Below, piece after piece: positions 1 through 32,000 of a stretch of DNA of 32,000 bases (position 1 is its first letter; the number at the start of each line of letters is the position of its first letter). The translations under genes and the position numbers were made by a program. Below the pieces are notes generated by a model, which saw only the letters and a program-made list of their open reading frames with translations, ran no database searches and was not told the origin of the DNA. The stretch comes from Pirellula staleyi DSM 6068. GTDB lineage: Bacteria > Planctomycetota > Planctomycetia > Pirellulales > Pirellulaceae. The stretch spans positions 930,001 to 962,000 of the forward strand of contig CP001848.1 in NCBI GenBank assembly GCA_000025185.1, in the 5' to 3' direction.

Positions 1-1
1 A

Positions 2-544
2 GACCTCACCCTCACGTGGGCTCAGTACCGCATGTTCCGAGGTCAACAAGCGCCCGCAGTCGCGAGTTCGTTCCTCATGGAACTCCCCCGACACGAGATG
101 GAACTGATCGGTGGGAACATGGGACGCGGAAGTGCGCCGCGCTATCTTGCCTGGGACGAAGAGAGTCAGCTCTCGCCGGAGGATGATGACCTGGAGTTTC
201 CACCGCGTGAGCAGGATGCACTGATCGACGCGCCGATGTACGACGATGTCAACCAACTCGAGCCCGAAGAGATGCAGACTCGCAAGGCGAAAGAATCCAA
301 AACCTTTAGTTCGGGGATCGTAACAGCTGCGGATCTTTTGGCTGGCAAGTCTCCCTCGGGAGGAATCTCGCCGTATGCTTTCAAACATGGAATGATGGTG
401 CAACATCCCGAGTATGGCCCTGGTCAAATCGTGGCCTTGTCGGGCAACGGCGCGAAACGGGTTGCAAACGTGCGCTTCATGGAAGGTGGCGAAGAGCGAA
501 AGTTTGTGATCGTGCACAGCAAACTCACACCACTCACCGAGTAG
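2..544 (+). CDS. UvrD/PcrA-type ATP-dependent DNA helicase, C-terminal fragment (5' end outside window)
   Basis: The frame is open from position 2 (DLTLTWAQYRMFRG...), so the track Met at 32 is internal. LTLTWAQYRMFRG...SSFLMELP matches the conserved UvrD/PcrA C-terminal block (L-T-x-A-x-x-R-x-x-G ... SRF-x-x-E-h-P). FKHGMMVQHPEYGPGQIVAL...VRF resembles the small C-terminal tail domain of PcrA/UvrD. Confidence 0.75.
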   Translation, partial: DLTLTWAQYRMFRGQQAPAVASSFLMELPRHEMELIGGNMGRGSAPRYLAWDEESQLSPEDDDLEFPPREQDALIDAPMYDDVNQLEPEEMQTRKAKESKTFSSGIVTAADLLAGKSPSGGISPYAFKHGMMVQHPEYGPGQIVALSGNGAKRVANVRFMEGGEERKFVIVHSKLTPLTE

Positions 545-592
545 TCTCACCCTCTCTCCCAAACGTCGTTATTTCGAGCGGAAAACACGCGA

Positions 593-2041
593 ATGTCGGA
601 CTACACCAAGATCGCTCAGCTGAAAAACGTAGCTGCTTTTCGTGCGCGCCTTGCCGAGCTTTCACTCGCGCTGCCCGTCGATGACAAAGCGCTGACAGCC
701 GCCGAGGGTTCACCGCTAGCCGAGCCCCTTCAGTTGGGGCCTTGGAAACTCGCGAATCGGTTTTGTATTCATCCGATGGAAGGCTGGGATGCTAATCGCG
801 ACGGAAGTCCGAGTCCTCACACGCTGCGACGCTGGCGCAACTTTGGCCGGAGTGGTGCCTCACTAATTTGGGGTGGAGAAGCTGCTGCGGTGCAACCCGA
901 TGGCCGCGCAAATCCACTTCAAACCATGGCGATCGACAGCAATCGCGCGGGGCTTCGAGCGCTGCTCGACGAACTTTATGCCGGTCACGAAGAAGTAGCT
1001 GCTGGCGAGCCTCGTCCAGTAGTGGGATTGCAACTCACCCACTCGGGACGCTTCTCGCGTCCGAACGATAAACGACTCGAGCCGCGCATCGCCTACCATC
1101 ATCCGCTCCTCGATGCCAAGTTTGGAATTGATCCGAGCGATGCCAGCGTCGTCTGGACCGACGATGATCTCGAGCGACTGATCGATGCTTATGTGGCCGG
1201 CGCGAAGCTCGCTTACGAGGTCGGCTATCAGTTCGTGGATGTGAAAGCTTGTCACGGCTACTTACTGCATGAGTTCCTTAGTGCGCGATCGCGGCCGGGA
1301 AAATTCGGTGGCGATCTCGAGGCACGATCGCGGCTGCTACGGACAATTATCGGCCGTATTCGTAGTGAAATACCGCACCTTCAGACACTAGTGCGAATCA
1401 GCATTTTCGATACGTTGCCCTATCAGACGAGCCGTGAAACGGGCAAGCCGATGCCGTATGAGCATTTGCTTCCTTACGACGTTGGCTTCGGTGTCGACAA
1501 GGATGATCCGACACAGGTCGACCTCGCGGAACCGATCGAACTTTTGAAATTGCTCGCGCGCGAAGGTGTTCCATCGGTCAACGTTAGTTGTGGAAGCCCG
1601 TACTATAACCCTCACATTCAACGGCCGGCGATCTTTCCGCCAAGCGACGGCTATCAGCCTCCCGAAGATCCGCTCGTCGGTGTCTTTCGTCAAATCGAGA
1701 TGCATAGTCGATGCAAACAGGCAGTACCCGAACTTGTGTTCGTCGGTACCGGCTACTCCTACCTGCAAGACTACCTGCCACATGTCGCGCAGGCTGTGGT
1801 GCGCGAAGGTTGGATCGACATGGTGGGACTTGGTCGTATGGTTCTTTCGTATCCCGAGCTTCCGCGCGATGTGCTCCATCAAGCCTCGTGGGCTCGCAAA
1901 AAAGTGTGCCGGACGTTCAGCGACTGCACGACCGCGCCTCGCAATGGGATCGTGAGTGGCTGTTATCCGCTCGATCCGTACTACAAAGAACTCCCCGAAG
2001 CGGAGCAAATGCGCGAGCTTAAGCAGGAGCTCAAGGCCTAA
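593..2041 (+). CDS. NADH:flavin oxidoreductase, Old Yellow Enzyme family (FMN TIM barrel), long form with Cys-containing C-terminal extension
   Basis: CIHPMEGWD, LIWGGEAAAVQPDGRA, LQLTHSGRF and VDVKACHGYLLHEFLSARSRPGKFGGDLEARSRLL match OYE/NADH:flavin oxidoreductase signature blocks. GC3-rich codon usage. Confidence 0.8.
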   Translation: MSDYTKIAQLKNVAAFRARLAELSLALPVDDKALTAAEGSPLAEPLQLGPWKLANRFCIHPMEGWDANRDGSPSPHTLRRWRNFGRSGASLIWGGEAAAVQPDGRANPLQTMAIDSNRAGLRALLDELYAGHEEVAAGEPRPVVGLQLTHSGRFSRPNDKRLEPRIAYHHPLLDAKFGIDPSDASVVWTDDDLERLIDAYVAGAKLAYEVGYQFVDVKACHGYLLHEFLSARSRPGKFGGDLEARSRLLRTIIGRIRSEIPHLQTLVRISIFDTLPYQTSRETGKPMPYEHLLPYDVGFGVDKDDPTQVDLAEPIELLKLLAREGVPSVNVSCGSPYYNPHIQRPAIFPPSDGYQPPEDPLVGVFRQIEMHSRCKQAVPELVFVGTGYSYLQDYLPHVAQAVVREGWIDMVGLGRMVLSYPELPRDVLHQASWARKKVCRTFSDCTTAPRNGIVSGCYPLDPYYKELPEAEQMRELKQELKA

Positions 2042-3075
2042 TGCTCTGTCATCCACTTCACGTGAAGCAAGTTACTAAATCAGCAATTTTATGCTTGTTT
2101 GGCGCTATTTTTTGGACATGCGCGGCACAAGGGGCTGAGCCAATCGCGGGCGACGCAACGATTCGTGGTCCAGGCGAAAAGCCAATCGTAATCACAACCA
2201 CAAGTCGTCTGGCTGGTGCGATTCACTCACTCACTTGGAATGGCGAGGAGTTCATCGACAGCGTCGATCATGGGCGTCAGTTGCAGAGTGCATCGAACTT
2301 CGATTGCTCGCGAAAATTCATTCCGGAAGTTTTCAATCCAACCGAAGCCGGCTCTCGCGCTGATCATGTCGGGAATCGATCGACAAGCAAACTGCTGATG
2401 ATCGAGGCGAAAGGAAATTCGCTCACAACAAAATCGCAAATGGCCTTTTGGCTGTTGCCCGGAGAGAAATCGCTCGGCAATTTGGCCTACAACGAAGCGC
2501 CACTTTCAAATCACCTCCTCGAAAAACGTGTGACGATTGGTATTCCTGGTTTTCCGCAAGTGATCGAGTACGACACCATCTTCACGGTCCCTGAAGGGGA
2601 GCATCACACACTCGCTCAGTTCGAAACACTCACGGGCTATATGCCGGTGAAGTTCGAAAAGTTCTTTACCTGCGATATCCAGAATCAAGGCCAACTCGAA
2701 GTGCTGGGGGATGGTCCGGGGGAACAAACCTTGCCGATCATTTTTGCGACCGAGCATGGCGAGCATGCGATGGGGATCTACGCACTCGATCAGCCTCCTC
2801 CTGATTTTGAACATACTGGCTATGGTCGATTTCGCTTTCGCGCGGAACGTGTAGTGAAGTGGAATGCCGTTTATCGTATTCGTAAAACTGAGGGTATTTC
2901 CCCGGGAAAATACGGTTTTCGTCATTATGTTTGTGTGGGAACACGCGATGACGTGCGGCAGATGATCCTGAAGCTCGCTACTGAATTAGCCCCGCGTGTC
3001 GATCGTCATCCGCTCGATGCACTTCCACCGAGTCTCGCGCCAGCCGATCAGAACCCTGCCTCTAAAACTCCCTAA
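2041..3075 (+). CDS. Hypothetical secreted protein
   Basis: N-terminal signal-peptide-like segment (KSAILCLFGAIFWTCAAQGAEP). The ATG overlaps the upstream TAA by 1 nt (TAATG), implying co-transcription with the flavin oxidoreductase. No family recognised. Confidence 0.6.
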   Translation: MLCHPLHVKQVTKSAILCLFGAIFWTCAAQGAEPIAGDATIRGPGEKPIVITTTSRLAGAIHSLTWNGEEFIDSVDHGRQLQSASNFDCSRKFIPEVFNPTEAGSRADHVGNRSTSKLLMIEAKGNSLTTKSQMAFWLLPGEKSLGNLAYNEAPLSNHLLEKRVTIGIPGFPQVIEYDTIFTVPEGEHHTLAQFETLTGYMPVKFEKFFTCDIQNQGQLEVLGDGPGEQTLPIIFATEHGEHAMGIYALDQPPPDFEHTGYGRFRFRAERVVKWNAVYRIRKTEGISPGKYGFRHYVCVGTRDDVRQMILKLATELAPRVDRHPLDALPPSLAPADQNPASKTP

Positions 3076-3153
3076 CTTGCGCTCAGTTTCTACTACAGTC
3101 GGCACCCCACTCTGTTCACGCTCGAAGCACTTCACTGCGAGGATCGCAACCCT

Positions 3154-4671
3154 ATGAATCAGCCGCCAACAACTTCCGAGCATTCGATGAGTGGACTGTG
3201 GTGGCTGGTGGGTGGCATTGTGGCGGGACTTGTACTAGGGATCTTCTATGGCGAATCGATGTGGCGGGCCTCGGGTGGGCCCGATCGCAAACTGGCGACC
3301 ATCGAGATGACTCTGAAGCAGAAGAACGAACTGCTCGTGGCTGCCCAAAAGGCCAATAATGCTGATGAAGTGAAACGTTTGGAAACACAAGTAGCGACAC
3401 TCGAGTCGGAAGTCGTGCGCCTTACAAAAGTGCGCGACGAAGCGCTCCTCGATGTGAAAGCGGGCAAGCTAAGACTCGCGGATGTCGTCTGGAAATTCAC
3501 GAAATTCCTTGGGGATTTGTTCCTTCAGGTCCTCAAGCTGCTGGTGATTCCCCTCGTCGTGACGAGCATGATTTGCGGCATCACCTCGATCGGCGATATT
3601 CGCAAGATCGGCAAACTTGGCAGCCGCACGATCATCTATTTCATGTCGACCACAACGGTCGCGGTGTTCATTGGTTTGATGCTCGTGGTGATCGTTCAGC
3701 CGGGTAAAGCAACCGACGATACGTTTGCCTTCAAGGATTCGAAGACTGCCTCGAAAGAAAATCGTGATGTGGTGGAAACTCTGCTCGCCGTTGTGCGCGG
3801 GGATGAAGGGGATAAAGGGAGCGGTATGTTCCCCGAAAATCTGATCCTCGCGGCAGCTCAAATGAATGTGATGGCGGTGATTGTTTTCTCGCTCCTGTTT
3901 GGTGGTGCACTCACGACGCTGGGAGAACGTGGCAAGCCAGCGATCGCGTTTTTCGATGCTGCGAATGAAGCGATCATGAAGATGGTGCATCTTGCGATGA
4001 TCTGCGCTCCGGTCGGAATTTTTGGTCTCGTGGCGTCGAACATCGCTCGCAATGGTGGTGGCTCGCAGCTCGGCGAAGAGCTGACAAGACTCGGTTATTA
4101 CGCCGCTGTGGTGCTCGGCGGTCTAGTGCTGCACGTCCTCTTTCTGCAACTCCTGATGTGGATGATGACCGGTCGAAATCCGTGGCAATTCATGGGGCAA
4201 ATGAGTCGCGCGATTCTCACCGCCATGAGCACCAGTAGCAGTAGCGCGACGCTGCCGATCTCGATGGAGTGCGTTTCGAAAGCCGGTGTATCGGACCGAA
4301 CATCGCGGTTCGTTTTGCCGCTGGGTGCCACCATCAACATGGATGGTACGGCGCTGTACGAAGCGGTCGCCGTCGTCTTCATTGCCCAGTCGAGTGGCAT
4401 CGAACTTTCCATCGCACAATTAGTGGTGGTGATGCTCACCGCCACACTCGCCGCGATCGGTGCAGCGGGCATTCCCGAAGCTGGTCTGGTGACGATGGTG
4501 ATCGTGCTCACCGCCGTCGGACTTCCGGTCACTGGTATCGGCAGCATCTTGGCGATCGACTGGTTCCTCGATCGGATGCGAACGAGCGTGAACGTGTTTG
4601 GCGATATGACAGGGTCGGTGATTCTCGACAAAATGGTAGGGTCGAGTGACGAACCAAACGCCAAGGTGTAA
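3154..4671 (+). CDS. Dicarboxylate/amino acid:cation symporter (DAACS/GltP-like) with an unusual coiled-coil insertion after TM1
   Basis: The core matches DAACS blocks: FLQVLKLLVIPLVVTSMICGI, SSSSATLPISMECV (the SSSATLP motif), LPLGATINMDGTALYEAV and AAGIPEAGLVTMVIVL. Confidence 0.85.
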   Translation: MNQPPTTSEHSMSGLWWLVGGIVAGLVLGIFYGESMWRASGGPDRKLATIEMTLKQKNELLVAAQKANNADEVKRLETQVATLESEVVRLTKVRDEALLDVKAGKLRLADVVWKFTKFLGDLFLQVLKLLVIPLVVTSMICGITSIGDIRKIGKLGSRTIIYFMSTTTVAVFIGLMLVVIVQPGKATDDTFAFKDSKTASKENRDVVETLLAVVRGDEGDKGSGMFPENLILAAAQMNVMAVIVFSLLFGGALTTLGERGKPAIAFFDAANEAIMKMVHLAMICAPVGIFGLVASNIARNGGGSQLGEELTRLGYYAAVVLGGLVLHVLFLQLLMWMMTGRNPWQFMGQMSRAILTAMSTSSSSATLPISMECVSKAGVSDRTSRFVLPLGATINMDGTALYEAVAVVFIAQSSGIELSIAQLVVVMLTATLAAIGAAGIPEAGLVTMVIVLTAVGLPVTGIGSILAIDWFLDRMRTSVNVFGDMTGSVILDKMVGSSDEPNAKV

Positions 4672-4701
4672 AACAATCTCCTCGCCTGGCCTTCGCCGCA
4701 G

Positions 4702-5322
4702 ATGCGTGGCGATCAGCCGTCGAGTTGGCCAACGACTTTCTATAAGTGGGCTTTTACGATGGCAATTCTGAATCTTCTTCAGGCGACACTCGAGCAGTGG
4801 CTGGGTCAACTAAGCTTTGCCAGCGGACCTCCTTATGGAGGGAACCCGGGAGGGCAGTTTTCTCAATACTCGCCTAATCCGTACAACACGCCGAACCAAG
4901 TCACACCGTATGGCATGCCGGGGATGCCTCCTCCTCCACCCTCGAAGCCGTCGCGCACGTGGCTATGGATTTTGCTGTTCGTGGGTGGTGGCGGGTTGCT
5001 ATTTGCCCTCTGCTGTGGCGGCATGATAGGCGGCAGCGTTTACTACGCCATGTCGATCGGCTCGAAGCAGGTGGAAGAAGATCCCGTGGTGATCCAGCAG
5101 TGTGGCGAGATCGAAAGTGTCACGTGGGACATCATCGGCACGGGCGAAGAAGCGGAAAACTACGGCGAAGATGTGATCGTGTTTCGCGTGAAAGGAAGCA
5201 AAGCTTCGGGCCGCGCGATTGGCATCACCGGCGAAGGAGCAGCCGACGATACGCACCTGTTCCGCGAAGGAGAACTCGTCCTCGATAGTGGCGAGCGGTT
5301 CCCGATCTTTCAGCAGCAGTAG
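4702..5322 (+). CDS. Hypothetical membrane-anchored protein (Pro/Gly/Asn-rich N-region, one TM helix, small C-terminal domain)
   Basis: Pro-rich low-complexity region (GPPYGGNPGGQFSQYSPNPYNTPNQVTPYGMPGMPPPPP) followed by TM helix WLWILLFVGGGGLLFALCCGGMIGG. The start is uncertain (alternative ATG at 4759). A strong terminator follows. Confidence 0.55.
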   Translation: MRGDQPSSWPTTFYKWAFTMAILNLLQATLEQWLGQLSFASGPPYGGNPGGQFSQYSPNPYNTPNQVTPYGMPGMPPPPPSKPSRTWLWILLFVGGGGLLFALCCGGMIGGSVYYAMSIGSKQVEEDPVVIQQCGEIESVTWDIIGTGEEAENYGEDVIVFRVKGSKASGRAIGITGEGAADDTHLFREGELVLDSGERFPIFQQQ

Positions 5323-5375
5323 CAAGGGTGATGGATCGAGCGCGATTGAAGTTGCGCCGTTGGACGATTATCAGG

Positions 5376-5464
5376 TAATGTCATCCTCAGTTGCGATTCT
5401 CACTGCTGGACAAGCCAGCTAGTAGCCACCCAAAGACACCTGACAGGATCGATTGACTGACTAC
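5376..5464 (+). repeat. Composite intergenic repeat, copy A (56-nt head + core CACTGCTGGACAAGCCAGCTAGTAGCCACCC + degenerate hairpin tail)
   Basis: 5376-5431 aligns with 7447-7503 at about 85-90% identity with one indel. The core recurs at 31060-31090 and, inverted, at 16181-16232. The two copies fall in different reading frames, so the element is non-coding. Confidence 0.85.
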
Positions 5465-5486
5465 TAGCGCGATGCAGAAACAGAGT

Positions 5487-5535
5487 GGCCGATCTCCTCC
5501 GCTGGTGCCCGAGGAGATCGGCCTTTTTTGTTGTT
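5487..5535 (+). terminator. Rho-independent terminator
   Basis: Perfect 13-bp stem GGCCGATCTCCTC (5487-5499) / GAGGAGATCGGCC (5511-5523) with an 11-nt loop, followed by TTTTTTGTTGTT. Lies between convergent genes 4702-5322 (+) and 5578-6894 (-). Confidence 0.8.
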
Positions 5536-5577
5536 CAACCGAATTGTCAAAACGACGTGAGGCGCTCGGAAGAGCGC

Positions 5578-6894
5578 TTACGATTTGCTCTTGATCGCTG
5601 GTGGTGCGACCAGGTCTTGATCCATCCGCTCGACGTCTGGCACTTCCAGTTCACCCTCGGTCGCAAAGATGCGATACGACAGCATCAGGGGGTGGCTCTT
5701 GTCGAGGGTGTATTCGAAATAGCTGCCGAAGCGAGCGTAGTTGCGTTCGCTGAAGCGCGACTCCTTGGGGTTGCTTGTGTGGTCGAGATAGCAGACCGTG
5801 TAGCGCTGCTCGCCGACGACAAAACTAACGGCATTCCAAGGCAAATTGACGTGTTCCTTTTGCGCTGGCCAGTTGCGAAAGCTGCCTGGTTTGTCCTTGC
5901 CATCGGGGCGGAGGTAGTAGGTTTTGTCGGCGGTTTTATCAGGCACCGCTTGAGTGGCGCGGAACTGAAAACCGGCATGCTGCGGATCGCCGTCGAGCTT
6001 GATCTCCCCTTCAACTTCACTCTTCAGGAGCGAAGCGAATTCGACCAGTGTGCCGCCTGCGACGTTGTAGACCGTGAACTCGCGCTCTTCGCGAGCGAAC
6101 ACAGCACCATCTTGTCCGTGCCAGGCAATCTCGACCGTATGACGACCCATCACCGGTCCAGCTTCGATGCTCAAAAACTTCTCGTGCGACTGAAACTCAC
6201 CCTTGTTGCAGTGCCAGGTGTCGGCCTTTTTGTTTTCGCCGTAGCTGATGCGATTGAAGCCAAAAAACATGCCGCGATGATGCGGGAAAAGTCCCCCGGG
6301 ACCTTTCGTCAGCAGCACTTTGCCAGCGGGATCGTAGAGGTGGTGATAGGGCTTGAACGTTTCCGATCGCTTTTCTTTAGTCGACTCATCGAGCGCAGCA
6401 TACATGTAACGCAGCACTGGTCGATCGCCGAACGAAAGTTCGCTGTACTGGCCGGCGGTATCGGTCCATTTGAATGAGGGTTCCGACTTCGCAGCATCGC
6501 TCGCAATCGTGGCGGTGTAGGTTGCGGTGGCACCCTTGGCGAGCGCTGGCACGACGAAGTGCAGCTGCGCGTGAAAGTTGCCCGCTTGCAGTTTCATCAT
6601 CGGCGAGCGCAGACCACGCAAGCTCAGCTGACCGGTGATCTTGTTCCCTTTGTCGTCGGCAATAGCGACTGGTGCGCCCGCTTCAGCAGCGGCGCGAAAC
6701 GCATCGGGAAGCACAATATCGATCGACACCGGCGTTTGCTTACGCTCGCTCTCCCCCGCCGAAACGACGTAGGTTTCGGTCGTCACTTCCGCCCCGAGAT
6801 CTTGCACGAAAAGGAGCGTCGCCATGCAGCAGCCGAGAGCGCTGACCAGCGTGCGCCACCCACTCACGCGTCCGAACCAACCATCAATAGCCAT
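5578..6894 (-). CDS. PmoA-family (DUF6807-like) secreted protein
   Basis: Signal-peptide-like N-terminus. The block KPYHHLYDPAGKVLLTKGPGGLFPHHRGMFFGFNRISYG...ADTWHC resembles the DUF6807/PmoA family common in Planctomycetota and Verrucomicrobiota. Recognised by eye only. Confidence 0.6.
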   Translation of the reverse strand: MAIDGWFGRVSGWRTLVSALGCCMATLLFVQDLGAEVTTETYVVSAGESERKQTPVSIDIVLPDAFRAAAEAGAPVAIADDKGNKITGQLSLRGLRSPMMKLQAGNFHAQLHFVVPALAKGATATYTATIASDAAKSEPSFKWTDTAGQYSELSFGDRPVLRYMYAALDESTKEKRSETFKPYHHLYDPAGKVLLTKGPGGLFPHHRGMFFGFNRISYGENKKADTWHCNKGEFQSHEKFLSIEAGPVMGRHTVEIAWHGQDGAVFAREEREFTVYNVAGGTLVEFASLLKSEVEGEIKLDGDPQHAGFQFRATQAVPDKTADKTYYLRPDGKDKPGSFRNWPAQKEHVNLPWNAVSFVVGEQRYTVCYLDHTSNPKESRFSERNYARFGSYFEYTLDKSHPLMLSYRIFATEGELEVPDVERMDQDLVAPPAIKSKS

Positions 6895-7377
6895 ACATCA
6901 CCCGTCTCAGAAATCACGAAGAACATGGGGCAAGACAACGGGACCTACCCAGTCCAAAATTCTAATCGACTGTCGCGCAGGATGTGCGAATTTTTCTCGC
7001 GCTGGGTGACGAAAAGCTAGGCCTGGCCGCAGGTTTCGTCAGGAGGACGATTTTCCAAAACGGGGCAGAATGAGGGCGAAAACAGCTCTTGGAAGGGAAC
7101 CAGCGGAGCCTCGGCGCGCGGCGCAAGGTGCGCGAGAACGCCACGCCTCTACGGGCGATAAACAGCCTGATGCGGGGCGCAGCAGCGCGCGAGTTGCGAT
7201 GAAAAAGGGGGCGTAAGTCGAGCAAAATCGTGGCCCAGCGCGCGCGCCGCGCAACATGGCGCGCGCCCCTCGCGCAAGTCGATTGCGTAATTCAAGCGAA
7301 TCACGAAGATTCCTGATTCGCAGCCGCGCTGCTGTCGGCCCCGGTAGCCGAGCTACCGACGAGACCATAGTCATGCT

Positions 7378-7542
7378 CACTGGGCAGAGCCCAGTGGCAC
7401 CCGGTGTCAGGTACGGAGTACCTGACCTACTACTTCTTCTATCGGCTAATGTCATCCTTAGGCTGCGACTCACTCTGCTGGACAAGCCAGCTAGTAGCCA
7501 CCCAGCCGCGCTTTGTCAGGTACGGAGTACCTGACCTACAAG
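7378..7542 (+). repeat. Composite intergenic repeat, tandem copies B1 and B2 (core + TGTCAGGTAC-GGA-GTACCTGACCTAC hairpin module, twice)
   Basis: B1: short core CACTGGGCAGAGCCCAGTGGCACCC (7378-7402) plus hairpin module 7405-7430. B2: head and core 7447-7503 plus hairpin module 7513-7542. The hairpin has a perfect 9-bp stem GTCAGGTAC/GTACCTGAC with a 3-nt loop. Confidence 0.85.
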
Positions 7543-7579
7543 ATTGCGTCGCGCGATGTGCTGCGTCGGGCGAAAGCCG

Positions 7580-8758
7580 TTAGTGGGTTTCGGCGTGCTG
7601 CGGGGCGATGCCGTTTTCAGCGGCACATGCTTCCGCTTCGGGCTGATACTTAAACGGGGGCTCGGTGTGGTTGTCACCAAAGCTCACTCCCAGTGCGCGA
7701 GCAGCCAGAACAGCCGAGCACATCGGATGCACGGTGCTGAGCTGAATGGCGTCGATGATCGGCACACTCTCCATCGCTGGAGGCTGATAGCAAACCATGT
7801 GGCCGAACTTCTTCTCCACGATCAGCCGCACGGCATGCGCGCCAAACTGAGTGGCCACGACGCGATCGAACGTCGTGGGGGATCCACCGCGCTGCAAGTG
7901 TCCGAGGACCACCGTGCGGGTCTCTTTACCGATCCGCTTTTCGATTTCCGAGGCGACCACATTTCCAATGCCACCGAGGCGGACCTGCTTTTGCAGCGAA
8001 TGGGCATCTTTCGTGACGAGCCCACCTTCAGGAAGCTCGGCCCCTTCGGCCACCACGATGAGGGTGAACTTCTTCCCCTGCTGTTCGCGAGCGAGCACCG
8101 CCTGACAAACACTTTCAAACGACCAGCTGATTTCGGGGATCAGAATCACGTCGCCACCACCGGCGATGCCGGCGTAGAGCGCAATCCAGCCCGCATGGCG
8201 TCCCATCACTTCCAGCACCATCACGCGCTCGTGACTAGCGGCGGTGGTATGGAGTCGATCGAGAGCATCGGTCGCGCAGAACACGGCGCTAAAGAAACCG
8301 AACGTAAACGCGGTGCTCGAAAGATCGTTGTCGATTGTCTTGGGAACACCGACGACCGGAATGCCTTGTTCGTGAAACTGCTGCGACACGGCGAGCGAAC
8401 CATCGCCACCGACGCAAACCAGCCCACAGATGTTCAGCTGCTCCATCGTGGTCTTCACGCCCGCGACCAGTTCGGGATCGAGCTCGAGTCGGTCGTTCAC
8501 CCCAACGGTGGCGGCAAACCGACCTTTGTTGGTCGAGCCGAGGATGGTGCCACCTTGCTGCAAAATCCCCGCCGTGTTTTTGGCGGTCAGCGGCACGTAG
8601 CTGACGGGATCGACGAGCCCTTCGTACCCTTTGAGGAACCCGACGACTTCATAGCCGTGCGTGTTGGCCGACTTCACCACGCCACGAATCACCGCGTTGA
8701 GACCGGGGCAATCGCCACCAGCTGTCAGCACACCAATCCGCTTCGTTCTTTCGGCCAT
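7580..8758 (-). CDS. pfkA: 6-phosphofructokinase (ATP- or PPi-dependent not resolvable)
   Basis: MAERTKRIGVLTAGGDCPGLNAVIRGVV, VCVGGDGSL, GVPKTIDNDL, MGRHAGWIAL and GHLQRGG are classic PfkA blocks. Start taken at the internal ATG (8758), because the 85 upstream codons of the track ORF have no PFK similarity. Confidence 0.9.
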   Translation of the reverse strand: MAERTKRIGVLTAGGDCPGLNAVIRGVVKSANTHGYEVVGFLKGYEGLVDPVSYVPLTAKNTAGILQQGGTILGSTNKGRFAATVGVNDRLELDPELVAGVKTTMEQLNICGLVCVGGDGSLAVSQQFHEQGIPVVGVPKTIDNDLSSTAFTFGFFSAVFCATDALDRLHTTAASHERVMVLEVMGRHAGWIALYAGIAGGGDVILIPEISWSFESVCQAVLAREQQGKKFTLIVVAEGAELPEGGLVTKDAHSLQKQVRLGGIGNVVASEIEKRIGKETRTVVLGHLQRGGSPTTFDRVVATQFGAHAVRLIVEKKFGHMVCYQPPAMESVPIIDAIQLSTVHPMCSAVLAARALGVSFGDNHTEPPFKYQPEAEACAAENGIAPQHAETH

Positions 8759-9025
8759 CGAACAATCTCCTCTCGGGTGATGAAACTTCTCGAGCTTTCG
8801 GCTCGTTTTGCGTCGCTGTACTCTGTTAACTACGAGGCAATCGCAACCTAAATGGTGCACGTGCAAGCTGAGTGAGGCCCATTTGCCTTTCAGAGCGCGT
8901 GCCAGTACGAGCGCAGCGCACTTTGCGCGAGGCGATCGACTTGATCCGAGCGAATCGGCAAATCGACCTATCTCGAGCGCGGCCTGTAACTGTACGTTGC
9001 AAAACAGCAACATGCCGAGGGAAAT

Positions 9026-9041
9026 GGTGTGATTTCACACC
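9026..9041. promoter_or_regulatory. Perfect 7-2-7 palindrome GGTGTGA-TT-TCACACC, candidate operator in the divergent pfk / peroxidase intergenic region
   Basis: Seen directly. Lies about 190 nt upstream of the ATG at 9229 and about 270 nt upstream of the pfk start. The cognate regulator is unknown. Confidence 0.25.
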
Positions 9042-9228
9042 CGCTACGACCCGCAAAACCGCTGCCACTTGCACACTTGCTTCACGGCACCGAACATGGA
9101 GAGGAGAAACAGAGTTTCGTGGACCCACTGGCAAATCGCAAGTGGACTCCTGTCGACTGCCTTCCCAGCAAGCGCAGCTCGACCGATCGACTCCCACCCC
9201 GGCTCCTCGCATCGATAAGGATGCTCCG

Positions 9229-11034
9229 ATGCTCCCGCCGCTACGATTTCGAACCTACGCCGCGCTGTTGCTGCTCGTCGCCACCCGCGCAGCGCTCGCC
9301 GCAGATGCCGGGCTGCTGAGCGCCGTGGTCGATCGCTCGCCGGTCGATGTGCTGCTGACTGCCGACGAAAAATTCCTCGTCACACTGAATCAAACCAGCA
9401 GCACCGCCACGCTGCTTGCCTGGCCGAGCGGCACCCGGCTCGACGAAGTGGCTGTTGGGAAACATCCGGTCGCCATTGCCCAGATTCCTGGAACAAGCGA
9501 GCTGCTGGTGAGTGGCCATCACGACGGCTCGCTCACGCAGCTGCGGATCGAAGCTGGCAAGCTCGCGCTAGTGCGAACACTCGACCTCGGGATGCAGCCG
9601 CACGGCATTGCGATCACCGCCGATGGGGGGCTGGCATATGTGGCCCAAACAGCAGCGGCCAAGATTGCGATCGTCGACCTCGCTGCCGGAAAGATTGTGG
9701 GGCAGATTGAATCGGGGCGCTGGCCGCGCGCAGTGGCTCTGTCGAGTGATGGCGCGCGCTTGGCGGTGGCCAGCAGCGGCGATCGAGGGATGTCGATCAT
9801 CGACCCGGTGAGTAAAACGCTGCTGCAAAAAACATCGTTTTTCGGCCTGAATATCGGTCATTTGCAGATCGATAAGCAAAACGAGTATGTCTATTTCCCG
9901 TGGATGATTTATCGCAACAATCCGATCTCGGTGAACAACATCAAGCTCGGCTGGATCCTGGCGAGTCGCATTGGTCGGATCAAAATCGATGGCGCTTCGG
10001 CGCGCGAAACCTTTTCGCTCGATCCACCTGGGCTCGCCATTGCCGACGTGCATGGCCTCGCGCTCACCCCCGATGAAAAGCATCTCGTCGTCTCGGCCAG
10101 TGGCACGCACGAACTGCTGATCTACAAAAACGAAGGGCTGCCGTTCAAAGAACATGGGGGAACCGATCACGTCGATCCGGAGCTCGCCAAAGATCGGAGC
10201 CGCTTTGTGCGCATCGAGCTCGGCGGGCGTCCGATGGGGCTGCGGATCACGGCCGATGGCAAGGGAGCGATCGTTGCTAACTACTTCAAAAACAGCCTGC
10301 AGATTGTCGACCTCGAGAACCGCGAACTTGCGCGCGAAATCGACCTGGGACCTGCTCCCGAACCGTCGCTCGAGCGACGCGGCGAGGCGATTTTCTACGA
10401 CGCACGCCGCAGCCTCGATCAGTGGTACTCGTGCCACACCTGTCACTACGAAGGTGGGATCAACAGCGTGACGATGGACACCCTCAACGATGGGAGTGGC
10501 GGGACCTACAAAACGGTGCTCAGCCTCGAGCATCTGCACGAAACGGGACCCTGGACGTGGCACGGCTGGCAAACCGACCTCCGCTCGGCGATGCAGAAAT
10601 CACTAACCGAAACGATGCAAGGGAGCAGCGGCTCGGCGGCCGATGTCGACGCGATGCTCGCTTTTTTCAAGCAGCTGAAGTTGCCCCCCAATCCGTTCCG
10701 GGAAAAAGATGGCACCTTGTCGGCCGCCGCCCAGCGTGGCGAGCAGGTGTTTCACTCCCGCGCAGCAGCGTGCGCGACGTGCCACTCCGGCCCCGCCTTC
10801 ACCGACGGCAAGACGCACGACGTGGGGCTCGGCAGCAACAAGGATCGCTATTCGGAGTTCAACACCCCGACGCTGCGTGGGGTCTATCAGCGCGTGAAAC
10901 TGCTGCACACCGGCAAGGCGAGCACGCTCGAAGAGGTTCTCACTGGCGCACATGCGCCGAGCCAAGTCGCCGGCGAGCGCGACCTCACACAGCAAGAACT
11001 GGCCGACATCGTCGAGTACCTGAAGTCGCTGTAG
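9229..11034 (+). CDS. Secreted beta-propeller (YVTN/lactonase-type repeats) fused to a di-haem cytochrome c peroxidase/MauG-like domain
   Basis: Start at the internal ATG 9229 with AAGGA 8 nt upstream and signal peptide MLPPLRFRTYAALLLLVATRAALAADA. Repeated propeller motifs (GxxPHGIAITADG, PRAVALSSDGARLAV, GLALTPDEKHLVV, PMGLRITADGKGAIV). Two CxxCH haem c sites: CHTCH 10432-10446 and CATCH 10771-10785. Confidence 0.8.
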   Translation: MLPPLRFRTYAALLLLVATRAALAADAGLLSAVVDRSPVDVLLTADEKFLVTLNQTSSTATLLAWPSGTRLDEVAVGKHPVAIAQIPGTSELLVSGHHDGSLTQLRIEAGKLALVRTLDLGMQPHGIAITADGGLAYVAQTAAAKIAIVDLAAGKIVGQIESGRWPRAVALSSDGARLAVASSGDRGMSIIDPVSKTLLQKTSFFGLNIGHLQIDKQNEYVYFPWMIYRNNPISVNNIKLGWILASRIGRIKIDGASARETFSLDPPGLAIADVHGLALTPDEKHLVVSASGTHELLIYKNEGLPFKEHGGTDHVDPELAKDRSRFVRIELGGRPMGLRITADGKGAIVANYFKNSLQIVDLENRELAREIDLGPAPEPSLERRGEAIFYDARRSLDQWYSCHTCHYEGGINSVTMDTLNDGSGGTYKTVLSLEHLHETGPWTWHGWQTDLRSAMQKSLTETMQGSSGSAADVDAMLAFFKQLKLPPNPFREKDGTLSAAAQRGEQVFHSRAAACATCHSGPAFTDGKTHDVGLGSNKDRYSEFNTPTLRGVYQRVKLLHTGKASTLEEVLTGAHAPSQVAGERDLTQQELADIVEYLKSL

Positions 11035-11082
11035 CGCTCAATTTGTACTCTAGTAGTCCGTCGAGCGATCCATGCTGGGCAA

Positions 11083-13842
11083 TCACTCAGGAGCAAACGC
11101 GCGCTCGATACCGCCGCGCGCGGCAATTGCGCGATCGATTTGCGCGATGATCTCGAGCGTGCGCTCAAGCGCCCCGAGCAGCTGCTGATAATGCACTTGA
11201 TCGCTGCGCGTGAGCGTTCGCCCACGACGATCGGCGAGCCACTTTTGCGCGGGGGCATGCGCGCCAATGCGATACTCAAACACCTCGCGCGAGCAGCATG
11301 CCATCGACCGCTCGGCGCTCACCAAGACCTGCCCCGCGCTCCACTTCGGATAGCGCGGCTGAGTAACCAGCCCTTCACCAGCAGTAGTGAACTCCGGCGC
11401 AGCGTGCCGCAGCAGATGCACGTCGATCAGCTGCCGGCCGAGCGTCGTCAGCTCGAGCGCCAGGTCCGCTTCTCGCGGCACGATCACGCGCGGAAATTCG
11501 CGCCACAACGACTCCGCAAAACCTTGTCGATACGCGCTCGAAGCCAGCGTGGCATACAGTAGCGCCAGGCAAGCTGCCTCGTCACCATGCTCGCTCCCGC
11601 CGATCCCCAGGCGCGTCATTTTTTCGCGTATTTCACTCGAAATATTACCTTTTTTCGAGGGGACCCCTGCGGCAAACCGCCAGAGTGGAAAGAGCGATTC
11701 GCTCCCCCGGTTGTCGCTCCGCAGGATTCCATCGAGCGTGATGGCGTCGGTGATCCAGAAGAAATTCGCCGCGCGACCCGGCAGCATTTGCCGCCGCGAA
11801 ACGAGGAGCCAGTTCGTTTGATCGATCACGTGCCGCATCAGTTCGCCGCGCGGCCAATCGATGAGCAGCGGATGCCAAAACAGATAGCGCGAGTCGAAAG
11901 GTCGATACGCACAGCGGCGGACATAGCGCGCGAGATCGATCCCCTGCTCTACTTCGGCGCGCAGCGCTGCGCGAACTGCGGCGAGCTTGAAGCTCCGCGT
12001 ATCTCCTGCTGGATAGCGCGGCGAACGTGGCCGCGCGAAGAGAAGCGTTCGCAGCTCGTCGTCGCTCGCGCGCTCATCGACCAGCATCCCGATTCGCGTT
12101 AGCAACTCTTCCTCGGTGAAGGCAATCACCAGCCCATCTCGGGCGGTCACCACGGCAGTGCTGGTGAGCGGCATCACTTCGGTGAGAAGTGGCGCCTGGC
12201 GATACCAGGCATTGGATACCAGGTCCTTTGGCGAGCGAAACGGATAGTCGCTTCCGGCAGGGTGGAGTAGTTCTCCTGGCGTGCCGCGCTCCACCTGCTG
12301 CTCGAACGCCGCGAGCTTTTCGTCCACCGTTCCCCAGTAATCGAAGCGGCGCACGGCAGGCGCAAGCCCCGCGCGCGAGCGCAAAAAGAACGCGCCGATC
12401 CCCGCATCGAGTCCAAAGATGTTTTCGTTCGAGGCCATCTGCTCACGAAGCGAAATGGGCTGTTTTTCTAGCGTTTTAGAGATTTTTTCTGGTAGCTGCG
12501 GCGCAAGCTCGCCACTCTTGCGATTGCCATGAAAGTCGGCAATCTCGATTCGCGGAAACGTGTGATGAAGTCGCCGCCGCGCGAGGCGAAACGTTGTGTT
12601 CTCGAGCCAGCTATGGCTGGTCACCAGCGCCACGACCCCGAGCCCCGCGCGCTCGATGCACCACTCGGCGAGTCGCAAAAATTTAACGTAGTCGTCGTGC
12701 AGCCAGGTCTTCCGCTCGCCGAGTCGCTCGCCATCGAACTTCAGATAATCGCGCACTCGTTGCGTGATCCACTCGCCTCGATTTTGCGAGAGCGAAGCAA
12801 ACGGCGGATTCCCGAGAATCACCGTCAGCGGCTCGGCGTGCAGCCATCGTCCGTCGTCGGCAGGACCCTCGAGCGCACTGGCGGTGACGATCGGAAGTCC
12901 CACCGGCGAGGTGAAACGATAACCGGTCCGCGCCAGCAGATCGACGATCCGCAGCGCCATCACCGCCGACGCTTCGGGGAAGAGTTCCACCGCCGCTAGT
13001 CGCGGGAGCAAATGCCGATCGATGTAGTCGTTCCACGCCTCGAGCGGCGCTCTGCCACACGCTTCCGCCTCGGCGATCACCGACTTATGAATCCGCGCGA
13101 TTGCGGCGAGCAAGAACGCGCCGCTCCCTGCCGCTGGGTCGAGTATCCGGACCACCGGACCCGTAAAACCGTGCGGATTTCCCTGGGAATACGTGTTCCA
13201 GCAGGTTGTGTCGGCAAGTCCACCCGGGAGCTCCAGCTCATCGCGCAGCAGTTGATCGACGCGCTCGACCATCGCCGTAGCGAGCCGCTCGGGGGTAAAG
13301 AAAACGCCTCGAAACTTGCGGTGCGCTGGGGACCAGGCGGCCAGCAGCAGTTCCCACAAATGGGGCCGCTCGTGCTCTGCAATCATCGCCGCGGAGCGCG
13401 CCAGAAGCTGCCAGTTTGCATCGTCGCGCGCCAGACCGCGGCGCAGCTGACTCGCCACGTGCGCGAGCCAGGGCGGCGACGTCTCTGCGAGCCACGCCAG
13501 GGCCCGATCAACATAGTGCGGCACCACAGCTGGCCACTGCAAGCGCGCTAGCACCACGATGGTGGCCAGCTTCTCGGTGAGCGCATCGCTCGCGCGCAGA
13601 TCGGTGGCAAGATCAGCTGCGGGGGTCACGCTGGCGAGACTCGCGAGCGCTTCGTCTACAGCGATTTCCCCCTGCAGCGACGCCTGGCTCAGCGCCTGCG
13701 CCACACCATCGCGCAGCGGTAGAAGTTCACTCGCGAGGCGGCGAATCGCGGCGGTCGTTCTCACGCACCTTGACCCAGCGGCAGCAATTTCGGCGTCACA
13801 TGCTCGGTCACAATTGCGCCGAACAGCGTGTGCGGTGCGCAC
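11083..13842 (-). CDS. N6-adenine DNA methyltransferase, type ISP/IIG-like MTase + C-terminal specificity domain, no nuclease or helicase domain
   Basis: FRGVFFTPERLATAMV (motif X-like), ILDPAAGSGAFLLAA (motif I; D codon at 13140) and VILGNPPFAS (motif IV NPPF, 12810-12799), in gamma-class order. The C-terminal VFEYRIGAHAPAQKWLADRRGRTLT...HYQQLLGALERTLEIIAQID resembles the C-terminal domain of type ISP enzymes such as LlaGI/LlaBIII. The start is uncertain: ATG 13842 overlaps miaB by 82 nt, while GTG 13764 would give a GTGA overlap with the miaB stop. Confidence 0.8.
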   Translation of the reverse strand: MRTAHAVRRNCDRACDAEIAAAGSRCVRTTAAIRRLASELLPLRDGVAQALSQASLQGEIAVDEALASLASVTPAADLATDLRASDALTEKLATIVVLARLQWPAVVPHYVDRALAWLAETSPPWLAHVASQLRRGLARDDANWQLLARSAAMIAEHERPHLWELLLAAWSPAHRKFRGVFFTPERLATAMVERVDQLLRDELELPGGLADTTCWNTYSQGNPHGFTGPVVRILDPAAGSGAFLLAAIARIHKSVIAEAEACGRAPLEAWNDYIDRHLLPRLAAVELFPEASAVMALRIVDLLARTGYRFTSPVGLPIVTASALEGPADDGRWLHAEPLTVILGNPPFASLSQNRGEWITQRVRDYLKFDGERLGERKTWLHDDYVKFLRLAEWCIERAGLGVVALVTSHSWLENTTFRLARRRLHHTFPRIEIADFHGNRKSGELAPQLPEKISKTLEKQPISLREQMASNENIFGLDAGIGAFFLRSRAGLAPAVRRFDYWGTVDEKLAAFEQQVERGTPGELLHPAGSDYPFRSPKDLVSNAWYRQAPLLTEVMPLTSTAVVTARDGLVIAFTEEELLTRIGMLVDERASDDELRTLLFARPRSPRYPAGDTRSFKLAAVRAALRAEVEQGIDLARYVRRCAYRPFDSRYLFWHPLLIDWPRGELMRHVIDQTNWLLVSRRQMLPGRAANFFWITDAITLDGILRSDNRGSESLFPLWRFAAGVPSKKGNISSEIREKMTRLGIGGSEHGDEAACLALLYATLASSAYRQGFAESLWREFPRVIVPREADLALELTTLGRQLIDVHLLRHAAPEFTTAGEGLVTQPRYPKWSAGQVLVSAERSMACCSREVFEYRIGAHAPAQKWLADRRGRTLTRSDQVHYQQLLGALERTLEIIAQIDRAIAARGGIERAFAPE

Positions 13843-15200
13843 TCGTAAATCGCCAGCTGCACCAACTCTCCGGTCAAGCGCCGGTTCCCATCAAACACCA
13901 CAATCCGGTCGCAAGGGGTCCGTCCGGTCAGCTGCACGAGGTCTCCTTCGACCTCACCGCGCGAAACAGCGCGGCTGCTGGGACCTTCCACCAGCACTTC
14001 CACGCGCTGCCCCAAAAACTTCTGATTTTCCTGCTCCGAAATCCGATTTTGCAGCTCGAGCAGTTCGTTGTTGCGGCGATGTTTCACGTCGAACGGAATG
14101 TCGTCGGCCAGCAACTCCGCCCCCTTCGTGCCGGGGCGTTCGCTGTATTTGAAGATAAAACTATTCTTGAAACGACAGTCGGAAACCAGCTGCTTGGTCG
14201 CTTCGAAATCGGCTTCGGTCTCGCCGCAAAATCCGACGATGAAGTCGCTCGTCACCGCAGCATCCGGAACCATCTCGTAGATCCGCGCCATCATCTCGCG
14301 ATAATCTTCCACGCTATAGCCGCGCTTCATGCGTGTGAGAACCGTGTTGCTGCCGCTCTGCGCGGGGACATGCAAGTACGGCGAAACTTTGGGCAGATCG
14401 CGCACCGCAGCGAGCAGATCGTTGGTCATATCCTTGGGATAGTTCGTGACGAACTTCAGCCGCTTGATCCCGTCGATTTCCGAAAGGTTCACGAGCAAAT
14501 CCGACAGCCGCGTGGTGCTCTCGCCACTCTTGTAGCGATAGCTGTTCACCGTTTGTCCGATGAGCGTGATCTCTTTGCAACCTTGGTCGGCGAGGATCCG
14601 TGCTTCGTCGTAAATCTGCTGTGGCGGACGCCCTTGCTCGGGGCCGCGCGTGCTCGGAACAATGCAGTAGGTACAAAACTTGTCGCAGCCGATTTGAATC
14701 CGCAAATAGGCCTGAAACGGCGTGGGACGCATCGTCGGATCGCGCAGTGGATCGAACGTTTCGTGACTCCGACGCACCTCTTCGTTCGCAGCATCTTTGC
14801 GCCCGAGACTTACCGCCATCTGCTTTCCATGACCGGCGGCAACTTGATCGATCAGATCGGGAATGCGGCTGAGCTGACCCGGGCCGACCACGAGATCGAC
14901 ATACGGCGCGCGATCGAACACCAGCTGCTGATCTTTCTGCGCCATGCACCCCATCACGCCGATGATCTTGTCGGGATTCGCCTTCTTGAGCGAGCGCAAA
15001 CGTCCAAGCGCCGAGTACGTTTTGTTCTCGGCTTGCTCGCGCACGCTGCAGGTGTTGAACAGCAGCACGTCGGCCGACGCTTCATCGCGCTCCAGCTCGT
15101 AGCCCCGTTTGCGCAAACTGGCGACCACCATCTCGCTGTCGAGCACATTCATCTGACAGCCGACAGTTTCGATGTAAAGCCGTTTCATCACCGCACTCAC
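13761..15200 (-). CDS. miaB: tRNA-2-methylthio-N6-dimethylallyladenosine synthase (radical SAM methylthiotransferase)
   Basis: KRLYIETVGCQMNVLDSE, LLFNTCSVREQAENK, IQIGCDKFCTYCIVPSTRGPE (CxxxCxxC) and a C-terminal TRAM-like region. Full-length MiaB architecture. Confidence 0.9.
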   Translation of the reverse strand: MSAVMKRLYIETVGCQMNVLDSEMVVASLRKRGYELERDEASADVLLFNTCSVREQAENKTYSALGRLRSLKKANPDKIIGVMGCMAQKDQQLVFDRAPYVDLVVGPGQLSRIPDLIDQVAAGHGKQMAVSLGRKDAANEEVRRSHETFDPLRDPTMRPTPFQAYLRIQIGCDKFCTYCIVPSTRGPEQGRPPQQIYDEARILADQGCKEITLIGQTVNSYRYKSGESTTRLSDLLVNLSEIDGIKRLKFVTNYPKDMTNDLLAAVRDLPKVSPYLHVPAQSGSNTVLTRMKRGYSVEDYREMMARIYEMVPDAAVTSDFIVGFCGETEADFEATKQLVSDCRFKNSFIFKYSERPGTKGAELLADDIPFDVKHRRNNELLELQNRISEQENQKFLGQRVEVLVEGPSSRAVSRGEVEGDLVQLTGRTPCDRIVVFDGNRRLTGELVQLAIYECAPHTLFGAIVTEHVTPKLLPLGQGA

Positions 15201-15273
15201 TTCTCGTACTTACCAAAATCGCTTGCTACGAAATCACACACTGCCCCAAGGCTCCTCGATCGACCGAGCCCCG

Positions 15274-15483
15274 CTACGAACTCTTCCCCTTGGCACCCGC
15301 TGCTTGTTTCTTCTTCGCCTTCCGCTCGGCTTTTCGTTTTCGCTCGAGCTCTTCGGCCGCTTCGGCGCTCAGCTGCGTGATCAGCACCGTCCGCCGATGC
15401 TGCATCAACTTCACGAGCGACACCACAGCGACGTAGCTGCCAATGGCCAGCAGCGCGTAGTCCCACCACTGGAAGTTAAGCAT
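15274..15483 (-). CDS. Small membrane protein (69 aa) with a Lys/Ala/Glu-rich C-terminal tail
   Basis: Internal ATG at 15483 of track ORF 15274..15846: MLNFQWWDYALLAIGSYVAVVSLVKLM (one TM helix), then EAAEELERKRKAERKAKKKQAAGAKGKSS. The upstream 120 codons look like non-coding read-through. Sits directly upstream of miaB on the same strand. Confidence 0.45.
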   Translation of the reverse strand: MLNFQWWDYALLAIGSYVAVVSLVKLMQHRRTVLITQLSAEAAEELERKRKAERKAKKKQAAGAKGKSS

Positions 15484-15668
15484 GGCCCGGTTCCATCCGT
15501 TGTCAGCGTCGCGTCGAGGACGAGGTTCATCCGCCTCTCGCACCCATCCGTCGGGGGAGAGCGTCGTCGATCGAACGTCTGGCTTCGAGTGTACCTTGCA
15601 GCCCCGCGACAGCACCAGCGGGAAAAGCGGCTGAGCCGCACCCCGCCCCCATGAGCCATCAGCGCCCG

Positions 15669-16049
15669 CTAGCACGCATCCGGACCCGGAATTTCGGGGC
15701 GGAGTTCGCGAATCTGGTTCTTCTCGTCGACAAACACCACTTTGGGGCGGTGGGTGGCGACCTTTTCTTCCTCGAGCGTGGTGAACGTGGCCAGGATCAT
15801 CAGATCGCCGGGACTCACCAGATGGGCGGCTGCTCCGTTGATGCAAATCACGCCGCTGCCAGCTTTTCCCTCGATGGCGTAGGTCGAAAAACGGGTCCCG
15901 CGGGTGACATTCCAGCAGTGCACTTCCTCGAACTCGGCAATATCGCTCGCCTCGAGCAGCGTCCGATCGATCGTCACGCTCCCCTCGTAATGGAGGTCAG
16001 CCTGCGTGACGGTGCAACGGTGGATTTTGGATTTAAGCATGCGGCGCAT
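15669..16049 (-). CDS. panD: Aspartate 1-decarboxylase (pyruvoyl-dependent)
   Basis: [25 protein letters not shown] contains the Gly-Ser self-cleavage site, and [18 protein letters not shown] is a PanD block. The start may be the ATG three codons downstream (16040). Confidence 0.9.
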
Positions 16050-16180
16050 ACCGCCATTTTACTTATCCACCCCCGCGTCGAACAGGACGCCCCACCCTCG
16101 CAACCCAACGTAAAAAACTTGCTGCTGAGTCGGGGGGGTGGCACAATTTGCCCCCAGTGTGAGGCGATCTGACTTTGCCC

Positions 16181-16232
16181 GGGTGGCACTGCTAACTTGC
16201 CTGGGTGGCACTGCTGGCTTGCCCAGCAGTGT
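16181..16232 (-). repeat. Composite repeat core, two tandem inverted-orientation copies, the second forming a perfect hairpin
   Basis: GGGTGGCACTGCTAACTTGCC, then TGGGTGGCACTGCTGGCTTGCCCAGCAGTG, which is the reverse complement of the core CACTGCTGGGCAAGCCAGCAGTGCCACCC. 16209-16231 is a 9-bp stem (CACTGCTGG/CCAGCAGTG) with a 5-nt loop. Confidence 0.8.
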
Positions 16233-16284
16233 GATCCACTAACCACCTGCCCACTTCTCTCCCTGTCTTCCAAGGAACCGATCG

Positions 16285-16845
16285 ATGCAGCCGATCCATG
16301 CCACTGCTCAGCTCAACCTGCGGATGCAGCCTCTCGACCGGGGCGACCTGTTTGAAGATCCCCTGATGGAAGAGTTGGAGAGCCAGGAACTCGGGGAGGT
16401 GACCGGCGGCGGCACGATGATGCAGGAGTCGGGCGAGATCGACTACTGCGATATCGAGCTGGAGCTGAGCGACATCGAGCGCGCCGTTCCGCTGGTCTGT
16501 CAATTCCTGGAAGAGCGTGGGGTGCCACGCGGATCGAAACTCACCTACCACGTCGGGGAAACGGCGCACGAAGTCCCCTTCGGCCGGATGGAAGGTTTGG
16601 CGATCTACCTCAACGGCACCGACCTCCCCGAGGAGGTCTACAGCGAGTGCGACATCAACTTTGTCTTCGACGAGATCAATCGGCTGATCGAAGGCCGCGG
16701 CGCGATCCTCGGCCACTGGCAAGGCCCGACCGAAACAGCCCTCTACATGTACGGCACATCGGCCGCCGCCATGCGCGAAGCCATCACCCCCTTCGTCGCC
16801 GAATATCCCCTCTGCCAGCAATCCCGCTTCGCCCAAATCGCCTAG
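16285..16845 (+). CDS. Hypothetical acidic cytoplasmic protein
   Basis: GC3-rich codon usage on the + strand; the antisense ORF 16192..16836 is a shadow. No family recognised. Alternative start at 16324 (MQPLDRG). Confidence 0.55.
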   Translation: MQPIHATAQLNLRMQPLDRGDLFEDPLMEELESQELGEVTGGGTMMQESGEIDYCDIELELSDIERAVPLVCQFLEERGVPRGSKLTYHVGETAHEVPFGRMEGLAIYLNGTDLPEEVYSECDINFVFDEINRLIEGRGAILGHWQGPTETALYMYGTSAAAMREAITPFVAEYPLCQQSRFAQIA

Positions 16846-17052
16846 TGCAATAGAGAACTGTAAGCACCCTCGCCGAAACCGAACTGCAGAGATCTCAGAG
16901 AATCTTCGTATGCAGCAAACATCGCAACGAACGAATCACAGAGAGTTCAAGTACTTATTCAGATTTCTACACGACCTAACAACCAAAAGAACTGACACGC
17001 TTACACTAATGAAAATCTCACACACACCTTCCCTGAGAAGGCATAAAGACAC

Positions 17053-17081
17053 TTGACATTACGACCCTAACCAAAAACAAT
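17053..17081 (+). promoter_or_regulatory. Putative sigma70-type promoter for the islet operon
   Basis: TTGACA (17053-17058), a 17-nt spacer, then AACAAT (17076-17081), about 80 nt upstream of ATG 17159. The -10 matches only 4/6 and planctomycete promoter rules are poorly known. Confidence 0.3.
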
Positions 17082-17158
17082 CCGCTTGATACGTAGCTCC
17101 CGGCTGATTCAGCCTCCTCCAAATCAACTTACACCTAGCCAACCACGTACTGAATCAT

Positions 17159-17995
17159 ATGGCAACTATTGAATATAGCCTGTTTCGAATAAAGTTTATC
17201 CGACCATCACAGCAATCGTTTCTGTACACAGAACTTACACCCCAAGAAGTCTTTAAAATCTCACTCAAAGAGAGACCATCCATTCAACTGTCAGGCGGTA
17301 GAACATGGCACATTGGAAATGTACAAGACTACGATTCAAAAAACGGATACTTTGCGTTCGGAAGAACGTCTAAAACAACCAACACTACGTTCGACGATTC
17401 GACTGGAAACTTCGTAGAGAAGGACTTTGAAACTAGTCCGTATACTCACGTAGTGTTCAATTCCACAATAGGAATCTTAGGAATTGCGCACAATCACCGT
17501 CTTGGTCGCAGCTCCGTATCAATATCAGCGAAGCTAGAACGTGCGTTCGAAGCGACTTCAGTAGTAACCCAGAATAATATTGAGGTGGTCATTGCTCCGA
17601 TTTCTGACCCGGAAGGATTCCTCAAGACAGTACTCAACGCCTATCGCATCCTGAAATTCACTGCACACTTCACGGGTCCAAATCCATTTGATGCCGACGA
17701 ATTCTTTCAGCGACCACTATCTGTCTATGCTTCAACGGCCAACGCAAAGAAGGGTAAAGCAATGATTGCAGGTGAAAGCCTAAACAAAGACGTAGTCGCT
17801 GAAGTTGCACGTAGCACTGCCGCCACTGGCAACAAGGCGACTGCGCAGCTCAAGAAGTACAAGAACCAGGCTCCTGTAACGATTGGACTGACTGAGGAAC
17901 CTATCAAACGACGCTTCGACGAATCGACGCACGACCCTCAAATAGTCATCAGTGAACTTAAATCATTATACGACCAGGTGAGGCACAATGATTGA
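17159..17995 (+). CDS. Uncharacterised 278-aa protein, first gene of the islet operon
   Basis: Only long ORF in this region. AT-rich codon usage shared with the downstream gene. Its stop overlaps the next ATG (ATGATTGA). No signal peptide, TM helix or catalytic motif that I recognise. Lys/Ala-rich segment near the C-terminus (ANAKKGKAMIAG...ATAQLKKYKNQ). Confidence 0.7.
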   Translation: MATIEYSLFRIKFIRPSQQSFLYTELTPQEVFKISLKERPSIQLSGGRTWHIGNVQDYDSKNGYFAFGRTSKTTNTTFDDSTGNFVEKDFETSPYTHVVFNSTIGILGIAHNHRLGRSSVSISAKLERAFEATSVVTQNNIEVVIAPISDPEGFLKTVLNAYRILKFTAHFTGPNPFDADEFFQRPLSVYASTANAKKGKAMIAGESLNKDVVAEVARSTAATGNKATAQLKKYKNQAPVTIGLTEEPIKRRFDESTHDPQIVISELKSLYDQVRHND

Positions 17996-18788
17996 ACATC
18001 ATATAACTGACATTGACGATTTAATTCGGCAACTCAATATGCTTCCGAACAACTTTATTTTTCGTGGGCAGTCAAATGCAGAATGGGACTTAACATCTTC
18101 TCTTGAACGTGCGATTGGAAATAACTGGTCAAAGGATATCTCGAAAAAATGCGAAGACCATTCACTGATTCAATTTCAGTCGAAGTTCCACCTCTACGAC
18201 CGCATCAATGCGCAACCCAATTCTAAGTTGGCATGGCTGGCACTTATGCAGCACCATGGCGTGCCAACCAGACTGGTAGACTTTACGGAAAGCCCCTATG
18301 TCGCTCTCTACTTTGCGCTCGAGAGCTATTTGCCCCATACTAAGAGTGATCTTGCAATATTTGCGATTGATTACTCAGCAGTAATGGAGAAATCGCTTGA
18401 CTTAATACGCTCAATAGACAGTGGCTTTAGTGAAACTCGGGCGACCGTCCATGGAAAACGCGATATGGTATTTCAGGATATTGTCGATCGATTCTCCTAC
18501 GACATACTCTGGATTACTGAGCCATCCCAGCTAAACGCGAGACTTGACCGACAGGCAGGATCCTTTGTACTTTCCGGAAATGGCGGGAGGAAAATCGATA
18601 GCATTATTCGTTCGGACACCTATCAAGGCGCGACAATCATCAAGCTTATCATCTCGCACGAACTTTACAGCGACACTTTTGCGTTGCTACGAAAAATGAA
18701 TATTACAAGCAAGAGTCTCTATGGTGATATTGACGGCCTTGCACGTTCAATTCGCATGGAGATGCAAGTGTACACCGCCCCCATATAA
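17988..18788 (+). CDS. FRG domain-containing protein
   Basis: IFRGQSNAEWDLTSSLER (FRG at 18060-18068), LMQHHGVPTRLVDFTESPYVALYFALE (18249-18323) and NARLDRQAGSFVL (18534-18566) match the three conserved blocks of the FRG domain family (Pfam PF08867). SD-like GGTGAGG lies 6-12 nt upstream of the ATG, inside the upstream gene. Confidence 0.8.
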   Translation: MIEHHITDIDDLIRQLNMLPNNFIFRGQSNAEWDLTSSLERAIGNNWSKDISKKCEDHSLIQFQSKFHLYDRINAQPNSKLAWLALMQHHGVPTRLVDFTESPYVALYFALESYLPHTKSDLAIFAIDYSAVMEKSLDLIRSIDSGFSETRATVHGKRDMVFQDIVDRFSYDILWITEPSQLNARLDRQAGSFVLSGNGGRKIDSIIRSDTYQGATIIKLIISHELYSDTFALLRKMNITSKSLYGDIDGLARSIRMEMQVYTAPI

Positions 18789-18800
18789 GGTATTTAGTCA

Positions 18801-18828
18801 TTAGGTCAGGATACACGCATCCGACAGC
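18801..18828 (-). repeat. REP-like hairpin element, copy 1 at the islet edge
   Basis: TTAGGTCA-GGATACACGCATCC-GACAGC. It shares the TAGGTCA...GACA termini with the reverse complement of 7513-7542 (TGTAGGTCA-GGTACTCCGTACC-TGACAAAG). The interior forms a different hairpin (GGAT/ATCC). Confidence 0.55.
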
Positions 18829-18869
18829 AGTTGAGGCAAAAGAACAAGGCACGAACGCCATCTAACAAC

Positions 18870-18900
18870 TTAGGTCACGATCCCTCTCAGGGGAGGACAA
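18870..18900 (-). repeat. REP-like hairpin element, copy 2 at the islet edge
   Basis: TTAGGTCACGATCCCTCTCAGGGGAGGACAA. Its reverse complement TTGTCCTCCCCTGAGAGGGATCGTGACCTAA aligns closely with 18990-19021. Confidence 0.7.
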
Positions 18901-18989
18901 TGCTACTTGGAGATCGCGATGTTACTTCAAGCGGAAATCAAGTAGCGGCTGGAAGCAAGGGAGCTGATTGAAGATAGCTCGGCGAGGCG

Positions 18990-19026
18990 TTGTCAGGTCC
19001 CTGAGAGGGGACCATGACCTACAAGA
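18990..19026 (+). repeat. REP-like hairpin element, copy 3 (opposite orientation), immediately downstream of glpD
   Basis: TTGTCAGGTCCCTGAGAGGGGACCATGACCTACAAG. It has the same termini (TTGTCAGGT ... TGACCTACAAGA) as 7513-7544 but a different internal stem (GGTCCC/GGGACC). Confidence 0.75.
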
Positions 19027-19068
19027 CTATCGAGGACAGTATGGCCGGTGCAGCCGGCCCGACGATGG

Positions 19069-20703
19069 TCAGTTCGAGGACGATGAGGTTGCTGGTGGCA
19101 GGTAGTGCTGGGCGAGTTCGCGGAATTGGGTGAGTTGGTCGGTGATCCAGGCAGAGTCGTGGGCGAGTTCGCGGGCCAAGAGGGTGGCGACTTGCGGGGC
19201 GATCGCCAGGGAAGCCTGGGCGTCGAGCAAGAGCGAGCGGCTGCGGCGGGAGAGGACATCCTCGACGGTCCGGGCCATTTCGTGGCGGGCGTGGAACACC
19301 ACTTCGGCCGGGGTGAGGGGCAAGCTGGGGCTCAGCGGAGCGCCGAGCGTGGGATCTTGCTCGATCAGTTTTTCGATCGCCGTGGCATCGGCGCCGTAGT
19401 GCGCAAAGGGGGAGGCCGACGGGACATACTGGCCCGGGCTGTCGCAAGCGGGATGCTCGGCTGTGGCTCCCCACAGCGGCAGGTCGCGCGTCAGGCAAGG
19501 CTTGGTCGCCAGGCCACCCACTTTGGCAGCGGTGGTCACCACATCTTCAGCCATGTGGCGATAGGTGGTCCACTTGCCGCCGGTGATGGTCACCAGACCG
19601 CTTAGGTCGGTGAGGATCGTGTGATCGCGGGCCAGCTTCGAGGTGCTCGATCCGCTCCCCGCTTTCACCAAGGGACGAATCCCGGCAAATTGGCTCAGCA
19701 CATCGGCGCGTGTTGGCGGGGTGGCGAGGTAGCTGGCAGCGGTCTCGAGTACAAAATCGATCTCGGCCTCGCTGGCCTGGGGCTCGAGCGGAATGGTATC
19801 GATCGGCGTATCGGTGGTTCCGACAACGACCCGATCTTGCCACGGGATCACGAACAAGATGCGGCCATCGCGAGTGCGGGGGACCATCAAGGCAGTATTG
19901 CCCGGCAGGAATTTGCGGGGCAAGACGAGGTGAATGCCGCGGCTCGGGGCGACAATCACGCTGGCGCTCGGGTCGGCCATGCGGCGTACTCGATCGCAAT
20001 ACGCGCCGGTGGCGCTAATCACCACGCGAGCGCGGGCGGTCGCTTCTTCGCCAGTCTCTTCGTTGACGATCGTCGCGCCGCGAACCTTTCCCGATTCGAT
20101 CAGCAGATCGTCGACCCGGGCGTAGTTCAGCAGCACTGCATCGTGGTAGTCGGCGGTGGTGGCGAGGGTGACGAGCAGCCGCGTGTCGTCGAACTGAGCA
20201 TCGTAGTAGACCACGCCGCCACTCAAATCTTGCTGACGGAGGGTGCTTACTTTTTCAAGCGCCGTCGCGCGCGAAACGATCTCAGTAGCGCCGAGCGAGA
20301 GACTTCCGGCCAGGTACTGATACGCCTTGAGACCAGCGGCGTAGTACGGCTTTTCCCACCACTGGTACGACGGAACGAGGAAGGCGAGCGGCTGCACCAG
20401 ATGCGGGACGCGGCGACACAAAATGCCCCGCTCTTCGAGCGACTCGCTCACCAGCGAGACGTTGCCTTGCGCCAGGTAGCGAACGCCGCCGTGGATCAGT
20501 TTGGTGCTGCGGCTGGAGGTTCCTTTGCCGAAATCGGCCTGCTCGACGAGGAGCGTTTTATAGCCGCGCGACGCCGCATCGACTGCAGCGCCAAGCCCCG
20601 TAGCGCCGCCGCCAATGATCAGCACATCCCATGTGTTTTCCGCGTTTTTCCGGCCATTTCCGGTCAATTTCACGCGGTTCCAATTCGCCTGACGATCGAT
20701 CAT
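19069..20703 (-). CDS. glpD: FAD-dependent glycerol-3-phosphate dehydrogenase
   Basis: [53 protein letters not shown] is the GlpD N-terminal FAD-binding signature. Start taken at ATG 20703, which overlaps the glpK stop (ATGA). Confidence 0.9.
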
Positions 20704-22193
20704 CGAGGTTCTTCCCAACGTTTCGAGCGCTCGACGGCGTCGGCCCAGCGCTGGCGTTTTTCCCAGGCATGCACGCGCGACATGAGCGGCTCGAAGGCGC
20801 GATCGACTTGCCACTGGGCAGCGATATCTTCGCGCGAGGTCCAGAAGCCGGTGGCTAGTCCCGCGAGATACGCAGCGCCGAGCGCCGTGGTCTCGATCAC
20901 CGCAGGACGAACGACACGGACGCCGAGAATATCGGCCTGAAATTGCAGCAGTAAGTTGTTGGCCGAGCCACCTCCATCGACCCGCAGTTCGGCGATCGGC
21001 TCTCTGGCATCAGCGTTCATCGCATCGAGCAGATCGGCAACCTGGAAGGCGATCGATTCGAGCGCCGCGCGGGCGATATGTCCGGCCGAAGTCCCGCGCG
21101 AGATGCCGATCATCAGCCCCCGCGCGTGAGGATCCCAGTGGGGCGCGCCGAGTCCAGCGAGCGCCGGGACGAGATAGAGCCCGCCATTATCTCGCTCGGT
21201 TTGCGCGAGCGATTCGACTTCGCTCGAGCTGCGAATCAGCTTCAGCCCATCGCGCAGCCACTGCACAATCGCGCCGCCGATGAACACGCTCCCCTCGAGC
21301 GCATATTCGAGCGACTCGCCGGTTTGCGCGGCGAGCGTGGTGAGCATTTTGTGCTGCGACATCAGGGCCGCTGTGCCGGTGCTACGGAGCAAGAAACAGC
21401 CGGTTCCGTAGGTGTTTTTCGCCATTCCTGGCCGAACGCACATCTGTCCGAAGAGCGCCGCTTGCTGATCGCCGGCAACACCGCCAATCGGAACTCCGGC
21501 CAGTGGCAAGTGAGGAGCAACTTCGCCATAGACGAGGCTCGACGGTTTGACTTCTGGCAGCATGCTGCGGGGAATCTGGAGCTCGGCCAGAAGCTGATCG
21601 TCCCAGCAGCCGCGCGTGATGTCGTACAGCATCGTGCGCGACGCGTTCGTGACATCGGTGACGTGTAGCTTGCCGTCGGTCAGTTTCCAGAGGAGCCAAG
21701 TATCGATGGTGCCGAAGGCGAGCTCGCCGCGCTCGGCAGCAGCGCGTGCGCCGGGAACATGGTCGAGTATCCAGGCGATTTTGGTTCCCGAGAAATACGA
21801 ATCGATCACGAGCCCTGTTTTCTCGCGCACGATATCGGCGAGCCCGCGCTGCCGCAGCGTTTCGCAAAGAGGCGCGGTGCGACGATCTTGCCACACAATG
21901 GCCGGATAGATCGGCTGACCCGTTTGGCGATTCCACACCACGGTGGTCTCGCGCTGATTGGTGATGCCGATCGCGGCGACATCGGAGGGACGAATTTGCG
22001 CGCGGGCTATCACTTCCGAGACGGTGCCGATTTGCGCCGACCAAATCTCGAGCGGATCGTGCTCGACCCAACCACTCTGGGGATACGACTGCGTGATCTC
22101 GTGCTGCGCGACGGCAACGATCTTCCCCTCGACGTCGAACAAAATGGCGCGAGCGCTGGTGGTTCCTTCATCGAGAGCAAGTACGTAAGGCAT
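20700..22193 (-). CDS. glpK: Glycerol kinase
   Basis: [44 protein letters not shown] and [19 protein letters not shown] are canonical GlpK blocks. Start at the internal ATG 22193. Confidence 0.92.
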
Positions 22194-22490
22194 GCTGCAA
22201 TTCCTCGTGGCCGCAAAGCGTGCGGTGAGCCGAGAGAGAGCTTCCACCGCCACGCCTGATCGTACTGCTTATCTTACAGCAGAACACGCTCGCAGAGCAG
22301 AACATGGTCGCGGAGGTGGACCTAGTTGGTCTCGCAGCAGAACCTAATGGCCTCAGCTGCCCGGGTTCTGGCCGTGAGCGATTTCCCCTCCGGCGAGGTT
22401 CGGGCTACAATCCCCCACGCGCGGCTGCTCGACGCGTCACCGATCGTTTTACCCTCCATCGATTGCCAGCGAGCACCTAAGGAACCGGCT

Positions 22491-23309
22491 ATGAAGATCG
22501 TTCGCTTCGTGAATTCGGCAGGAGAAATCAGCTACGGCGAAGAGCGCGGCGATGAAGTGTACGTGATCGACGGCGATCCGCTGACCGGCTGTCGCGTCAC
22601 CAATGAAGTGGCAGAGGTCGAAAAAATCCTCGCCCCGATTGTTCCCAAAGCGATCATGTGCATCGGTCTGAACTACCGCAAGCATGCCGAAGAGGGGAAA
22701 GCGCCGATCCCAAAATTCCCGGTCCTGTTCATGAAAACTCCGTCGGCTGTCCAAAACCCGGGGGACCCGATCGAGCTCCCCCGCACCCTCGAAAGCACCC
22801 GCGTCGACTTCGAATGCGAACTCGCCGTGGTGATCGGCAAACGGTGCAAGAACGTCAATAAAGCCCACGCCCTCGACTACGTTCTCGGCTACACCTGCGG
22901 CAACGACGTGAGTGCTCGCGACTGGCAAAAAGATTTCGGCGGCTCGCAGTGGTGCCGCGGCAAAACGTTCGACACCTTCGCGCCCCTCGGCCCCTGCCTC
23001 GTCTTGAAAGATGCGATTCCCGATCCCAACGCGCTCCGCATCTCGACCAAACTCAACGGCGAAGTGATGCAGGACTGGAACACCAGCGACATGATCTTCG
23101 ACGTCCCGACGCTGATCGAATTCCTCTCGGGAAGCACCACGCTCGAGCCTGGCACCGTCATCCTCACCGGCACCCCTCACGGGGTCGGCATGGCCCGCAC
23201 CCCTCCGGTGTTCCTCAAGCATGGCGACGTGCTGACGATCGAAATCGAGAAAATCGGCATCCTCGAAAACCCCGTCATCGACGAACCAACCCCCGGCAAG
23301 CATGCGTGA
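22491..23309 (+). CDS. Fumarylacetoacetate hydrolase (FAH) family protein
   Basis: IMCIGLNYRKHAEE, PVLFMKTPSAV, VDFECELAVVIGK, GYTCGNDVSARDWQ, GKTFDTFAPLGP and ILTGTPHGVG are FAH-family blocks. ATG 22491 is preceded by AAGGA. Confidence 0.88.
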   Translation: MKIVRFVNSAGEISYGEERGDEVYVIDGDPLTGCRVTNEVAEVEKILAPIVPKAIMCIGLNYRKHAEEGKAPIPKFPVLFMKTPSAVQNPGDPIELPRTLESTRVDFECELAVVIGKRCKNVNKAHALDYVLGYTCGNDVSARDWQKDFGGSQWCRGKTFDTFAPLGPCLVLKDAIPDPNALRISTKLNGEVMQDWNTSDMIFDVPTLIEFLSGSTTLEPGTVILTGTPHGVGMARTPPVFLKHGDVLTIEIEKIGILENPVIDEPTPGKHA

Positions 23310-23320
23310 GGAAGCGAGGG

Positions 23321-23370
23321 GCTAGAAGCTAGTAGCTAGAGACTAGGGGCGAGAGGCTAGGGACTAGAGA
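23321..23370. repeat. CTAG-rich low-complexity tract
   Basis: GCTAGAAGCTAGTAGCTAGAGACTAGGGGCGAGAGGCTAGGGACTAGAGA has six CTAG in 50 nt. It shares the 10-mer AGCTAGTAGC with the composite repeat core. Confidence 0.6.
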
Positions 23371-23422
23371 AGGCAAACACTGGGTATCCGCGGTAGCTCG
23401 GCTACCGGCGCAGACGAAGTTT

Positions 23423-23827
23423 GTGAGAGTCATTAAGCAAAAGCAGCAAATCGAGGAGCAGCAAGTGGCAACGGTTGCGATTTTGGGAGCGAGCAGCGAT
23501 CCGACCAAGTATGGCAATAAGTCGGTCCGTGCGCATTTGAAAAAAGGGTATACCGTTTACCCGGTCAATCCCAAGGGGGGCGAGATCGAAGGACTGACGG
23601 TCTACAAATCGCTCGCCGAAATTCCAGGCGGAACTCTCGATCGCATCTCGGTCTACCTGCCGCCGAAAGTCGGACTCGCGATGGTTCCCGAGATCGCCAT
23701 TCGAGGCTGTAAAGAACTCTGGCTCAACCCGGGAAGCGAAAGCGACGAACTCGTGACCGCAGCCCAGCTCGTGGGGCTCAACGTCATTCAGGCTTGCAGC
23801 ATCGTCGCCATCGGCGAAGTGCCATAA
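23423..23827 (+). CDS. CoA-binding domain protein (YccU/YneT-like)
   Basis: VAILGASSDPTKYGNKSVRAHLKKGYTVYPVNPKGGEIEGLTVYKSLAEIP...ISVYLPP...WLNPGSES matches the CoA_binding_2 family. GTG start at 23423 as in the track; the exact start is uncertain. Confidence 0.75.
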   Translation: MRVIKQKQQIEEQQVATVAILGASSDPTKYGNKSVRAHLKKGYTVYPVNPKGGEIEGLTVYKSLAEIPGGTLDRISVYLPPKVGLAMVPEIAIRGCKELWLNPGSESDELVTAAQLVGLNVIQACSIVAIGEVP

Positions 23828-23946
23828 GGCTGTTTTCGCTCGCACACAGGGCTCGCCTGCATCAAGATTCAGCTTGACTCCGTCGCATGTACATGCGTAT
23901 ACTTATCGGATGTAACGGACGACAACTCTGCAGGTGAGCTGGGCGG

Positions 23947-25023
23947 ATGGATCGTGGCGCAAAAATCTCGGGACGCGGAACGAGCAGTGCGCCGAAGAAC
24001 CGTTTCGAAAAACTCGCGAGCGAAATCGATCTCGAGCATTTCGATCCCCTCGACGAAGATCTGCAGCCGCGCAAAGTGGCGACCGAGCTGTTGCCCGATC
24101 AAGCGAAAACACTGATTCGCGAAAACGACAGCCCCGATATTTCGTTTCGCTATTCGATCAACGTCTATCGCGGCTGCGAGCACGGCTGTGCGTATTGCTA
24201 TGCTCGGCCGTCGCACGAAACGCTGGGGATGAATGCGGGGATTGATTTCGAGACGAAGCTTTTGGTGAAGTACGACGCGCCGAAGCTGCTGCGCGAAGAG
24301 CTGAATCATCGCGCCTGGCGAGGTGCAGAGATTGTGATGTCGGGGGTGACCGACTGCTATCAGCCGATCGAGCGTCAACTGAAACTGACGCGCTCGCTGC
24401 TAGAGATCATGGTCGAAGCCAATCAGCCAACCGGCATCATCACCAAGAATGCGCTCGTCGCGCGCGATCTCGATCTGCTCGCGCAGCTGGCGACGAAGAA
24501 CCTGGTGCACGTGGGCATCAGCATCACGTCGCTCGATCAGCAGCTGACGCGGTTGCTCGAACCACGCACGAGTTCCCCCGCTGCTCGGCTCCGCGCTATC
24601 GAGCTGCTGAGCGCCGCTGGTGTGCCGGTGCACGCCATGATTTCGCCGATCATTCCGGGGCTCAACGACAACGAAATCCCCGAGCTGCTCGCTGCGGTGA
24701 AGCGCGCGGGAGCACGTCGCGCAGGAACCATTTTGGTGCGGCTCCCTTGGGCCGTCGCGCCGATTTTCGAAGCCTGGCTGCGCGAACATCGCCCCACAAT
24801 GGCCGATAAGATTCTCGAGCGGATTCGCTCATCGCGTGATGGCAAACTCAACGACCCACGGTTTGGCAGCCGCATGCACGGGAGTGGCGAGTATGCCGAA
24901 AACATCCGCCGCACCTTCGACCTGTTCGCCAAAAAACTGGGGCTCAGCGACTCACTTCCACCCCTCGACAGCTCGCAGTTCCATCCCCCCAAACTCCCCG
25001 GCACCCAGCAGCTGCTCTTTTAG
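23947..25023 (+). CDS. Radical SAM protein (PA0069 / SplB-like family)
   Basis: NVYRGCEHGCAYCYARP carries the CxxxCxxC radical SAM cluster motif. The length and the downstream ITSLD / PIIPGLND blocks fit the PA0069-type family. Confidence 0.8.
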   Translation: MDRGAKISGRGTSSAPKNRFEKLASEIDLEHFDPLDEDLQPRKVATELLPDQAKTLIRENDSPDISFRYSINVYRGCEHGCAYCYARPSHETLGMNAGIDFETKLLVKYDAPKLLREELNHRAWRGAEIVMSGVTDCYQPIERQLKLTRSLLEIMVEANQPTGIITKNALVARDLDLLAQLATKNLVHVGISITSLDQQLTRLLEPRTSSPAARLRAIELLSAAGVPVHAMISPIIPGLNDNEIPELLAAVKRAGARRAGTILVRLPWAVAPIFEAWLREHRPTMADKILERIRSSRDGKLNDPRFGSRMHGSGEYAENIRRTFDLFAKKLGLSDSLPPLDSSQFHPPKLPGTQQLLF

Positions 25024-25187
25024 GGGCAGCTCGCTTTCGCCAGCCAGCACCGCTCCTCGCCGGACCAAAAATCCTCGTTTCGCACCCCTTTCGAAATAAA
25101 TAGGCACGCCCGAAACCTAACGACCGTTAAGTAGGTATGATCGGGTGAACCCAGGTGGAGCAAGCGAACCGAGTAGGAGTGATAGCG

Positions 25188-27083
25188 ATGCGAGCAGCGT
25201 TGATCGGCGGCTGGATGGTTGCATGGGGAATCTTGATCTTGGCTCCTTACGCCCTGGCCGATGAAAAGAGGGAGGAGCAAAAATCCGCTCCACCCGCCAT
25301 AACGTTTTCGCTGATCGATCTGGAGGGGGCGATTCATGCGCTTCAGCAGAACGATAGCAGACGGGTTCGGGCGTTCGTTTTCCTCTCCACCGAATGCCCT
25401 GTCTCCAACGGGTACCTCCAGACGCTCAACGCGCTGCATGCCAGGAATGCCAAATCTGCCAAGTCGGCTGAACTCTTCGGGGTTGTCTCCGATCCAACGG
25501 TCACGCGCAGCCAAGCCGCGCAGCACTTTGCGGAATACAAGACGGAGTTCCCGATCCTGTTCGATGCATCGGGGCTCCTTGCGCACGTACTGAAACCGTC
25601 GCATGTCCCCGAGGCCTTCGTGCTCGATCAGCGGGGAACTCTTGTTTATCGAGGAGCGATCGACAATGCGTGGGAAGCGATCGCGCGGCGACGCCCCCAA
25701 GCCGAGAAAGAGTTTTTGGCCGACGCCATCACAGCCGCCTGCCAAGATAAGCCGATTGAAATCGCAACGACTAAACCGGTTGGCTGCCTGTTCGAGACAC
25801 CCCCTTCGGGCGACGAAAAAGCGACCGTCACCTACAGCCGCGACATCGCGCCGATCATTCAAACCCGCTGCCTGAACTGTCATCGCGAAGGACAGGTCGC
25901 CCCCTTCGCACTCGCCAACTACGAGCAAACCGCCAAGCGCGCCAAGCAGATTGCTCGAGTCACGCACGACCGAATCATGCCCCCTTGGATCCCCTCGCCA
26001 GGTCACGACAAATTCGTGGCCGAGCGATGGCTGACCGATCGAGAACTCGAGCTCTTCAAAGTCTGGTCCGAAACGGGTCGCGCCAAGGGAGAGGAGGCTG
26101 ATTTGCCTCCGACACCGAAGTTCGCCGAAGGCTGGCAACTCGGTCAGCCAGACCTGATTGTGAAGATGACGGAGCCGTTCACCATTCCCGCCGACGGCCC
26201 CGACTTGCTTCAGAATTTCGTCGTTCCGATCACCATTCCCGAGGATAAGCTGGTTGCTGCCGTCGAGTTCCATCCCGGCAACAAACGGGTCGCCCATCAC
26301 GCGGTGCTGTTCCTCGACGATAGCAAAACGGCTCGCAAACTCGATCAGGCAACCCCTGAGCCCGGCTATGCCAATTTCGGTGGGCCAGGATTTCTCCCCT
26401 CCGGTGCGCTTGGCGGCTGGTCAGTCGGCAATACACCCCGACCACTCCCCAACGGCATGGGACGCTATCTCAAACAAGGCTCCGACCTGATCGTGCAGAT
26501 GCACTATCACCCGACCGGCAAAACGGAAACCGATCAGTCGGAGATGGGGCTCTATTTCGTGAATAAGCCGGTCGCTGAGTCGCTGAAAGAACCAGCCAAA
26601 CTTGTTGGAAGCATCTGGATGGCGAACTACGAAATGGATATCGCGGCCGGTGAAAAAAACTATCGCCGCACCACGTCGTACACGCTCCCCCAAGAGGTGA
26701 TCATGGTCGGCGTCGTCCCCCATATGCACCTCCTCGGTAAATCGATGAAGGTCACCGCGATACTACCGGACAAAAGCGTGAAGACGCTCATCGACATTCA
26801 GAACTGGAACTACCACTGGCAGGACGAATATTACTACGAGCGCCCCTTCAAACTCCCCGCCGGAACCCGGCTCGATGTGGCAGCTGTGTTCGACAATTCC
26901 GCCGACAATCCCTCCAATCCAAGTTCGCCGCCGAAACGTGTAACCTGGGGCGAGGGTACCACCGACGAGATGCTCTTCTGCTTCTTCCTGCTGTCCGCTG
27001 AAAAGACGGAAGACCTGATCCACGTCATCTTCGACAACTTGAAGCACGACACCCAGCAGCCCCGTAAGATGGTGGAACCATGA
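25188..27083 (+). CDS. Secreted fusion protein: thioredoxin-like (redoxin) domain + CxxCH haem-binding segment + PHM/DBH-like type II copper monooxygenase domain
   Basis: Start at ATG 25188 (AGGAG 8-12 nt upstream; signal peptide MRAALIGGWMVAWGILILAPYALA). FVFLSTECPVSNGY (redoxin-like). SRDIAPIIQTRCLNCHREGQVAPFAL with CLNCH at 25869-25883. HHAVLF (26295-26300), QMHYHPTG, VPHMHLLGKSM and TTDEMLFCFF fit the CuH (H,H,H) and CuM (HxH...M) ligand patterns of peptidylglycine/dopamine monooxygenases. Confidence 0.75.
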   Translation: MRAALIGGWMVAWGILILAPYALADEKREEQKSAPPAITFSLIDLEGAIHALQQNDSRRVRAFVFLSTECPVSNGYLQTLNALHARNAKSAKSAELFGVVSDPTVTRSQAAQHFAEYKTEFPILFDASGLLAHVLKPSHVPEAFVLDQRGTLVYRGAIDNAWEAIARRRPQAEKEFLADAITAACQDKPIEIATTKPVGCLFETPPSGDEKATVTYSRDIAPIIQTRCLNCHREGQVAPFALANYEQTAKRAKQIARVTHDRIMPPWIPSPGHDKFVAERWLTDRELELFKVWSETGRAKGEEADLPPTPKFAEGWQLGQPDLIVKMTEPFTIPADGPDLLQNFVVPITIPEDKLVAAVEFHPGNKRVAHHAVLFLDDSKTARKLDQATPEPGYANFGGPGFLPSGALGGWSVGNTPRPLPNGMGRYLKQGSDLIVQMHYHPTGKTETDQSEMGLYFVNKPVAESLKEPAKLVGSIWMANYEMDIAAGEKNYRRTTSYTLPQEVIMVGVVPHMHLLGKSMKVTAILPDKSVKTLIDIQNWNYHWQDEYYYERPFKLPAGTRLDVAAVFDNSADNPSNPSSPPKRVTWGEGTTDEMLFCFFLLSAEKTEDLIHVIFDNLKHDTQQPRKMVEP

Positions 27084-27742
27084 TCGTAACACTACCTGCG
27101 GTTCGACCGCCCACCAACGCTACCGAGGAAAGCCTGCTCGATCACGCCCTGACCCTCTTTGCCGAAAAGGGGTACGAGGCGGCGAGCGTCAGAGAGATCA
27201 TCGAGGCGACCGGTGTGACTCGCCCCGTGCTCTACTACTACTGCTCGAGCAAGGAAGACTTGTTCCAGCGACTGGTGCACTGGAAGCATGACGAGGCCTA
27301 TCGCGAACTGGGCCGGATCGTGGAGGAGACGAAAGGCTGCCCCCACCGTTTGCGTGCGATCATTCGTGGATCGTTTGCTTTCTGTGCCGCCGATCCACGT
27401 GTTCCCAAAGTGATGTTCCAAACGACTTTTGGTCCGACGATACCGGGCATTTCCGAGTTCATGGCCGAGGTTGCTAAGCTCCGGTTCTTGATTGTCCATC
27501 AGGTGATGCAAGAAGGGCTAGAAGCCGGAGAACTCCAGGGTGGAGATGCCGCCTCGCTGTCGCTGATTTTTTGTTGCATCATGGATCAGCATATCAATGT
27601 GCTGGCTCGCATGCCCAAGCCTAAAAAGCGGCTGTCCCCGGAACTGGCCGACTCCCTCGTGGATGTTTTTCTCAACGGCTTGGGAGCGGGAAAGCGCAAG
27701 CAAGTTTCGCTCCCACCGTTCGTGGCCAGTCCACTCCTTTAA
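27080..27742 (+). CDS. TetR/AcrR family transcriptional regulator
   Basis: LLDHALTLFAEKGYEAASVREIIEATGVTRPVLYYYCSSKEDLF is the TetR N-terminal HTH signature. Its ATG overlaps the upstream stop (ATGA). Confidence 0.88.
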   Translation: MIVTLPAVRPPTNATEESLLDHALTLFAEKGYEAASVREIIEATGVTRPVLYYYCSSKEDLFQRLVHWKHDEAYRELGRIVEETKGCPHRLRAIIRGSFAFCAADPRVPKVMFQTTFGPTIPGISEFMAEVAKLRFLIVHQVMQEGLEAGELQGGDAASLSLIFCCIMDQHINVLARMPKPKKRLSPELADSLVDVFLNGLGAGKRKQVSLPPFVASPLL

Positions 27743-27759
27743 CCGATCCGCGAGCAGCG

Positions 27760-28509
27760 ATGAGCCAAGAACCTGCGACTTCAGACAAAGCGTCGACTGA
27801 TCGAGAGTTGCATTCGCAGGAGAAGATCTGGAAGCATTTTCAGAATGCAGCGAAGGGGTCGTTTGAGCTGGCGTGGCCACGGCTCGATGCGCTGGTGCGC
27901 AAGACGGCGCGGTTGGTGGCGCGGCTGCCGGGCGAGCGAGCCAGGCGGCCGGTCGTGCTGAACATCGGCGTGGGTGATGGCCGCTTCGAGCAGCAAGCAG
28001 CAGCGCGAGGCTGGGAAGTTCACTCGCTCGACCCTGATGCCGAAGCGCTGGCGCGGCTGAAGTCGGCGGGCGTTACGACCCACGTCGGCATCATCGAGCA
28101 GTTGCCGCAGGAGGATAGCTCGATCGATGTGGTGATCGCATCGGAAGTGCTCGAGCATCTGACCGACGCACAGCGGCGCGCAGGATTGGCCGAAATTGCG
28201 CGCGTCTTACGAGCGGGGGGAACTTTTTTAGGGACCGTTCCGTACGCGGAAGACCTCGCTGCAGGGGAAGTGATTTGCCCCGACTGCGGCCTTGTGTTTC
28301 ATCGCTGGGGACATCACCGATCGTTTCAAAATGGCGATATTTCGAGGGAATTATCGCCTTTTTTCAGCAGTGTGCAGGAAAGCCGCACGGCGTTTGTTTC
28401 GTTCTCGCGCGGGATCGTGGGGAATCTTAAATCAGTCGCGCGGTGGCTCCTGGCGAAGCTTGGTCAGCCGATCGCTGTCCCCTCGATTGTATGGCAAGCG
28501 ACGAAGTGA
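27760..28509 (+). CDS. Class I SAM-dependent methyltransferase
   Basis: VLNIGVGDGRF (motif I), EVHSLDPD (motif II), IDVVIASEVLEHL and LRAGGTFLGTVP match the Methyltransf_11/23-type layout. Confidence 0.8.
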   Translation: MSQEPATSDKASTDRELHSQEKIWKHFQNAAKGSFELAWPRLDALVRKTARLVARLPGERARRPVVLNIGVGDGRFEQQAAARGWEVHSLDPDAEALARLKSAGVTTHVGIIEQLPQEDSSIDVVIASEVLEHLTDAQRRAGLAEIARVLRAGGTFLGTVPYAEDLAAGEVICPDCGLVFHRWGHHRSFQNGDISRELSPFFSSVQESRTAFVSFSRGIVGNLKSVARWLLAKLGQPIAVPSIVWQATK

Positions 28510-28512
28510 AGC

Positions 28513-29424
28513 TCACGCACCTTGATACGCGCGCTCGAGCTCGGCGATATCGAACTTTTTCATCTGCATGAAGGCGGCGGTCACGCGGTCGGCTTTCGCG
28601 CGGTCGGGGTCGCTGATCATCGTGTGCAACACGCGCGGCACCACTTGCCACGACACACCAAACTTATCTTTCAGCCAACCACACTGGCTCTCCTGGCCAC
28701 CATCGGCGACGAGCTTTGACCAGTAGTAATCGACGTCGGCTTGCGACTCGACGTGGATCATGAGCGAGAAAGCTTCGTTGAAGTTAAACGCGTGGGAGTA
28801 GGCGTTCTCCATGATCATGAACTTCTCGCCTTGCAAAGCGAACTGAGCATGTTTAACGGACCCGGCGCGCTCGGTCCCTCCAGCTTCGTGCCGCAGAATG
28901 CCGTCGATCGATGAGCGCGGGAAGATCGAGGTGTAGAGGTTTACCGCCTCTTCGCCACGACCATACTGCTCGCCGACGAACATGAAACTGGGGGTGATTT
29001 TCTGGCCGACGTCGGACAATTTGCCGAGGGCGATTTGCCAGTTCACGCCAAATCGATCGCAAACCCAGCCGTACTTTTCGCTCCACTCCTGCTTGGCAAG
29101 GGGCATCATCGCGAGGCCACCTTCGGCCAGTTTTTCCCAAAGACGATCGATTTCCTCTTCGGTTTCGCAGATCACGAAGAAAGAGATCGACGGATTGAGT
29201 TTGAACATCGGCCCACCATTGAGCCCGACGATCCGAAAGCCGGCGATTTCAAACTCAACTGTCAGCGGCGTGCCGACGTCGAGTCCGGTGAGCTTGCTGC
29301 TTGCTTCGCCGGTGGCGACGTTGCCGCAAAGTCGGCTGTTGTCGAACAGCGAGGTGTAGAGCCGCGCGGCATCGAGCGCCGCGGCATCGAACCATAAGCA
29401 GGGAACTATCAGCTGCGGAGACAT
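28513..29424 (-). CDS. Tandem VOC-superfamily protein (two PhnB/3-demethylubiquinone-9 3-methyltransferase-like domains)
   Basis: PCLWFDAAALDAARLYTSLF ... KYGWVCDRFGVNWQI, and a second ...CGWLKDKFGVSWQVVP. Both halves carry the family's characteristic start and end blocks. Confidence 0.8.
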   Translation of the reverse strand: MSPQLIVPCLWFDAAALDAARLYTSLFDNSRLCGNVATGEASSKLTGLDVGTPLTVEFEIAGFRIVGLNGGPMFKLNPSISFFVICETEEEIDRLWEKLAEGGLAMMPLAKQEWSEKYGWVCDRFGVNWQIALGKLSDVGQKITPSFMFVGEQYGRGEEAVNLYTSIFPRSSIDGILRHEAGGTERAGSVKHAQFALQGEKFMIMENAYSHAFNFNEAFSLMIHVESQADVDYYWSKLVADGGQESQCGWLKDKFGVSWQVVPRVLHTMISDPDRAKADRVTAAFMQMKKFDIAELERAYQGA

Positions 29425-29515
29425 CTGGGCACCTCATTTTTTCGTAGATCGCAAGCTCACACGGTCGCGCCGATTGATTTCTCAGGCGCGACGCCGATAG
29501 CACCGAAACGTGCGG

Positions 29516-30079
29516 TTACTTCTTCACCCGCTTGGAGACACCGGTCATCATGGTGAACCAGGTTCCGTCTTCCATTTGCATCTTCGACGTGGCGTGCACT
29601 TCGTCGGCTGACACGAACTCATAGATGTCGACGAACTTGGCAGTTTTCCCTTCGGCCATGAAGTTCGGACCTTCGGCGTAGAGCGAAAGCTTTTTGCCCG
29701 ACTTGTCGACTTCTCCTTCGTACTTCCAGAGGTGGTTGAAGGCCGAATCGACCCAGGTGCCGACATACTTTTTCTTGGCCGGATCGTAGCCGAGGGTCAG
29801 CAGTCCGGTCATTTTTCCTTCGGGCATGCTGCAGGTAACATCAGCCACCATCCAATGCTCGCCGAGCAAGCGAGCCGTCAGCGACGCTTGGCATTTGGTC
29901 GTGTCATCGGGCCCCAGTTTGCACTCGTTAGTTCCTTCCCAAGTGCCGACGAAATTCTTCAGAAACGCATGCTCGGGAAGCGCCACCGGGGCGGGTGGAG
30001 CGGGTTCGGCTGCCAGTAGCGAGGCGACCAGCGAAGTTCCCAGGAGCGTCAGCAGAGCAGCGGCGAAGTAGCGTGACAT
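29516..30079 (-). CDS. DUF1579-like secreted protein
   Basis: Signal peptide MSRYFAAALLTLLGTSLVASLLAA. FVGTWEG...GEHWMV...LGYDPAKKKYVGTWVDS... resembles DUF1579. Recognised by eye only. Confidence 0.6.
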   Translation of the reverse strand: MSRYFAAALLTLLGTSLVASLLAAEPAPPAPVALPEHAFLKNFVGTWEGTNECKLGPDDTTKCQASLTARLLGEHWMVADVTCSMPEGKMTGLLTLGYDPAKKKYVGTWVDSAFNHLWKYEGEVDKSGKKLSLYAEGPNFMAEGKTAKFVDIYEFVSADEVHATSKMQMEDGTWFTMMTGVSKRVKK

Positions 30080-30417
30080 CAGTAAGGTTCCTTCTGAAAA
30101 AAGCGGGGCAAAAATGGAGGATTGGGTGATTTTGGGGAGCGACGACTGACCCCTCCACAGGTGGTCGCCTTAACATATACTCTTGTACATATTCAGGCAA
30201 GTCGTTTTAATGATCCATGGAGGTTGCTAGTTTAAGGGCGCAGTAGCAGCCATGCATCGGCTGCAATGAAGTGTGCCACTGGGCTCTGCCCCGTGGGAAG
30301 TGTAAAGGGGCTCTCTATGTTGTTGGCAAATTTCGCCAAAAACATCGGTTCCAACGTCAGCACTGGCAAGATGCCAGTGGCACCCCATCAACCTGACATG
30401 GATTGAAAGGCGGACTG

Positions 30418-30858
30418 CTAGGACGTGGGTGGCATGGGTGGTGTGGGGACCATCAGCATCCATCCGAGGTTGAATTTGTCGGTCACTTGTCCGTAGAGGG
30501 GAGACCAGAAGGTTTCGACGAGTGGCATGTCGACCTTGCCCCCTTCGGCCAAGGCGTTGAAGGCTTTGGTGACTTCGGCGGCGGTGGGTAGTGTGAGGGC
30601 GAGTCGAAAGCCGGAGAAGGTCGACTTGTCGTCACAGCCGTCGGAAGCAAACAGTGTGATGCCGTGGATTTGAAACGAGGCATGCATCACTTTGTTCTCA
30701 AAACCGTCTTGCAGCATGCCGGGAGGTGCCGCCACCGGGGACTCGCTAAATCGCATCACCATGTCGACTTTGGCGCCGAGCTGTTTGGTGTAGAAGTCGA
30801 GGGCTTCTTCGGCGCGGCCGCCAAAAAAGAGATAAGGAATGATCGAGGTTTCGGACAT
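30418..30858 (-). CDS. VOC family protein, PhnB-like
   Basis: IPYLFFGGRAEEALDFYTKQLGAKV, MHASFQIHGITLFASDG and YGQVTDKFNLGWML match PhnB/glyoxalase-fold family blocks. Confidence 0.8.
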   Translation of the reverse strand: MSETSIIPYLFFGGRAEEALDFYTKQLGAKVDMVMRFSESPVAAPPGMLQDGFENKVMHASFQIHGITLFASDGCDDKSTFSGFRLALTLPTAAEVTKAFNALAEGGKVDMPLVETFWSPLYGQVTDKFNLGWMLMVPTPPMPPTS

Positions 30859-30942
30859 GGAATTTCTCGCTACGCTGGAAGTGATCGGACGCGAAGAGAA
30901 GCGGGTAAAGGTTGCTAATCTGATTAGTAGTCGAAATCGTGC

Positions 30943-30965
30943 GGGCGAGATCGACAGCGTTTTTT
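30943..30965 (+). repeat. 23-nt perfect direct repeat, left copy (GGGCGAGATCGACAGCGTTTTTT)
   Basis: Identical to 31133-31155, with 190-nt spacing. Confidence 0.9.
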
Positions 30966-31059
30966 TTGGGAGTCGTACTGCCTCTATCGATCTAGGTCAT
31001 TGGCCTTGGGTGGCTCTGTTGTGCAAAGCTGAGCACAGCTTTGACAGCAGAGAACCGCA

Positions 31060-31090
31060 CACTGCTGGGCAAGCCAGCTAGTAGCCACCC
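31060..31090 (+). repeat. Composite repeat core, copy D
   Basis: CACTGCTGGGCAAGCCAGCTAGTAGCCACCC differs by 1 nt from the cores at 5401-5431 and 7473-7503. Confidence 0.85.
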
Positions 31091-31132
31091 GGCGCGGTAG
31101 TGCCACTCGACGTGGTAGAGCCAACCGGCGGG

Positions 31133-31155
31133 GGCGAGATCGACAGCGTTTTTTC
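31133..31155 (+). repeat. 23-nt perfect direct repeat, right copy
   Basis: Identical to 30943-30965. Ends 15 nt from the stop codon (31170-31172) of the YciI-like gene. Confidence 0.9.
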
Positions 31156-31169
31156 GGAAGTAGCGCGGC

Positions 31170-31919
31170 TTAGACGAGCTGTGTCAGTTCGAAAATCGGG
31201 CGGACTTCGACCCCGGAGATCCGAGCGCCGGGATGTTCAGCGGCGTAAGCGACCGCTTCTTCGAGGCTCTCGGCGGTGATGATATAGAAACCACCCAGCA
31301 CTTCGCGCGTTTCGGCGTAAGGGCCATCGGTGATTAGTTTTTGGCCGTTGCGAACGCGGACGCAGGTGGCGGTCGAAACGCTATGCAGCGGCGAAGCGCT
31401 CAGGAACTTTCCCCGAGCATGCAGCTTGTTGGTGAGTGTAACCGCCTCTTGCATCGCCCCTTGGAGCGCGTCTTGGCCCAGTTTGAGCCACGCTTCTTCG
31501 TCGTCGTAGCAGAGGAACATGAACTTTTTGAGCCCGTGCCCTTTGGTTCGATGATCGAGGTAGCGCGACGGTGGGAGTCCCTCGAGCGTCATCAGCGGAC
31601 GGATCTCGACGGTTCCCTTTTTCGCAGGGGGCAACTTCGCGGCGACCGCAATCGCTTCATCGAGATTGGGGACGTCGATCAGGTAGTAGCCACCGAGATA
31701 CTCGGCTGTTTCGGCGAACGGTCCGGTGGTGACGAGCGTTTGTCCATGACGAACTCGCACCGAAGCAGCGGTGGTGACCGACTCGAGTGGCGACGCGGTG
31801 ATGAACGCTCCACTCGCTTCGAGCTCGTCGCAGACCGCCATCGAGTCGCGCATGCACTCTTCCCGCTCGTCGGGGGTCCAGGCATCCTCGGCACCATAGA
31901 TTAGAAGCATGTAGTTCAT
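31170..31919 (-). CDS. Tandem YciI (YCII/DGPF) domain protein
   Basis: MNYMLLIYGAEDAW...TTGPFAETAEYLGGYYLIDVPNLDEAIAVAAKLP, and a second half FMFLCYDDEEAW...TDGPYAETREVLGGFYIITAESLEEAVAYAAEHP. Both carry YCII-family signatures. Confidence 0.85.
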   Translation of the reverse strand: MNYMLLIYGAEDAWTPDEREECMRDSMAVCDELEASGAFITASPLESVTTAASVRVRHGQTLVTTGPFAETAEYLGGYYLIDVPNLDEAIAVAAKLPPAKKGTVEIRPLMTLEGLPPSRYLDHRTKGHGLKKFMFLCYDDEEAWLKLGQDALQGAMQEAVTLTNKLHARGKFLSASPLHSVSTATCVRVRNGQKLITDGPYAETREVLGGFYIITAESLEEAVAYAAEHPGARISGVEVRPIFELTQLV

Positions 31920-32000
31920 CGGGTCGTTCTCGCTCGAAAGAGGAGGTTTCTGAAGGGTAGATTTTAATCGATCGCGAGCCTGTTTGCCGCAAGCGATTCA

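Follow-up and report, generated by a model that had tools for sequence, protein, structure and literature searches.

Five Rex-like systems have been described, namely lambda RexA/RexB, gp44/gp43 of the Gordonia phage CarolAnn, gp30/gp31 of the Mycobacterium phage Sbash, gp30/gp31 of Butters and PP_5643/5644 of Pseudomonas putida (PMC12894663), with abortive infection as the mode of action in the known systems (PMC6426606; PMC12894663). In all five, the RexA-like protein is joined by a small RexB-like partner with four transmembrane segments (PMC12894663). [quoted passage not shown] DUF4747 has been reported in RexA-like Abi proteins (PMC7542560; PMC6426606). FRG, RES and AbiGi are all listed among the ART-like families (PMC12522546; PMC9503650), and for FRG the published assignment, a computational one, is to the ADP-ribosyltransferase (ART) superfamily, where it is predicted to be an antiviral effector of the NADase type (PMC9503650; PMC12522546). 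Dazbog is a further two-gene abortive-infection system, in which DzbA carries DUF262 (bioRxiv 10.1101/2022.08.27.505566; PMC10952713).

The chromosome of Pirellula staleyi DSM 6068 carries, within the 32,000-nt stretch analysed here (the window), two genes in a low-GC islet of approximately 2.2 kb. The locus is laid out as follows.

16285-16845, plus strand: native hypothetical gene, the left flank bordering the islet
16846-19068, no strand: low-GC islet of foreign composition, with the two-gene cassette as its sole content
16846-17158, plus strand: leader of ORF1, 313 bp, AT-rich, GC 0.444
17053-17081, plus strand: sigma-70-like promoter candidate inside the leader (TTGACA, 17 nt, AACAAT)
17159-17995, plus strand: ORF1 (Psta_0773), 278 aa, ATG start, pI 8.9, soluble
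17977-17995, plus strand: gene junction, with SD-like GGTGAGG, the ORF2 ATG (17988) and the 8-nt overlap ATGATTGA, which includes the ORF1 stop
17988-18788, plus strand: ORF2, 266 aa, ATG start, pI 6.0, soluble FRG-domain protein
18789-19068, no strand: 3′ spacer, 280 bp, from the ORF2 stop to the convergent glpD stop, GC 0.536
19069-20814, minus strand: glpD, the right flank, convergent with ORF2

The cassette is foreign in composition. The GC content of the islet is 0.46 as against 0.58 for the whole window, with a dip to 0.42-0.48 at approximately 16850-19000 compared to approximately 0.58-0.66 on either side, and GC3 is 0.448 in ORF1 and 0.479 in ORF2, whereas the six flanking genes range from 0.71 to 0.82. 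No further credible ORF was found in the islet, just short antisense ORFs within ORF1 and ORF2, in keeping with the initial annotation of this DNA, made from the sequence alone, in which the pair was taken to be the only cargo of the islet. The islet holds no tRNA gene and no integrase, and an Rfam search of it for regulatory RNA gave no matches. The two genes lie between the copies of a 21-nt imperfect direct repeat (17030 and 18998; exact core of 9 nt), a repeat of the kind expected by chance in 4 kb. The promoter candidate in the leader is not significant, as one site was found where 3.3 are expected by chance, and the closest relatives do not share the leader, similarity starting at the ORF1 ATG. 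No terminator-like sites were found between 16700 and 19200.

The initial annotation had also placed the cassette next to a repeat hotspot and near an orphan methyltransferase. The repeat exists but is a single 22-nt × 2.3 tandem repeat at 16175-16224, approximately 0.9 kb upstream, while the methyltransferase gene (11083-13842, minus strand) is present but is Type IIG REase-MTase-like and lies 3.3 kb off, with miaB, panD and the native hypothetical gene between it and the pair. Since the immediate flanks of the pair in this window are housekeeping genes (miaB, panD, glpD) rather than a defence island, the argument from local context is weak here. There are likewise no phage genes flanking the cassette in the window and no cI-type repressor adjoining it.

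ORF1 is identical (100%) to Psta_0773. More than 640 homologues were found for ORF1 and more than 1300 for ORF2; in both cases identity across phyla is 35-70%, and as so many homologues are conserved across phyla both are real genes rather than chance ORFs. Clustering of the ORF1 family at 50% left 556 representatives, nearly all of approximately 280 aa. ORF1 had been described as unrecognisable, which proved correct as far as the domain databases are concerned, with no match in Pfam, NCBIfam, PADLOC or PHROG, but its fold can be placed from an AF2 model (pLDDT 86.8, pTM 0.83). In a Foldseek search of the PDB with this model the top match was lambda RexA (8TWQ; E 1.1e-6, probability 1.00, 314 aligned columns), followed in second and third place by RdgC (2OWY and 2OWL; E 5e-4 and 9e-4), and in BFVD four phage proteins matched the fold with E values from 5e-14 to 5e-10 and TM-scores of 0.44-0.57. 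The global TM-score of the model against 8TWQ is just 0.32, a low value attributed to what appears to be a different domain orientation in the model. The modelled protein is rich in beta structure in its N-terminal part (1-138), has four strands with helices in the middle (142-232) and a long helix at the C-terminal end (260-275), an order of secondary structure that, in a model rather than an experimental structure, mirrors the published domain boundaries of RexA. The two proteins are also alike in size and charge (278 aa and pI 8.9 for ORF1, 279 aa and pI 8.6 for lambda RexA).

Sequence comparisons gave no such link. ORF1 matched neither RexA (PF15969) nor DUF4747 (PF15931) at E up to 1, a profile of 46 ORF1 homologues run against PDB sequences gave no link to RexA, and hhalign of a 122-member ORF1 family against lambda RexA, a 25-member RexA alignment and CarolAnn gp44 returned probabilities below 1%. 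DUF4747 recurred more than any other Pfam match across the ORF1 family, though only faintly, in four of the 122 members with a best E of 0.002, and hmmscan of those family members that carry a precomputed PF15931 flag did not confirm it. As lambda RexA and CarolAnn gp44 themselves fail to reach DUF4747 by hmmscan, the published DUF4747 link is at the HHpred level only. A sequence-level link of ORF1 to RexA or DUF4747 was rejected, all profile and hhalign comparisons being negative, and the RdgC sequence family likewise gave no Pfam or NCBIfam match for ORF1. The model thus predicts a RexA/RdgC fold for ORF1, the link to RexA being structural only with no sequence method confirming it. ORF1 falls in no housekeeping or phage-structural family, an outcome that had been set as a check on the defence reading, and of the two roles first proposed for it, sensor or antitoxin-like partner, the modelled RexA/RdgC fold favours the sensor.

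ORF2 is an FRG-domain protein. It matches Pfam FRG (PF08867) over residues 22-116 with an E of 3.7e-28 and a score of 98.7 bits (cut-off 25), and the three FRG blocks quoted in the initial annotation are present. ORF2 also has all of the family-invariant positions R26-G27, Q88-H89-x-G91, T94-R95-L96-x-D98-x-T100 and Q189-x-G191, and the residues invariant in the family are R26, G27, R41, Q88, H89, G91, T94, R95, D98, T100, Q189, G191 and K219. Fifteen PADLOC models of PDC-S15, a single-gene candidate system, match ORF2, the best being PDLC04937 (E 3.2e-48; ORF2 residues 11-261 against profile positions 25-250 of 254), and phrog_4962 matches with an E of 2e-38. ORF2 has no transmembrane segments, its maximum 19-residue hydropathy being 1.15 with no window above 1.6, compared to a maximum of 2.39 and 51 such windows in RexB.

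The Frg-ART assignment was reportedly introduced by Burroughs and Aravind in 2015 (NAR) and 2020 (J Bacteriol). In the AF2 model of ORF2 (pLDDT 83.6), R26 lies on a strand and T100 at a strand end, and the three best fold matches in the PDB are ART toxins, all of them non-significant (E 0.17-0.5); a profile of ORF2 run against PDB sequences gave chance matches only. For comparison with the catalytic triad of ARTs (R-S-E or H-Y-E type, with a conserved glutamate), ORF2 has the invariant residues R26, H89, T100 and Q189. No acidic residue, and no catalytic glutamate, was found to be invariant across distant FRG proteins, with E178 conserved only in the clade linked to ORF1. As the ART fold matches are non-significant and an invariant glutamate was not found, classical ART catalysis by ORF2 is putative, and ORF2 is best described as a predicted ART-superfamily effector that may consume NAD+ or ADP-ribosylate a target. 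The literature searched contains no experimental characterisation of PDC-S15, and neither for this pair nor for any FRG protein does it give experimental evidence of defence, toxicity, DNA binding or turnover of NAD+. The earlier statement that FRG has no function assigned by experiment is to that extent right, but it passed over the published ART assignment and the PADLOC candidate.

ORF1 and FRG form a fixed unit. In each of the 90 testable loci, which come from at least six phyla, an FRG gene lies directly downstream of the ORF1 homologue on the same strand, so that the conserved linkage sought across phyla at the outset was found. The genes overlap in 76 of these loci (most commonly by 4, 8 or 14 nt) and are separated by 0-5 nt in 11 more. 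The P. staleyi junction, with its 8-nt overlap and the SD-like GGTGAGG inside ORF1 (17977-17983, 4 nt upstream of the ORF2 ATG), could be read directly from the sequence as originally described. ORF1 and FRG proteins co-diverge (Mantel r 0.80, p 0.001), and no third gene recurs beyond near-identical loci. The distribution of the pair is patchy, running from Planctomycetota to Betaproteobacteria and Clostridia. Its description as a compact, horizontally acquired and tightly coupled two-gene cassette is borne out by the foreign GC, the linkage in 90/90 loci, the overlapping junctions and the co-divergence.

The surroundings of the pair are variable and often rich in defence genes. None of 94 related loci shares the flanks of the P. 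staleyi pair; insertion sites differ and synteny is not conserved. Neighbours in related loci include genes for AIPR, Mrr_N and HD proteins, SMC/OLD-type (Abi-type) ATPases, Type I, III and IIG R-M genes, nSTAND1, RES, Schlafen, NERD+UvrD and MADS genes and integrases, as well as SRA-McrA and HIRAN plus an integrase, the enrichment for defence genes being a descriptive tally made without statistical control. In the Delftia loci only, an HTH_3 + Peptidase_S24 repressor-like gene lies upstream of the pair, and in a Ralstonia locus the pair sits among dnaA-dnaN-gyrB. No ORF1 homologues were found in viral contigs, in 50,697 phage records or in 72,556 plasmids. Other FRG subfamilies are encoded as single genes, with standalone FRG genes seen in phages and on plasmids, the domain being present on hundreds of the latter. 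In temperate phages, distant FRG genes fill accessory positions: in SEN8 the gene lies between gpS and gpV, in a P2-like phage it follows gene A, and in Acinetobacter phages it adjoins the integrase. An out-group FRG gene adjoins nadC on a Variovorax plasmid. Given these variable, often defence-rich neighbours and the match of ORF2 to PDC-S15, the original reading of the pair as a candidate defence or abortive-infection system holds at the computational level. The pair likewise corresponds to no named defence system, as had been stated, with no PADLOC model for ORF1 and ORF2 matching the candidate PDC-S15.

Set beside the Rex-like systems, the pair is likewise a two-gene operon whose first gene encodes a cytoplasmic RexA/RdgC-fold protein in the range of approximately 280-370 aa, the fold being taken here from a model. 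The order is also shared, with the gene for the sensor first and that for the effector directly after or overlapping it, as in rexA-rexB and in CarolAnn, where genes 44 and 43 overlap by 26 nt. It differs in that the second gene encodes a soluble FRG protein of 266 aa without a hydrophobic segment, in that no sequence similarity of ORF1 to RexA (PF15969) or gp44 could be detected, and in that the P. staleyi cassette is chromosomal rather than prophage-borne, searches of phage collections having failed to find it. RdgC, a dimeric DNA binder, matches ORF1 at the level of fold and is of similar size, but it is a vertically inherited housekeeping gene whereas ORF1 is a horizontally scattered partner of FRG that lacks a Pfam RdgC match. 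PDC-S15 matches ORF2 over its full length but is defined as one gene, whereas here FRG is obligately coupled to a gene for a RexA-fold protein (90/90). With the NAD+-targeting ART-superfamily modules RES-Xre (toxin-antitoxin) and AbiGi/AbiGii the pair has in common a mobile two-gene cassette in which a predicted ART-like enzyme is encoded downstream of, and overlapping, its partner; ORF2, however, is FRG and not RES (PF08808) or AbiGi, and ORF1, at 278 aa and with a RexA-like fold, has no HTH or Xre domain. Dazbog, alike in being a two-gene abortive-infection system, was rejected as the identity of the pair, since ORF1 lacks DUF262 and no PADLOC Dazbog model (DzbA/DzbB) matches ORF1 or ORF2.

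The reading preferred here, to which a probability of roughly 0.55 is given, is that the pair is a two-gene abortive-infection-type anti-phage module on the Rex plan, in which the RexB channel has been replaced by a soluble ART-like FRG effector. ORF1 would be a cytoplasmic RexA/RdgC-fold protein and, by analogy with lambda RexA, probably a DNA-binding dimer, monitoring either a DNA or DNA-protein state induced by phage or a specific phage protein; a trigger of the latter kind would resemble that of CarolAnn gp44 with Kita gp53. Through the overlapping, translationally coupled junction ORF2 would be made in fixed proportion to ORF1. In the uninfected cell ORF1 may contact ORF2 and hold it inactive, or may leave it unactivated, with infection causing ORF1 to switch ORF2 on. 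Active ORF2 would then consume NAD+ or ADP-ribosylate an essential target such that both cell and phage are stopped, and phage resistance would be the expected phenotype.

It is also conceivable, although unlikely, that the pair is a plain toxin-antitoxin module, with ORF2 as an ART-like toxin and ORF1 as a protein antitoxin that binds and neutralises it without sensing infection, the unit persisting selfishly with or without incidental defence. The tight overlap with the putative neutraliser encoded first, the strict co-inheritance and co-divergence of ORF1 and FRG, and the horizontally scattered minimal unit of two genes with no regulators would all fit such a module, and an ART-superfamily toxin with an upstream antitoxin is an established pattern (RES-Xre, with RES among the ARTs; PMC12522546). 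ORF1, however, at 278 aa is larger than the presumed toxin, its model has a two-domain DNA-binding-type RexA/RdgC fold and not a small HTH, RHH or typical antitoxin fold, it is the more strongly conserved of the two along its entire length and lacks a disordered labile region, and the pair was not found in any of the 72,556 plasmids, a setting in which addiction modules are usually frequent. The solitary FRG genes bear on both sides: that other subfamilies are single genes shows that an activating partner is not generally needed by the enzyme, as would suit a toxin, while their occurrence as standalone genes in phages and on plasmids implies self-controlled enzymes for which an obligate antidote is not required. 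The same solitary genes in phage slots and on plasmids, together with the single-gene PADLOC candidate, suggest that FRG itself carries the effector activity, and the dense invariant polar residues of FRG are typical of an enzyme active site; both argue against a reversal of roles, in which ORF1 would be the effector, for example by blocking phage or host DNA transactions, and FRG its regulator or modifier. There is precedent for such a reversal in the mycobacteriophage Butters gp30/gp31 system, where it is the cytosolic RexA-like protein that acts as effector, under restraint by its partner (PMC12894663; PMC7542560), RexA affects the lambda switch without needing RexB and RdgC is an inhibitor of RecA functions (PMC11077077), and the lack of an invariant catalytic glutamate in FRG would also be in keeping with it, but overall it is considered improbable. 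In such an arrangement FRG might ADP-ribosylate or sequester ORF1, with ORF1 acting as RdgC does on RecA.

Least probable of all, and given very little weight, is that no conflict system is involved and that the genes encode an accessory DNA-metabolism or NAD-linked regulatory pair, such as an RdgC-like recombination modulator with an enzyme that ADP-ribosylates or processes ADP-ribose, serving DNA repair or stress signalling. The matches of the ORF1 fold to the recombination-associated RdgC, the housekeeping surroundings of several loci (miaB, panD and glpD here, dnaA-dnaN-gyrB in Ralstonia) and the out-group FRG gene beside nadC on the Variovorax plasmid are consistent with such a role. Set against this, ORF1 misses the RdgC Pfam family, R-M, Abi, STAND and integrase genes recur as neighbours, FRG genes occur in phage accessory slots, and the patchy horizontal distribution, foreign composition and unconserved synteny of the pair are unlike those of housekeeping repair genes.

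Rex exclusion is among the oldest known phage-defence phenomena, and the membrane partners of all five Rex-like systems are hard to study biochemically. As a tentative and somewhat doubtful extension, RexA-fold proteins may form a portable infection-sensor module that has been wired to unrelated effectors, to the RexB channel in prophages and to an FRG enzyme here. If this extension holds, the RexA-type sensor would be modular and its soluble FRG partner would make it practical to define the trigger in vitro, with NAD+ depletion or ADP-ribosylation as a direct biochemical read-out for RexA-type sensing, a question dating from rII exclusion. The pair would also be a compact two-gene addition to the defence-annotation tools, which now see half of it. 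As such the ORF1-FRG pair would constitute a previously unnamed defence system present in at least six phyla, and would give the widespread FRG domain (PF08867, PDC-S15) its first function and mechanistic context.

The low-GC islet of foreign composition (16846-19068) holds two genes that lie as the initial annotation had described them, overlapping on the same strand:

17159-17995, + strand, ORF1, 278 aa
17988-18788, + strand, ORF2, the FRG-domain protein, 266 aa

The 3′ end of ORF1 and the 5′ end of ORF2 have 8 nt in common (ATGATTGA), with GGTGAGG positioned 4 nt 5′ of the ORF2 start codon. ORF1 corresponds at 100% identity to Psta_0773 of Pirellula staleyi DSM 6068. The GC content is 0.42-0.48 over about 16850-19000 against about 0.6 either side, the contrast being stronger at third codon positions, where GC3 is 0.45 in ORF1 and 0.48 in ORF2 versus 0.71-0.82 in six window genes (miaB, panD, the native hypothetical gene at 16285-16845, glpD, glpK and an MTase-like gene). 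No further credible coding sequence was seen in the islet, which together with the drop in GC and GC3 agrees with the earlier view of the pair as its only cargo, and no tRNA gene, Rfam match or integrase was found there.

The pair recurs as a unit in Planctomycetota, Beta- and Gammaproteobacteria, Desulfobacterota, Acidobacteriota and Myxococcales, among other hosts, and in one Clostridia MAG. Among 94 loci with an ORF1 homologue, taken from species-representative genomes, metagenomes and contigs carrying specific homologues, an ORF2 homologue lay immediately downstream on the same strand in 90; in the other four, left outside the linkage count, the contig ends no more than 114 bp past the ORF1 stop codon. 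The expectation that ORF1 homologues recur upstream of FRG genes across phyla was thus borne out at all 90 testable loci. Junctions recomputed from start and stop codons overlap in 76 of the 90, most commonly by 4, 8 or 14 nt, with a gap of 0-5 nt in 11 more. The pairwise identities of ORF1 and ORF2 are correlated (Mantel r 0.80, permutation p 0.001; 64 unique complete pairs), which means that both genes are inherited and diverge together without partner swapping. No recurrent third gene was found beside the pair beyond near-identical loci, the leader upstream of ORF1 is unconserved even in the closest relatives, and no related locus shares the flanks of the window.

ORF1 matched no Pfam, NCBIfam, PADLOC or PHROG model, in keeping with the initial annotation, which had found no motif in it. 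Its family is large and well conserved, with 642 matches in a 90%-clustered database; clustering at 50% leaves 556 representatives (302 below 1e-30), nearly all of about 280 aa. The protein is nevertheless no longer unrecognisable as had been stated, a Foldseek structure match placing its fold with lambda RexA: the confident model built from 46 homologues (pLDDT 86.8, pTM 0.83) has RexA as its top solved-structure match (8TWQ; E 1.1e-6, probability 1.00, 314 aligned columns), followed by RdgC (2OWY, E 5e-4; 2OWL, E 9e-4), with no other solved structure at E < 1e-3. RdgC is reported as the sole structural relative of RexA, in which a split globular domain (1-139 and 248-279) surrounds a dimerisation domain (143-234; PMC11077077). 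The ORF1 model has its elements in the order of RexA, with a beta-rich 1-138, four strands with helices at 142-232 and, at the C-terminus, a long helix, and the length and charge of ORF1 are close to those of RexA. Sequence methods do not confirm membership of the RexA sequence family: in hhalign the ORF1 family scored probabilities below 1% with lambda RexA, with the RexA family and with CarolAnn gp44. DUF4747, which published HHpred searches report for RexA, CarolAnn gp44, Sbash gp30 and Butters gp30 (PMC6426606, PMC7542560), was the commonest Pfam match in the ORF1 family, yet in 4 of 122 diverse members (best E 0.002), and hmmscan did not reach it from RexA or CarolAnn gp44 themselves. Given these negative results, ORF1 is treated as having a predicted RexA/RdgC fold, and its membership of the RexA sequence family is not taken as shown.

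In ORF2 the FRG domain is unambiguous (Pfam E 3.7e-28), as had been recognised from the sequence. It is also matched by phrog_4962 and by 15 PADLOC models of PDC-S15, a one-gene FRG-domain phage-defence candidate (best E 3.2e-48, full length); the architecture of the pair differs from that of PDC-S15. No experimental study of an FRG protein was found in the searchable literature. Two papers credit the Aravind group with placing Frg in the ADP-ribosyltransferase superfamily, probably as an antiviral effector of NADase type (PMC9503650, PMC12522546). The AlphaFold model of ORF2 (pLDDT 83.6) has no significant PDB match, its three best distinct matches being the ART toxins EcPltA, TreTu and TreX (non-significant, E 0.17-0.5), which agrees with the ART assignment without proving it. 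Alignment with distant FRG proteins of a P2-like phage, Salmonella phage SEN8, an Acinetobacter phage and a Variovorax plasmid revealed as invariant R26-G27, R41, Q88-H89-x-G91, T94-R95-L96-x-D98-x-T100, Q189-x-G191 and K219. The invariant set contains no acidic residue, and therefore no classical catalytic glutamate is apparent in FRG. ORF2 has no hydrophobic segment.

No ORF1 homologue was found in plasmid, phage or viral-contig collections. More distant FRG genes (≤34% identity) were seen on 256 plasmids, and also in temperate phages, where they take accessory positions. In Salmonella phage SEN8 (L098, 2905-3840) the FRG gene is inserted between gpS and gpV, and in the P2-like Peduovirus P2_2H1 (L097, 320-1684) 3′ of replication gene A, both in opposite orientation; both positions are known defence-cargo hotspots of the P2 phage family. 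The P2_2H1 protein (454 aa) has an N-terminal extension of ~190 aa ahead of the FRG domain, and in Acinetobacter phages the FRG gene adjoins the integrase. The nearest out-group FRG (33% identity to ORF2) is on Variovorax sp. SRS16 plasmid 4 (L096, 1760-4271), with no ORF1-like partner beside it. Its neighbours are a MarR regulator gene and the divergent nadC, for NAD biosynthesis; this may be coincidence but deserves note in view of the NAD+ chemistry predicted for FRG.

The local surroundings of the pair in the window say less about defence than had been argued, the features concerned being:

11083-13842, − strand, Type IIG REase-MTase-like protein, 918 aa, 3.3 kb from the pair
16175-16224, tandem repeat, 22 nt × 2.3 copies, 85% match, TTGCCCGGGTGGCACTGCTAAC
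16285-16845, + strand, hypothetical ORF, 186 aa, GC3 0.82 (native composition), directly 5′ of the islet

With housekeeping genes flanking the pair, the MTase-like gene, the sole other defence-type gene in the window, at that distance and the supposed repeat hotspot reduced to this one repeat, the local-context argument is weak. The MTase-like protein carries a Type ISP C-terminal specificity domain (Pfam E 3e-63) and matches PADLOC Type IIG REase-MTase models over their C-terminal half only (557-1061 of 1096), and so looks like an MTase and specificity module that lacks the nuclease part at the N-terminus. The ORF as called shares 82 nt with the 3′ end of miaB, and its true start is therefore probably further downstream. 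A 16-nt inverted repeat adjoins the tandem repeat (together 16175-16238) between panD and the 186-aa ORF, neither with an evident function. That ORF has no Pfam or PADLOC match and is covered almost entirely by an opposite-strand 214-aa ORF (16192-16836), such that either strand may code. glpD (19069-20814, −) and glpK (20700-22253, −) overlap by 115 nt if each is taken from its earliest possible start codon; glpD then has a long N-terminus beginning with GTG, with the FAD-binding domain from residue 62, which suggests that its real start is downstream. An imperfect 21-nt direct repeat (17030-17050 and 18998-19018; 76% identity, spacing 1968 nt) brackets both genes, and was rejected as an insertion scar since its exact core, TCCCTGAGA, is a 9-nt match expected many times by chance in 4 kb. 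The leader stretch at 17072-17092 (AACAATCCGCTTGATACG), overlapping the -10 element of a promoter-like site, resembles ~5960-5980 of a Novipirellula locus (L002; AACAATCAACTTGACACG), which could reflect a shared promoter/operator, or chance.

In other genomes the surroundings vary and are often rich in defence genes. The Clostridia MAG has an AIPR gene on one side of the pair and Mrr_N and HD genes on the other, and at other loci an HNH gene is close by, or else an integrase together with a HIRAN gene. In Ralstonia holmesii (L103, 4024-11624) the pair lies directly 3′ of dnaA-dnaN-gyrB and leads a series of unannotated genes, one of them of SRA/ScoMcrA type (modified-DNA restriction); a variable islet thus adjoins the replication-origin gene cluster. 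Crude gene calling at 67 non-redundant loci gave 149 neighbours no further than 1.4 kb from the pair, and the commonest Pfam matches among them were ATPases (SMC_N, AAA_23, AAA_15, AAA_21), N6_N4 methylases, Type I specificity subunits, nSTAND1, RES, Schlafen/AlbA_2, ResIII, integrase core and group II intron maturase, with PADLOC models matched for MADS, Type III, II and IIG R-M, HEC-04 and NERD+UvrD. This is the pattern expected of defence-island cargo, given as descriptive counts without a matched control. In Delftia tsuruhatensis and related contigs (L010-L013; e.g. L010, 6429-9666) a cI/LexA-like repressor gene (HTH_3 and Peptidase_S24, 216 aa) and a gene for a 199-aa protein without Pfam match lie 5′ of the pair on the same strand, an arrangement recalling lambda cI-rexA-rexB and one that, by analogy, may place the pair under DNA-damage-responsive control in that lineage.

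The fold, linkage and context can be read in several ways. A plain toxin-antitoxin pair with ORF1 as antidote is an unlikely reading, if the foremost of the rivals; a reversal of roles, as in phage Butters, is highly improbable, and a non-conflict DNA-metabolism or NAD-linked pair is slightly more improbable still. Tests of membership placed the pair outside Dazbog, RES-Xre and RdgC. A Rex-type abortive-infection module in which the effector has been swapped is the reading with the best support; no paper tying RexA-like proteins to FRG was found in the literature searched. Beyond fold, linkage and context we infer that the RexA-fold ORF1, encoded first, would act as sensor and regulator responding to DNA or a phage protein, with the coupled junction yielding the FRG enzyme at what would be a fixed stoichiometry and ORF2 serving as the putative toxic output, probably via NAD+ consumption or ADP-ribosylation. 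Five Rex-like systems had been described as of January 2026, each with a four-TM RexB-like partner (PMC12894663). The pair lacks this defining feature of RexAB-type systems, and ORF1 falls outside the RexA and DUF4747 sequence families, so that the pair is not a RexAB member; yet it has the gene order and overlap of rexA-rexB and CarolAnn 44-43 and plausibly works like RexAB.
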